From Solirubrobacteraceae bacterium (GTDB taxonomy: Bacteria; Actinomycetota; Thermoleophilia; Solirubrobacterales; Solirubrobacteraceae): a DNA stretch of 56,826 nucleotides. The notes beneath the pieces are model-generated. The model was not told the DNA's origin. It was given only the letters and a program-made list of their open reading frames with translations, and searched no databases. The stretch is from positions 1 to 56,826 of the forward strand of contig DATJMB010000173.1 of NCBI GenBank assembly GCA_035508995.1, written 5' to 3'. The position numbers and the translations under genes are program-made. Each line of letters starts with the position of its first letter. The first letter of the stretch is position 1. Shown in pieces: positions 1 to 56,826 of this stretch.

Positions 1-424
1 GTTCGCCCCAGCTATCGCCAACTTCGCTTCCGTACAGGCGGTACTCGCCGACTCCCACCACAACGCCCCCGCGTTCCATGTAGGAGCGGAGCGTCGCCAC
101 CTGTTCGGCGTTGAACGCTTCCTGGTTCAACTGCAGGATCACGCACGAGTCGCTCGCGAGATCGGACGGGAGGCTTGTTTCGGTGTTGACCGTATCCCCG
201 GTTGCGGCCGCGAGGTCCGTGTAGCTGGAGTTCGTGTAGTCGTACTCTTCGGGGTTCGGGTTGTTGCCCTCGTACACAAGCACCGCGCCTGCTGCCGGCA
301 TCGCCCATAGCAGTCCCGCCGTCACCACGGCGCATCCGATCGCGACCAGCCTTCCCAGCGCTCCACCCACGGAGTCGCAGAGTACCGGATGCCGGGTCTG
401 CCGATACCGCGACACGGTGCGCAC
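1..424 (-). CDS. Secreted hypothetical protein, truncated by window edge (possible DUF4350/GATase-like alpha/beta domain)
   Basis: Absent from ORF track. Manual translation gives ...LGRLVAIGCAVVTAGLLWAMPAAGAVLVYEGNNPNPEEY...ILQLNQEAFNAEQVATLRSYMERGGVVVGVGEY..., open to position 1, with a signal-peptide-like start. Start uncertain (GTG 424 or 370). Confidence 0.65.
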   Translation of the reverse strand, partial: MRTVSRYRQTRHPVLCDSVGGALGRLVAIGCAVVTAGLLWAMPAAGAVLVYEGNNPNPEEYDYTNSSYTDLAAATGDTVNTETSLPSDLASDSCVILQLNQEAFNAEQVATLRSYMERGGVVVGVGEYRLYGSEVGDSWGE

Positions 425-464
425 ATCCCGCTCGGTGCGCCCCCTTTTGCCCTTTGCGCTCCCG

Positions 465-812
465 CTAATCCAGGATGAACCCGATCTCGTCTCGGGGATC
501 GAGCTTCGACCCTCCGCGTACGCATGTGGCTCCACCTTGCTCGATCACCGAACAGCGCCAGCCACCGGGAACCGTTATGTACTGAGCCGCGCGCGGGCCG
601 TTGACCGGTCCGTGGAAAGTGCCGTGGGCGTAGCTCTTGGCTACATTCCGTGCTTGCGTGCATGACACGGCGCCGCGATAGATCGTCACGACACGCGGTG
701 CCGGGCCACCGGGCAATGCGCCGCAGGAGCGACTTGCCGCCGCGGCCGGAGTCGTGGAGCTTGCCGCGATCGCGGCGCTGAGGATGGCTGTGATGGCGAG
801 CTGTATGCGCAT
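465..812 (-). CDS. Small secreted 4-Cys protein (115 aa)
   Basis: C-terminal part of track ORF 465..2183. ATG 812 preceded by AGGAG; signal peptide MRIQLAITAILSAAIAA...AAA; Cys in SCG, VSCTQA, GWRC, TCVR. Confidence 0.75.
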   Translation of the reverse strand: MRIQLAITAILSAAIAASSTTPAAAASRSCGALPGGPAPRVVTIYRGAVSCTQARNVAKSYAHGTFHGPVNGPRAAQYITVPGGWRCSVIEQGGATCVRGGSKLDPRDEIGFILD

Positions 813-829
813 TGGTCGTCTCCTGGTTC

Positions 830-2080
830 CTAGAGTCTCGGCGCCGGATAGTGGCTTTTGCGTTTCGGCACGCACGTGTGGTAGGTACGTGTTCCCGTCA
901 CCGTGCGACCGTCGCTCGCCCTGGCGGTGATCGAGAGCACGAACGTGCCCTTTGGCAGGCCCACGAGATCGACGAGCGCGGTGATGTGGGAGCGCCCGAG
1001 GGTCTTGACGCGCCTGCCGTTGATCTTGATGACCGCGCTGACCCATGTGACTCCTGGCAGCGTGCGCACGTGGATCGTGAACCTGCGCCTGCTCACGCAC
1101 TGCTTGCTGGCGGGCGGGAGGCTGAACGCCCGCGTCGGGGAGATCGCCGGGGGCTGGGGCTGGGGCTGGGGCTGTGCGCTGGGCGGTGTCGCCATCCCCA
1201 GCGCTTGCGGCCCGCCCGTCGCCAGTACCGTGCCGGCGCCCGTCGCCGGGTCGATGCTGAGCAGTTCGCCGCCGAGATCCTGGCCGAACAGCGCTCCAAA
1301 GCTGGCGCTCAGGCCATAGACGGAGGGCTTTCCGATCGCGCCCACAAGTTTGCCAACGCCCGTCTGCGGGTCGATCGATACGAGGTTGTCGCTCAGCGCC
1401 GTGGAGGTAGCGGTCATGTAGAGCGCGGTTTCGGAGGTGAAGGCGAGATCGCCCGACGAGCTGAAGCCAGAGCCAGCTCCGACCGCCGTGGCAGCGCCAC
1501 TGGCCGGGTTGACTGTCACGAGCGCCCCCTCTCCCGACCCGTAGATGCTGCCCGATGGCGCGACCACGAGCCCGTTGAGGAAGTACCCCGTGGAGCCCAC
1601 GTACACCGCGGCGCCCGTGTCGACGTTCACCCTGTAGAGCGAGCTGCTGCTGTCCACGCCGTAGAGTTCGCCCGCGGAGGTGACCGCGATGTCGAACAGC
1701 ATCACCCCCGTGTGTCCGATCGTCTTGGTCTGGCCCGTCAGCGGCCCGCGGATGAACTCCAGGTACAACGTGGATTCGTCGTTGACGTAGGCCACGCAGC
1801 CGTCGGCCAGCGATTCGCTGACCAGGCTGTTGAACTGTGGGCTCCCCGTGACCGACGAGGCCAAAGACCCATCGAGGCTGGTGCACGCGGCGCCCACCGC
1901 GGGTTCCGAGGCCGCCAGCGCGCACGACGCCAGCAGCGCCGATATCAGCGCGGCTGCGCCAACCGCCAGCGCGAGCCCTCGCGGGAGCCGTGAGAAGTGG
2001 CTGGAGGCGCGGCCCCCATCGGGACGCTGGGGACGCTGGGTTGGGCGTGGCGTGGTTCGTCGATCGCTGGGCGTAAGCAT
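830..2080 (-). CDS. Secreted beta-propeller-like repeat protein with Pro/Gln linker and basic C-terminal beta domain
   Basis: ATG 2080 with GGAG RBS; hydrophobic signal; ~40-aa repeats (LYRVNVDTGAAVYVG / LVTVNPASGAATAVG / LVSIDPQTGVGKLVG / LLSIDPATGAGTVLA); QPQPQPQP linker. Confidence 0.75.
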   Translation of the reverse strand: MLTPSDRRTTPRPTQRPQRPDGGRASSHFSRLPRGLALAVGAAALISALLASCALAASEPAVGAACTSLDGSLASSVTGSPQFNSLVSESLADGCVAYVNDESTLYLEFIRGPLTGQTKTIGHTGVMLFDIAVTSAGELYGVDSSSSLYRVNVDTGAAVYVGSTGYFLNGLVVAPSGSIYGSGEGALVTVNPASGAATAVGAGSGFSSSGDLAFTSETALYMTATSTALSDNLVSIDPQTGVGKLVGAIGKPSVYGLSASFGALFGQDLGGELLSIDPATGAGTVLATGGPQALGMATPPSAQPQPQPQPPAISPTRAFSLPPASKQCVSRRRFTIHVRTLPGVTWVSAVIKINGRRVKTLGRSHITALVDLVGLPKGTFVLSITARASDGRTVTGTRTYHTCVPKRKSHYPAPRL

Positions 2081-2198
2081 CGGTATCTCCCGTTCCGAGT
2101 TGGATTGCCCGGCAAGCATCCACACTCGACGCGTGCGCCGCCACCCACCCTAGGTGTGGGCGTATGTCACCCGCCGGCAGCATAACGGCCGCCGGTCG

Positions 2199-3335
2199 CT
2201 ATTCGCTGACGCAGCCCGCGCTCGGACGGCTGGAGAGCCGCAGGTGCGTGTGCAGCCAGGAGGCGGTGCGGTCGAGCATTTCGGTGCCCGCGCCGAAGGA
2301 GGGGGCGAACGCCACGATCGCCACCGCCGCTCCCCTCGCCGAGCCGGGGTCCACGATGCCCGATTGGCGCACCAGGTAGCCGCCGGGCTCCGGTCCCCAG
2401 CCGCCCTTGAAGGCGATCGAGTCAAAGCCCGCCGACCCCAGCCCCCAGCTCTCGCCCGGCTCGATGCTCTCCATCAGGCCGAGCACGTAGCTGGTCTGGC
2501 CGGCGGGCAGCAGGCAGCCGAGGGCGAGCGCCCGGAAGAACCTCACCGCCTCGCCGGGACGCCACTCGGTCTGCCCGAAGGTCGTCACCGCTCCGGCCGG
2601 CGGCGGCGCGGTGGCCACCACCGTCTCGCTGTCGCCGCTCTGCCGCAGCAGCCCTTCCATGTAGCGGCTTGCCCCGCCGAGACCGCCCTTCAGCCGCTCG
2701 AGGTCTCCGAACAGCGCGAGCACCGATTCGTTGTTCGATTCGGTGATCGCCGACTGCGCCCACGCCCGCTCCTGGGCCGTCAGGCCGGCCGAGCCACGGG
2801 CTCGTAGCAGGGCCGTGAGCACCGGCACCTTGGTCGTGCTCCAGCCGTGTGCCGGTTCGTCGCCGCCGAGCACTTCCCGCCGCCCCGCTCCCAGCGGCAC
2901 GAGCGCCAGCTCCACCCGCCCCGGCAGCGAGCTCGCCAATCGCTGGAAGGAGCCCGCCGAGCCGCTCGCGAGCAGGCCGCCGGAGGCCGCGCTCGTAGCT
3001 TCCGCCGCGCCATCGCCCGTGCTCGCGCCCGTGGCCTGCTGGCCGTGCATCGCGTGGAGCTGGGCCTGGACGCTCCGCAGGCTCTCGGCCCCCGCCGCCG
3101 CCGGGTATTCGGCCTGGCCGCCGCTCGCGCCGGCGCTGGTGGCGGAGGCGCCCGCCGTGGCCGCCGCCTTCCTGGCCACCCGCACCACCACCACATGATG
3201 GCTCGGGGCGGCGATCGCGTACACCGCCACGCCCACCGCACAGACCGCGAGCACCGCCGCGCCCACCGTCAACGCGCGCCGCCTTCGCACCCGCCGTGCG
3301 CGACGCTGCGTCAGGTACTCGGGGGAGTAGCTCAT
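2199..3335 (-). CDS. Membrane-anchored class A beta-lactamase-like serine hydrolase (LppW-like)
   Basis: SxxK (WSTTK), SxN (ESNN), KTG-equivalent FKGGWG; N-terminal Arg-rich segment plus TM helix. Confidence 0.8.
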   Translation of the reverse strand: MSYSPEYLTQRRARRVRRRRALTVGAAVLAVCAVGVAVYAIAAPSHHVVVVRVARKAAATAGASATSAGASGGQAEYPAAAGAESLRSVQAQLHAMHGQQATGASTGDGAAEATSAASGGLLASGSAGSFQRLASSLPGRVELALVPLGAGRREVLGGDEPAHGWSTTKVPVLTALLRARGSAGLTAQERAWAQSAITESNNESVLALFGDLERLKGGLGGASRYMEGLLRQSGDSETVVATAPPPAGAVTTFGQTEWRPGEAVRFFRALALGCLLPAGQTSYVLGLMESIEPGESWGLGSAGFDSIAFKGGWGPEPGGYLVRQSGIVDPGSARGAAVAIVAFAPSFGAGTEMLDRTASWLHTHLRLSSRPSAGCVSE

Positions 3336-3381
3336 CCTCGCAGCAGGCTAGCTGCCCGCGCCGGCGCCCGCCGGCTACCCA

Positions 3382-4065
3382 TCAGGGGAAGTAGACCGAC
3401 GCGTTGTTGCCCCCCGTGCACACCACGCTGGTGCCCGCGGAGCACGTCATCGTGTACGTCCGCTGGGTCACCGGGCTGTACACGGCGTAGGTCCCGGGGC
3501 CGTTGTGTTCGTAGGTCTGGCGGACGTTTTCGGCGAACGAGCACGTGGTGTCCGGTCCCACAGAGAGCTGATCGCCGCACGCGCTCTGTCCCCCGCCGGC
3601 GCTGCCCGTGCCGCCTGTGCTCGGCTGCTCGTGCGCCACGCCCGGCGTCGCGCTCGAGGATCCGCCGCCTCCCCCCGAGCCGCCGGAGGAGCCGCCGCCC
3701 TGCTGCACCACCACCACGCTGGTGGAGCCGGGCGTCTGGCCGGGGGCGCTGCCGATCACGTCGATCGTCGTCTTGCCCCCGTGAAGTTCGGCGGCCCCGG
3801 TGAACACGCCGTTGCCCACGGCGGCCGGCTTGCCCTGCACCTGCACCGACGCGGTGGCCGGCGAGACCGTGCCCCGCACCGTGACGCTGTTGCCCGCGAT
3901 CACGCTGTTGCTCGTCGGTGAGGTGACCACCACCGAGACCTCGCCCCCGGTGGTCGTCGTGGTGGTCGTAGTCGCGCCGCAGGCGTCCACGCACATCATC
4001 AAGAGCAGGCCGCAGGCCAATGCTCCGATCGTCCGTGTCGAGACTGCCGCCCTCAGGCCCAGCAC
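3382..4065 (-). CDS. Probable lipoprotein with Ig-like domain and small Cys-containing C-terminal domain
   Basis: Lipobox-like VDA-C, poly-Thr linker, Ig-like VVVTSP...VTVRGTV, Gly/Ser linker, CSFAENV...YSPVT...YTMTC domain. Confidence 0.7.
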   Translation of the reverse strand: MLGLRAAVSTRTIGALACGLLLMMCVDACGATTTTTTTTGGEVSVVVTSPTSNSVIAGNSVTVRGTVSPATASVQVQGKPAAVGNGVFTGAAELHGGKTTIDVIGSAPGQTPGSTSVVVVQQGGGSSGGSGGGGGSSSATPGVAHEQPSTGGTGSAGGGQSACGDQLSVGPDTTCSFAENVRQTYEHNGPGTYAVYSPVTQRTYTMTCSAGTSVVCTGGNNASVYFP

Positions 4066-4115
4066 GCGCGCAACATACCACCTCCCGCCCTATCGAAATA
4101 GCTCGGAAGCCGCCT

Positions 4116-4598
4116 CTACCCCGTGCAGCTCGAGGCCCCGCAGCCGCCCGCGCCGGGCAGCCGCCCGAGCAGCTCGATCAGGGTCGTCATCTCCCGCTCG
4201 CTGTAGCGCTCCTCGAACAGCCCCCGGATCGCCCGCACGTGCGAGCACGACGCTTCGCCGAGCTTCTCGGCGCCCGCGTCCGTGAGCACCGCGTAGGTCA
4301 CACGTGCGTCGCCGGGGCATTCCTCCTTGTCCACGTACCCACGCTCCCGCAGGCCCTCCAGCAGCCGCGTCACCCCCGATGCCGTCAGCTGGAGGCTCTC
4401 CGCCAGGTCCACCCGGCGCATGTGCCGTCGCTCGGACTGCGCCAGCAGCAGCAGCGTCTCGTACTCGTTCACCGTCAGGCCGTGGTCGCTCTGCAGCTGG
4501 GCGCTCACCGTGCGCCGCATGCCCGCGTGCCCCCGCAGCAACCGCACCCACGCGTCCACCGACGGAGACTCTTGCTCGCTCAATAGTTGACTAGTCAT
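4116..4598 (-). CDS. MarR family transcriptional regulator
   Basis: wHTH (LAESLQLTASGVTRLLEGLRERGYV...DAR...LTDAG); divergent from yceI. Confidence 0.92.
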   Translation of the reverse strand: MTSQLLSEQESPSVDAWVRLLRGHAGMRRTVSAQLQSDHGLTVNEYETLLLLAQSERRHMRRVDLAESLQLTASGVTRLLEGLRERGYVDKEECPGDARVTYAVLTDAGAEKLGEASCSHVRAIRGLFEERYSEREMTTLIELLGRLPGAGGCGASSCTG

Positions 4599-4627
4599 CG
4601 ATCTGTGCTAGATTGTTGATCAGTCAA
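4587..4627. promoter_or_regulatory. Two candidate MarR operators TTGA-N4-TCA(A/T)
   Basis: TTGACTAGTCAT (4587-4598) and TTGATCAGTCAA (4616-4627) at the divergent marR/yceI junction. Confidence 0.65.
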
Positions 4628-4664
4628 GTATATCCCTTTCCTTCCCCCTCAGGAGGTCCTCGCG

Positions 4665-5216
4665 ATGAGCACAACCGTACACCCCCCCAAGACCCTTCCC
4701 AGCGGCACCTGGACCGTCGATCCCGTCCATTCCCACGTAGCCTTCTCCGTCGGCTATCACGTGGGCACCTTCCGCGGCAGCTTCGCGCCGCTGCAGGCCA
4801 CCCTCGAGGTCTCCGACGACGGCCAGGCCAGCCTCACCGGCTCCGTCGCCGCGAGCGCCGTCAAGGTCCAGGACGAGAACCTCGCCGCCCACCTCCAGTC
4901 GCCCGACTTCTTCGACGCCGAGCGCACACCCGAGATCGCCTTCGCCTCCACCGCCATCCGTCCCGCCGGCGAGGGAGAGGTCGAGATCGAGGGCCAGCTC
5001 ACGATCAAGGGCACCACCCTCCCGATCCTCGCCAGGGGCCGCATCGGCGAGGAGAAGTCCTACATGGACCGTCCCTACTTCGGCCTCGAGCTCGAGGCCA
5101 CCCTCGATCGCACCCGCTACGGCCTGAACTGGAACAACCCGCTTCCCAACGGCGACCCCGCCCTCGCCGACGACGTCACCGTCACCGCCGAGCTGTTCCT
5201 CACCAAGAGCGCCTGA
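4665..5216 (+). CDS. YceI-like polyisoprenoid-binding protein
   Basis: GTWTVDPVHSHVAF, HLQSPDFFDAE, GQLTIKG, LDRTRYGLNWN; AGGAGG RBS. Confidence 0.92.
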   Translation: MSTTVHPPKTLPSGTWTVDPVHSHVAFSVGYHVGTFRGSFAPLQATLEVSDDGQASLTGSVAASAVKVQDENLAAHLQSPDFFDAERTPEIAFASTAIRPAGEGEVEIEGQLTIKGTTLPILARGRIGEEKSYMDRPYFGLELEATLDRTRYGLNWNNPLPNGDPALADDVTVTAELFLTKSA

Positions 5217-5231
5217 CACGGACCCGAGACC

Positions 5232-5792
5232 ATGAAGATCCTCGCCATCCCCGGCAGCCTCCGCCGCGACTCCCACAACCGCGCCCTGCTCCTCGCCGCG
5301 GCGGAGCAGCTGCCGGGGGACGTCCAGCTCGAGCTCTTCGAGCAGCTCAGGGACGTCCCGCCCTACGACCAGGACGACGACCGCGAGCCCGCTCCACCGG
5401 CCGTCGCCGCTCTGCGCGCCGCGATCACCGGCGCCGACGCGCTGCTGATCGCGACCCCCGAGTACAACTCCTCGATCCCCGGCCAGCTCAAGAACGCGCT
5501 CGACTGGGCCTCTCGCCCGCTCGGCTCGAGCGTCCTGATGAACAAGCCCGTGGCCGTCCTCGGCGCCTCCACCGGCGCCTTCGGCGCCGTGTGGGCCCAG
5601 GCGGAGTTGCGCAAGGTGCTCGCCGCCGCCGGCGCCCGCGTGACGGACGCCGAGCTGCCCGTGCCCCACGCCCACGAACGCTTCGACGAGCGCGGCCGCC
5701 TGACCGACGAGGACATCCGCGAGCGCCTGCGCGAGATCCTCGAACTGCTCGTCGCGAGCGCTCGCCCGCGCGTTCCCGTGTCCGCCGTCTGA
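5232..5792 (+). CDS. NADPH-dependent FMN reductase (ChrR-like)
   Basis: GSLRRDSHN, ATPEYNSSIPGQLKNALDWASRP. Confidence 0.93.
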   Translation: MKILAIPGSLRRDSHNRALLLAAAEQLPGDVQLELFEQLRDVPPYDQDDDREPAPPAVAALRAAITGADALLIATPEYNSSIPGQLKNALDWASRPLGSSVLMNKPVAVLGASTGAFGAVWAQAELRKVLAAAGARVTDAELPVPHAHERFDERGRLTDEDIRERLREILELLVASARPRVPVSAV

Positions 5793-5811
5793 TTCGCCGC
5801 GCTCGCGCGCC

Positions 5812-8082
5812 TCAGCCCTCGCCCGCGCTCGGCAGCGGCGCCGGCTCCGGCGCGGGCGGATCCTCCCGGCGCTCCGCGGCGCCCACGACCCGCGCGCCCG
5901 CCTGGCGCAACCCGGGCTCCAGCGCCGCCAGCGCCGCCAGGTGGCGGTGCGCCCATGCGATCGCCAGACCCGCCGGCGCGCCGCCGCCGCCGGGCGGCCG
6001 TTCGAGCACCACCCGTCCCGGCGCCACTCCCTCCCGTTCGTCGAGCCTCTTCTCGGGCGGCGCCACCCGCGCCGCCGCGAGCGACGCTCCGAGCTCCCCG
6101 TACCACCCGCACAGCGCCCGCCGCTCCGCCTCGAAGGCCTCCCGCGCCTGCCACAGCCGCGGCAGCTCCCGCGCCACCGGCGCCAGCCGCGCAAACGCGT
6201 GCGCCCCCTCCAGCAGCCGCGCCGCCCGTCGCGCCCGCGTGACGCCCATCACCAGCGTCGTCAGGTCGTCCAGCGATCCCCGCGCCGAGCTCCGTTCGGA
6301 GAGATAGCCCCGCACGGTGGCGTCCAGCAGCTGCCCGCTGGCGATCGCCGCCCGCGCCGCCCGCTCGCGTCGCGCGCCCCCCTCCTCCCCTCCCACGTCT
6401 CCCAGCAGACCGTCGATCGTCGCCTCCAGATAGGCCGCCGCCTGCTGGTAGGCGGCCCCGAGCGCCCGCCGCAGCGCCCCCGCCGCGCCGCGCGGCCAGG
6501 CGAGCACTCCCACCAGCACGCTCACCCCCGCTCCGATCGCCACGTCCTCGACCCGCACCAGCCCCACCTTCCAGCCCGACGGCTCGATCAGGTTGAACAG
6601 CACCAGCACCGTCGCCGAGAACGCCGCCTGGCCGGCCCCGAAGGAGATCGCCCGCGGCGCGTAGGTGGCGAGCGCCACCGCGACCGGCAGCAGCGCCCAC
6701 AGCGCCGCTTCGTCCCCGCCGAGCCCGGCGACCAGCACCCCGCCCACCACGATCCCGCCGAATGTCCCCACCAGCGCCTGCGCCATCGTCGCTCCCGTCG
6801 CCAGCGCGTTCGAGCGCAGCACCGACATCGTGCCCAGCACGATCCAGAAGGAGTGCTGCAGATCGCTGAGCTGCGCCACCAGCACCGCCAGGCTCAGTCC
6901 CAGCGCCCCCCGCACGCTGTCCCGAAACCACGCCGAGCGCACGTTCGCGTGCGTGCGCGCGATCCTGCTCGCCACGCCCAGTCGCGCCCGCCGCGTGCCC
7001 AGCGGGTCCTCCGCCACCGCCTGCCCGCAGGCCAGCAGCCCGTCGCGCATCGTCTGCAGGGTCGCGAACGACAGCTGTCGCAGCGAGAACGCCTCGTCGA
7101 GCTCCCGCGTGGCCGCCGGCTCCTGCCGCTCCCGCCAGCCTTCGCTGTCGCGCACGAACGCGTGGCCGAGCGCCTCGTGCGCCTCCCGCAGCCCGCCCAG
7201 CGCCGTCTCCGCCCGCCCCTCCACCGCCTCGTCTCGCTCCTCCTCCAAGTCGAGCCGCGCCGCCACCGCCTCCAGCGCGTCCGCCACCGCCCCCTCCAGC
7301 TCCACCCGCTCCCGCCACAGCCCCGCCTCGCTCTCCTCCCCCGGCGCCCTCGCCGCGACCCCGTGCAGCCACCCGAGGTCATCCACCAGCCGCGCCAGCG
7401 CCGCCGTCCGGCTCGAGGTTCCGCTCGGCCGGTGCTCGAGCCCGAGGAACAGCCGCCGCACGCTCCCCGTCGCCTCCTCCGCCAGCGCCCCCGCCTGTTC
7501 GCGTGCCTGCTCCCCGCCGGCCCGTCGCGCCCGCACGAGCTCCGCCAGCGCCGCCGCCGCCTCCCCGCACCGCCGTCGCAGCTCTCCCCGTGGCCGCCTC
7601 GGCCAGAGCACGAGCGTCGCCGCCAGCGACAGCCCGCCCGCGAGGCCCCAGCCCGCCAGCCGCGTCGGGATCGCCGACGCCTCCCCGGGAACCATCACGC
7701 CCAGCACGAATGTGAGCATCGCCGCCGCGTGCGCCGCCGCCACGTACTCCGAGAGCGCGCCCGCGAACAGGACCCCGAAGGCCACCACGGCGGTCGCCAC
7801 CGTCGCCAGCCACGGCGACATCGAGAACACGGTGCCCAACGCGATCAGGACCGCGCCCGCGACGATCAGAGAGATGTACGCTCGCAGCCGCTCCCGCCGC
7901 GAGCCGCCGAAGTCGACGAACGCGAGCATCGACATCGCGCCGAATGCCGCGAACAGAGCCATCTGCTTGGAGTCGATCGCCACCAGCGCGATCGCGAACG
8001 CCAGCGGCACCACCACCGCCGCCCGCACCGCGCTCTCGAGCGCAAACCGCCTCGACTCGGACGCGCCCATGCGCGCGATCAT
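5812..8082 (-). CDS. FUSC family membrane protein
   Basis: Two hydrophobic blocks; WFRDSVRGALGLSLAV...HSFWIVLGTMSVLR; RVEDVAIG. Confidence 0.85.
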   Translation of the reverse strand: MIARMGASESRRFALESAVRAAVVVPLAFAIALVAIDSKQMALFAAFGAMSMLAFVDFGGSRRERLRAYISLIVAGAVLIALGTVFSMSPWLATVATAVVAFGVLFAGALSEYVAAAHAAAMLTFVLGVMVPGEASAIPTRLAGWGLAGGLSLAATLVLWPRRPRGELRRRCGEAAAALAELVRARRAGGEQAREQAGALAEEATGSVRRLFLGLEHRPSGTSSRTAALARLVDDLGWLHGVAARAPGEESEAGLWRERVELEGAVADALEAVAARLDLEEERDEAVEGRAETALGGLREAHEALGHAFVRDSEGWRERQEPAATRELDEAFSLRQLSFATLQTMRDGLLACGQAVAEDPLGTRRARLGVASRIARTHANVRSAWFRDSVRGALGLSLAVLVAQLSDLQHSFWIVLGTMSVLRSNALATGATMAQALVGTFGGIVVGGVLVAGLGGDEAALWALLPVAVALATYAPRAISFGAGQAAFSATVLVLFNLIEPSGWKVGLVRVEDVAIGAGVSVLVGVLAWPRGAAGALRRALGAAYQQAAAYLEATIDGLLGDVGGEEGGARRERAARAAIASGQLLDATVRGYLSERSSARGSLDDLTTLVMGVTRARRAARLLEGAHAFARLAPVARELPRLWQAREAFEAERRALCGWYGELGASLAAARVAPPEKRLDEREGVAPGRVVLERPPGGGGAPAGLAIAWAHRHLAALAALEPGLRQAGARVVGAAERREDPPAPEPAPLPSAGEG

Positions 8083-8459
8083 ATGCGCCCCGCCGGCTCC
8101 TCATCGACGGCCGCGTGAACTTCGCGCGAATTTGGAATCCACGCACGTTTTTGTCTGATACCGTTTAACGCGGGGCAGGCAGATTGGACGGATGTCCGAT
8201 CAAGGCGCGGGCGAATTAGACCCATGTCTCTGGTCGCACAGAGAGCGCCGGTTAGCTTGTCCTTGCAAGGATTGCCAACTTTTTGCACGCAAGGATGCTC
8301 GGTTGTTGCGAACGCAGAACACCACCATCGGCTTTGCAGCGACCGTAGTGCGTCGCGTCGCCCTGTGCGCGCGCCCGGCAGTGAGTTCGGCTGACCGGCC
8401 CGTTCCGATCACCGGTCGTCAGCTCGTCTGCGGGTGCCGGGCCCGTGGGAGGTACGCCT

Positions 8460-9299
8460 ATGGCTGAGCGCGACTCCCGCCTCGGCCTCGCCCCGCTGCT
8501 GGCCGAGCGTGAGCACGATCGCAACGAAGAGATCGGCGGCGGCGCGACGGACGCGTTCAATCTGGCTCGCGGAGCGGTAGAGAGCCCGCGCGTGAGCGTC
8601 GTGATTCCCACCCTCAACGAGGCCCGCAACCTCCCGCACGTCTTCGAGCGTCTGCCCAAGGACCTGCACGAGGTGATCGTCGTCGACGGTCACTCCACAG
8701 ACGGCACCCCGGAGCTCGCCCGCGAGCTGCGCCGCGACGTGCGCATCGTCGAGCAGACCGGCCGTGGCAAGGGCGACGCTCTCAGCGCCGGCTTTCGCGC
8801 CTGCACCGGCGAGATCATCGTGATGCTCGACGCCGACGGCTCCACCGACCCCGCCGAGATTCCCCGCTTCGTCGCCGCCCTGCGCGAGGGCGCCGACTTC
8901 GTCAAGGGCTCGCGCTTCGCCCAGGGCGGCGGCAGCAGCGACATCACCGCCGCGCGGCGCCTGGGCAACCGGGCGCTGAACGCCGTGGTGAACATGATCT
9001 ACGGCACCAGCTACACCGACCTCTGCTACGGCTACAACGCCTTCTGGGCACGCTGCCTGCCCTACATGCGCGTGGACTGCAACGGCTTCGAGGTCGAGAC
9101 CCTCATCAACGTGCGCATCGCCAAGGCCGGCCTCGTGATCCACGAGGTGCCGAGCTTCGAGAGCGAGCGCCTGCACGGTGCCAGCAACCTGAAAGTCGTT
9201 CGCGACGGCCTGCGCGTGCTGCGCGTGATCGGCCTGGAGTGGCTGCGCGTCTCCTCCGCGAGCGTCCTCCTGCGCAGGCTCCTGGGAGTGACCGAATGA
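8460..9299 (+). CDS. GT2 glycosyltransferase, polyprenol-phosphate sugar synthase (DPM1-like)
   Basis: VSVVIPTLNE, VVDGHSTDGT, GKGDAL, MLDADGS, VKGSRF, DLCYGY, GFEVET; GGGAGG RBS. Confidence 0.9.
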   Translation: MAERDSRLGLAPLLAEREHDRNEEIGGGATDAFNLARGAVESPRVSVVIPTLNEARNLPHVFERLPKDLHEVIVVDGHSTDGTPELARELRRDVRIVEQTGRGKGDALSAGFRACTGEIIVMLDADGSTDPAEIPRFVAALREGADFVKGSRFAQGGGSSDITAARRLGNRALNAVVNMIYGTSYTDLCYGYNAFWARCLPYMRVDCNGFEVETLINVRIAKAGLVIHEVPSFESERLHGASNLKVVRDGLRVLRVIGLEWLRVSSASVLLRRLLGVTE

Positions 9300-10498
9300 T
9301 GAAGATCGCCCTCGTCACATCCACCCACGACAGCCACCACGGCGCCGTCGCCCACAGCCTGCGCGAGCTCGCCCGTGGCGTCACCCGCCGTGGCGGCCAC
9401 GTCGACCTGCTCGCCCACGGCCCTCAGCAGCGGCCGCTGCACCCACCCGAGGCGGGCGTGGCGGTCCACCGCTTCCAGGCCCAGCCGAGCGGCTTCGGCT
9501 ACGCCCCGCCCTCGGAGCTATGGACGCACCTGCACGGCCACGCCGATCGCTACGACCTCGTCCACGTCCACGGCCACCTGCCGCTGCCCGCCGCCACCAG
9601 CCGCGGTCTCTTCCGCCGGCTCGTCGTCAGCCCAGACCTCGCCGCCGCCGCCCCCCGCGCGCGCCGTCCGTGGGTCGCCCAGGGACAGCGCCGCCGCTTC
9701 ACCCGCACCGCCCTGGCGTCCGCCGACCTGGTCGTCTGCTCCTCGGAAACGGAGGCCGCCACCGTGATGCGCGACCTGCACGCCGCGAGCGCCGTCCCCC
9801 GCGTGCGCGTCGTGCGTCCCGGCGTCGACACCCGCGCGATCGCCGCCGCCCAGCCGTATGAGACCGCGCGGCGCACGATCCTCGCGCTCGCGCTGCCCCA
9901 GGTCAGCTGGCGCACCGAGCTCGCCATCTCGGCGCTCCCCGACCTCGGCCCCGACTACGAGCTGGTGGTGCTCGGCCTCAGGGGCGGCCGGCGCCCGCTG
10001 GAAGCGCGCGCCGCCGACATGAAGGTCGCCAGCCGCGTGCGCTTCCTGGGCCCGGTCGGCGAGGAGGAGCTCTACCGCTGGCTGAAGACCGCCTGGGTGC
10101 TCGTCGCCCCCGACAACCTCGCCGGCGGCGGCGCCGCCACGGGGCTCACCCTGATGCAGGCCGCCTGCGCCGGCACGCCCGTCGTGGCCTCGGACACCCC
10201 CGCCAACCGCGAGGCCGCCGAGGCCATCGACCACGCCGCCGCCGTGAGCCTCGTCTCGGTTCGCACCTCGCCGCTGACGCTGGCCGACGAGATCGCCCGC
10301 GCCGCCCAGCTGCGCGTCGGCCCGCTCGCCTCGCTGGCGGTGCCTTCGCTCGAGTACGCCGCCGACCAGACCGTCTCGCTCTACTCCGATCTGCTCGAGG
10401 ACCGCCTCGAGGGCGAGGGCGGACGCTCGGCCAGGCGCTCGCCGACCGTGGTGCCGCTGCACCGCGACGAGGCCCGCGTCCTCGGCGGTGCCAGATGA
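9296..10498 (+). CDS. GT4-like (GT-B fold) glycosyltransferase, divergent
   Basis: MKIALVT, DLVHVH, RPGVD, VRFLGPV, AGTPVVASD; ATGA overlap with upstream gene. Confidence 0.8.
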   Translation: MMKIALVTSTHDSHHGAVAHSLRELARGVTRRGGHVDLLAHGPQQRPLHPPEAGVAVHRFQAQPSGFGYAPPSELWTHLHGHADRYDLVHVHGHLPLPAATSRGLFRRLVVSPDLAAAAPRARRPWVAQGQRRRFTRTALASADLVVCSSETEAATVMRDLHAASAVPRVRVVRPGVDTRAIAAAQPYETARRTILALALPQVSWRTELAISALPDLGPDYELVVLGLRGGRRPLEARAADMKVASRVRFLGPVGEEELYRWLKTAWVLVAPDNLAGGGAATGLTLMQAACAGTPVVASDTPANREAAEAIDHAAAVSLVSVRTSPLTLADEIARAAQLRVGPLASLAVPSLEYAADQTVSLYSDLLEDRLEGEGGRSARRSPTVVPLHRDEARVLGGAR

Positions 10499-11931
10499 GC
10501 GTCTTCGCGCGTGCTCGCACGCCCACCGCGCCGGGCCCCGACTCGCGCGAGGAGCTCCCGTTCGGCCCGCTCGCGCCGTCGCCCGGCGCGCCCGCGCAGC
10601 GAGCGCCCCACGTGGCGATCCTCGACGTCGACGTCGCCGAGGGCCTGCCCGCGATCCCCGGCCACGACGAGCACGGCCGTCGCTGGAGCGCCGCCCTGGT
10701 GCTCGTGCGCGTCTTCACAGAGCCCGTCGGCGTGCTCGAGCTCGCGCCCCCGGCCGACGGCGTCTCCGCGCGGGAGCTGGCCCGCGCGATCGCCTCCACC
10801 CTCGGTGGGCGCGTCGGCGCCCGCATCCTCGCCGCCGGCCTGGAGTGGCAGGGGGACGTCCCCAGCGACGGCCTCGAGCCCGCGCAGGCGCCCCCGTATC
10901 TGGCCGCCCGGGAGCTGGTGCTCGCGCAGGCGCCGTCCCTGACCGTCGCCATCTGCACCCGCAATCGCCCCGCCGGCCTGGCCAAGTGCCTGGCGAGCAT
11001 CGTCGGCCAGGAGTACCCCTCCCTGCGGGTCCTGGTGGTGGACAACGATCCCAGCGACGACAGCGCCCAGGCGGTCGCCCGCGAATACGAGTCCCGCCTG
11101 GCCCTCGATTACGTGCGCGAGCCACGCCCCGGCCTCTCGTGGGCGCGCAACCGCGCGATCGACGCCTCCGACGCGGAGATCCTCGCCTGGATCGACGACG
11201 ACGAGGAGCTCGCCGACCCGTGGTGGGCGGCGGAGGTCGCCCGCGCCTTCGTCGAGCACCCCGAGGCCGGCGCCGCCAGCGGCATGATCCTGCCGGCCGA
11301 GATCGAGACCGCCTCCCAGCTCCAGTTCGAGCAGTACGGCGGCCACAGCAAGGGCCGCGACTTCACCCGCGAGGTGTTCGCCGCCGCCGGCCCCGGCGCT
11401 CAGCACCCGCTCTACCCCCTGCCGCCCTTCGGCACCGGCGGCAACATGGCCTTCCGCCGCGACGCCATGGAGCTCATCGGCCGCTTCGACCCGGCCCTCG
11501 GCGCCGGCACCAAGACGCTTGCCGGCGAGGACACGGCGGCCTTCAGCGCCCTGCTGTACCTCGGCGGAACCGTCGTCTGGCAGCCGAGCGCGATCGTCCG
11601 CCACTGGCACCGCCGCGAGCCCGACGCGCTCGCCAAGCTCTTCCACGGCTACGGCCGCGGCCTCACCGCCTACTACGCGAGCATGCTCGCCCGCCATCCC
11701 AGCACGCTGCCGCGGCTGCTGGGTCTCGCCCCGCGCGCGCTCGTGGACTTCGTCTCCCCCCACGGCGCCCGCCTCTCCGGGCTCGCCAGCGACTTCCCCC
11801 GCGATTTGCTGCGCGTCCACCGCCGTGGCGTCTTCGAGGGGCCCGGCATGTACGTACGCGCTCGTCGCCACGCCCGCCGCCTGCGCGACGGCGGCGGCGT
11901 GTCGCGCCAGACGGGAGGCCGGCCGGCATGA
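10495..11931 (+). CDS. GT2 glycosyltransferase with N-terminal accessory domain
   Basis: TVAICTRNR, VVDN, GLSWARN, WIDDD, GTGGNMAFRR, GED. Confidence 0.9.
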   Translation: MSVFARARTPTAPGPDSREELPFGPLAPSPGAPAQRAPHVAILDVDVAEGLPAIPGHDEHGRRWSAALVLVRVFTEPVGVLELAPPADGVSARELARAIASTLGGRVGARILAAGLEWQGDVPSDGLEPAQAPPYLAARELVLAQAPSLTVAICTRNRPAGLAKCLASIVGQEYPSLRVLVVDNDPSDDSAQAVAREYESRLALDYVREPRPGLSWARNRAIDASDAEILAWIDDDEELADPWWAAEVARAFVEHPEAGAASGMILPAEIETASQLQFEQYGGHSKGRDFTREVFAAAGPGAQHPLYPLPPFGTGGNMAFRRDAMELIGRFDPALGAGTKTLAGEDTAAFSALLYLGGTVVWQPSAIVRHWHRREPDALAKLFHGYGRGLTAYYASMLARHPSTLPRLLGLAPRALVDFVSPHGARLSGLASDFPRDLLRVHRRGVFEGPGMYVRARRHARRLRDGGGVSRQTGGRPA

Positions 11932-12776
11932 GTCCCACCCCGTCCCCGCCGGGCGTGGCGATCCTCATGTACCACAGCATCGCGCCCGCCGGCACCGACG
12001 CCTTCGGCGAGCTCACGGTGCCCCCGAGCCTGTTCGCCGAGCACCTCGCCGCGCTGGTGGAGTCCGGCTGTGAGCTCGTGCGCGTCGCCGAGGTGCCCGC
12101 GCTGCTGGCGCAGCCACCCGCGCGGGGGCCGCGCGTGGCGATCACGCTCGACGACGGCCTCGCCGACGTCGCCACCGGCGCCGCCCCCGCGCTCGCCGCG
12201 CACGGCCTGCCCGCGACTCTGTTCGTGCCCAGCGCCTACGTCGGCGACCGCGCCCGCTGGCTGAGCGGCGCGGACGCCCGCCGGCCCCTGCTGAGCTGGA
12301 GCGAGCTCGCGCAGCTCGCCGACGCGGGCCTGGAGATCGGCTCCCACGGCCACCTGCACCTCGCGGCCGACGTCAACGACCCCGCGCACGTGCGCGAGGA
12401 CGCGATTCGCAGCCGCGCCACGCTCGAGGAGCGCCTCGCCCGGCCCGTGCGCAGCTACGCCTACCCCTTCGGCTATCGCACGCCCCGCGCCGGCGCCGCC
12501 GTCGCACAGGCCGGCTTCGCGCAGGCCTGCGCCGTCGCCGAGCTGCCGGCCGTCGCCGGCGAGGACCGCTTCGCGCTGCCCCGCCTGCACGCCCGGCCGC
12601 ACACCACCCCCGAGGAGCTCGTGGCGCTCGTGCGCCACCGCCCCGCGGGAGCGCTGCGCCGCTGGGCCCACGCCAAGCAGTCGCTGTGGCGCGCCGGCAG
12701 GCGGCTGGCGGGCTGGGGGCCGGCCGAGGCGGGCGTGCTGTCCCCCGAGCGCCTCGCGATCGAGCTGGGAGCGTGA
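11928..12776 (+). CDS. Polysaccharide deacetylase (NodB/IcaB-like)
   Basis: C-terminal part of track ORF 10488..12776: ILMYHSI, ITLDDG, EIGSHGHLH, YAYPFG, LPRL; ATGA overlap. Confidence 0.9.
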   Translation: MSPTPSPPGVAILMYHSIAPAGTDAFGELTVPPSLFAEHLAALVESGCELVRVAEVPALLAQPPARGPRVAITLDDGLADVATGAAPALAAHGLPATLFVPSAYVGDRARWLSGADARRPLLSWSELAQLADAGLEIGSHGHLHLAADVNDPAHVREDAIRSRATLEERLARPVRSYAYPFGYRTPRAGAAVAQAGFAQACAVAELPAVAGEDRFALPRLHARPHTTPEELVALVRHRPAGALRRWAHAKQSLWRAGRRLAGWGPAEAGVLSPERLAIELGA

Positions 12777-12780
12777 GCCC

Positions 12781-14133
12781 ATGGCGGTCGAGCAGCTCGA
12801 GCCTCCGATCCAGCCTGCCGACTCGCGGACAGCCGTCGCCGGCCCGCCCGGCCCGGTGCGCGTGTTGGTGCTCGACGTCGCCGAGCTGCCCGCCGTCCTG
12901 GACTGCGCCCACCCCGACGGCGGCACGTATGAGGCGCTGTGGGTGCTCGCGATGCGCGACGCCCGCCCGCTCGGCATGGTCGAGGTGCCGGTCCACGCGC
13001 CAGAGCTCGATGCCGCCGAGCTGCGCCGCGCGCTGAGCGCCGGCCTGGGCGAGCGCTGGCTCGCGCCGGCGCCGAGCGAGCCAGCCCACCAATCGCCCGC
13101 CTTGGCGCTGCCGCGCGCCTCGGTCGTGGTGCCCACCAGCCTCGGGCGCCCCGAGCAGCTGCTGGCCTGCGTGCGGGCGCTCGCGCGGCTCGACTACCCC
13201 GACTACGAGATCGTGGTCGTCGACAACCGCCGCCAGGGCGGCGCCGGCGAGGAGGTGCTGGCGCGCCTGGGGGAGATCGCGCCGGTGCGCGTCGTGGCCC
13301 AGCGCCGTCCCGGCATCTCCGCGGCGCGCAACGCCGGCATCGCGGTGGCCGACGGCGAGATCGTGGCCTTCACCGACGACGACGTCGAGGTCGATCGCGG
13401 CTGGCTGCGGGCGCTGGGCGAGCGCTTCGTGCGCGAGCCCGGCGTGGCGGGCGTCACCGGCATGGTCGTCCCCAAGGAGCTCGAGACGCCGGCCCAGATC
13501 TGGTTCGAGGAGTCCGGCACGGGCCTGGACCGGACCTTCGCCACGCTGAGCTTCGAGCTCCAGGCGCCCGCCACCGGCCACCCGCTCGCCGGCGAGCGCT
13601 TTCGCATGCTGCGCATCGCCGCCGGCGAGAGCGCCGCGCGCGTGGACTCCCTCTACGCCGTCGGCGAGCTCGGCCAGGGCGCGAACATGGCCTTTCGCGC
13701 GAGCGCCCTGCGCGCCGCCGGCGGCTTCGACGAGGCGCTCGGCGCCGGCACGCCCGCCCAGGGCGGCGAGGACCTCGCGATGCTGGTCGAGCTGCTGGTC
13801 GCCGGCAGCCGCCTGGCCTACGAGCCGACCGCGATCGTCCATCACACCCACCGCCGCACCCTGCCCGAGCTCGAACGCCAGATCCTCGGCTACGGGCTCG
13901 GCTTCACGGCGATGCTCACCGCCCTGGTCTGGCGCGACCCGCGCCACCTGCTCGGTCTCGCGCGGGTGCTCCCCGCGGGGCTTCACGCGATGCTCGGCGG
14001 CCCATCCACCAAGCGCGTGCGCCGCTCCGCCGGCTTTCCGCCCCACCTCGCCCGCCTCGAGCTGGTGGGCATGGTGCGCGGGCCGCTCGCCTACCTCGCC
14101 AGCCGCCGCTCCCAGCGCAGGTGGCGACCGTGA
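12781..14133 (+). CDS. GT2 glycosyltransferase with N-terminal accessory domain
   Basis: SVVVPT, VVVDN, GISAARNAG, FTDDD, GANMAFR, GGEDL. Confidence 0.9.
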   Translation: MAVEQLEPPIQPADSRTAVAGPPGPVRVLVLDVAELPAVLDCAHPDGGTYEALWVLAMRDARPLGMVEVPVHAPELDAAELRRALSAGLGERWLAPAPSEPAHQSPALALPRASVVVPTSLGRPEQLLACVRALARLDYPDYEIVVVDNRRQGGAGEEVLARLGEIAPVRVVAQRRPGISAARNAGIAVADGEIVAFTDDDVEVDRGWLRALGERFVREPGVAGVTGMVVPKELETPAQIWFEESGTGLDRTFATLSFELQAPATGHPLAGERFRMLRIAAGESAARVDSLYAVGELGQGANMAFRASALRAAGGFDEALGAGTPAQGGEDLAMLVELLVAGSRLAYEPTAIVHHTHRRTLPELERQILGYGLGFTAMLTALVWRDPRHLLGLARVLPAGLHAMLGGPSTKRVRRSAGFPPHLARLELVGMVRGPLAYLASRRSQRRWRP

Positions 14134-15530
14134 GCCAGACCGCGCCGATCAAGGTCTGCACGCTCGACCTCGAGCGCCTGCCCGCGGAGGTGTCCACACG
14201 GCATCCCGAAGGCGGTCGCTACCGCGGCCTGTGGCTGCTGGTGCGCGGCAACGGACGGCCACTGCAGATGCTGCGCCTGACGCCCACGGGCCGGGACGCC
14301 GAGGGAATCGACCGCGAGCGCCTGCGGCTGCACATCGAACGCGCCGGCGTCGACGTCCGCGACATCGCTCCGGGCGTGCAGGCGCCGGAGCGGGCGAAGG
14401 CGCCGAGGATCTCGGTGATCGTGCCCAGCACCCTCGCCCGGCGCGAGGGGCTGTGTCGCTGCCTGGAGTCCCTGGAAGCGCTCGACTACCCCGACGCCGA
14501 GCTGCTGCTGGTGGACAACCGCCGCGACGGCGACGGCCGCCACCCGCAGTGGCTCGAGCGCTTCCCCGCGGTGCGCGTCCTGCACGAGCGCCGCCCCGGC
14601 ATCTCGGCCGCCCGCAACCGCGGCCTGGGCGAGGCCGGCGGCGAGCTGGTGGCGTTCACCGACGACGACGTCACCGTGGACCCCGGCTGGCTGAGCGCGC
14701 TGGCCGCCCGCTTCGCCGCCCGCCCCGAGGAGGCGTGCGTGACGGGCCTCGTGATCCCCGCCGAGCTCGAGACGCCCGCCCAGGTGATGCTCGAGCGCTA
14801 CTACGAAGGCGGCGGCTACGGGCCGACGATCTTCAAGCCCGTCAGCCATCGCCTGCTCCCCTGCCCCGACGGCGTCGCGCGCGGCCACCGCGGCATGGTG
14901 GGACAGTTCGACGACGACGATCGCCTGCTGCGCGACTTCTCGCTGTACGCCGCCGGCACCTTCGGCGCGGGCGCCAACATGGCCTTCCGCACGGCCGCCC
15001 TGCGCGCCGTGGGCGGCTTCGACGAAAGCCTCGGCGCGGGCATGCCCTCGTGCGGCGGCGAGGACCTCGGCATGTTCGTCCAGCTCGCCTGGCGGGGCCA
15101 CAGCGTCGGCTTCGAGCCGGCCGCGCTCGTCCACCACACCCATCGCCGTGACGACAGCGCCCTGCGGAAGCACATCGAAGGCTACGGCGTGGGCTTCAGC
15201 GCCCTGATGGTCGCGCTCGTGGACTACGACCGCCGCCACCTGGAGGCGATGCTCGCGATCCTGCCCCGCGGCGTGCGCTCGCTGCTGGGCACCTACGCCC
15301 GCAAGCTGCGCGGCCGCTCGGGCCAGACCGGGATCGCGGAGGGCGCGAGCGCGGCGAGCGAGAACGGCGCCGCCGGCCACGGCGCCGCTGCCGCCGCCAC
15401 CGACGGGGGGACGCCCAACGACGAGCACCGCCGCGCGATGTCGCGCCTGGCGCGCCTGGAGCTGCGCGGCATGGCCCGCGGGCCCGCCGCCTACCGCTCC
15501 AGCAGGCGCCTGGTCCGGGAGCGGCGATGA
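14130..15530 (+). CDS. GT2 glycosyltransferase with N-terminal accessory domain
   Basis: GTGA overlap; SVIVPS, LVDN, GISAARNRG, FTDDD, GANMAFR, GGEDL; close paralog of 12781..14133. Confidence 0.9.
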   Translation: MSQTAPIKVCTLDLERLPAEVSTRHPEGGRYRGLWLLVRGNGRPLQMLRLTPTGRDAEGIDRERLRLHIERAGVDVRDIAPGVQAPERAKAPRISVIVPSTLARREGLCRCLESLEALDYPDAELLLVDNRRDGDGRHPQWLERFPAVRVLHERRPGISAARNRGLGEAGGELVAFTDDDVTVDPGWLSALAARFAARPEEACVTGLVIPAELETPAQVMLERYYEGGGYGPTIFKPVSHRLLPCPDGVARGHRGMVGQFDDDDRLLRDFSLYAAGTFGAGANMAFRTAALRAVGGFDESLGAGMPSCGGEDLGMFVQLAWRGHSVGFEPAALVHHTHRRDDSALRKHIEGYGVGFSALMVALVDYDRRHLEAMLAILPRGVRSLLGTYARKLRGRSGQTGIAEGASAASENGAAGHGAAAAATDGGTPNDEHRRAMSRLARLELRGMARGPAAYRSSRRLVRERR

Positions 15531-16801
15531 GGCTCGTCAAACCGGAGAAGATGACCCTCAACGCCGTCTCCCTGATGACGGCCACGATCGCCACCAACGC
15601 GCTCGGCCTCGTCTTCTGGGCGGTCGCCGCGCACGTGCACAGCGCCAACGCCGTGGGCGCCGCGTTCGCGGAGATCTCGGCGCTCACGCTGCTGGCCACG
15701 CTCGCCCAACTGAACCTCACCAACGTCTTCATCCGCTTCGTCCCCAAAGCGGGACGCAAGACGATGGCCTTCGTGCTGCGCGGCTACGCCGTGATCATCG
15801 GCCTCGCGCTCGTGCTCGGCGCGGCGTTCGTGGCCAGCGGCGTGGGCTCGGGGTACGTGCACGCGGGCCTCGCCGAACGGCTGCTGTTCGTGGTGGCGGC
15901 CGCCCTGTTCGCGATCTTCGCCCTGCAGGACTCGGTGCTCACCGCGCTTCGCATCACCCACTGGGTGCCCGTGGAGAACGTCAGCTTCGCCGCCGCCAAG
16001 CTCGCGCTGCTGCCGCTGCTGGCGTTCCTGCCCGCGCGCACCAGCATCGTGGTCGCGTGGGTGCTGCCCGTGGCGGTGGCGGTGGTGATCGTCAACGGGC
16101 TGCTGTACCGCACCGCGCTCGGCCGCACCCGCCACGCCCAGGGGGGAGAGCTGCCCGGCCGGCGGCGGCTGATGTCGTTCCTCGCCGCCGAGTACTCCAC
16201 CACGCTGTGCGCCGCCGCCACCGTGCAGCTGATGCCGCTGATCGTGGTGTGGAGGCTGGGGACCGCGTACGCCGCCTACTTCTCGCTGCCGTGGCTGGTG
16301 TGCATCGGCATCACCCTGCTGCAGTGGAACGTCGGCGCATCCTTCGTCGTGGAGGCCGTTACCGCCGGCGGCTACACGCCGCGGCTGCTGCGCCGCGGCC
16401 TGCAGCTGTGGGGCGCCGTGGTGGTGGGCGCGGTGGTGGTGTGCTGCTTCGGCGCCGCGCTGATCCTGCGCCTCGAGGGTCCCGCCTACGCCGCTCACGG
16501 CGTGACCCTGCTGCGCCTGATCGGCGCGAGCGCGCCCTTCTCGGCGGTCGTCGTGCTCTACGGCGCCTTCGCCTGGCTCGACCAGCGCCTGTGGCGCCTG
16601 GTCGCGATCCAGGCCGCCTCGGGCGCGATCCTGCTGGGCCTGAGCTTCGTGCTGATGCCGCGCCTGGGGCTCGCGGGCGTCGGCTGGGCCAACCTCGCGG
16701 CGCAGGTGGCGGGAGCGCTGCTGATGGCGCCCGCCGTGTACTCGCGCCTGGCGGGGCGCAGCTCGCGCGTGGTCGTGGCCGCCACGGAGGGGCTCTCGTG
16801 A
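15527..16801 (+). CDS. Wzx-like polysaccharide flippase (MOP family)
   Basis: About 12 hydrophobic segments; LNAVSLM...LGLVFWAVAAH, FIRFVP. Confidence 0.82.
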   Translation: MRLVKPEKMTLNAVSLMTATIATNALGLVFWAVAAHVHSANAVGAAFAEISALTLLATLAQLNLTNVFIRFVPKAGRKTMAFVLRGYAVIIGLALVLGAAFVASGVGSGYVHAGLAERLLFVVAAALFAIFALQDSVLTALRITHWVPVENVSFAAAKLALLPLLAFLPARTSIVVAWVLPVAVAVVIVNGLLYRTALGRTRHAQGGELPGRRRLMSFLAAEYSTTLCAAATVQLMPLIVVWRLGTAYAAYFSLPWLVCIGITLLQWNVGASFVVEAVTAGGYTPRLLRRGLQLWGAVVVGAVVVCCFGAALILRLEGPAYAAHGVTLLRLIGASAPFSAVVVLYGAFAWLDQRLWRLVAIQAASGAILLGLSFVLMPRLGLAGVGWANLAAQVAGALLMAPAVYSRLAGRSSRVVVAATEGLS

Positions 16802-17472
16802 GCCCGACCGATCCGATCGCCGCCGCGGCCGCCGCCGTGCGGGCCGCCGCCACCGCCGCGCCAACCAACGGCGGCGCCCACGCCGCCACGGCCAACGGCG
16901 CCGGCGGGCCGGCGCCGGCGGGAGGGGTGCTGCCCGACGAATCGCGGTCCGGGCGCGACTGGCGGGCGGCGCTCGAGGGGCTCGCGCTCGACGCCCGCCA
17001 CGCCGCCCGCTGGACGATGCGGGGCCGCATCGCGACGTCCCCGCTGGTGCCCGAGCCCCTACGCCGCTATCTCGTGCGTCTCGGCGGCGTTGACCTGCAG
17101 GGCATGGTCTACGGGCTCGAGCGCTGCTGGTTTCAGTCCGCGCACATCTCGATCGGCTCGGGCACCTATCTCAACGCCGGCTGCTGGTTCGAGGGCAACG
17201 GGCGCATCGAGGTGGGCAACGACTGCCTGTTCGGCCCCGAGGTGATGGTGCTCACGTCCACCCACGCGCAGCTCCCCGGCGGCGCCATCGCGCGGGTCTC
17301 AGAATCGCGCGCCGTGCGCATCGGGGCGCGCTCGTGGCTCGGTGCCCGCGCGGTCGTGCTGCCCGGCGTGGAGATCGGCGCGGGCGCCGTGATCGCCGCC
17401 GGCGCCGTGGTGAGCAGGGACTGCGAGGCCGGCGGCTATTACGGCGGCGTGCCCGCGCGGAGGATCCGCTGA
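16798..17472 (+). CDS. Hexapeptide-repeat (LbH) O-acyltransferase
   Basis: GTGA overlap; ISIGSGTYLN, IEVGNDCLFGP, VRIGARSWLGA, GVEIGAGAVIAAGAVV, GVPARRI. Confidence 0.88.
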   Translation: MSPTDPIAAAAAAVRAAATAAPTNGGAHAATANGAGGPAPAGGVLPDESRSGRDWRAALEGLALDARHAARWTMRGRIATSPLVPEPLRRYLVRLGGVDLQGMVYGLERCWFQSAHISIGSGTYLNAGCWFEGNGRIEVGNDCLFGPEVMVLTSTHAQLPGGAIARVSESRAVRIGARSWLGARAVVLPGVEIGAGAVIAAGAVVSRDCEAGGYYGGVPARRIR

Positions 17473-17840
17473 TGGGCGACCCGCGCACCACCGCGACGGC
17501 TCGGGTGGGCGTGCTCGTGGGCGTGCTCGCGCCCGCGATCGTGCTGCTCAGCCCCTGGAAGGGCCTGGCGCTGGCGGCGGTGCTCGTGTTCGCCGCCGCC
17601 GGCCTCGGCCCCGGGATCATGTGCTGGCTGGACGCCGGCGAGGCCTATGCGCAGCTTGGCATCACCTTCGCGCTCAGCCTCTCCTGCTTCGCGCTCGCCG
17701 CCGCGATCATGATCTGGCTGGCCGCCTGGCATCCGCTCGTGCTGCTGGCGCTCGCGATCCCCAGCGTGCTCTCCTGCCTGCGCCGCCTCGCGCGGCGCCC
17801 CCCGCCCGATCGCCTCGGCGAGCCGCAGGTGGCGCGGTGA
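17472..17840 (+). CDS. Small ~4-TM membrane protein
   Basis: TGATG overlap; strongly hydrophobic 122 aa; coupled to the next gene. Confidence 0.75.
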   Translation: MGDPRTTATARVGVLVGVLAPAIVLLSPWKGLALAAVLVFAAAGLGPGIMCWLDAGEAYAQLGITFALSLSCFALAAAIMIWLAAWHPLVLLALAIPSVLSCLRRLARRPPPDRLGEPQVAR

Positions 17841-20050
17841 GCGTGAGCGAGGCCAAGCCACCGGCCCTGCCGGCGCTCGCGGCGCGGCCCGTGGCCGCCC
17901 CCGTGGCGCTCTCCCGCGTGGCCCTGCGCCTCGCGCCGATCGTGCTCGGGCTGGGCTGCTGGGGTCTCAGCCTCGCCCACCTGCGCGTCCAGACGCTCGG
18001 CCTCTACGGCCTGCTGGCCGCCGTGGACGCCTGGTTCTACGTGGGCATCGCTTTGCTGCTGGGCGGCTTCGTGGCGGAGTTCCGCCGCGCCGAGCGCTCG
18101 GGCTGGGTGATGACGCTGCACGTGCTGGCGCTCGTGGTCGTGATCTACGCCACCGTGCCGCTGCTGTTCCACGCGCCCGAGTATGCGTGGGTCTACAAGC
18201 ACGTGGGCGTCGCCCAGTCGCTGCGGGCCCACGGGCGGGTGACGGACACCACCAACATCTACCAGGAGTGGCCGGCCTTCTTCTCGGCCGTCGCGGGCAT
18301 CTCCTCGCTGTCGGGCGTCGGTCCCCTGTCGTTCGCCGCCTGGGCGCCGCTGTTCTTCGAGCTCGCCAACTGCGTGATGCTGCTGGCGCTCTTCCGCGGC
18401 ATGAGCCGCGACGACCGCGTGCCGATCCTCGCGGTGCTGCTGTTCGTGGGCTTCGTCAGCTGGGTGGGCCAGGACTACCTCTCCCCGCAGGCCTTCGCCT
18501 ACCTGCTGTGGCTGGGGCTGGCCTTGCTGATCCTGCGCTGGCTGACCGTCGCGGCGCCGCTCGCGCCGGCGCGCGGCCGGCTCGGGCGCCTGCGCCGGGC
18601 GCTGCTGAGCGGCATGGAGTACCGCCCGGCGCCCCCCGCGGGGGTGCGCCGCGCCGCGACGGGCATCGCGATCGGGATCTTCTTCGTGATCGTGGCCGCC
18701 CACCAGCTCACCCCGTTCATCGCCCTCATCGGCCTGGTCGTCCTCAGCGCCCTCGATCTGCTGCGCCCGCGCTGGCTGGTGCTCGCCTTCGCGGCGATCG
18801 CCTTCGGCTACGTGTTCTCGCGCTATCACCTGCTCTCGACTGAGTACGGCGGCATCTTCTCGGGCTTCAACGTGGTCGAAAACGCCTCCGGCTCGGTCAA
18901 GGCGTGGGGCTCGCAGGCGCAGGCGTTCACGGCCTCCACCGTGCGCGCGCTCTCGCTCGGCATGTGGCTGCTCGCGCTCGCGGCGCTCGCTCGCTCGATC
19001 CGCCGGCCCGGCCGCTTCCTCGTGCCCGCCGTGCTCGCCTTCAGCCCCTTCGCGATCCTGCTCGTGCAGAGCTACGGCGGCGAGGCGATCTACCGCGTGT
19101 TCCTCTTCTCGGCGCCGTGGTGCGCCTTCCTGATCGCCACGGCGATCGTCGAGCTGCCCTTCGCCCGCCTGCGCCTCGCCGCCGCCGCGCTGCTGCCGAG
19201 CCTGGCGCTGCTCGCGGGCCTGCAGGGCCTCTTCGGGCCGATCACCGCCAACGCCTTCACGCCCGCCGAGCTGAACGCGAGCCTGTGGTTCTACCACCAC
19301 ACTCCCCCCGGCTCCACGCTGGTGCTCGCCGTCGACGACTTCCCGGTGCTCGAGACCGCCTCCTACGAGAGCTACCGCCTGGAGATCATGCCCTCCGACC
19401 CGCAGGTGGGCCCGGACTGGCTCAACGCCGGCGACCTGCCGGAGGTCAACCTCTGGGTGAGCTCGCTGAAGGCGCCCACCAGCACCTACCTGGTGCTCAG
19501 CCGCACGATGCTCGCCTACAGCAACTACTACGGCTTCCCCGGCGGCTTCTCGAAACTCAAACACGAGCTCGCCAGCTCACCCGACTGGACGATCTACCAC
19601 ACCAACAGGGACACAACCATCTACCACTTCACGCCCCCCGCCGCCAGCGTCTCCAGCGCCGCGACCGCCGCCGCCACCGAGCGCGCCGCCGCGGCCCGCG
19701 CCGCGATCCTCGCCCGTCGCCGCGAGGCCGCCCAGCTGGCCCGCCGCCGCGCCGCCGCCGAGGCCCGCGCCAGAGCCCTGCGCGCCGCCGAACCCACCCC
19801 CGCCACGTCCGCGCCCGCGCCATCGCCAACCCCCACGCCAACGTCGGCGCCCGCCCCAACTCCCGCGCCCGCCCCAACTCCCGCGCCGGCTCCAACTCCC
19901 GCCCCAGCCTCAACTCCTGCGCCGGCCTCAACTCCCGCGCCCACGCGGGCGCCCATCCCGGCGCCGGCGGCGCCCGCTCAGCCCCAGCACTCCTCGGCGG
20001 GCTCCGGCGACTCATCCGGCGGGGGCGCCAGCTTCGACAGCTCCGAATGA
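17837..20050 (+). CDS. Large polytopic membrane protein (GT-C/polymerase-like) with Pro/Ala/Thr-rich C-terminal tail
   Basis: GTGA overlap; >12 TM segments; polar loops YAWVYKHVG, YQEWPAFF, WVGQDYLSPQ, HQLTP, SYGGE. Confidence 0.7.
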   Translation: MSVSEAKPPALPALAARPVAAPVALSRVALRLAPIVLGLGCWGLSLAHLRVQTLGLYGLLAAVDAWFYVGIALLLGGFVAEFRRAERSGWVMTLHVLALVVVIYATVPLLFHAPEYAWVYKHVGVAQSLRAHGRVTDTTNIYQEWPAFFSAVAGISSLSGVGPLSFAAWAPLFFELANCVMLLALFRGMSRDDRVPILAVLLFVGFVSWVGQDYLSPQAFAYLLWLGLALLILRWLTVAAPLAPARGRLGRLRRALLSGMEYRPAPPAGVRRAATGIAIGIFFVIVAAHQLTPFIALIGLVVLSALDLLRPRWLVLAFAAIAFGYVFSRYHLLSTEYGGIFSGFNVVENASGSVKAWGSQAQAFTASTVRALSLGMWLLALAALARSIRRPGRFLVPAVLAFSPFAILLVQSYGGEAIYRVFLFSAPWCAFLIATAIVELPFARLRLAAAALLPSLALLAGLQGLFGPITANAFTPAELNASLWFYHHTPPGSTLVLAVDDFPVLETASYESYRLEIMPSDPQVGPDWLNAGDLPEVNLWVSSLKAPTSTYLVLSRTMLAYSNYYGFPGGFSKLKHELASSPDWTIYHTNRDTTIYHFTPPAASVSSAATAAATERAAAARAAILARRREAAQLARRRAAAEARARALRAAEPTPATSAPAPSPTPTPTSAPAPTPAPAPTPAPAPTPAPASTPAPASTPAPTRAPIPAPAAPAQPQHSSAGSGDSSGGGASFDSSE
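19847..19936 (+). repeat. 5 x 18-bp tandem repeat encoding APA(P/S)TP
   Basis: gcgcccgccccaactccc x2, gcgccggctccaactccc, gccccagcctcaactcct, gcgccggcctcaactccc. Confidence 0.9.
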
Positions 20051-20066
20051 CCCGGATGACCCATCG

Positions 20067-20945
20067 TCAGGCGGGGGTGTAGATCGCGACCCAGTCGACG
20101 TCGTAGGAGACTTCCTTGGGGGTGGCGGCGCCCGGGCAGGTCTCCCATTCGCCGCCGCAATCCCAGGTCTGGGACTGCAGGGCGAGGTTCATCGGCTGGT
20201 GGGGCACGTTGGCGCCGGTCATCGTGGCCCACACGCGTCCGTCGATCGTGTAGGCGAGCTTGCCGCTCGTCCATTCCACGCCGAGGGTGTGCCATTCGCT
20301 CATGTTCACGCTCAGCGAGTCGGAGGCCTGGCCGAAGCTCGCGGTGCCCAGGGTGCCGTAGTGCAGGGTGGCGACGTTGGTGGCGCGGGGGCTGGCTCCG
20401 GTGTCCTCCACGAAATCGACCTCCGGCGGCCATTCGCCGTCGGAGGGCCACAGCAGCGCCACGATCGGCACGCCCTGGCCGTTGTCGGCGCGCAGGCGCA
20501 CCTCGTACTTGCCGTAGGTCTGCGGCTCTTTCAGCTGCACGCCGCCCGAGACGTAGCCGTCGATCGACTCGCAGCCCCAGGAGGCGATGCAGGTGAGGGG
20601 ATCGACGTAGGTCGCCAGGCGCAGCTCTCCGCCGCTCACCGACACGTGCGAGGGGTCCCACCAACCGCCGGGGTCGCTGCCGGGCTGGCCCCAGTACTCG
20701 CTCCATTCTTCGCCGAGCGGGCCGGTGAATTCATCGGCGAACGTCTGCTTCCAGCCGGTCGGATTGCCCGTGGGCATCGCTTCGCCGGAGGGGCTGCTGG
20801 CGCTGGAGGGGCTGCTCGCGCCGGCATGGGTCTGGGTGCGGTGGGCGGCGCTGGCGGCGGTCGGGCCGACGGCGCCGATTGCCAGTGCCAGCGCGCCGAC
20901 TGTCATCAAATGGCGCCATCTGCGGGATCTCGTTGTCACATGCAA
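20067..20945 (-). CDS. Secreted glycoside hydrolase family 16
   Basis: FADEF, YGKYEVR, catalytic WPPEVDFVE (ExDxxE), WHTLGVEW, YDVDWV; signal peptide. Start may be 20939 or 20906. Confidence 0.9.
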   Translation of the reverse strand: MHVTTRSRRWRHLMTVGALALAIGAVGPTAASAAHRTQTHAGASSPSSASSPSGEAMPTGNPTGWKQTFADEFTGPLGEEWSEYWGQPGSDPGGWWDPSHVSVSGGELRLATYVDPLTCIASWGCESIDGYVSGGVQLKEPQTYGKYEVRLRADNGQGVPIVALLWPSDGEWPPEVDFVEDTGASPRATNVATLHYGTLGTASFGQASDSLSVNMSEWHTLGVEWTSGKLAYTIDGRVWATMTGANVPHQPMNLALQSQTWDCGGEWETCPGAATPKEVSYDVDWVAIYTPA

Positions 20946-21040
20946 CGGATCGACCAGCGCTAAAGCCCGCTTGAGCGAGGCTCGCGGCGCTGGACACGTG
21001 GCGGCGAGGCGCGGGTGGGCCGGCGCTTAGGTGGCGGAGA

Positions 21041-21988
21041 TCAGGCGCGGCGCACGAGGGCCACGGCGGCGCCGAGGCCGGCGGCGGCGGTGCCGGCGAG
21101 GATCGCGGCGGCGCGCTCGGCCGGCTCGCCGCTTCGCTCGGTGGCGGCGGCCCTGAGGTTGCGGGCGAGTCCCGCGGGGATGGTCTTGCGCAGGTACTCG
21201 CTCTCGGAGCCGAGGTCACGCTCGTGGGCCAGGTGGCGGGACATCTCGATCTTGCCCTGGCCCTCCCAGAAGGAGCGGCGCAGGAAGAAGCCGCGGGTGC
21301 AGCGCTCGGGGGGCACGTGGTGGCCGACGAGCGCCGCGGGCACGTACACCCAGCGCCTGCCGGGGGCGCTCGCGCCCATCCTGATGCAGAGGTCGGTGTC
21401 CTCGGGACGGGAGGTGTGGCCGACCTTGCCGAAGTCCGCCCGAAAGCCGCCCACCTCCTCGAAGACGTCGCGACGCACCGCCATGTTCTCGCTCCAGACG
21501 TTGCGCACCGGGGCTGTCATCTCGGGCATGCCGGTGTAGGAGGCGCCCACCACCCAGGCGAACTCGTCGGGAAACCAGCGCGGACGGGCGCTCGCCCACT
21601 CCGGGTCCACCCGGCCGCCCGTGCCCACCACGTCCTCCCGCGCGAAGGGCGCGAGCAGCTGCTCCAGCCATCCCGCGCGGGCGTGGGCGTCGTCGTCGAG
21701 GAAGGCGATGTAGGGCGTGTCCGCGTGGCGCGCGCCGCTGTTGCGGGTGCCGGAGGCGCCGCTCGAGCCCTCGTTGTCCACGACCGTCACCTGGGGCAGC
21801 TCGCGCGCGAGGCGCTCGCGCAGGGCGACGTTGTGATCGACCGCCACGATCACCCGCAGCGGCGCGGGCCGCTGGGCGAGGGCCGACTCGATCGCGCGCA
21901 CCAGCGAGCTCCAGCGCTCCTGCGTGTGGCAGGCGATCACCACGCTCACCGGCAGCGTGTTGGCGCCGTGTCCGTTGACGGCGCTCAC
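21041..21988 (-). CDS. GT2 glycosyltransferase
   Basis: GTGA overlap at 21985-21988; VSVVIACH, GTRNSG, FLDDDA, NMAVRR, EDTDLC. Confidence 0.9.
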   Translation of the reverse strand: MSAVNGHGANTLPVSVVIACHTQERWSSLVRAIESALAQRPAPLRVIVAVDHNVALRERLARELPQVTVVDNEGSSGASGTRNSGARHADTPYIAFLDDDAHARAGWLEQLLAPFAREDVVGTGGRVDPEWASARPRWFPDEFAWVVGASYTGMPEMTAPVRNVWSENMAVRRDVFEEVGGFRADFGKVGHTSRPEDTDLCIRMGASAPGRRWVYVPAALVGHHVPPERCTRGFFLRRSFWEGQGKIEMSRHLAHERDLGSESEYLRKTIPAGLARNLRAAATERSGEPAERAAAILAGTAAAGLGAAVALVRRA

Positions 21989-22593
21989 AGCGCCGCCCGT
22001 CCCGTGGCCGCCGGCTGCTCGTGCTCCTCGGGAGCGTCCACGGCGATCACGCGCGCCGGGTTGCCCACCGCCACGGCCCACGCGGGCAGCGACTTGGTGA
22101 CCATCGCCAGGGCGCCCACGCGGGCGTGGTCGCCGACGTGGATGTCGCCGATCACCGCGCAGCCGGCGCCCAGCTCCACGCCGTCGCCGATCGTGGCCGT
22201 GCCCCGCTCGTTGCCCTGCCGGTCGACCTGGTTGCCGATCGTGACGCCGTGGCGCAGCACGCAGTCGGCGCCGATGGTGGTCTGGGGGTTGACGACGATG
22301 TTGTGCGGGTGGTGCAGGCAAAGACGCGGCCCCACGCGATCGTCGAGGGGGAGCTCCACGCCCACCACCAGGGTGGAGAGCCACCAGTAGGGGGTCACCA
22401 CCACCCGCGCCAGACCCCCCCAGCGCCGGCGGGCGCGCTGGGCGAGGCGATACCAGGCGAGCAGCAGCCGCGAGTCCGGCCGGCCGGCGTTCGCCTCCCA
22501 GTCCTGGAGCACCCATGCCCGCAGCGGCGAGCCGTCGATCGACGGCCGTACATCACTGCCGGGCGCATCCATGCCTCCGGTCGGGAAATCCAT
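21985..22593 (-). CDS. Serine-acetyltransferase-like LbH protein (WcaB-like)
   Basis: GVELP, LHHPHNIVVN, IGADCVLRHGVTIG, IGDGVELGAG, VGNPAR. Start 22593 or 22572. Confidence 0.87.
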   Translation of the reverse strand: MDFPTGGMDAPGSDVRPSIDGSPLRAWVLQDWEANAGRPDSRLLLAWYRLAQRARRRWGGLARVVVTPYWWLSTLVVGVELPLDDRVGPRLCLHHPHNIVVNPQTTIGADCVLRHGVTIGNQVDRQGNERGTATIGDGVELGAGCAVIGDIHVGDHARVGALAMVTKSLPAWAVAVGNPARVIAVDAPEEHEQPAATGRAAL

Positions 22594-22619
22594 TTCCACC
22601 AGCAGATTATACGCGTCCC

Positions 22620-23303
22620 TCAGCGGTCCTTGACCCTGTGGCAGCTCACCCGCCAGCCGCGCCTGTTGTAGGGGTTGCCCTCGGCGCGCACCCGCGCGGC
22701 TGCCACCGGCTCGAGCTCCCGGTCGATCAGCCGCCACAGCGCCCTGTCTCCGGGGTGGCGCCAGATGGAGCTCAGCACGAGCCCCCCCGGGCGCACGATC
22801 GTGGCGATCCGCCGCAGCAGCTCGCGGGGAGCGGGGGAGTAGTAGAGCATCTCGTTGAGCACCACCACGTCGGCGGGGGCGATGGTCATCGTGGTGACGT
22901 CCCCCACCATGAACTCCGTGCGGGCGTCCCTCAGCCGGCTCGCCGTGGCGATAGCCTCGTGGGAGATGTCGAGACCCACATAGCTCGCGAAGTCCTCCTC
23001 GGCCAGCAGCTCCCGCAGACGTCCGCTGCCGCAGCCGATGTCGAGCACCGCGGGCCTACCGGGATGGGTGCGCAGGTAGCCGATCAGCTGGCTGTAGCGG
23101 GGCAGCTCGCCGAGGTCGGCCATGTAGTCGAACTCCCCCTGGCCGTAGGCGTGCTCCCAGCGGGCGGCACTCCAGGGTTCCGGTTTGTAGGCCCGCACAC
23201 CCACGCCCACGCCGAGCGCGCGCACCTGGGCCACGCTCCGAGCGGCGAGCCTGCGCGCCCGCTGGGAGCAGCCGAGTCGCGCAGCGGAGCCGCCCATGAC
23301 CAC
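22620..23303 (-). CDS. Class I SAM-dependent methyltransferase
   Basis: VLDIGCGSG, YVGLDIS, DVVVLNEMLYY, VRPGG; start approximate. Confidence 0.87.
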   Translation of the reverse strand: MVMGGSAARLGCSQRARRLAARSVAQVRALGVGVGVRAYKPEPWSAARWEHAYGQGEFDYMADLGELPRYSQLIGYLRTHPGRPAVLDIGCGSGRLRELLAEEDFASYVGLDISHEAIATASRLRDARTEFMVGDVTTMTIAPADVVVLNEMLYYSPAPRELLRRIATIVRPGGLVLSSIWRHPGDRALWRLIDRELEPVAAARVRAEGNPYNRRGWRVSCHRVKDR

Positions 23304-23411
23304 TCATTGTGCCCGCCCGCCGTGCCCGGCGCGCTGCGGATGCGCTTTGGGTCCAGTCATGCTTAGATTTAGGCGCACCGTGATCGGTGCCGATGTGCAG
23401 GGAGACAGCTA

Positions 23412-23507
23412 GCGCCCGTAGCTCAGTGGTCAACGGTTCTCTTCGGGGAGCCAAAGAGCAGCGGTCTTTCAAGCCGCAGGCCGAGGGTTCGATTCCCTCC
23501 GGGCGCA
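23412..23507 (+). tRNA. Atypical tRNA, anticodon TTC (Glu), with 23-nt D-loop insertion; CCA not encoded
   Basis: Acceptor GCGCCCG/CGGGCGC+A; D stem GCTC/GAGC; anticodon arm GCGGT-CTTTCAA-GCCGC; variable region AGGCC; T arm GAGGG-TTCGATT-CCCTC. 96 nt in total, 73 nt without 23433-23455. Confidence 0.88.
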
Positions 23508-23576
23508 TTTTCTGAAGCCGGCTCAGGTGCAGGGGGTTTGGGTGGTCGGGGCGAGACGGGGCGTCGGTCTGAGGGG

Positions 23577-23598
23577 TTGGGTACCACTTTGGGCACCA
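23577..23598. repeat. Direct repeat TTGGG(T/C)ACCA, resembling tyrosine-integrase arm-type sites
   Basis: TTGGGTACCA (23577) and TTGGGCACCA (23589), 70 bp past the tRNA 3' end. Confidence 0.45.
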
Positions 23599-23650
23599 AA
23601 CTGGACCATTCGGGACCTGTTCGGCGGGATTCCGCGCGCCGCCTCGGCGC

Positions 23651-24577
23651 CTATGTGAGAAAGCGGTGGATGGCCTCGTAGGCGTGGTCCTGAAACGACG
23701 GGTTGGCCAGGTCGGGGAAGATGTCCGTTTGGTCGACCGCGGGACCCTTCAGCTTGTTGGCCGCGCTGGCATAGAACACGCCGCTGGACAGGGTCGGGTC
23801 GGTGACGCCGTCGACCAGTCGCTTCGCGCCCACGTCAAGCTTGTGGGCGAGACCGGGCACGCGGGGCATGACGTACTTGGCCGCCATACGCAGCGGCAAT
23901 GCGAGGTCATCGGGTGCTTGTGTGCCGGTGGTGTTACCAGGGCTCACGCTGATGAATCGCCGGTCGGGGTGTTGGCGGGCGAGGTAGGCCATCCACAGGA
24001 TGCCGATCAACTTGGCCTGCCCATAGGCCAGATTGACGTCAGGCTTGCCGCCGGCGAAATAGCTGCCGTCGATGACAGTGGCGAGCTCGTCAGCGGAGTT
24101 TGACGCGAACGACGGCCGCTTGAACCCCATTTTCGGGATTCCCCTGGCTGCCTCGCTTCCGGCGAACACCGCCACCTCGCCCAGCCGGTCCTCGGCCAGG
24201 AGCGCCTCGAGAAGGACGACGTGGCCAAGGACGTTCTGCGCGAACATGTAAGTGGCCCCATCGGCGGTCAACTTCATGGGCGTCTTGCCGCCCATTCCAC
24301 CGGCGTTCATGACCAGCGCGTCGATCGGTCCGTCGGTGCCCGCCAGGCCGGCGCGGACCGAGCGCGGATCGGACACGTCCATGAGAACGATGTCGAAGAT
24401 GCGCCGGCCGGTCTCGGCCTCGAGCTCGGCCTTTGCCATTGCCGCCCGGTCTTGGTTCCGGCACGCCAAGTAGATGCGGGCCGTCTCGGGGCGCGTTGCC
24501 AGCTGCCGGGCGATCTCTTTGCCGATCCCGACGTTGGCGCCGGTTATCAACGCGGTCTTTTCTGCGGTGGTTTGCAT
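23651..24577 (-). CDS. Short-chain dehydrogenase/reductase
   Basis: TGANVGIG, LACRN, VMNAGG, YGQAK. Confidence 0.9.
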   Translation of the reverse strand: MQTTAEKTALITGANVGIGKEIARQLATRPETARIYLACRNQDRAAMAKAELEAETGRRIFDIVLMDVSDPRSVRAGLAGTDGPIDALVMNAGGMGGKTPMKLTADGATYMFAQNVLGHVVLLEALLAEDRLGEVAVFAGSEAARGIPKMGFKRPSFASNSADELATVIDGSYFAGGKPDVNLAYGQAKLIGILWMAYLARQHPDRRFISVSPGNTTGTQAPDDLALPLRMAAKYVMPRVPGLAHKLDVGAKRLVDGVTDPTLSSGVFYASAANKLKGPAVDQTDIFPDLANPSFQDHAYEAIHRFLT

Positions 24578-24595
24578 TTGAGTGCTTGGCCCCTC

Positions 24596-24638
24596 TCAGA
24601 TCGCGGTGCGGCCGCCGTCGACGTGGATGACTGCGCGC
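24596..24638 (-). pseudogene. C-terminal remnant of a second SDR gene
   Basis: Minus strand reads ...RAVIHVDGGRTAI*, the classic SDR C-terminus, directly after an RBS-like AAAGGGAAA; no start codon or body. Confidence 0.65.
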
Positions 24639-24668
24639 TTTCCCTTTAAGTGGTTGTCGCGACCCTCG

Positions 24669-24722
24669 GAATGGATCGTGCGTTCCACTCTAACACAGAA
24701 TGGATAGCGCGATCCATTCTGT
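24669..24722. promoter_or_regulatory. Two TetR operator palindromes
   Basis: ACAGAATGGAT-agcgcg-ATCCATTCTGT (24695-24722, perfect 11-bp inverted repeat) and GAATGGA-N8-TCCACTC (24669-24690); -10 TAGAAT at 24726-24731. Confidence 0.8.
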
Positions 24723-24738
24723 TGGTAGAATCTTCGGT

Positions 24739-25362
24739 ATGACTACGACCAGCTCCACCCCTCGCCCGTTGACGCGCAAGGGTCAGGAGACCCGTCAGCG
24801 CATCGTCGACGCGGCGGCCGAGCTGATCTTCCGGCAGGGCGTCGCCCACACGACGATTGAGGACGTACGCGCGGCGGCGGACGTCTCGAGCTCGCAGCTG
24901 TACCACTACTTCGAGGACAAGACAGCTTTGGTCTGGGCAGTCGTTGACCACCAGGCCGACACCATGGTCGGCGGGCAGGAGATGTTCGATTTCAGCACCC
25001 CGGAGGGCCTCCGAGCCTGGCGCGACTTCGTGATCGCGGCCCAGCGCGAGCACCACTGCAGCGGCGGCTGCCCAATCGGCTCTCTCGGAGGCCAGCTAGC
25101 CGAGACCGACCCCGACGCAAGAGTCCACGTCGCCGAGGGCTTCAAACGATGGGAAGCCACGATCCAGAGCGGCCTGCGAGCGATGCACGCACGAGGCCAG
25201 CTCCCGCCCGACACCGACCCCGACACCCTCGCCCTCGCGCTGCTAGCCGCCCTGCAGGGCGGGCTGCTCCTCACTCAGGTCAAACGCGACACCAAGCCGC
25301 TAGAGGCCGCGCTTGACGCAATGCTCGAACTGGTCGCCCGGCTCAGCGGCAGCAGCTCGTAG
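24739..25362 (+). CDS. TetR/AcrR regulator (NemR/LmrA-like)
   Basis: TRQRIVDAAAELIFRQGVAHTTIEDV...QLYHYFEDK; GGCPIGSL; probably leaderless. Confidence 0.92.
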   Translation: MTTTSSTPRPLTRKGQETRQRIVDAAAELIFRQGVAHTTIEDVRAAADVSSSQLYHYFEDKTALVWAVVDHQADTMVGGQEMFDFSTPEGLRAWRDFVIAAQREHHCSGGCPIGSLGGQLAETDPDARVHVAEGFKRWEATIQSGLRAMHARGQLPPDTDPDTLALALLAALQGGLLLTQVKRDTKPLEAALDAMLELVARLSGSSS

Positions 25363-25379
25363 CGGCCACGGCTATGGCT

Positions 25380-25530
25380 GGCTGAGCTTCGGTGTCGTCC
25401 CCGATGCTGCTGCGGCAGCCGGCTGGTACACGGCCGCACTCGGCGCGGCCGAGCTCTGGAACCTTGGCGGAGTCGCCGGGCTTCACATAGACGGCGCGCC
25501 GTTCTTCATTCACGCGGCCGACCAGCCGCA
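25380..25530 (+). pseudogene. VOC/glyoxalase (PhnB-like) N-terminal fragment
   Basis: VVPDAAAAAGWYTAALGAAELWNLGGVAGLHIDGAPFFIH with no proper start or second half; boundaries approximate. Confidence 0.55.
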
Positions 25531-25601
25531 AGACGTCGAGCTGGCCCAGTTGCGGTCATTATGCTGCATTCTGCGGCCAGCGACGATGGGAGTAGGTGGC
25601 G

Positions 25602-26348
25602 ATGAAGGGCGAGATGATCGAGATCAGTACACAAGACGGTGTTGCGGACGCATACCTCTCGCGGCCGCCTGGGCAGGACGTGGGCAGCCCGGGTGTGCTG
25701 TTCCTCATGGACGCCTTCGGCTTGCGTCCCCGGATAGAGGAGATGGTCGACCGTATCGCGGCGCGGGGGTTCGTCGTCCTCGCCCCGAACGTCCTCTATC
25801 GCGCCGGCCGGGCGTCGGACATGGAGATGCCCGATCTGGAGGACCCCGCCCAGCGGGATCCGTTCTTCGCGCGGCTGAGGCCTGCCATGGCGCAGCTGAC
25901 GCCGGAGCGGATCGCCAGCGACGGGGCTGCGTACCTCGGCTGTCTCGGCGAGATCGCGAGCCCGCCGTTTGCGATCACCGGCTATTGCATGGGTGGGCGC
26001 GTAGGCTGGCGGATCGCCGCCGCCTACCCGGAGCGCGTCGCGGCGCTCGCCGCCTTCCACGCAGGGGGCCTGGTGAGCGACGACGATGACAGTCCGCACC
26101 TGAGCGCGGGCGCGATCTCCGCCGAGCTCTACTTCGGCCACGCCGACAACGACCAGAGCATGACCCCAGAGCACGTAGCGAAGCTCGAGCAAGCCCTCGA
26201 GGACGCCGGGGTGCGGTATCGCTCAGAGCTCTACGAGGGAGCCGCCCACGGCTACACGATGAGCGACACCGCCGCCTACGACGAGGCGGCCGCGGAGCGC
26301 CACTTCAGCGAGCTGTTCGCGCTGCTGGATCGCACGATCGGCGGCTGA
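25602..26348 (+). CDS. Dienelactone hydrolase family protein
   Basis: MDAFGLR, nucleophile GYCMGG, FHAG, ADND, YEGAAHGY. Confidence 0.92.
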   Translation: MKGEMIEISTQDGVADAYLSRPPGQDVGSPGVLFLMDAFGLRPRIEEMVDRIAARGFVVLAPNVLYRAGRASDMEMPDLEDPAQRDPFFARLRPAMAQLTPERIASDGAAYLGCLGEIASPPFAITGYCMGGRVGWRIAAAYPERVAALAAFHAGGLVSDDDDSPHLSAGAISAELYFGHADNDQSMTPEHVAKLEQALEDAGVRYRSELYEGAAHGYTMSDTAAYDEAAAERHFSELFALLDRTIGG

Positions 26349-26437
26349 CGGACGCGAGGCCGGCTCTCTCAAACAGAGGGCGCTTGTGGGGTGACGCGAC
26401 ACTACGCGGCGCGTCGTCACGCGAGCGTGCCGCTGCT

Positions 26438-27355
26438 TCAGTGGCCTTTGTCCTGGTGGCGGCGCGGCACTGACTCCGCGAACACCGAGCTCACGTCGTC
26501 GTCTGCGTGGCCGTCCGCGATCGCCTGCCGCCACCGGGGCGCAAGTGCCGCGGTGAGCGGCAGGCTCAGGCCCATCTCCTGAGCCGCATCGAGCGCGAGA
26601 GACGCATCCTTGAAAGCCAGCCGCAGGGCAAAGCCGGGGGTGTAGTCGCCGGAGATCATCGCTCGCGCCTTCGCCACCGCGTAGCGAGATCCGAGCGGGG
26701 CGTCGTCGATCGCTTCCGGGAACAGGTGCGGATCGAGTCCAAGCGCCTCGGTCAGCGCCAGCGTCTCGGCGACCGCCTCGACCTGCGCCACAAGCCAGTT
26801 GTTGAGCACGAGCTTCATCCGTGTTCCCCCTCCCGTTGGCCCGAGCCATATCGTTTCGCGACCGATCGCGTCGAAGATCGGCTGCACTCGGGCTCGTGCT
26901 TTATCCGGGCCCGAGGCGAGCACGATCAGCTTGGCTTCCCTAGCGGGACCATCGCTGCCGGACACCGGCGCGTCGACGAGCTCGACACCGTGCTCCGCCG
27001 CCAGATCGGAAAGCCGGCCGGTCCAGTCGAGACCCACAGTGGCCATCTGAATCCACGTCGAGTCCGGTCGCATCGCTTCGAGTGCTCCCGCCGGTCCGCT
27101 CATCGCCTCGTGCACGGCCGCGCCGTCCGCAAGCATCGTCAGCACGACGTCGGCGTTCTTCGCGGCATCGGCAGGCGACGAGGCGAGGAGGGCGCCGTCG
27201 TCCACGAGGAGTGCTGCCCTGGCGGCGGTCCGGTTCCAAGCCGATACCGGGAAGCCCGCGGCGAGCAGGTTGCGCGCGATCGGGGACCCCATGCTGCCGG
27301 TTCCCAGCACCGCGACGGCGCTTCGACCGGAGCCCTGCTGTGGGGAGCTTGTCAT
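26438..27355 (-). CDS. NAD(P)-dependent beta-hydroxyacid dehydrogenase (3-hydroxyisobutyrate DH-like)
   Basis: LGTGSMG, WNRT, DAPVSGS, MKLVLN, FALRLAFKD; AAGGAG RBS. Confidence 0.9.
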   Translation of the reverse strand: MTSSPQQGSGRSAVAVLGTGSMGSPIARNLLAAGFPVSAWNRTAARAALLVDDGALLASSPADAAKNADVVLTMLADGAAVHEAMSGPAGALEAMRPDSTWIQMATVGLDWTGRLSDLAAEHGVELVDAPVSGSDGPAREAKLIVLASGPDKARARVQPIFDAIGRETIWLGPTGGGTRMKLVLNNWLVAQVEAVAETLALTEALGLDPHLFPEAIDDAPLGSRYAVAKARAMISGDYTPGFALRLAFKDASLALDAAQEMGLSLPLTAALAPRWRQAIADGHADDDVSSVFAESVPRRHQDKGH

Positions 27356-27416
27356 CGGTTCTCTCCTTCGTCGAATGGGTCGCGCTCTACACGTGCTATT
27401 GCGCCGATGGCAGCGG

Positions 27417-27818
27417 CTATTGCGCGGACGGCATCCCCTCCGGGGAGGGCCCCCCGATCGGCACCGAGCCGGCCATGATGCGCTCGATCTGCTCGAGGTC
27501 GGCCTCGCTCAGCCTCAGCTCCGCCGCTGCCAGGCTGTCTTCGATGTGACGAGGGTGCCGGGCGCCCACGATCGCGACATTCGCGGCCGGATTCGCCAGC
27601 GTCCAGGCCACGGCGAGCTGGGCGACCGAGCAACCCAGTTGCTCCGTGGCGAATCGCTTCAGCCGATCGACGACCTCCAGGTTCCGCCTGAAGGCGATCC
27701 CCTCGCCCTCGTCGAACCCTCCCCACTCCCCCCCGAGCTGCCAGGTGCCGAAGGCAATCGCAGAGACCTCCAGACCGGTGCTGCCAAGAGTGACGGGACT
27801 CAGAACAGTGGATGACAC
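27417..27818 (-). pseudogene. Aldo/keto reductase with large in-frame internal deletion
   Basis: N-terminal LGSTGLEVSAIAFGTWQLGG joins directly at ~27692 to C-terminal FRRNLEVVD...AQLAVAWTL...IVGAR; only 133 aa. Confidence 0.8.
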
Positions 27819-27886
27819 GACGACCCTTTCTTGCCGATCGCTCTGGCGCGTCGCGGGCCCTGCGGTTGGCGCCCTGCTTCCAGCCA

Positions 27887-28684
27887 TTATCCGCTCCAGC
27901 CCAGCACCCGCGCTGTGACCCCTTCGATCGTCCGCTCGCCGTAGGCCATCGACGGATCGTGAACGGTGAGCACCGCCAGAGCGAACACGACCCCCGGCCG
28001 TTCCAGTCGCGCGACCTGATTGACCAGTCCTTCGACTTCCGGCAGCCAGCCGCCCTTGAAGAAGACCTGGAACTCGGGACGAGCGACCGCCGGTATCCCC
28101 CAGCTCTCATCGCGTTCGATGGTCGACAGCAGCCAGCGCGCAAACCCGTCGAATTGACGCGGAATGAGCGCTTCCTGGTGGAAGAAGAAGCGCGCCAGGT
28201 CGCTCGCCGAGACCTCCGTGAAGCCCCACGAAGCGCCGCCCGGCTCGTAGTCGACCATGTGCGCCTCCCTGGCGACCCGATCGAGCCTCTTCTCCCCGAC
28301 GATCGCGAGCACCGCCGAGGCCGCTTCGTTGTCCGAGGAGTGAATCATCGGATAGAGCAGCCCCCGGCTGGCGCTGTCCAGAGGTCGGTGCTGGTGGGCG
28401 AGCATCTGCAGGTAGGCGACCAGCAGCATCGACTTGACCACGCTCGCCGAATGGAAGCGGCGGTGCAGTTGGACCCCGGTCACCTTGCCGCGGTCGTTGA
28501 CCACCGCGAAGGCCTTGGTGCCCGCCCGGCCCGCGAGGTAGCGCCCGGCCGCGCTCACCCGCCCAGAGAGCGGGTACACCGGCTGCGGCTCGCGCGGTTC
28601 TCCCGCCACCGGACCGGCCCGCGCGAGCGATGCCGGCACCGTGCACGACGCCACGACACCGATCCATAGCCATACGCCTCTCAT
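27887..28684 (-). CDS. Secreted class A beta-lactamase-like serine hydrolase
   Basis: SASVVK (SxxK), SDN, FKGGW; signal peptide from ATG 28684. Confidence 0.82.
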   Translation of the reverse strand: MRGVWLWIGVVASCTVPASLARAGPVAGEPREPQPVYPLSGRVSAAGRYLAGRAGTKAFAVVNDRGKVTGVQLHRRFHSASVVKSMLLVAYLQMLAHQHRPLDSASRGLLYPMIHSSDNEAASAVLAIVGEKRLDRVAREAHMVDYEPGGASWGFTEVSASDLARFFFHQEALIPRQFDGFARWLLSTIERDESWGIPAVARPEFQVFFKGGWLPEVEGLVNQVARLERPGVVFALAVLTVHDPSMAYGERTIEGVTARVLGWSG

Positions 28685-28815
28685 CGGCCACCCATCCTTG
28701 CCGATCGCGATCCTACTGGCCAGGTTGGGGCGCCCTGGCACCGCCCGCGCCGCGTTCCAACGCCTTGGCGAGCAGCGACTCTATCGCTGGGAAACGGTGC
28801 CGACCGCGCGAAACC

Positions 28816-29802
28816 TCACAGGTCCGCGATCACCGCCCAGCAGGCGATCGCCGAGCCGATGGTCGTCCAGTAGCCGTACTCTTCGTAGATCCGCTCCGCC
28901 CACGCCTTCTCCGCCTTCAGCGACAGCATGTGCGGCACCTGCGGATCGCTGGCGTTGCGGATCGACAGCCACGGGGTGGCGCTCTTGATGTCCGCCAGCG
29001 CCAGCGGCAGCGTGGCGTCGTCCATCTCCTCGGTGCGCGCGTAGGGATCGTTCCCCACGATCCCGTAGGAGTCGGTGGCGTCGGCGAAGCCGAAGAAGTC
29101 CACCGTCTCCACCCCCGCTTTGCCGATCACCGTGGCCACTTCCGGGTTCCGGTTGGCCACCGGCCGCAGCTTGCCGGCGTTGGCCGCCAGCAGCCTGCCG
29201 CTCGCCTTGAGCTGTCCGCCGGCTTTCCAGGGCCTGCCTTTGAAGGTCTGCTGCGCGAACGGTTCGGCCTTGAAGGTCTCCTGGCAGTTGAACTTCGCCC
29301 CGTTGGTCACGCACACGTCGCCCAGCTGCGTCCCTTCGCCGATCCCGCCGGCCGTGCCGGTGGTGATCGCGAGCTTCGGCTTCACCGCCTTCACCAGCTG
29401 CGCCCACAGCTGGCGGATCGGCATCGACAGCGCGTCCGTCGCCAGGTGCAGGTCGGATTTGAACAGCACCACCCGCTTGCCGCCGATTTCCGTGAGCGCC
29501 CACAGCCCGAGGCATTTCGAGAATTTCGCCGGCGAGCGTCCCGTGAGCTGGTGTTCGTAGCGAGTCCATTCGTCGGAGTACCGTTGCCAGGCGCTGGAGG
29601 CGTGTCCGGGCGTGAGCACGTCCGCGAGCGCCCGTGCCTCCGCCGCCGTCCAGGTGACCACCAGCACGTCTCCCCGCGGCAGCTCCTGGGGAGCTTTGGC
29701 GGGCAGCTTCGGCGCGAGGCCCTTTGGCCACGGGATCGGCGCCAGCGGCTCCGGCGAGGCGACGTAGGTGATGCGATCGAGGACCGGATCGTCGCTGAGC
29801 AT
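28816..29802 (-). CDS. Nucleoside phosphorylase / MTA-SAH nucleosidase-fold (PNP_UDP_1) protein
   Basis: DVLVVTWTAAE, ITTGTAGG, LGDVCV, EEMDD, SIRNASD; start overlaps upstream stop (TGATG). Confidence 0.75.
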   Translation of the reverse strand: MLSDDPVLDRITYVASPEPLAPIPWPKGLAPKLPAKAPQELPRGDVLVVTWTAAEARALADVLTPGHASSAWQRYSDEWTRYEHQLTGRSPAKFSKCLGLWALTEIGGKRVVLFKSDLHLATDALSMPIRQLWAQLVKAVKPKLAITTGTAGGIGEGTQLGDVCVTNGAKFNCQETFKAEPFAQQTFKGRPWKAGGQLKASGRLLAANAGKLRPVANRNPEVATVIGKAGVETVDFFGFADATDSYGIVGNDPYARTEEMDDATLPLALADIKSATPWLSIRNASDPQVPHMLSLKAEKAWAERIYEEYGYWTTIGSAIACWAVIADL

Positions 29803-30524
29803 CACACCTTCTCCAGATCTTCCTGGAGCGCCTGCAGATCGACCCCCAGGTTGTTCTGCTTGGCTTCCACGAGCTGCTGGGAGATGATCACCCATACCTC
29901 CTCGAGGTAGTGCGCGAGGAAGGGGTAGGTGACTTTCGCGATCCCGCCCCAGGTCGCGCATTCGACGTACTTCTCGTTGTAGCCCAGCCCCACGATGCAG
30001 TGCCCTTCCAGCGGCGATCCCGGCACGTAGGTCCACGGCTGGTGGTTCTGGAACTGTTCCTGTGCCGACTCCGGGCACTGGATGCCGAGGTAGCAGCCGC
30101 CGTACTCGGCGATCGCCTGGTGAATGCCGAGAATGTCTCTATCACTCACCGGCGCGTAGCCGGCGATCTTGTCGCCGAACAGACCCGATTTGTGCCACAG
30201 AGAGAGCACCTGCGCCTCGCTCAGCCCCACGTCCGTCTGCCCGCCGTTGAGTTTGAGGAACTCATCCACCACCTGCTGATCGCTCGGCACCGGCACCCGC
30301 TTGGCATAGACGGCGTTCCAAGCTTCGATCAGATGGGCCACCCCCGCCATCGTGCAGTCGCCGTACTTGTCGTTGCCGTCTATCGGGTAGGCGCCCGCCG
30401 GCACCGACACCTCCTTCGGCGGCTCAGGCAGCTTCCCGGTCGTGTACACCGACAGATCCGAGAGCGCCGCCGGGCGCATCGCCGGAAGTCGTCCGAACTT
30501 GAATGGCAGCTCAGCGTTGCTCAT
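29802..30524 (-). CDS. Papain-like (C1-related) cysteine peptidase
   Basis: GNDKYGDCTMAGVAH (catalytic Cys), GHCIVGLGY (His), ATWG; AAGGAG RBS; no signal peptide. Confidence 0.7.
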   Translation of the reverse strand: MSNAELPFKFGRLPAMRPAALSDLSVYTTGKLPEPPKEVSVPAGAYPIDGNDKYGDCTMAGVAHLIEAWNAVYAKRVPVPSDQQVVDEFLKLNGGQTDVGLSEAQVLSLWHKSGLFGDKIAGYAPVSDRDILGIHQAIAEYGGCYLGIQCPESAQEQFQNHQPWTYVPGSPLEGHCIVGLGYNEKYVECATWGGIAKVTYPFLAHYLEEVWVIISQQLVEAKQNNLGVDLQALQEDLEKV

Positions 30525-30594
30525 GTCGAGGCTCCTTGGAGAATCGTCAGCGGATGGTCCGGCCCCGCAGCGTGGACCGAGTGTGCGATCGGCG

Positions 30595-30622
30595 AGACTA
30601 GCGCGGCTGTTCCGAAAGTCAA
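30595..30622 (-). promoter_or_regulatory. sigma70/SigA-like promoter for the peptidase-PNP operon
   Basis: Minus strand TTGACT-N16-TAGTCT, ~70 nt upstream of ATG 30524. Confidence 0.5.
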
Positions 30623-30752
30623 ATCAATCACGCCATCTAGACGAGAATGCCACGACATCTTCACATCCACATCCCGCCGCGGACGCCGCTGGCCGCGGAC
30701 GCCGCTGGTCGCGGTTCGTCGCCAATTCCCCACCCGGGCGATTCGAGTGACG

Positions 30753-31829
30753 CTAGAAGTCGTGGTCGGCGAGCCGCAGACCGCCTCGCTGCTCGCGCTC
30801 GCTCATCGCCCTCATCGCCGGCACCATCTCGCTGGTGACCAGCCCGTGCTCGGCGGTGAGCTCGTCGATGATCTGAAACGAGCGCGCCGTCCGCTCCGGC
30901 GTGTCGATCGCCACCGTCAACACCGGCACGTGCCGTTGGATCTGAAAGAGCCTGTCGCCGTGCGGCGCGTGCTCGCCGTGAAAGCCCCAGATGCCGTGCA
31001 GCACCGTCGCTCCAGCCGCCCCCGACTCCCGCAGCCGCCCCACGATCGCCTGGTGCAGCGGACGCCCCTCCGTGGTGGCCGCGTGCGAGGTGTAGATCAT
31101 CAGCTTCTGCCACATCGCCAGCCCGTGCTCGTCCGTGCCCGGCAGCTCGTGCGGCGTCGCCAGCAGCCGCCCGTCGCGCTTGCACACCCGCACCCGCTCG
31201 AGCGTCATCAGCGGCTCCCGCAGCAGCCCCCCGAGCTCCGCCAGCACCCCGGCGATCGTCTTCCCCGACCCCACCGCCACGATCATCGTCGGCACCTCCC
31301 CGTTGCGCCCGAGGAACCTGGCTCGCGCCCGCCTGCCGTGGCGCGTGCCGTCCACGCCCAGCAGCACGCTCGCCCCCGACACCCCCCGCCGCTGCAGCAG
31401 CTCGGTGACCGCCGCGAACGCCGCCCTGCGCCCCACCCGCTCCTTGCGACCCACGTACAGCGTCAGCTTGGTCGCCTCCCCGAGCTCCTGCGGCAGCCGC
31501 ACCGCGCCGATCTCCCCGCTCACCAGCCGCGCTCGCTCGAGCGTCACCAGCCCCCGCCGCTTGATCCGCGACACCCGCTCCAGCAGCGCCTCGATCCGCT
31601 CCCGCCGGTCCACCGCGATCGACACCACCGGCAGGTCTTCCGAGAGCGACAGCAGCCTGTCCGTGCGCAGCTGCTGAAGCCCCCCGAAGCCTTCCGCCCC
31701 CCGCAGCAGGATGCTCGCCTGAACGCCCTCCGCGCCGTAGATGTCCAGCAGCTCGTCCCCGAGCAGCCCCCGCGGCGTGCGATCGCGCTCGCCGAAGTAC
31801 GTCGTCAGCTTCAGCCACCCCTCGCTCAT
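30753..31829 (-). CDS. Triple DUF190 (PII-like) domain protein
   Basis: Three repeats starting KLTTYFG, KLTLYVG, KLMIYTS and ending GLVTLE/PLMTLE/GLVTSE; SEDLPVV motif. Confidence 0.85.
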   Translation of the reverse strand: MSEGWLKLTTYFGERDRTPRGLLGDELLDIYGAEGVQASILLRGAEGFGGLQQLRTDRLLSLSEDLPVVSIAVDRRERIEALLERVSRIKRRGLVTLERARLVSGEIGAVRLPQELGEATKLTLYVGRKERVGRRAAFAAVTELLQRRGVSGASVLLGVDGTRHGRRARARFLGRNGEVPTMIVAVGSGKTIAGVLAELGGLLREPLMTLERVRVCKRDGRLLATPHELPGTDEHGLAMWQKLMIYTSHAATTEGRPLHQAIVGRLRESGAAGATVLHGIWGFHGEHAPHGDRLFQIQRHVPVLTVAIDTPERTARSFQIIDELTAEHGLVTSEMVPAMRAMSEREQRGGLRLADHDF

Positions 31830-32191
31830 ACGTGCGCTCCGATCGCGTGCCCGAGCGCCGCCGCCCCGAAGCCCGCCAGCAGGCTCACCGCCAGGTTCAA
31901 CCCCGCCCGTCCCATCTCCGTGTCCTCCGCCAGCCGCTGCGTCTCGAGCATCCAGGTGGAGAAGGTCGAGTAGGAGCCGATCGTCGCGGTGCCCACCACC
32001 ACCATCAGGTTGCCCGTCAGCGCCGCTCCCGTTAGAAAGCCGAGCAGCAGCGCCCCGCTGAGGTTCACCGCGAACGTCCCGAGGGGGAAGTCACGCCCCG
32101 CCGCCCCCGAGACGACCGAGTCCAGCAGGAACCGTCCGATCGCCCCGCCGCCCCCCACCGCCGCCACCGCCAGCCACACCCAGCCGCTCAC
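31826..32191 (-). CDS. crcB: Fluoride channel Fluc/CrcB
   Basis: GGGGAIGRF, FPLGTFAVNLSG, GSYSTFSTW; GTGA overlap. Confidence 0.92.
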   Translation of the reverse strand: MSGWVWLAVAAVGGGGAIGRFLLDSVVSGAAGRDFPLGTFAVNLSGALLLGFLTGAALTGNLMVVVGTATIGSYSTFSTWMLETQRLAEDTEMGRAGLNLAVSLLAGFGAAALGHAIGAHV

Positions 32192-32586
32192 GCCATCACC
32201 CGCGTGCGTCGCACCACCGTCGTGGCCAGCCAGATCGCCGCCAGGCCCGCCCCGATGCTCCCCAGCGCGTATCCGCCCGCCAGGCCATAGCGATGGCCTT
32301 CCACCATCGTCAGGAGCTCCACCTGCATCGTCGAGAACGTCGTGTAGGCGCCGCAGAACCCCGTTCCCAGCAGCGGCCGCCGGTAGGTGGACTGCGGCAG
32401 CCGCTCCCCCAGTCGCGTCGCGAAGTACGCGAGCGCGAAGCACCCGCTCACGTTGATCGCGAACGTCGCCCACGGCCAGCCGCCGGCGCCGCTGGCCAGG
32501 TGCCGCCCGATCCACACCCGCGCCACCGCCCCGATCGCTCCGCCCGCGAATATCGCAAGCAGCTCCTGACGGTCGATCCTCGGCAT
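32188..32586 (-). CDS. crcB: Fluoride channel Fluc/CrcB
   Basis: GGAIGAVAR, WPWATFAINVSG, GFCGAYTTFST; GAGGAG RBS. Confidence 0.93.
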   Translation of the reverse strand: MPRIDRQELLAIFAGGAIGAVARVWIGRHLASGAGGWPWATFAINVSGCFALAYFATRLGERLPQSTYRRPLLGTGFCGAYTTFSTMQVELLTMVEGHRYGLAGGYALGSIGAGLAAIWLATTVVRRTRVMA

Positions 32587-32623
32587 GGCCCACGTCTCCT
32601 CTCGCGCTCGAGTTGTGTTTCGC

Positions 32624-32713
32624 GAAAGGAGCCATCAGCCCTTGTAGCGACGCTGGGCGGTTTGAGACCGGCTGGCTGCTGCCCTGCACCGGACTCGCCA
32701 GGACTCCATCTGG
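32624..32713 (-). ncRNA. Fluoride riboswitch (crcB motif) with inserted hairpin
   Basis: CCAGATGGAGTCCTGG ... AAACCGC ... GCTGATGGCTCCTT; pseudoknot GGAGTC/GGCTCC; directly upstream of crcB. Confidence 0.85.
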
Positions 32714-33091
32714 ACGCCCACAAGATACCGCAGCCGCCCAGCGCCATCGGCCAGACAGTTGACATGCTGCGTAATTTATGATTTATATATGCTCGAAGGG
32801 GTCTTGGAGGAGCAGGTCCGCAGTCGGGGACGCGTCTTCAGCGGACGGCACGCGGAGCTGCCCGAAGCAGGAGGTTGGAAGACACATGAGGCTCGCGAGC
32901 TGTGCCGAGCAACGGATGCTTCGCACGTTCCACGAGCGCTGGCCCTACCGGCGCTCCCACTGCAGGCACGACCTGCACTGGCTGTTGAGGGTCCGCCCCC
33001 GCGATGGCTGCGTCCGGGGACGGCTGCATCCGGTCCGTTGCCTGCCCACGCCACGCCGCCGTCCCCGTACCGGGTAGGGGCGGAGGGAGAT

Positions 33092-33155
33092 AAAAAAGCG
33101 GCGCCCCGCGCGTGCGCGCGCACGCGCGCGCGGGCGCGCGCGGGCATCCCATTTT
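33092..33155. repeat. Dispersed CG-alternating palindromic repeat, copy A
   Basis: AAAAAAGCGGCGCCCCGCGCGTGCGCGCGCACGCGCGCGCGGG; 30-bp core identical to copy B (reverse). Confidence 0.75.
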
Positions 33156-33254
33156 GGAAGGTCTCCAGGGCGACCACGCCGGCCGCCCCGAGCTCCCCGG
33201 TCGGCCGAGCCGCCTTGCAAGGCACGCCGGCGGCCCACCATCTAGGATCGAGCG

Positions 33255-35297
33255 GTGGCCCGCAGCGAGATAGAGAGCCTCTCGATCGACACCGTTCGCG
33301 GTCTCGCCATGGACGCCGTCCAGAAGGCCAACGCCGGCCATCCCGGCACCGCGATGGCCCTCGCGCCCCTCGGCTACGTGATCTTCGAGCGCTTCCTGCG
33401 CGCCAACCCCCGCGACCCCCACTGGCCCGGCCGCGATCGCTTCGTGCTGAGCGCCGGCCACGCCTGCGTGCTCCAGTACTCCCTGCTCCACCTCTGCGGC
33501 TACGACCTCTCCCTCGACGACCTGCGGGAGTTCCGCCAGTGGGCCTCTCGCACGCCCGGCCACCCCGAGCGGGGCCACACGCCCGGCATCGAGGTCACCA
33601 CCGGCCCCCTCGGCCAGGGCTTCGCCAACGCCGTCGGCATGGCCATCGCCGAGCGCTTCCTCGCCGAGCGCTTCAACCGGCCCGGCGAGGAGGTCGTCGA
33701 TCACAACACCTTCGTGATCTGCTCCGACGGCGACATGATGGAGGGCGTCAGCCAGGAAGCCGCCTCCGTCGCCGGCCACTTCGGCCTCGGCAAGCTGATC
33801 GTCTGCTACGACGACAACCGCATCACGATCGACGGCACCACCGCCATCTCCTTCGACGGCGAGAACCACGACGCCCGTCTCGCCGCCGACGGCTGGCACG
33901 TGCAGCGGGTGGAGGACTCCGAGGACCTCGACGCCCTCACCGCCGCTCTCACCGCCGCCCGTGAGGAAACCGAGCGCCCCTCCTTCGTCTCCGTGCGCTC
34001 CCACATCGCCTATCCCGCCCCCAACGCCGTCGACACCGCCGGCGCCCACGGCGCCCCCCTCGGCGCCGACGAGGTGCGCGCCACGAAGGTCGCGATGGGC
34101 TGGCCAGATCCCGACGCCACCTTCCGGGTGGACGAGGAGGTCTATGCCCACATGTCCCTGCTCGCCTCCGGCGAGCAGGCCCAGGCGCGGTGGCAGCGGC
34201 GTTTCGAGGCCTGGCGCGAGGCCCACCCGCAGCTCGCCGCCGAGTGGGATCTCGCCTGGCGGGGCTCCGGCCTGCGCGAGGGCTGGCGCGACGTGCTCCC
34301 CGAGTTCGCCCCCGGCGAAAAGCTCGCCACCCGTGCCGCCGGCCAGAAGGCGATGGCCGCCTTCTCCGCCCACGCCCCCACCACCCTCGGCGGCGCCGCC
34401 GACCTCGTGGAGTCCACCAAGACCGTCTTCGAGGGCGCCGGCGAGTTCTCCCGCGTGCACTCCGGCCGCAACGTCCCCTTCGGCATCCGCGAGCACGCCA
34501 TGGGCGCGATCGTCAACGGCGCCGCCGCCCACGGCGGCATCGTCAAGCCCTACGGCTCCACCTTCCTGATCTTCTCCGACTACATGCGCGCCTCCGTGCG
34601 CCTCTCCGCGCTGATGTCCCTGCCCGTGTTGTGGGTCTGGACCCACGACTCCGTGGGCCTCGGCGAGGACGGCCCCACCCATCAGCCGATCGAGCACTAC
34701 GCCGCCCTGCGCGCCATCCCCCGCCTGTGGGTCATCCGCCCCGCCGACGCCAACGAGACCGCCCACGCCTGGCGCGTGGCCCTCGAACGCGAGGACGGCC
34801 CCGTGGCCCTGCTGCTCTCACGCCAGGCCGTTCCCGTGCTCGACCGCGCCGGCGAGGGCCTCGCGCCGGCCAGCGCCCTGGAGCGCGGCGCCTACGTGCT
34901 CTGGGACTCCTCCCCGAACGGTTCCCCGCCTGAGCTGATCCTGATCGCCACCGGCACCGAGGTGGACCCCACCCTCGCCGCCGCCCACGAGCTCGCCGCT
35001 GGGGGGACCGCCGTGCGGGTCGTCTCGATGCCCTGCATGGACATCTTCGAAGCCCAGGACACCGCCTACCGCGACCAGGTGCTGCCCCCGGCCGTCCCCG
35101 CCCGCCTCGCCGTCGAGCCCGGCGTGAGCCAGCCGTGGTGGCGCTGGGTGGGCGATCACGGCGACGTGCTGGGCATCGACGGCCGCTTCGGCGCCTCCGC
35201 CCCCGGCCCCCGCGTGCTCGAGGAGCTCGGCTTCAGCGTCCAGAACATCGCCGCCCGCGCCCGCGCCGTCCTCCAGCGCGTGGGCTCGCTAGCGTAG
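33255..35297 (+). CDS. tkt: Transketolase
   Basis: [54 protein letters not shown]; -10 TAGGAT 6 nt before GTG. Confidence 0.97.
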
Positions 35298-35324
35298 GCA
35301 ACGGTCCGACCAAAGGAGCCGTAT

Positions 35325-36434
35325 ATGGACAGCGACGCCCCCACCCCCCTGCAGCGCGCCTCGGAGCTCGGCCAGAGCGTCTGGATCGACTCCCTCTCCC
35401 GCGAGTGGACTCGCGGCGGCTACCTGCGGAAGCTGATCGACGAGGACGCCGTCGTCGGCGCCACCTCCAACCCCACCATCCTGCAGAAGGCCATGTCCCA
35501 CGGCGACGCCTATGACGAGCAGCTGCGCTCGCTCAGTCACCTCGACTCCGACGCCGCCTTCTGGGAGCTCGCCGTCACCGACATCGCCGAGGCCTGCGAC
35601 GTCTTCGCCCCCGTCTTTCAGGCCACCGGCGGCCGCGACGGCTACGTCTCGCTGGAGGTGGACCCCACCCTCGCCTACGAGACCCTGCGCACCTACGAAG
35701 AGGCCATCGGCCTGCACGAGCGCGTCGATCGTCCCAACCTGCTGGTGAAGATCCCCGCCACCAAGCCCGGCCTCGCCGCCATCGAGGACGTGATCGCCAA
35801 GGGCCGCTCCGTCAACGTCACCCTGATCTTCTCCCTGCGCCGCTACGCCGAGGTCGCCGAGTCCTACATCCGCGGCCTGGAGCGCCTCGTCGCCGCCGGC
35901 GGCGACCCCGACAAGGTGGCCTCCGTCGCGAGCTTCTTCGTCTCCCGCATCGACACCGAGGCCGACAACCGCCTCGACGCCCTCGGCGGCCACGACGAGC
36001 TCAGGGGCAAGCTCGCCGTCGCCAACGCCCGCCTCGCCTACGAGCACTACAAGGGCGCCTTCTCGGGCCCCCGCTGGGAGTTTCTGGCGGGGAAGGGCGC
36101 CCGGCCCCAGCGCGTGCTGTGGGCCTCCACCTCCACCAAGAACCCCGCCTACCCCGACACCCTCTACGTCGACGAGCTGATCGGCCCCGACACCGTCAAC
36201 ACGATGCCCCTGGAGACCCTCGAGGCCTACCAGGACCACGGCCAGCCCGAGGCCCGCCTGGAGCGCGACCTGCAGGGTGCCCACGAGCTCCTCGCGAGCC
36301 TCGCCGCCGCCGGCGTGGACTACGAGGACATCACCGAGACCCTCGAGCGCGAGGGCGTGGAGAAATTCTCCGCCTCCTTCGCCGAGCTCCTCGACGGCCT
36401 GCGCGCCAAGCACGCCTCACTCGCTCCCGCCTGA
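35325..36434 (+). CDS. tal: Transaldolase (actinobacterial type)
   Basis: GQSVWID, GATSNPTI, VSLEVDP, VKIPAT, NVTLIFS, SFFVSRID, LWASTSTK. Confidence 0.96.
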   Translation: MDSDAPTPLQRASELGQSVWIDSLSREWTRGGYLRKLIDEDAVVGATSNPTILQKAMSHGDAYDEQLRSLSHLDSDAAFWELAVTDIAEACDVFAPVFQATGGRDGYVSLEVDPTLAYETLRTYEEAIGLHERVDRPNLLVKIPATKPGLAAIEDVIAKGRSVNVTLIFSLRRYAEVAESYIRGLERLVAAGGDPDKVASVASFFVSRIDTEADNRLDALGGHDELRGKLAVANARLAYEHYKGAFSGPRWEFLAGKGARPQRVLWASTSTKNPAYPDTLYVDELIGPDTVNTMPLETLEAYQDHGQPEARLERDLQGAHELLASLAAAGVDYEDITETLEREGVEKFSASFAELLDGLRAKHASLAPA

Positions 36435-36500
36435 GCTCGTCGGAGTCGGCGCGCACGCTCTCTTCTTTGGGGCCCCCCCGCGCGCGCCTACGCGCGGGAC
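36435..36500. repeat. Dispersed CG-alternating repeat, copy D
   Basis: gctcgtcgg...gctctc-N3-tttggggcccc...cgcgcgcgcctacgcgcggg; shares flank with copy B. Confidence 0.65.
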
Positions 36501-37853
36501 CTACGCGTACGGGAGCGGGATCAAGACCGCGATCCGCAGCGCCCCCGCGGGGAACGCCTGGGCGTGCACCGTGTACACGCCGTAGCTGCGGCCGTCCCAG
36601 GCGAAAGATCCGCTCGCAGGCACCCTTTCGGGCGCCGGGCGCAGGCTGCTCATCACGAGCCGCCCTTCGCGGTACATCGCCACCTTCAGCCCCGCCAGCC
36701 GATCGGCGAGCTTGAGGTAGCCGATGTCGTCCTGGATCGAGAGCACGAAGCTGCCGATCCGCCGGCCCTGCCAGCGCAGCGGCGCTCGCACGGGGCCCAG
36801 CACGAACGGTCCGCCCACGTCTGAGAGCAGCTGTCCGCCGGCGCTCGCCCGCAGCCGCACGATGTGCTCGTTCAAGAGCTTGTCGATCGCCAGCCGCGTG
36901 GCTTCCGGTTCCCGCGCCGCCACCGCCCGCAGCAGCGCTTCGTTGTGCTGCACCCGCCGCACCTGCACCTGCGCACGGTTGCCCACCTCCCCCGCGTAGA
37001 TCAGGCTCGCCACCCGCCCGAGGGTGTTCACGAGCGTGCCCCGCTGGCTGCTGCCGCACAGGCTCGCCATCGACGCCAGCGCCTTGAGCACGTACACCCG
37101 CACCCCTTCACCGCCCGGATAGGCGCTCGCCGGGAAGGACGTGAAGCGGTACCTCACGCCGCTCGCCGTGAGCTGACCCTGGGCCGGCAGCGCCCGCCCC
37201 GGCAGCCGCAGCGAGCCCGCCACGTCGCGTCCGTCCTGCCGCAGCTCCGTCATGCCCTGGGCGATGCCGTTCGTCTCGTCCACCAGCCCGTCGTCCGTCC
37301 ACACGCTGGCCACGTAGCTCGCGATCGGCGCCCCCGCCGCGTCGAGGATGCTCCCGCGCAGAGGCGCCAGCGCCCGCGCCGGCCCCACGCTCGCCAGCAC
37401 CCGCCCGTTCCTGGTCACCTCCAGGTTCGTCAGGTGTCCCGTCGCCAGCAGCGCTCGCGCGGCGATCCGCGCCGCCGGCCCTTCTTCCCGTTCCACCGCT
37501 TCCCGCAGTGGGATCGAGCGCGCGATGAAGCTAGCCGCCGTGCCCGTCCGTTCGCTCGCCACCCCCTCGTGGTAGACCCGCTCGGCGACCTGTCCCAGCG
37601 TGTCCGTCACCGTCGCCGCGCACTCGCTGCTGACGCTCTTGGCGCGTCGCGGCGTCCCGCCGTGGCTCGGGGGCTGCCCGTCTCGCTGCGCCGCCGGCGC
37701 CGCCGCGCTGCCCCGCGGCGGGTTGGAGCTCGCGCTCGCCGAGCCGCTGAGCCCGCTCCTCGCGCTGGCGATGCCTCCAGCCAGCGCCGCCAGCACGGCG
37801 CACACGATCGCCAGCCGCACTCTGTTCGACGCCTTGCCCACTCGCGGAACCAT
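36501..37853 (-). CDS. Exported protein with internal duplication (tandem Cache-like modules)
   Basis: N-terminal hydrophobic segment; two similar halves (LREAVERE..AARIAARALL..HLTNLEVTRNGRVLASVG vs LLRAVAARE..ATRLAIDKLL..HIVRLRASAGGQLLSDVG). Confidence 0.7.
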   Translation of the reverse strand: MVPRVGKASNRVRLAIVCAVLAALAGGIASARSGLSGSASASSNPPRGSAAAPAAQRDGQPPSHGGTPRRAKSVSSECAATVTDTLGQVAERVYHEGVASERTGTAASFIARSIPLREAVEREEGPAARIAARALLATGHLTNLEVTRNGRVLASVGPARALAPLRGSILDAAGAPIASYVASVWTDDGLVDETNGIAQGMTELRQDGRDVAGSLRLPGRALPAQGQLTASGVRYRFTSFPASAYPGGEGVRVYVLKALASMASLCGSSQRGTLVNTLGRVASLIYAGEVGNRAQVQVRRVQHNEALLRAVAAREPEATRLAIDKLLNEHIVRLRASAGGQLLSDVGGPFVLGPVRAPLRWQGRRIGSFVLSIQDDIGYLKLADRLAGLKVAMYREGRLVMSSLRPAPERVPASGSFAWDGRSYGVYTVHAQAFPAGALRIAVLIPLPYA

Positions 37854-37928
37854 CCCCCTCGATCCTAAGCCCTCGCTAACCGCCTCGTGACAGTCCTCTC
37901 ACGTCCGCTCGTTCGCCCTCCTCCGTTC

Positions 37929-38004
37929 GCTCGTCGGTGCTCTCGATTTTGGGGCCCCGCGCGCGCGTGCGCGCGCACGCGCGGGCAGCCGTTTTTTGCT
38001 CTCC
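37929..38004. repeat. Dispersed CG-alternating palindromic repeat, copy B (most complete)
   Basis: gctcgtcggtgctctcgattttggggccccgcgcgcgcgtgcgcgcgcacgcgcgggcagccgttttttgctctcc. Confidence 0.75.
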
Positions 38005-38055
38005 GTGACCGCCCGCCGCTCGCAGGCGGGAACGGGTCCGCTAGGGTCGCCCGCA

Positions 38056-38919
38056 GTGCCCACCGTGCTGATCACCGGCGCCTCCACCGGCATCGGACGC
38101 GCCAGCGCCCTGCGCCTCGCCGCCGGCGGCTGGCGGGTCTTCGCGGGAGTTCGCAGCGAGGACGCCGGCCGGGATCTGCTGGCGGCCGCGAGCTGGGGTG
38201 GCGCCGGGGGCGAGAACGGCGCCGGGGGCGAGGGCGCCGGGATCGCGCCGCTGCTGCTGGACGTCACCGACGCCGACCAGATCGCGGCTGCCGCGGGAGC
38301 GGTGGGAGACAGGCTGGACGGCCTCGTGAACAACGCCGGCATCGGCGTGGGCGGCCCGCTGGAGCTCGTCTCCGACGAGGAGCTGCGCCAGCAGTTCGAG
38401 GTCAACGTCTTCGGCCAGCTGGCGGTGACGCGGGCGCTGCTGGGAGCGCTGCGGACGGCCAAGGGGCGGATCGTGCTGATCTCCTCCGTGGGGGGTCGCG
38501 TGTCGGTGCCCTTCAACGGCCCCTACGCGGCTTCCAAGCACGCCATCGAGGCGATCGGCGATGCGCTGCGGGGGGAGCTCCACAGCTCCGGCATCGCGGT
38601 CTCGCTGGTGGAGCCGGGCTCGGTGAAGACTCCCATCTGGGACAAGGCCCGCGCCACCGCCCAGGCGGTGCGGGTGCCACCGGAGCTCGAGCGGGAGTAC
38701 GGCCACGTGCAGGGTGCGTTCACGAAGGTCATCGAAGACAGCGCCCGCCGGGGAGTGGCGCCGGAGAAGGTGGCGGCCACGATCGAACGGGCTCTCACCG
38801 CCCGGCGGCCGCGGGCTCGCTACCTCGTGGGGGTGGACGCACGCGGGATGGTGGCGGCCCGGGCGATCCTGCCGAGCGGCATCTTCGACCGCATCCTGCG
38901 GCGGGCGCTCGGCGTGTGA
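38056..38919 (+). CDS. Short-chain dehydrogenase/reductase
   Basis: VLITGASTGIG, LDVTD, VNNAGI, YAASK, VEPG; -10 TAGGGT just upstream. Confidence 0.92.
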   Translation: MPTVLITGASTGIGRASALRLAAGGWRVFAGVRSEDAGRDLLAAASWGGAGGENGAGGEGAGIAPLLLDVTDADQIAAAAGAVGDRLDGLVNNAGIGVGGPLELVSDEELRQQFEVNVFGQLAVTRALLGALRTAKGRIVLISSVGGRVSVPFNGPYAASKHAIEAIGDALRGELHSSGIAVSLVEPGSVKTPIWDKARATAQAVRVPPELEREYGHVQGAFTKVIEDSARRGVAPEKVAATIERALTARRPRARYLVGVDARGMVAARAILPSGIFDRILRRALGV

Positions 38920-38949
38920 GCCCCGCACCGGCCGCTACGGTTTGTGGGG

Positions 38950-39990
38950 ATGGCCGTCTCGGAGAGCACCGTGGGACGGGAGCCCACCGCCGCCGGCGCC
39001 CTCGCGTCCGCGGGGGAGGTCCCACACCACGCCCACATTCCCACGCCGCCCTCTGAGCGCGGCGCGTGGGTGATCGCGGGCGCGATCGCGGCGCTCGGCG
39101 TGGCGGTGCTCGTGGCGGTGCTCACGGGCCTGATCGGCGGCTCGATCGCGGCGGTGGCGCCGCCGCCGGTGCTCGTGCGGGCGGCCACCCCGGCGCCGGC
39201 CTCGCCGGCCGCCTACGCCTCGGCGGCGAGTGCGCTGACGGCGGCCCCGAAGGCGGGCGCCAACGGGCACGCGGCGATCGTGGCCAGTCCCGCGCAAGCG
39301 CAGGCCAAGAGCCTCTCGGGCTACTACGGGCCGCCCCAGGTGCACATCGCCAAGCGCTGGATGGAAGGCTTCTACCCGATCTACGCCACCGCCCAGCGCA
39401 CCTTCGGCGTGAGCTGGCTGCTGATCGCCTCGATCCACGACCAGGAGTCGGCCTTCTCGACGGCGCCGGGCACCTACCACGGGCTGAACTTCGCCGGCTG
39501 CTGCGGCGGGCCGATGCAGTTCAACGTGCGCAACGGGGGCGCGGGCGCTCCCTCCACCTGGAACCTCGTCAGCGACTCCTACCGCTACGGCGTGCGGCCC
39601 GCGGCGTACGACCACCCAACGGCCACGCATCCCTCGATCTACGACGACTTCGACGCGGTGATGGCGGCCGCCCACCTGCTCTCGGCGGACGGCGCCGGCA
39701 TGGCGCTGGACGGGAGCGCGTGGGACGCGGCGTATGACTACTACGGCCACGACGCCGCCGGGGTGACCTACGCCGATCAGGTGCTCGCGCGGGCGATCGG
39801 CTGGTCCCAGCACGGCTTCTGCATCAACTGCGGCCTGGAAGAGGGGATGGTGGCGGCCGTTCACGCCGCCTACGGCGCCCCGGTGCTGGCGGCGCTGGAA
39901 GCCTCCGAACGGGGGACGGCCGAGCGGGCGCCGGCGAAGAAGAAGGCTAAGCGGCCTGTGCGATCAGCTCGCCGGCCACCCGGTCGGTAG
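38950..39990 (+). CDS. Membrane-anchored lytic transglycosylase (lysozyme-like)
   Basis: WLLIASIHDQES (catalytic E), GPMQF, DAVMAAAHLL, YADQVL; N-terminal TM helix; start 38944 or 38950. Confidence 0.8.
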   Translation: MAVSESTVGREPTAAGALASAGEVPHHAHIPTPPSERGAWVIAGAIAALGVAVLVAVLTGLIGGSIAAVAPPPVLVRAATPAPASPAAYASAASALTAAPKAGANGHAAIVASPAQAQAKSLSGYYGPPQVHIAKRWMEGFYPIYATAQRTFGVSWLLIASIHDQESAFSTAPGTYHGLNFAGCCGGPMQFNVRNGGAGAPSTWNLVSDSYRYGVRPAAYDHPTATHPSIYDDFDAVMAAAHLLSADGAGMALDGSAWDAAYDYYGHDAAGVTYADQVLARAIGWSQHGFCINCGLEEGMVAAVHAAYGAPVLAALEASERGTAERAPAKKKAKRPVRSARRPPGR

Positions 39991-41083
39991 CGGCGGCGGT
40001 GCCGCCGAGCAGCCGCCGGGAGAGCTGGGCGCGGCGGAAGTACAGGGGCGCGTCGTGCTCCCAGGTGGCGCCGATGCCGCCGTGCACGGAGATCATCGTG
40101 CGGGCGGCGTGGTCGAGCGCCCGGCCCGCCACGGAGCGGGCGGCGGAGGCGGCGAGCGGGAACTCCTGGGGCGCGCCGCCGCGGGACCAACCGGCGTAGT
40201 AGAGCAGCGAGCGGCCGTTCTCGAGCTGGCGCAGAACCTCGGTGAGGGAGTGCTTGACGGCCTGGTAGGAGCCGATCGCGCGGCCGAAGGTGTGGCGCTC
40301 CTTGGCGTAGGCCACGGACACGTCCAGGGCGGTTTCCACGCTGCCCAGGGACTCGGCTGCGATCAGCGCCTGGGCGAGATACCAGGCGCCCGCGAGGGAC
40401 TCCGGCGGCGCGTCGAGCACGCGGGCGGGGGCGTCCTTCAGCGTGACGTGGCCCAGGGAGCGGGTGACGTCATAGCGGGTGGTGGCCTCCACGCTCACGC
40501 CGGCGGCGCTCGCCTCGATCGCCACGCCCACGGGCTTGCCCTCGAGCAAGGCCACCCCCACGAGCAGGTCGGCGCCGGGGGCGTCGGGCACGAAGGCGAG
40601 CTCGCCGGAGACGCTCGCCTGGCCCTCGCCGGCGCTCTTGGCGACCGGGGCATCGCCGCGGGTGGAGCCGGCGCGGGGATCCACGCTCCAGCGCTGCTCC
40701 AGGTCGCCGGGGGGGCTCACGGGCAGGTAGGCGGCGCGGCGCTCGCCGCTGGCGAGGGCATCCAGCAGGTCGGCGCCGGCGGGGGAGTCGCCGAGGATGG
40801 CACTCGCGGGCAGGTGGCCGACCAGGGCGAGCTTGGCGAGCACGCGGCCGCACTCGCCGAGCACGAGCATGGCGTCGAAGGCGTCGAGGCCGGCGCCGCC
40901 GTGCTGCTCGTCGATCAGGAGGCCAGGCCAGCCGGCCTCGCAGGCGGTGGGCCACATGTCGGGCAGGGCCGCGTCGTCGCCGTCGAGGGCGGTGCGGGCG
41001 GCCTCGAGGGTGGCAAAGCGGGAGAGGGCGCCGCGGGCGGCCTCGCGCAGGAAGACCTGCTCGTCTGAGAGTGCCAGGTTCAT
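39947..41083 (-). CDS. Acyl-CoA dehydrogenase, short (beta-type) subunit
   Basis: MNLALSDEQ, GWPGLLI, YAKERHTFGRAIGSYQAVKH, HGGIGATWEH. Confidence 0.92.
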   Translation of the reverse strand: MNLALSDEQVFLREAARGALSRFATLEAARTALDGDDAALPDMWPTACEAGWPGLLIDEQHGGAGLDAFDAMLVLGECGRVLAKLALVGHLPASAILGDSPAGADLLDALASGERRAAYLPVSPPGDLEQRWSVDPRAGSTRGDAPVAKSAGEGQASVSGELAFVPDAPGADLLVGVALLEGKPVGVAIEASAAGVSVEATTRYDVTRSLGHVTLKDAPARVLDAPPESLAGAWYLAQALIAAESLGSVETALDVSVAYAKERHTFGRAIGSYQAVKHSLTEVLRQLENGRSLLYYAGWSRGGAPQEFPLAASAARSVAGRALDHAARTMISVHGGIGATWEHDAPLYFRRAQLSRRLLGGTAAATDRVAGELIAQAA

Positions 41084-42297
41084 GCCGGTGCTCCTTCCTT
41101 GGAGCGCAGCTCCGAGAACGGGATGCCCTTGTCCAGGCGCGGCTCGGGGGGCAGGCCGAGGACGCGCTCACCGATCGTGTTGCGCAGGATCTCTTCGGTG
41201 CCGCCGGCGGACTTCAGGCCGGGCAGGAAGGAGATCATGTAGGCCCACTCGCTGTTCTTGTCGAGCGCGTCGGGGCCCTCCACGTCAACGATCAGGTCCC
41301 CCGCCTTGATGGCGCCGTTGACGATCGTGACCTTCGCGAGGCCCGCCTCGGGGCCGGGGATCTGGCCGCGCTGCAGAGCGCTGAGGGTGCGGTAGCCGGT
41401 GAAGCGGACGGCGAGCAGCTCGCTGGCGATCTCCCCCAGCTGGTGGCGCACCTCGGGGTCGCGGCGGGCGTGCTCGTCGGCGGCGATGGCGGCGGCGAAG
41501 CGGGTGGAGTTGTAGCCGAGGCCCTCGCCGCCGAGGCCGATGGTGACGCGCTCGAACATCAGGGTGGTGAGGGCGGTGCCCCAGCCGTTGCCGACGCCGC
41601 CGACGACGGCGCCGGCGTCGAGGGCGACGTCGTCGAAGAAGACCTCGTTGAACTCCGCCTCGCCGGAGATCTGGCGCAGGCCGCGGATGGTCACGCCGGG
41701 GGCGTCCATCGGCACGATGAACATCGTGAGGCCCTTGTGCTTGGGCACGTCGGCGTCGGTGCGGGCGAGCAGCAGGCCGTAGGAGGCGAACTGGGCGTTG
41801 GTGGTCCACACCTTCTGGCCGTTGAGCGTCCAGCCGCCATCCTGCGTCTGGCGGGCGCGGGTCTGTACGGCGGCGAGATCGGAGCCGGCGGCGGGCTCGG
41901 AGAAGAGCTGGCACCAGACCTCGTCGCCGTGGAGCATGGGCCCGAGGTAGCGGGTCTTCTGGTGGTCGTCGCCGTGGGCGATGATGGTGGGGCCGAGCAT
42001 GCCCACGCCGATGGCGTCGAGTATGCCGGGCACTTTGGCGCGGGCGATCTCCTGGTTGCAGACGACCTGCTCGATGGGGCCCATTCCCTGGCCGCCGAAC
42101 TCCTTGGGCCAGGTGACGCCGGCGAGGCCGCCCTCGGCGAGCTTGCCCTGCCAGACGCGGCGGGCGGCGATCACCTCGTCCTCGTCCTCGATCGCGCCGG
42201 GTCCTTGCAAGATCGGCGCTTCCGCGGCGTGCCGCTCGAGCCACGAGCGCACCTGGACGCGGTACTCGGCCTGCTCGGGGGTGTCGTCGAGATCCAC
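41080..42297 (-). CDS. Acyl-CoA dehydrogenase (alpha-type subunit)
   Basis: GTG 42297 with AAAGGAGG; WCQLFSEPAAGSDLA, NGQKVWTT, FNEVFFDDV, GGTEEILRN. Confidence 0.93.
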   Translation of the reverse strand: MDLDDTPEQAEYRVQVRSWLERHAAEAPILQGPGAIEDEDEVIAARRVWQGKLAEGGLAGVTWPKEFGGQGMGPIEQVVCNQEIARAKVPGILDAIGVGMLGPTIIAHGDDHQKTRYLGPMLHGDEVWCQLFSEPAAGSDLAAVQTRARQTQDGGWTLNGQKVWTTNAQFASYGLLLARTDADVPKHKGLTMFIVPMDAPGVTIRGLRQISGEAEFNEVFFDDVALDAGAVVGGVGNGWGTALTTLMFERVTIGLGGEGLGYNSTRFAAAIAADEHARRDPEVRHQLGEIASELLAVRFTGYRTLSALQRGQIPGPEAGLAKVTIVNGAIKAGDLIVDVEGPDALDKNSEWAYMISFLPGLKSAGGTEEILRNTIGERVLGLPPEPRLDKGIPFSELRSKEGAPA

Positions 42298-42332
42298 TGC
42301 TCCTCCTTTACGTCGCCTCGTTGGAGCCCTGG

Positions 42333-42348
42333 TTGACTGACCAGTCAA
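42333..42348. promoter_or_regulatory. Perfect palindrome TTGACTG-AC-CAGTCAA, candidate TetR-type operator
   Basis: 7-2-7 inverted repeat 36 nt upstream of the acyl-CoA dehydrogenase operon. Confidence 0.65.
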
Positions 42349-42364
42349 TCGAGCCCGACGGAGT

Positions 42365-43474
42365 CTACTCCCCAGCGGGAATCGGCGGAGCGGGCACGGG
42401 AGGCTGGCCGTAGACGTCCTCGAAGCCACGGTCGAGCAGGTAGGCGGCCTGGGTGCCGGGATCGGTGGAGTGCAGGAGCACGACGCCGAGGCGGACGCCG
42501 TGGCGCTCGGCGGTGGCCACGAGGCACTTGCCGGCGGCGAGGGTGTAGCCGGTCTTCAGGCCGGTGAGGCCGGGGTAGTGATAGATGAGGAGGGGGTTGT
42601 TGTTGTAGAGGTAGAGCTTGCCGCCCTTGATGGGGAAGGGGAGCGCCGCCGTGTAGGTGCGGGTGACGCGGGCGATGCGTGGCTGTTGCAGGTCCACGTG
42701 GGCGAGGATGGCGAGGTCGGCGGCGCATGAGTAGTTGCCGGCGTCGTAGTAGCCGGAGGGGGAGGAGTAGCGGGTGCAGCCCATGCCGAGGCTGGCGGCC
42801 TTGGCGTTCATGGCGTCCACGAAGCGGTTGACGGTGCCGGCGACGCGTTCGGCGAGGGCCACGGCGGCGTCGTTGCCGGAGGGCAGGAGCAGGCCGTAGA
42901 GGAGGCTCTCCAGGCGCACGTGGTGTCCGAGGGGCAGGACGCCGACCTTGGAGCCGGGCATGTCGTAGGCGCGGCGGGTGATCAGGACGGGCGTCAGGGG
43001 CGGCTCGGACTCGACGGTGAGCAGGGCGGTCATCATCTTGGTGAGGCTGGCGATGCGCAGGCGGGTGTAGGGGTTTCGCTGCCACAGGACCTGGCCGGTG
43101 TCGAGGTTGAACAGCAGGCCGGCGCGGGGCGGTTCGGCGAACTGGGTCTGGATGGGGTCGCCGGCGGGGTCGCCCACGCCGGCGAGGGTGAGGGCGGATT
43201 TGGCCAGCGGCAGGCCGGTCTGGGAGACGCGGGCGTGGGGGGCTTGAGTCGAGTGGCCCACCCAGGCGTGGCCGTGGCGGACGGCGGCGGCGGAGCCGCG
43301 AGCGGGGTGGGAGCGGGCGAGCGCCATCACCACGAAGGCGGCGGCAAGGAGGAGGTCGAGGACGGCGACGGTGCCGGCGCGCCTGCGGGCGCGACGTCGG
43401 CGGCGAGCGTGCTCGCGGCGGCGACGGCTCTCCTCGAAGGTCATGAAGGGGGGTGGAGTCGGGGTGTGGCTCAT
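42365..43474 (-). CDS. D-alanyl-D-alanine carboxypeptidase (peptidase S11)
   Basis: IASLTKMMT, SGNDAA, GLKTGYT; N-terminal TM helix. Confidence 0.92.
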   Translation of the reverse strand: MSHTPTPPPFMTFEESRRRREHARRRRRARRRAGTVAVLDLLLAAAFVVMALARSHPARGSAAAVRHGHAWVGHSTQAPHARVSQTGLPLAKSALTLAGVGDPAGDPIQTQFAEPPRAGLLFNLDTGQVLWQRNPYTRLRIASLTKMMTALLTVESEPPLTPVLITRRAYDMPGSKVGVLPLGHHVRLESLLYGLLLPSGNDAAVALAERVAGTVNRFVDAMNAKAASLGMGCTRYSSPSGYYDAGNYSCAADLAILAHVDLQQPRIARVTRTYTAALPFPIKGGKLYLYNNNPLLIYHYPGLTGLKTGYTLAAGKCLVATAERHGVRLGVVLLHSTDPGTQAAYLLDRGFEDVYGQPPVPAPPIPAGE

Positions 43475-43647
43475 CTCCGGGGCGGGTTCAGGAGGGCGCC
43501 GAGGATGCCGACGCCGAGGAGTACGAGGATGAACACCGAGATTGCGCTTGCCAGGGTAAACCCTTGCTGGGACACGGCGCTGAGGGTGAGGTAGGCGAAG
43601 CCGACGAGGAAGACGGCGGCGGCGAGCAGCACGGCGAGGCGGGCCAT
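43471..43647 (-). CDS. Small 2-TM membrane protein (58 aa)
   Basis: MARLAVLLAAAVFLVGFAYLTL...LLGVGILGALLNPPRR; ATGA overlap with the carboxypeptidase. Confidence 0.65.
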   Translation of the reverse strand: MARLAVLLAAAVFLVGFAYLTLSAVSQQGFTLASAISVFILVLLGVGILGALLNPPRR

Positions 43648-43690
43648 GGGCTCAGTACAGCGACTGGCGCGGCGGCAGGCGCCGGCGGCG

Positions 43691-43729
43691 CCCTCGCGCG
43701 CGCCCACACGCGCGGGGCGTCGATTTTTT
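43691..43729. repeat. Dispersed CG-alternating repeat, copy C
   Basis: Reverse strand AAAAAATCGACGCCCCGCGCGTGTGGGCGCGCGCGAGGG. Confidence 0.65.
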
Positions 43730-43756
43730 GTAGTGATGTCTGCCGCTGGGCTTCGG

Positions 43757-44734
43757 CTACCCGCGGGCGGCGAGGGGGCCGGCGCCGGCCAAGGATGGTT
43801 TGCCCGCCCACCCAACGTGCTGGTCGGCGTGGTAGGAGGAGCGCACGAGGGGGCCGGCGGCGACGTGGAGGAAGCCGAGCTCGTAGGCGGCGGCCTGCAG
43901 GGCGGCGAACTCGTCGGGATGCCAGTAGCGGACGACGGGGAGGTGGCGCGCGGAGGGGCGCAGGTACTGGCCGACGGTGAGCACCTGGACGCCGCTCTGG
44001 CGCAGCAGGGCGAAGGTGTCCACCATCTCCTGGTGGGTCTCGCCGAGGCCGACCATGAGGCCGGACTTGGTCACCACCTCACCCTCGCCGAGCTCGGCGG
44101 CGAGGCGCAGGACGCGGCAGGAGCGCTCGAAGCGGGAGCCGCGGCGGGCGAGTGGGTAGAGGCGGGGGACGACCTCGACGTTGTGGTTGAAGACGTCGGG
44201 GCGCTCGGCGATGACCTTCGCGAGGGGCATCTCCTGGCCCTGGAAGTCGGGGGTGAGGACCTCCACCTGGCAGCCGGGGGCCTGGCGGCGGACCTGGCGA
44301 ATGACGCCGACGAAGGCGGATGCGCCCTTGTCGGGGAGGTCGTCGCGGTCGACGGAGGTGATGACGGCGTGACGGAGGCCCATGCGGGCGATGGAGCGGG
44401 CCACACGGGCGGGCTCGAGGGGGTCGTTCCAGGTGGGGGTGCCGGTCTTGACGTTGCAGAAGCCGCAGCGGCGGGTGCAGGTATCGCCGAGGATCATGAA
44501 GGTGGCGGTGCCGCGCTCCCAGCACTCGCCCACGTTCGGGCAGGCGGCCTCCTGGCAGACGGTGTGGAGGTTCTCCGAGCGGATCAGCTCGGTGAGCTCG
44601 CGGTAGCGCCGGCCGCCGGGGAGGGGGACCTTGAACCAGGGGGGCTTGCGCTCCCGCAGGGGCCGCACGTCGGGGCCGAGCACACGCAGCACGTCTGCGC
44701 CGCCGGGGTTGGCGCGAGATCTGGTGGCGCTCAT
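43757..44734 (-). CDS. lipA: Lipoyl synthase
   Basis: CQEAACPNVGEC, CTRRCGFC, KSGLMVGLGE, GQYLRP, VRSSY. Confidence 0.97.
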   Translation of the reverse strand: MSATRSRANPGGADVLRVLGPDVRPLRERKPPWFKVPLPGGRRYRELTELIRSENLHTVCQEAACPNVGECWERGTATFMILGDTCTRRCGFCNVKTGTPTWNDPLEPARVARSIARMGLRHAVITSVDRDDLPDKGASAFVGVIRQVRRQAPGCQVEVLTPDFQGQEMPLAKVIAERPDVFNHNVEVVPRLYPLARRGSRFERSCRVLRLAAELGEGEVVTKSGLMVGLGETHQEMVDTFALLRQSGVQVLTVGQYLRPSARHLPVVRYWHPDEFAALQAAAYELGFLHVAAGPLVRSSYHADQHVGWAGKPSLAGAGPLAARG

Positions 44735-45498
44735 GCGGTCACCGGCGTCGGTGTGAGGGAGAGAGCCGAGGTGTCGAGGCCGAGGTCCGCGGGGGTGACG
44801 ATCTCCATCTGCCGTCCATGAGCGTCGCAGAAGCAGCGCGCGATGCGCTCGCGAAAGGCATCCGGATCAACGGCGCGGTCGGCCGGGAGCTCGTGGGAGA
44901 GGGAGGTCATCTGGACGTCGGGCAGGCCGCAGGGGACGACCCAGGTGAAGGGGGAGAGGTCGTTGTCGACGTTGACGGCGAAGCCGTGGGTGGAGACACC
45001 ACGGGAGACGTGGACGCCGATGGAGGCGATCTTGCGATCCTGGCCCCCTTCGGCGACAGGGACCCAGACGCCCGTGTAGTCGGGGCCCTCCTGGCAGCGG
45101 GAGCGTGCCTCCAGCCCCTCTTCGGCTAGAGCGGCGACGATGGCGGCTTCCATGGTGCGCAGGTGCCGGCCGATGTCGGTGAGGGCCATGATCGGATAGC
45201 CGACGAGCTGGCCGGGGCCGTGGTAGGTGAGGCGGCCGCCGCGGTCGGTGTCCACGATGTCGATGCCGCGGTCGCTGTAGAAGCGCTCGGGGAAGGGCAG
45301 CTCCTGGGCGCCGGAGCGGCGGCCGCGGGTGTAGACGGGGGGATGTTCGAGCAGCAGGAGGGTGTCGGGGATCGCGCCGGACTGGCGGCGAGCGCGGAGA
45401 TCTTGCTGGATGGCGAGGGCGTCACGGTAGGGGATCGTGCCGAGGTGGCAGACTGCGAGTTCACCGCACCCGTTCGATGGCTGGTAGATCTCATCCAT
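44731..45498 (-). CDS. lipB: Octanoyltransferase
   Basis: LLEHPPVYTRG, DRGGRLTYHGPGQLVGYPI, KIASIG, HGFAVN, PCG. Confidence 0.96.
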   Translation of the reverse strand: MDEIYQPSNGCGELAVCHLGTIPYRDALAIQQDLRARRQSGAIPDTLLLLEHPPVYTRGRRSGAQELPFPERFYSDRGIDIVDTDRGGRLTYHGPGQLVGYPIMALTDIGRHLRTMEAAIVAALAEEGLEARSRCQEGPDYTGVWVPVAEGGQDRKIASIGVHVSRGVSTHGFAVNVDNDLSPFTWVVPCGLPDVQMTSLSHELPADRAVDPDAFRERIARCFCDAHGRQMEIVTPADLGLDTSALSLTPTPVTA

Positions 45499-45610
45499 TG
45501 GCAGCTCTCTTCAGCCTAGCGTCGGCGCGCGGCGGTCGATGACGGCGGGCCATGCGACCGATGGGGGACCTATTGTGGCCGTGAGCTAAGCAACTCGGCA
45601 AGCTGACGAT

Positions 45611-46393
45611 ATGGACCCTCGGCACCCTCGCAAGTCATGGCCTGGCGACCGGCTCACGCTCCTCTTGACCGTTGCCACTCTCGCTGGCGCCGTCGTCGGA
45701 ACGGGCGGTGTGCTCGTCATCGATACAGGCCGCGCCGAGGCGAGCACGTTCGTGAGGACACCCGGCGAAGCGGCGCCGACGGACGCACAGGAACGCCAGC
45801 GGCGGCGGCGCGCACGGACGGCTCGCAAGACACATACGTCGACCTCCGAGCTGGCGACGGCCGTCGCGACGAGTGTCGCGGCCGTCGTTGCGATCCTCGC
45901 GTTGCTCGGCGCTGGTGTGACGATCAGGGACAACCGCCGGGCTGGCCGTCAGCGGGCCACCTTCGAATCGGTTGCCCGCCTGGAAGATCCTCATCTGCTC
46001 GAGTGCAAGTCGGTGACGTCCGCGTTCCTGCGCTGCGGTCTGCGGCCGCCGAGCATCGCGGAGGCCGCTTGGAGGGAGATGAACGACGATGCCCGTCGCG
46101 CTGCCACAGCGACGCTGTGGGAGGAGCTGAAGGGTTCACCCTGGCTTGCGGACCGCGAACTGGTTCAGCGGATTCAGGCGTTCCCCAACCTCCTGGAGGG
46201 TGTCGCGGGGATGTACAACGACGATCTGCTCGACACCGAGATCGTGGAAGCGCAGGTCTCCTGGATTGCGTGGAACTTCTGGCAAGAGGGCGAGTGGTGG
46301 ATCGCGAAAGTGAAATCCGAAGACGGCAACGCATTCGCGGAGATCGAGACGATGGTGGGACGGCTCCGGGCCCGATCCGGCTCATCCGAGTAG
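45611..46393 (+). CDS. Membrane-anchored hypothetical protein, DUF4760-like
   Basis: Two hydrophobic segments, then NLLEGVAGMYNDDLLD...NFW...WIAK...FAEIETM; opposite strand to flanking genes; start uncertain. Confidence 0.6.
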   Translation: MDPRHPRKSWPGDRLTLLLTVATLAGAVVGTGGVLVIDTGRAEASTFVRTPGEAAPTDAQERQRRRRARTARKTHTSTSELATAVATSVAAVVAILALLGAGVTIRDNRRAGRQRATFESVARLEDPHLLECKSVTSAFLRCGLRPPSIAEAAWREMNDDARRAATATLWEELKGSPWLADRELVQRIQAFPNLLEGVAGMYNDDLLDTEIVEAQVSWIAWNFWQEGEWWIAKVKSEDGNAFAEIETMVGRLRARSGSSE

Positions 46394-46485
46394 CGCAGGG
46401 CCCGCCCCGTGGCTCGTCTCCGCCAGGCGGTTGGGGGGCTATACTCGTCTCATGGGTCCACGTCCCGGCCTCTGAGAAGCAGCCC

Positions 46486-47883
46486 CTACAGTGTCAAAGC
46501 CGCCGGTGCTTGCAGCAGCTCGCGGATGCGGGCCAGGAACTGGGCGGCGTCGGCGCCGTAGAGGATGCGGTGATCGCAGGCCAGCGTGACGGTCATCGTC
46601 TGGCGCGCCACGATCTCGCCCTCGCGCACCACCGCTCGCGGGGCGACCGCGCCAACAGAGAGGATCGCAGCCTGGGGCGGGTTGACGATCGCGGTGAAGC
46701 TGGCGATGCCGTACATGCCCAGGTTTGACACCGTGAACGTGCCCCCGCCGAGCTCCGGCGGGGTGATCGTGCCCTCACGCACCTTCGCCGCCAGCGCTCT
46801 GGCCTCACGGGAGATCTCGCCGAGCGCCTTGAGGTCGGCGTCGAACACGGTGGGCACCACGAGCGCTCCTCCGGCCGGGCCCTCCCCCTCCCCCTCGACC
46901 GCCACCGCCACGCCGACGTTCACGCGCGAGTGCAGTTGCAGGCGCCCGTCGCGGTAGCTGGAGTTCGCGCGAGGGTGCTCGCGCAGGGCCAGCGCGCAGG
47001 CCTTGACGACCATGTCGTTGTACGTCGGCACGGCATCCGTCGCGTGCTGCTTGAGCTGGGCGCGCAGCTTCGCGCACTCCTCCATGTCCACGTCCATCGC
47101 CAGCGCGAAGTGAGGCACGGTGGCCTTCGACTCCGCCATCCGCCTGGCGATCGTCTGCTGGGTGCGGGTGAGCTCGACCTCGGTGCTCTCTCCCTTGGCC
47201 GTCGCCACGCTCGTGAGGCCGCCCGCCGGGGCTGTTGTGGGTGCAGAGGGGCTTGGCGCCTGCTGTGCGGCTCCGAGGGCTGCGGCGGCGGTGGTATCGG
47301 CCTGCGCCGCAGATGCGCCTGTCCCGCCGCCGGCCGCGAGCACGTCCGCCTTGACGATCCGCCCACCCGGGCCGCTGCCGGCGAGGCCGTGCAGATCGAC
47401 CCCCTGCTCCGCCGCGAGCCGCCGCGCGAGCGGGGAGGCCTTCACGCGCTCGCCCGTGTCCGTGGGACCGCTCTCAGGTGGGGGAGGCTCAGGCGGGGCG
47501 GACTCGGCGGGGGGCGGCGCGGCACCGGATGCAGACGCCCCTGGGCTCGTGGACTCCTCGCGCAGCGCCTGTGCGGGGGCGCTCGCCGGAGCGGACACCG
47601 CCGGCCCGGCCGTCTCGCCTGAGCTCGCCTCGCTCGCCGCACCGGCTCCGCTCGCCTCGCCCACGTGTGCGATCAGGGTGCCCACCGGCAGCGTGTCTCC
47701 CTCGGCGGCCACGATCGAAAGCACGCCGGCGAGATCGGATTCGTAGACCATCGTCGCCTTGTCGGTCTCGATCTCCACGATCTCCTGGCCCCGCGCGATC
47801 TCATCGCCGTCGGCCACCAGCCAGCGCAGGATGGTGCCCTCCTCCATCGTGTCCGACAGCCGCGGCATCACGAGCTCGGCCAT
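46486..47883 (-). CDS. pdhC: Dihydrolipoamide acetyltransferase (E2)
   Basis: MPRLSDTMEEG, EIETDKA, KASPLARRLA, GSGPGGRI, FTVSNLG, DHRILYG. Confidence 0.94.
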   Translation of the reverse strand: MAELVMPRLSDTMEEGTILRWLVADGDEIARGQEIVEIETDKATMVYESDLAGVLSIVAAEGDTLPVGTLIAHVGEASGAGAASEASSGETAGPAVSAPASAPAQALREESTSPGASASGAAPPPAESAPPEPPPPESGPTDTGERVKASPLARRLAAEQGVDLHGLAGSGPGGRIVKADVLAAGGGTGASAAQADTTAAAALGAAQQAPSPSAPTTAPAGGLTSVATAKGESTEVELTRTQQTIARRMAESKATVPHFALAMDVDMEECAKLRAQLKQHATDAVPTYNDMVVKACALALREHPRANSSYRDGRLQLHSRVNVGVAVAVEGEGEGPAGGALVVPTVFDADLKALGEISREARALAAKVREGTITPPELGGGTFTVSNLGMYGIASFTAIVNPPQAAILSVGAVAPRAVVREGEIVARQTMTVTLACDHRILYGADAAQFLARIRELLQAPAALTL

Positions 47884-48881
47884 CAGGCGGCCCCCGCCGT
47901 CTGCCCGAGCGTTGCCAGGGCGGCGTCCATGACCTGGGGCTCGTGCGGGTAGGCGATGTCCTCGAGCGGCTTGGAGTAGGGCATCGGCACGTCCGCTCCC
48001 GAGACCCGCGCCACCGGCGCGTCGAGGTCGTCGAAGGCGTGCTCCGCTATCAGCGCCGCGAGGTTCGCGCCCACGCCGCCATGGGGCCAGCCCTCCTCCA
48101 CCACCACACAGCGGTTGGTCTTGCGCACGGAGTCGAGGATCGTGTCGAGGTCCAGCGGCCGCAGCGTGCGGGGGTCGATCACCTCCGCCTGCACCTCGTG
48201 CTCCCGCGCGAGCCGCGCGGCAGCCCGTTCGCACGTGAGCGCCATGCGCGAGACGCCCACGATCGTCACGTCCGTCCCCTCCCGGCAGATCCGCGCCTGG
48301 CCGAAGGGCACCAGCGTCTCGGGGTCCTCGGGCACCACGCCGCGCACCCCGTAGAGGGACTCGTGCTCGATGAAGATCACCGGGTTCTCGTCGCGGATCG
48401 CGCTCTTGAGCAGCCCCTTCGCGTCGGCCGCCGTCGCCGGCACGGCCACCAGCAGGCCCGGCACGTGCAGGAACATCGCCTCCAGGCAGTGCGAGTGGGT
48501 GGGTCCGAGCTGGTGGCCCGCGCCCTGGGGCATGCGGATCGTGAGCGGCACGGAGACGTGGCCGCCGAACATGTAGCGGATGTGGGCCGCGTGGTTGACG
48601 ATCTGATCGAAGGCCAGCAGCGAGAAGTTGATCGTCATCAGCTCCACCACCGGCCGCAGGCCCGTCATCGCACCGCCCACCCCCATGCCCACGATCGTGT
48701 TCTCGGAGATCGGCGTGTCCCGCACGCGGCGCTCGCCGAAGCGCTCGAGCAGCCCCTCGGTCACCTTGAAGGAGCCGCCGAACACGCCGATGTCCTCGCC
48801 CATCAGCACCACCCGCTCGTCGCGCGCGAGCTCCTCGGCCAGCGCCGCGTTCAGCGCTTCGCGGTAGCGCAGCTCGCTCAT
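47883..48881 (-). CDS. pdhB: Pyruvate dehydrogenase E1 beta
   Basis: MGEDIG, DTPISE, RPVVELM, HSHCLE, IDPRTLRPLD. Confidence 0.94.
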   Translation of the reverse strand: MSELRYREALNAALAEELARDERVVLMGEDIGVFGGSFKVTEGLLERFGERRVRDTPISENTIVGMGVGGAMTGLRPVVELMTINFSLLAFDQIVNHAAHIRYMFGGHVSVPLTIRMPQGAGHQLGPTHSHCLEAMFLHVPGLLVAVPATAADAKGLLKSAIRDENPVIFIEHESLYGVRGVVPEDPETLVPFGQARICREGTDVTIVGVSRMALTCERAAARLAREHEVQAEVIDPRTLRPLDLDTILDSVRKTNRCVVVEEGWPHGGVGANLAALIAEHAFDDLDAPVARVSGADVPMPYSKPLEDIAYPHEPQVMDAALATLGQTAGAA

Positions 48882-48924
48882 CGCCGCGCTCCTGGCGGCG
48901 TCACCGCACCTGAGCGAGGCCCGC

Positions 48925-49926
48925 TCACTGGTGATACCGCCCGTGCACCTGGCCCTCGAGCACGTACACGTCCTCGTACAGCGACTCGGGCGCCGGGAAG
49001 GGGGACTCCTCGGCGAACGCCACCGCCCGCTCGACCCGCTCCTGCGCCTCGCGCTCGATCCGCTCGCGTCCCGCATCGTCGAGCATGCCCTCCGCTTCCA
49101 GCAGCGCGCCGAACTGCGGGATCGGGTCGCGCTCGCGCCAGTGCGCCACCTCCTCCTTGGTGCGGTACTCCTCGGGATCGGCCATCGAGTGCCCGCGAAA
49201 GCGGTAGGTGATCGCCTCCACGAGCAGCGGCCGGCGCTCCTCGCGCACCCGTTGCAGGGTCTCGCTCACCACCCTGTGGGTGTCGAGCACGTCCATCCCG
49301 TCGCAGCTCGTGCCCGGCACCCCGAGCGACTCTCCCTTGCGCTGCAGGTCGGTGACGGCGGAGTGGCGCTCGATCGAGGTGCCCATGCCGAACTGGTTGT
49401 TGACGACCATGAACAGCACCGGCAGCCGCCACAGCGCCGCGAGGTTGAGCGTTTCCCCGAAGGTGCCCTGGTTGGAGGCCCCGTCGCCGAACGCGCACAG
49501 CGTCACCTCGTCGCGTCCCAGGTAGTCGCTGGCGAGACCGATGCCGGCCCCGATCGGCAGGTTGCCGCCGACGATCCCGTAGCCGCCCATGAAGCGCCGC
49601 TCGTAGTCGAACATGTGCATCGAGCCGCCGTGCCCGCCGCAGCAGCCCCCCACACGGCCGAACAGCTCCGCCATCACCCGCTCGGGCGGCGTGCCCCGGG
49701 CGATCGCGTTGCCGTGGGAGCGGTAGGTGGAGATCAGATAGTCCTGCTCGCGCAGCGCCCGCGCCGAGCCCACGATCGTGGCCTCCTCGCCGATCGAGAG
49801 GTGCAGGAAGCCGCCGATCTTCGCCCGCGCGTACATCTCCCCGGCGCGCTCCTCGAAGCGCCGGATCAGCGTCATGCTCGCCAGCCACTCGCGCGCGATC
49901 TCGGGCTCGGGCAGGGATGCCGTCAC
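48925..49926 (-). CDS. pdhA: Pyruvate dehydrogenase E1 alpha
   Basis: IGGFLHLSIGEEA, GGSMH, FGDGASNQG...NN, TYRFRGHSMADP. Confidence 0.95.
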   Translation of the reverse strand: MTASLPEPEIAREWLASMTLIRRFEERAGEMYARAKIGGFLHLSIGEEATIVGSARALREQDYLISTYRSHGNAIARGTPPERVMAELFGRVGGCCGGHGGSMHMFDYERRFMGGYGIVGGNLPIGAGIGLASDYLGRDEVTLCAFGDGASNQGTFGETLNLAALWRLPVLFMVVNNQFGMGTSIERHSAVTDLQRKGESLGVPGTSCDGMDVLDTHRVVSETLQRVREERRPLLVEAITYRFRGHSMADPEEYRTKEEVAHWRERDPIPQFGALLEAEGMLDDAGRERIEREAQERVERAVAFAEESPFPAPESLYEDVYVLEGQVHGRYHQ

Positions 49927-50162
49927 GCCTGCACCGTAGCCCAGCGGTCGACGAACTCCTCCGCCGGCAGCTGCGCGAGGTCCGCCCGCAGCGCCCGCGC
50001 CATGCGCGAGGCCTGTCGCGGCGGGCAGTCCCAGAACAGCACCACTTCGCCGCTGTCGATCTCGACCACCTCGATGTGGTCCACCCGCTCGGTGTCCGCG
50101 AGCAGCGCCGGCGTGAGTCCGCCGCGGGTGACGATCAGCCGGTAGGCGCGGTTGGCCTTCAT
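49923..50162 (-). CDS. Small hypothetical protein (79 aa)
   Basis: MKANRAYRLIVTRGG...DHIEVVEIDSGEVVLFWD; overlaps both neighbours by 4 nt. Confidence 0.7.
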   Translation of the reverse strand: MKANRAYRLIVTRGGLTPALLADTERVDHIEVVEIDSGEVVLFWDCPPRQASRMARALRADLAQLPAEEFVDRWATVQA

Positions 50163-50737
50163 CGCAGCGCCAGCGCCAGCGCCTCCGCCAAGCAGCCCTC
50201 GCCGTGCAGCACCTGGCCGTCGAGCGCCAGCGCCGGCACCTCCCGCACGCCGAGCTCGTGCGCCCGCGCGGTGCTCTGCGCCAGCCGCGCCGCGACCGAG
50301 CGCTGCTCTGCCGCCCGCAGCACCGCCGCGGGGTGCATCTCGCAGGCCGCCGCCGCGATCAGCACGTTCTCGCTCACCCCCAGCGACCGTCCGCCCGCGA
50401 ACGCCTGGCGAAAGGCGGCCTGCGCGAAGGGCACCGTGCGGCCGATCGCCTTGGCGTAGGTGGCCACCCGCATCGCCAGCGAGCTGTCGAAGGGGAAGGG
50501 ATCGGGCCAGCGCAGCGGCTGCAGGCCGAGCGCGGCGGCGCCCCGCTCGATGCTCTCCCGCGGCTCCCCCGGCGGCGCCGATCCGTCCCCGGCTTGGCGG
50601 GCCTCCCCGAGCTCCCGTGCCAGCACCGGTCGCCACTCGGCCGGCCCGGGCAGCACCTGCAGGATCTGCTCGGCGACGAGGTAGGCGGTGGGGCTCGCGA
50701 GGTCGAAGTAGAAGGCGGGGGTGGCGTCTGACGCCAC
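50159..50737 (-). CDS. DsbA/HCCA-isomerase (GST-kappa)-like protein
   Basis: FYFDLASPTAYL, WRPVL, WPDPFPFDS, AFRQAF, GVREVP. Confidence 0.82.
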   Translation of the reverse strand: MASDATPAFYFDLASPTAYLVAEQILQVLPGPAEWRPVLARELGEARQAGDGSAPPGEPRESIERGAAALGLQPLRWPDPFPFDSSLAMRVATYAKAIGRTVPFAQAAFRQAFAGGRSLGVSENVLIAAAACEMHPAAVLRAAEQRSVAARLAQSTARAHELGVREVPALALDGQVLHGEGCLAEALALALR

Positions 50738-50749
50738 GGAACGGTCACC

Positions 50750-52159
50750 TCACCCGTGGATCAGCCAGCCGTCCGCCGCACGACCTGCCTCCATCACGGC
50801 CTCCGAGAGCGTCGGGTGGCCGTGGATCGTGCGCGCCAGCTCGGGGTAGCCGCCCTCGAGCGCGCGGATGTTCACGAGCTCCTGGATCAGCTCGGTGGCG
50901 CGGGCGCCGACGATGTGCCCGCCCAGCAGCTCGCCGTAGGTGCGGTCGCCGACGAGCTTCACGAGCCCCGTGCGATCGCCGTACACGGTGCCGCCGCCCA
51001 CCGCTCCGTAGGGGACCTTGCCCACCACCACGTCGTGGCCCTGCTCGCGCGCCTGCTCCTCGGTGAGGCCAAAGGAGCCGACGTTGGGCGTGCAGAACGT
51101 CGCCCGCGGGATGTCCTCGTAGGCGATCGGGTGCGTGGCCAGGCCGGCCGCGTCCTCGACCGCGACGATGCCCTCGTCCGAGGCCTTGTGCGCGAGCGCC
51201 GGGCCCGCGACGAGATCGCCGATCGCGTACACGCCGGGTGCGCTCGTGCGCAGCGCCCCGTCCACGCGCACGAGACCCCGCTCGTCGAGCGCCACGCCCG
51301 CCGCGTCGAGCCCCAGCGCCTGCACGTCGGGCGCCCGGCCGGTGGCGATCACCAGGAAGTCGACCTCCGCGCTCTCCCCGCCGTGGGCGAAGCTCACGCC
51401 GTCATCCGAGGCCTTGACCGACTCGATCGGGGTGCCGGTGTGCACGGCGATCCCCTGCCGCTTGAGCCCTCGCTCCACGAGCCGCGATATGTCGGCGTCC
51501 TCCGCCGGCAGCACCCGCGGCAGCGCCTCCAGCAGCAGCACCTCGCTGCCCAGCCGCGCGAAGCCCGAGGCGATCTCCGCCCCCGAGGCGCCCGCCCCGA
51601 CCACCGCCAGCCGCGCCGGCAGCTGCGGCAGCGCCCACGCCTCCTCGGTGCCGAGCACCCGCCCGCCGAGCTCCACGCCGGGGATCGCCCGCGGCACCGA
51701 GCCGGCCGCGAGCACCACCGTGCCGGCCACGAGCTGCTGCTCACCCACCTGCACGCCCACGCCGCCGCCGGTGCTGCCGTTGCCCGCGCCCGCCGAGGGC
51801 GCGAGCTTCGCCTCGCCCTCGATCAGCTCGATGCCGTTCTTCTTGAACAGGCCGCCCACGCCCGAGGTGAGCGTGCCCACCACCTTCGCCCGGCGCTCCT
51901 GCACCGCCGGGTAGTCGACCTCCACGCCCGCCACGTTCAGGCCGAACTCCTTCGCGTCGCGAATCTCGCCGAGCAGGTCCGCCGAGCGCAGCACCGCCTT
52001 GGCGGGTATGCAGGCGTAGTTCAGGCACCGCCCGCCGACCTTGTCCTTCTCGATCACCGCCGTCCTCTTGCCGAGCTGCGCGGCGCGGATCGCGGCCACG
52101 TATCCGCCCGGCCCGGAGCCGATCACGATGCAGTCATATGACGTCTCGGCCATCTCCAT
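50750..52159 (-). CDS. lpdA: Dihydrolipoamide dehydrogenase (E3)
   Basis: GSGPGGYVAAIRAAQLG, CLNYACIP, ATGRAP, AIGDL, LAHKAS, HPTLSE. Confidence 0.95.
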   Translation of the reverse strand: MEMAETSYDCIVIGSGPGGYVAAIRAAQLGKRTAVIEKDKVGGRCLNYACIPAKAVLRSADLLGEIRDAKEFGLNVAGVEVDYPAVQERRAKVVGTLTSGVGGLFKKNGIELIEGEAKLAPSAGAGNGSTGGGVGVQVGEQQLVAGTVVLAAGSVPRAIPGVELGGRVLGTEEAWALPQLPARLAVVGAGASGAEIASGFARLGSEVLLLEALPRVLPAEDADISRLVERGLKRQGIAVHTGTPIESVKASDDGVSFAHGGESAEVDFLVIATGRAPDVQALGLDAAGVALDERGLVRVDGALRTSAPGVYAIGDLVAGPALAHKASDEGIVAVEDAAGLATHPIAYEDIPRATFCTPNVGSFGLTEEQAREQGHDVVVGKVPYGAVGGGTVYGDRTGLVKLVGDRTYGELLGGHIVGARATELIQELVNIRALEGGYPELARTIHGHPTLSEAVMEAGRAADGWLIHG

Positions 52160-52166
52160 CCTGAGC

Positions 52167-52607
52167 CTATCGATCCCCGGCTTGCAGGCGTCCCATCACC
52201 GATATCAGCTTCCAGAAGAGCCAGCCCGCGAGCACGATCGAGACCAGGCAGAAGACCGCCGCGAGCCACGTCGAGGCGACCACCAGCGCCAGCGAGGTGA
52301 CGATGACCTGAAAGGCCAGCAGCGCCTCGAAGCCGAGCACCGCCCAGTAGCGCCGGCCGTACATGCCCCACGCGAGCAGCGCGAGGATCGCCGCTATGAA
52401 CAGGCCACCCGGCAGCGAGCCGCCGTGGTCGCGCAGGCCGTGGACAGTCAGCGCGCCGACGATCACCGCCAGCGCGAGCAGCGCCGCGACCGCCACCGCC
52501 ACGAGCAGCGCCGCCGGGCGCTCGTCGGGCCCGAGCGGCGTGAGTCGCGCCCGCGCCCGCTCCTCCCGCGCCGCCGAGCGCGAGCCGCCCCCGTTCGCCT
52601 CGCTCAC
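52167..52607 (-). CDS. Membrane protein (~4 TM)
   Basis: GTGA overlap with thiE; hydrophobic; RYWAVLGFEALL, FWKLISVMGRLQ. Confidence 0.7.
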   Translation of the reverse strand: MSEANGGGSRSAAREERARARLTPLGPDERPAALLVAVAVAALLALAVIVGALTVHGLRDHGGSLPGGLFIAAILALLAWGMYGRRYWAVLGFEALLAFQVIVTSLALVVASTWLAAVFCLVSIVLAGWLFWKLISVMGRLQAGDR

Positions 52608-53299
52608 GACGCCACCGCCACGTCGGCGCCCAGCGCGCCCCGCAGCTCTCGCGCCGCCGCCTCCGGGTCGGGCGCCTGGGCGATCGCCCGCAGCACGCAC
52701 ACCCGCGTGGCGCCCGCCTCCGCCACCTCGCGCGCGTTGCCCGCGTCGATCCCCCCGATCGCAAAGAAGGGCAAGGAGGCGTGGCCGGCGGCGTAGCGCA
52801 CCAGCTCGAGGCCCACGGCCGGCCGGCCGAGCTTCGTCGGCGTGGCGTGCACCGGCCCCACGCCGATGTAGTCCGGCGCTCCGGGGTCTCCGCCGCCCGC
52901 AGCGGCCTGCGCGGCGGCGTCTATCTCGGCGGGCGCGTGCGTGGAGAGGCCGACGAGCATCTCCGCTCCCACCAGCGCGCGGGCCTGCGCCACCGGCATG
53001 TCCTCCTGGCCCACGTGCACGCCGTCCGCGCCCGCCTCCCGCGCCAGCAGCGGGTCGTCGTTGACCACGAACAGGGCACCGAGGCGCGCGCACAGCTCCC
53101 GCGCCTGCAGTGCCAGCGCCAGCAGCGCCTGGCGCTGGCCCTGCTTCTCGCGCAGCTGCACCACGTCCACGCCGCCCGCGATCGCCCCCGGCAGCACCTC
53201 CGCGAGCCCCCGCCCGCCGGGTCTGCCGTCGCAAACCAGGTACAGCCGCGCGGCGTCAAGGCGCGCGCGCCGCGCGGCTAGCTGCTCGGAGACGGCCAT
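52604..53299 (-). CDS. thiE: Thiamine-phosphate synthase
   Basis: RLYLV, VVQLREK, VVND, DGVHVGQED, GLSTH, TPTK, AIGGID. Confidence 0.95.
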   Translation of the reverse strand: MAVSEQLAARRARLDAARLYLVCDGRPGGRGLAEVLPGAIAGGVDVVQLREKQGQRQALLALALQARELCARLGALFVVNDDPLLAREAGADGVHVGQEDMPVAQARALVGAEMLVGLSTHAPAEIDAAAQAAAGGGDPGAPDYIGVGPVHATPTKLGRPAVGLELVRYAAGHASLPFFAIGGIDAGNAREVAEAGATRVCVLRAIAQAPDPEAAARELRGALGADVAVAS

Positions 53300-53346
53300 C
53301 GCCGCAGTCTCGCACGCGGGGCGCGGACGCGGACTAGCATCAATCC

Positions 53347-54453
53347 ATGATCGCAAGCGGCGAAAGGAGCGACGTGACGATCGTGGGCGGCGGCATCGCC
53401 GGGCTCGCCTGCGCGTGGCGGGCATCGCGGGCGGGGCTCTCGGTTACGCTGCTCGAGCGCGACGAGCTTGGCCGGGGGGCCTCGCACGTGGCGGCCGGCA
53501 TGCTCGCGCCGGTTGCCGAGGCGGAGTTCGGCGAGGCGGGCCGGCGTTTGCTGGAGCTGGGCATGCGCTCCGCGGCCCTGTGGCCGGCGTTCGCGCGCGA
53601 GCTCGAGCAGGCCAGCGGCACCGGCGTGGACCTGCTGCCCACGGGCACGCTCGTGGTGGCACGCGACGACGACGAGGCCCGCGAGCTCGAGCGCCAGCTG
53701 GCCTTTCGCCACTCCCTGGGACTGCCCGCCGAGCGCCTGCGCGCGAGCGCCGCCCGCGAGCGCGAGCCCGCGCTGGCGCCCACCGTGCGCCTGGCGATGG
53801 AGGCCCCCGGCGATCACTGCGTCGATCCCCGCCTCGTGCTGGCCGCGCTGCGCGGCGCCTGCGAGCGAGCGGGCGTGGCGATCCGCGAGCACAGCCCCGT
53901 CGCGGCGCTCGAGCTGGACGGCGCCGGCGCGCGCGTGAACGGGGTGCGGCTGGCCGGCGGCGAGCGCATCGACGCCGCGCTGGTGGTGCTCGCCGCGGGC
54001 GCCTGGAGCGCCCAGGTCGAGGGCCTGCCCGCACACGCCCGCATCGCCGTGCGGCCCGTGAAGGGCCAGATCCTGCGCCTGCGCGACCCGTCCGGCCCGG
54101 GCCTGCTCAGGAGGGTGCTGCGCTTTCAGGGCGGCTACCTCGTGCCCCGCGGCGACGGCCGCTACGTGCTCGGCGCGACGGTCGAGGAGCGGGGCTTCGA
54201 GCTCGCGCCCACCGCCGGCGCCGTGTACGAGCTGCTGCGCGACGCCAGCGAGCTGCTGCCGGGGATCGACGAGCTGCAGATCGAGGAGCTCTCGGTGGGG
54301 CTGCGTCCCGGCACGCCCGACAACACGCCCGCGATCGGCCCCGGCGCCGTCGAGGGCCTCGTGTGGGCCACCGGCCACCACCGCAACGGCATCCTGCTCG
54401 CGCCGCTCACCGCCGAGCTCGTGGTGGAGGCGCTCGCGGGGGTCCCCGCGTGA
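53347..54453 (+). CDS. thiO: Glycine oxidase
   Basis: GGGIAG, ASHVAAGML, RPVKGQ, GLRPGTPDN, GHHRNGILLAP. Confidence 0.95.
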   Translation: MIASGERSDVTIVGGGIAGLACAWRASRAGLSVTLLERDELGRGASHVAAGMLAPVAEAEFGEAGRRLLELGMRSAALWPAFARELEQASGTGVDLLPTGTLVVARDDDEARELERQLAFRHSLGLPAERLRASAAREREPALAPTVRLAMEAPGDHCVDPRLVLAALRGACERAGVAIREHSPVAALELDGAGARVNGVRLAGGERIDAALVVLAAGAWSAQVEGLPAHARIAVRPVKGQILRLRDPSGPGLLRRVLRFQGGYLVPRGDGRYVLGATVEERGFELAPTAGAVYELLRDASELLPGIDELQIEELSVGLRPGTPDNTPAIGPGAVEGLVWATGHHRNGILLAPLTAELVVEALAGVPA

Positions 54454-54650
54454 TCGTCAACGGCGAGCCGCGCGAGATCCCCGCCGGCGAGACGGTGCTC
54501 GCGCTGCTGCACGATCTGGGCCTCGACGAGCACGCCCGGGGGGTGGCGGTGGCGGTCGACGGCGAGGTGCTGCCGCGGGCGCGCTGGGAGGCCTTCGCGC
54601 TACCCGCCGACGCTCGCGTGGAGGTGCTCACCGCGATGCAGGGAGGGTGA
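54450..54650 (+). CDS. thiS: Sulfur carrier protein
   Basis: VIVNGE...VAVAVDGEV...EVLTAMQGG with C-terminal GG; GTGA overlap. Confidence 0.95.
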   Translation: MIVNGEPREIPAGETVLALLHDLGLDEHARGVAVAVDGEVLPRARWEAFALPADARVEVLTAMQGG

Positions 54651-55466
<816 letters not shown>

Positions 55467-55497
55467 CGTTTGTGGCGGCGCGGCGTGTGGGTGCTTC

Positions 55498-55977
55498 CTA
55501 GCCCACCGCTTCGATCGTCCCGTTCATGGTGGCGGGGAAGAGGGTGCACTCGTAGTGGATCGTGCCCGGCTTGGTGACCTTCAGCTCATAGGTGCCGTTT
55601 TCGCCGAAGTTGGTAGATGCGAACTTCTGCGGTCCGCCCTCGCTCGTGACGTTGCACTGCACGGAGTCGTAGTTGGTCCACTTGACCGTGCTGCCCACCT
55701 TCACGCGCACCGTGTCCGGGGCGATGGCGATGTTGCGGTAGGCGATCGGCACCACGCCGCTCTGGATCGGCGCCGAGGGCGAGGGGCTGGCGAATTTGGG
55801 CGTCGTGTCCGGTTGCAGACCCGCTTGGGTGGTGGTGTGGGCGGTCGCGGCGCTCGTGCCGGCGGTGGTGGTGGAGCCGGAGCTCGCCCCGCCCGAGCCA
55901 CAGCCGGCTAGCAGGGCGAGGGTGGCGACGGCGAGCGCCAGGGCGACGACGACTCGCCCCCGGGCGTCCGCGATCAC
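55498..55977 (-). CDS. Cupredoxin-fold lipoprotein with non-canonical metal ligands
   Basis: Lipobox LAGC; PDTVRVKVGSTVKWTNYD, PGTIHYECTLFPATMNGTI; GAGGAG RBS. Confidence 0.82.
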   Translation of the reverse strand: MIADARGRVVVALALAVATLALLAGCGSGGASSGSTTTAGTSAATAHTTTQAGLQPDTTPKFASPSPSAPIQSGVVPIAYRNIAIAPDTVRVKVGSTVKWTNYDSVQCNVTSEGGPQKFASTNFGENGTYELKVTKPGTIHYECTLFPATMNGTIEAVG

Positions 55978-56046
55978 GAAAGATGCTCCTCTCACGGGCA
56001 CCATCCTAGTGTCGCGCAGCGGCAACGACACTAGACTCACCAGCCC

Positions 56047-56826
56047 ATGGCAAGACACCTCTTGACGGGCGCCGAGCTGACCGCGGATGAGCTCGACGGG
56101 CTGCTCACGCGGGCGCTCGAGCTGAAGGCCGCGCCGCTGTCCTCGCGGGCGCTCGCCGGCCGCGGCGTGGCGCTGGTCTTCCAGAAGCCCTCCACCCGCA
56201 CGCGCGTCTCCTTCGAGGTCGGCGTCCACGAGCTCGGCGGCTGGCCGCTGGTGCTGCGCGCCGACGAGCTGCAGCTCTCGCGCGGGGAGCCGCTGCGGGA
56301 CACCGCCCAGGTGCTCTCCCGCCACGTGGCCGCGATCGGCGTGCGCACGGGCCCCGACGAGATGCTCGCCGAGCTCGCCCGCCACAGCGAGGTGCCGGTC
56401 GTGAACATGCTCACCGCCCTTCACCATCCCTGCCAGGCCCTCGCCGACCTGCTCACCCTGCGCGAGGCCTACGGCGCGCTCCCGGGCCTGAAGGTGGCAT
56501 ACGTCGGCGACGGCAACAACATGGCCCGCTCGCTGGCCCTGCTCGGCACCCTCGCGGGGGTGGACGTCGCGGTGGCCTCGCCCCCCGGCTACACCCTCGA
56601 CGCCCACGAGTCGCTGCTGGCCCTCGAGAGCCCGCCCACCCAGATACGGGGAAAGCTCACCTTGCACAACGATCCTCGCGAGGCTGTGGCGGGCGCCCAG
56701 GCGGTGTACACGGACGTGTGGGTGAGCATGGGCGACGAGGACACCGCCGCCGAGCGCCGCGCGGCGCTCGCGCCCTACCGGATCGACGACGCCCTGCTGG
56801 ACCTCGCCGCGCCCGGAGCCTTCGCG
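56047..56826 (+). CDS. argF: Ornithine carbamoyltransferase (partial)
   Basis: Absent from ORF track. MARHLLT...FQKPSTRTRVSFE, HPCQALAD, YVGDGNN, YTDVWVSMG; runs off the window end. Confidence 0.93.
   Translation, partial: MARHLLTGAELTADELDGLLTRALELKAAPLSSRALAGRGVALVFQKPSTRTRVSFEVGVHELGGWPLVLRADELQLSRGEPLRDTAQVLSRHVAAIGVRTGPDEMLAELARHSEVPVVNMLTALHHPCQALADLLTLREAYGALPGLKVAYVGDGNNMARSLALLGTLAGVDVAVASPPGYTLDAHESLLALESPPTQIRGKLTLHNDPREAVAGAQAVYTDVWVSMGDEDTAAERRAALAPYRIDDALLDLAAPGAFA

Follow-up and report, generated by a model that had tools for sequence, protein, structure and literature searches.

A tRNA gene with a fifth arm, a remodelled LysRS paralogue and a membrane-split use of GAA in Solirubrobacterales: a candidate for a naturally expanded genetic code

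Introduction

Why should a tRNA carry an additional hairpin inside its D-loop, and which amino acid does such a tRNA deliver? The question is raised by the single tRNA gene (23412-23507, plus strand) in a 56,826-nt stretch of DNA, here called the window, from a Solirubrobacteraceae bacterium whose genome we denote G000 and whose genus we denote g1. A first, sequence-only reading had given letters and coordinates of the gene correctly, and had proposed either a retained fifth arm or a pathway that removes the extra nucleotides. Here, we follow the gene through related genomes, together with a LysRS paralogue that accompanies it and the codon that it reads. Genomes are called "armed" when their tRNA has the extra D-loop hairpin.

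Results

A lysine-type tRNA body with the anticodon UUC

The Rfam tRNA model (RF00005) matches 23412-23507 with 66.2 bits (cut-off 29), with a 25-nt insertion in the D-loop of an otherwise perfect cloverleaf. As proposed, leaving out 23433-23455 gives a 73-nt tRNA with the D-loop AGTGGTCA. The 5' strand of the D-stem, GCTC (23421-23424, with C11 and C13), pairs by its sequence with 23456-23459. It is followed by the single-stranded 5' part of the D-loop, AGTGGTCAAC (23425-23434), which holds A14, G15, G18 and G19 and is conserved, with 9 of 10 columns invariant in 44 variants, an invariance that stems in part from variant selection, as the search pattern contained those letters. The extra arm (23435-23452) and an AAA linker (23453-23455), the final A of which is the equivalent of A21, complete the loop. 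The tertiary-core bases U8, A14, G15, G18, G19 and C48 and the T-loop are kept; CCA is not encoded.

The anticodon, absent from the sequence-only reading, is UUC (23468-23470) in the anticodon loop CUUUCAA, and reads GAA; ARAGORN calls a wrong anticodon for the armed tRNA. The body is of lysine type and resembles the tRNA-Lys(CUU) of the same genome, with the D-stem GCUC/GAGC, a 5-nt variable loop AGGCC (23478-23482, with residue 47 present and C48) and discriminator A73. U34, U35, C36 and A37 of canonical tRNA-Glu are present. Excerpts of a review (PMC9976931) list U11-A24, U13-G22:A46 and a lack of residue 47 as major Glu determinants in E. coli, and all three, so defined in E. coli, are missing from the armed tRNA; C11-G24 and C13-G22 are found in 44/44 armed variants. 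U11-A24 is present in the tRNA-Glu(CUC) and both tRNA-Gln of G000, from which the armed tRNA differs. The genome has one GluRS-family gene.

A promoter scan found none, repeats of the armed tRNA of at least 14 nt were not found elsewhere in the window, and dedicated neighbour genes conserved beside the tRNA were not found in g1. Behind the tRNA lies a stretch of lower GC content (23651-27900) with SDR, TetR and dienelactone hydrolase genes, and in relatives downstream repeats of the tRNA 3' half are frequent, as at integration sites.

The arm covaries, keeps its size and is probably retained

The arm consists of a 7-bp stem (23435-23441 with 23446-23452) and the 4-nt loop TTCG (23442-23445). 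In a set of 44 distinct 96-nt variants, 6 of the 7 pairs are changed on both sides, 98.7% of cells are paired, and none of 500 shuffles attains the whole-structure scores, so that the hairpin proposed for the D-loop is borne out. In the minimum-energy fold of the window variant the D-loop is paired differently, and the support for the hairpin therefore comes from covariation and not from energy. The very stable cUUCGg cap, which had been taken as a sign of selection, did not survive the comparison. Only 11 of 30 distinct arms have the loop TTCG, and the arms divide equally between C-G (15) and U-G (15) as closing pair, whereas the size, 7 bp plus 4 nt, is conserved. Because loop and closing pair vary, it is the size of the arm, and not the UUCG motif, that is under selection, and the argument from an optimal tetraloop fails. 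The insertion is not unique to this assembly, one of the doubts first attached to it, and is not a product of chance: the gene is full-length in 22 of 24 same-genus genomes, and contigs from 7 of 8 RNA-library runs span the arm (nothing was recovered from the eighth, X23), which excludes an assembly artefact or att remnant. The insertion lies between residues 20 and 21, where additional bases are tolerated, near the point where long variable arms exit from the tRNA core.

The arm is likely kept in the mature tRNA, since neither RtcB (0/27 armed genomes vs 3/10 unarmed) nor EndA (G000, which is 74% complete) was found, no splice motif is conserved, and no gene without the arm turned up in 668 loci, viral contigs and 301 genomes of the class. 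Excision and ligation, the other pathway first suggested, would make the 23 nt an intron, cut out by an unknown endonuclease and ligated to leave a 73-nt tRNA. In favour of such an intron, an alternative 4-bp helix with two 3-nt bulges would excise exactly 23433-23455 in the window variant, 15 of 30 arms allow all four pairs of this bulge-helix-bulge helix, related genes have inserts as long as about 140 nt at the same place, and the RNA data are unable to reveal the mature form. However, the alternative helix has no both-sided change and has one pair broken in 18 of 44 variants, and no spliced joint occurs in the arm-spanning contigs from 7 RNA-library runs, contigs that hold 5' leaders and may be precursors or DNA. 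Together with the missing RtcB, the co-occurrence of which had been named as a sign of processing, and the missing EndA and arm-less gene, this makes an intron extremely improbable. Among the functions first suggested for a fifth arm, protein recognition and the exclusion of synthetases are supported. Exclusion from the ribosome is unlikely, since the genomes use GAA and no reader of it other than the armed tRNA was found.

The armed tRNA is as a rule the only reader of GAA

Records that match the armed tRNA are, among the matches listed, mostly titled Solirubrobacterales or Solirubrobacteraceae. In 220 other genomes of the order, the armed pattern was found in 10/10 genomes of g1 and, in another family, in g55 (7/7) and g63 (3/3), and in 0/58 other genomes of its own family; one further match, in G200, was taken as chance. 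The Lys-type UUC body pattern occurs in 5/301 class genomes, with no tRNA match outside the order. Most unarmed genera carry an ordinary tRNA-Glu(UUC). In three Solirubrobacterales genera it has been lost, and the armed tRNA is the only UUC tRNA found. The armed-type 3' half is present in 59/64 genus genomes (a hand count among the matches listed), and, among the matches listed, an ordinary Glu(UUC) was seen in one g1 genome, on a 3.3-kb contig. In a relaxed search of 61 armed genomes, judged by eye with one candidate checked, all matches were armed variants, repeats of these or noise at the level of the controls. The frequency of GAA in G000 is about 9.6 per 1000 codons. As there is as a rule no other GAA reader and the codon is used, the armed tRNA gene is likely essential. 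Editing of C36 to U, which would yield a tRNA-Lys, is unneeded, as most g1 genomes have a separate tRNA-Lys(UUU). This tRNA has a 4-nt variable loop in g1.

Viral contigs, too, contain armed copies, which in two cases belong to tRNA arrays and supply the UUC tRNA of the stretch examined, and the same scaffold occurs in mobile DNA with the anticodons UUU, CCU, UGC, UGU and ACC and with arms of 16-46 nt. These viral or mobile scaffolds are at loci L183, L186, L189, L081, L130, L030, L049, L311 and L395; the UGC copy is without G3-U70. Another unusual tRNA-like element is found in L183 and L186 near 1215-1305, at a distance of 1.8 kb from the armed CCU tRNA; ARAGORN assigns it to tRNA-Glu, its D and variable region is long, and it is possibly Sec-like. 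In G260, an integrase follows the armed tRNA. The viral copies, the mobile scaffolds, this integrase and the 3'-half repeats downstream of the gene in many genomes speak for a phage origin, by which an armed phage gene replaced the host gene at an integration site, the arm being an anticodon-nuclease shield or neutral, and the synthetase paralogue and codon bias described below separate traits.

Longer inserts are found beside LeuRS genes. At L434:3228-3438, L435:3080-3289 and L436:3124-3330 (G019, G002 and G009), tRNAs with the same scaffold, a branched D-loop insert of about 140 nt and a UUG anticodon lie directly behind a LeuRS paralogue. A further UUC tRNA at L024, L025 and L438 (G026, G031) has about 130 nt inserted in its D-loop and immediately precedes a degenerate LeuRS-like gene of 645 aa; the cluster also includes ATP-grasp, aminotransferase, glutamine amidotransferase and amino-acid kinase genes. 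These two genomes also retain an ordinary tRNA-Glu(UUC) candidate, and the long-insert tRNA of G031 is an extra copy. G000 itself has a second LeuRS-like gene (C164:1976-4333), 44-49% identical to the three same-genus LeuRS paralogues; no long-insert tRNA was found beside it. The genome also has three tRNAs with a UAA anticodon (C26:71-143, C183:1526-1609 and C228:5196-5280) though TTA is very rare; in the one on C26 the variable arm is short and the anticodon stem is mismatched.

A pocket-remodelled LysRS paralogue accompanies the armed tRNA

A second LysRS match is present in 21/21 armed genomes (g1 13/13, two of them partial; g55/g63 8/8) and in 7/46 unarmed ones. In five of the latter the second match lies in a long frame, which we take to be a LysX-type fusion. 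A branch with support 97/94 sets the paralogues of armed genomes and the G206 paralogue apart on one side, and the distance between paralogue and armed tRNA is 1-6 kb in 5 of 8 g55/g63 genomes.

The paralogue is full length, and its N-terminal OB region aligns to LysRS. It scores over the lysine-tRNA ligase cut-offs and below those for EpmA (176 vs 287 bits) and LysX; PylS gives no match for the G000 paralogue, and related paralogues reach 22-30 bits vs a cut-off of 178. Compared with E. coli LysU, the G000 paralogue has Y280M, N424S, F426D and K244N, with E240, E278 and E428 kept; the g55/g63 paralogue has, in LysU numbering, Y280F, N424G, F426G and E428D. We take the compared residues (280, 424, 426 and others) to line the lysine pocket. 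A single-sequence structure prediction (pLDDT 34.5) was too low in quality to inform.

In g1, the paralogue is the first gene of an operon (C217:3948-9019 in G000) and is followed by the alpha and beta subunits of lysine 5,6-aminomutase (kamD, kamE) and the KamB reactivase (kamB), all three matching over the NCBIfam cut-offs. The aminomutase, which converts alpha-lysine to 2,5-diaminohexanoate, is found in 12/13 g1 genomes and 0/54 others. In g55/g63 and G206, the paralogue is preceded by a second-copy PrmC-like methyltransferase. Excerpts of PMC5686429 describe lysine 5,6-aminomutase in clostridial lysine catabolism. Lysine fermentation is probably not its role here, as lysine 2,3-aminomutase was found in none of the 5 genomes checked; a BKACE-family gene is present in 5/5, but among acyl-CoA genes according to the ORF reading.

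One invariant glutamate of motif 1 of the paralogue is encoded by GAA in 19/19 armed genomes. The 12 comparison enzymes (10 of them housekeeping, the others from G206 and G144) have GAG there, and at five further invariant Glu columns of the paralogue the armed genomes have GAG in 19/19. This hard-wired GAA ties the enzyme to GAA decoding, perhaps as a feedback. It is co-occurrence, adjacency and the hard-wired GAA that pair the paralogue with the armed tRNA. Another pocket-remodelled LysRS is encoded in G144 (L486:9461-12491), divergent from a tRNA-Lys(UUU) and a desaturase/hydroxylase-like gene. With AAA as its codon, this may be a third system; a GAA bias is absent from the two exported genes seen there.

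GAA and GAG are split at the membrane

In the armed genomes G000 and G268, GAA accounts for 65-70% of Glu codons in exported domains vs 12-14% inside, where ORFs and exported or soluble classes are heuristic calls that include antisense artefacts. The GAA share in G000 is two-peaked, and nearly all top genes start with signal peptides. Its mature exported parts have a share of 0.65 (1243 GAA, 666 GAG) vs 0.12 for soluble ORFs, and 61/81 exported genes exceed 0.5. Samples of 200-400 kb each gave 0.70 vs 0.14 for armed G268, and 0.04 and 0.13 in the exported parts of the unarmed relatives G110 and G206. Within single genes, the switch falls at transmembrane helices: GAA/GAG counts are 10/1 outside and 2/55 inside for FtsH, 10/2 on the PASTA side and 1/22 in the kinase of PknB, and 8/2 outside and 0/19 inside for a Wzc-like protein. 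The window has its own example of the codon split in an exported GH16 glycoside hydrolase (20067-20945, minus strand; 9 GAA, 8 GAG), in which both glutamates of the catalytic motif (residues 175 and 180) are GAG.

Neighbouring-base context was ruled out as a cause, as the export bias is present in every context. CAA and the other NNA codons are not raised in exported parts, with the exception of AAA, the share of which among Lys codons is 0.26 in exported vs 0.11 in soluble parts (G000) and 0.43 vs 0.22 (G268). As AAA is also raised, the paralogue might serve tRNA-Lys(UUU) instead.

Paralogue and bias speak against the phage origin raised above. Armed tRNA, related paralogues and bias are common to two distant lineages, tRNA and paralogue are neighbours in most of the g55/g63 genomes, and the paralogue was not found in viral contigs in a search limited to close relatives. 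The nested, unarmed genome G206 lacks the GAA bias and has GAG at the hard-wired site. Replacement by a phage gene with otherwise separate traits thus appears highly unlikely to us.

Site by site, GAA and GAG are not freely interchanged in exported domains

In the outer domain of PBP2, sites that are GAA in one armed genome are GAA in 58%, GAG in 5% and CAG in 9% of cases in its kin, in a table that leaves out 2 of 30 unarmed and 1 of 5 g55/g63 loci (stop in the span or failed extraction). The PBP2 fixation index in 6 g1 genomes is 0.80 for GAA/GAG and 0.61 for AAA/AAG, compared with -0.14 to 0.32 for nine other synonymous pairs, and the GAA/GAG index in 11 unarmed genomes is -0.05. For MltG (20 of 30 armed matches taken in), the g1 index is 0.70 for GAA/GAG vs 0.07-0.39 for other pairs. 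The g55/g63 GAA/GAG indices, 0.69 and, for MltG, 0.58, are not clearly above those of other pairs (up to 0.49 and 0.56), and in their cytoplasmic LysRS paralogue one other codon pair scores above GAA/GAG. In cytoplasmic KamD the index is a neutral 0.12, with 2 of 11 loci left out. In exported domains GAA is therefore not the free synonym of GAG that a canonical tRNA-Glu would make it. All these site counts come from two lineages and one natural control (G206) and are thus not independent, so that p-values for the PBP2 and MltG sites are overstated.

Glutamates under strong constraint tend to stay on GAG. Two MltG Glu columns that are invariant in 10 unarmed genes are GAG in 21/21 armed genes, one invariant PBP2 glutamate is GAG in 10/10, and MltG columns with at least 80% Glu have 65 GAG and 19 GAA, compared with 80 GAG and 181 GAA in other columns. 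Where armed genes have GAA columns, 18-23% of the cells of unarmed orthologues are Glu and 4-7% are Lys, with Gln and Asp frequent; GAA sites exchange with Gln, Glu, Asp and Ala and seldom with Lys or Arg. GAA does fill some invariant positions: the Glu of the invariant MltG LEG column is GAA in 12/14 g1 and 1/7 g55/g63 genomes, two invariant PBP2 Glu columns are filled by GAA in 2/4 and 4/6, and pilin Glu5 is GAA at 1/4 sites. In conserved, mostly cytoplasmic genes GAA aligns to Glu at 24/39 sites and to Lys at 0/39, by which reassignment of GAA to lysine is rejected. The exchange table for the soluble class is inflated by antisense ORFs, which likewise swamped a scan for HExxH-type motifs. 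As GAA aligns mostly to Glu in these genes and is neutral in KamD, its residue must be tolerated as Glu. The residue delivered by GAA is Glu-like.

Discussion

Taken together, our sequence comparisons make us lean slightly towards a model in which the paralogue charges the armed tRNA, and GAA encodes a Glu-like non-standard residue while GAG encodes true glutamate. The armed tRNA would have left the GluRS pool and would likely be charged by the remodelled LysRS paralogue rather than by GluRS. The arm would likely serve the paralogue, or a converting enzyme dependent on tRNA, as a mark for recognition, and would also block GluRS and the housekeeping LysRS. The residue loaded by the paralogue would be methylated or derived from lysine, and it may undergo a further conversion once on the tRNA. 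Selection would then have moved GAA onto surface positions of exported domains and kept true Glu on GAG, although decoding of GAA may be mixed and yield Glu in part. Against this model speak the GAA codons at some invariant Glu positions, the different accessory enzymes of the two lineages, and G206, which has the paralogue operon but neither the armed tRNA nor the bias. There is also tension between the acidic pocket, which predicts an amine substrate, and the Gln/Glu-like exchange at GAA sites.

If the residue of g1 is to be named, it may be the lysine isomer made by the aminomutase, 2,5-diaminohexanoate, as a mimic of the shape of Gln or Glu, an identification that we consider distinctly unlikely. 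Since GAA sites exchange with Gln, Glu, Asp and Ala and rarely with Lys or Arg, the isomer would probably be neutralised further. The second lineage, with a PrmC-like methyltransferase in place of the aminomutase, may use an N-methylated residue such as N5-methyl-glutamine.

The main rival model, in our view rather unlikely, is that the arm is retained, that the tRNA delivers plain Glu, and that the choice between GAA and GAG is a speed or regulation code. GluRS would charge the tRNA, or else the paralogue, in the role of a class II GluRS or tRNA-modifying enzyme. The code would link how exported segments are translated to translocation, or to the status of lysine/B12. New chemistry would be unnecessary, the alignment of GAA mostly to Glu in cytoplasmic genes and at some invariant Glu columns would be explained, and the hard-wired GAA in the paralogue would fit a feedback by tRNA supply. 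However, a speed preference at the level of segments does not predict that single sites stay GAA or GAG between species, and it leaves unexpected that catalytic glutamates stay GAG inside GAA-rich domains. Moreover, the pocket of the paralogue gains an acid and no base, which, going by the residue roles that we assume, makes it unsuited to a carboxylate, and the armed tRNA is without the Glu identity elements of the genome's other GluRS substrates.

More tentatively than the charging model, and with somewhat less than even confidence, we suggest that these genera have a naturally expanded code, in which the codon GAA, a five-armed tRNA and its own LysRS-derived synthetase place an extra amino acid that coats exported proteins, and that the long-arm tRNAs beside LeuRS paralogues are further arm-tagged orthogonal pairs. 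The extra amino acid would then be lysine-derived in g1 and methylated in the sister lineage. Should GAA not stand for glutamate, the 22 encoded amino acids known so far would gain a natural further member, through the splitting of a two-codon box. Standard codon-reassignment screens would miss such a residue, since it aligns like Glu, and thousands of positions in the surface proteins of an abundant soil lineage would be mis-annotated. Such a tRNA and its synthetase, with the new arm for recognition, would also be available as an orthogonal pair. Even with plain Glu, no counterpart emerged from the literature searched for a likely essential five-armed tRNA or for a choice of codon that changes over at the membrane inside one and the same gene: in open PubMed Central and bioRxiv full text, no paper was found on the armed tRNA, the link between paralogue and aminomutase, or the codon split.

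Comparison with known systems

The armed tRNA shares with canonical tRNA-Glu(UUC), the substrate of GluRS (RF00005; identity set in PMC9976931), the cloverleaf core, UUC with A37 (C37 in two armed variants) and G1-C72, and differs from it in having C11-G24, C13-G22 and residue 47 in place of U11-A24, U13-G22 and no residue 47. Like canonical tRNA-Glu(UUC), it fills the GAA slot, both in hosts and in two phage tRNA arrays. Unlike it, it has a fifth arm, and GAA is not interchangeable with GAG.

Archaeal D-loop introns, which have a bulge-helix-bulge motif, are inserted like the arm at about position 20/21-21/22. In contrast to them, the armed tRNA has a bacterial host and a fixed, covarying hairpin, the motif is not conserved, and EndA (searched in G000 only) and RtcB (in 27 genomes) were not found. 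Part of a preprint on Asgard tRNA genes describes enlarged D-loops (bioRxiv 10.64898/2026.10.13.758758), and the passages covered of a review of non-canonical tRNAs (PMC7609411) contain no D-loop arm.

Excerpts of PMC9437257 describe in Streptomyces a ProRSx/tRNA-ProA system that likewise combines a duplicated synthetase with an odd tRNA reading a sense codon of another amino acid; in it, the amino acid of the synthetase is unchanged and the odd tRNA is an additional one. The armed system departs from this in its remodelled pocket, in the loss of the ordinary tRNA, in an operon that includes an amino-acid-modifying enzyme, and in a usage divided between compartments. With its changed pocket, and with Lys in few cells of the GAA columns of unarmed genomes, the paralogue does not appear to keep its parent amino acid.

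EpmA is without an anticodon-binding domain and modifies EF-P, and the lysine aminomutase EpmB is its partner. Unlike EpmA, the paralogue described here is full length and stays below the EpmA cut-off. As in the EpmA/EpmB pair, a LysRS paralogue is here linked to a lysine aminomutase; excerpts of PMC9437257 cover EpmA (PoxA/GenX) and LysX.

The genera studied here have a UUC instead of an amber anticodon, and their paralogue has no PylS match over the cut-off. The pyrrolysine system comprises PylRS, tRNA-Pyl (its features are covered in PMC7609411) and pylBCD, a dedicated class II synthetase with a lysine-rearranging enzyme encoded beside it. If our favoured model holds, the armed tRNA and the paralogue would work by analogy with this system, as a class II synthetase with a non-canonical tRNA and, in g1, a lysine-rearranging enzyme, with the differences that the codon is a sense codon and not amber, that the synthetase derives from LysRS and not PylRS, that the tRNA has another shape, and that the residue would be placed at thousands of sites.
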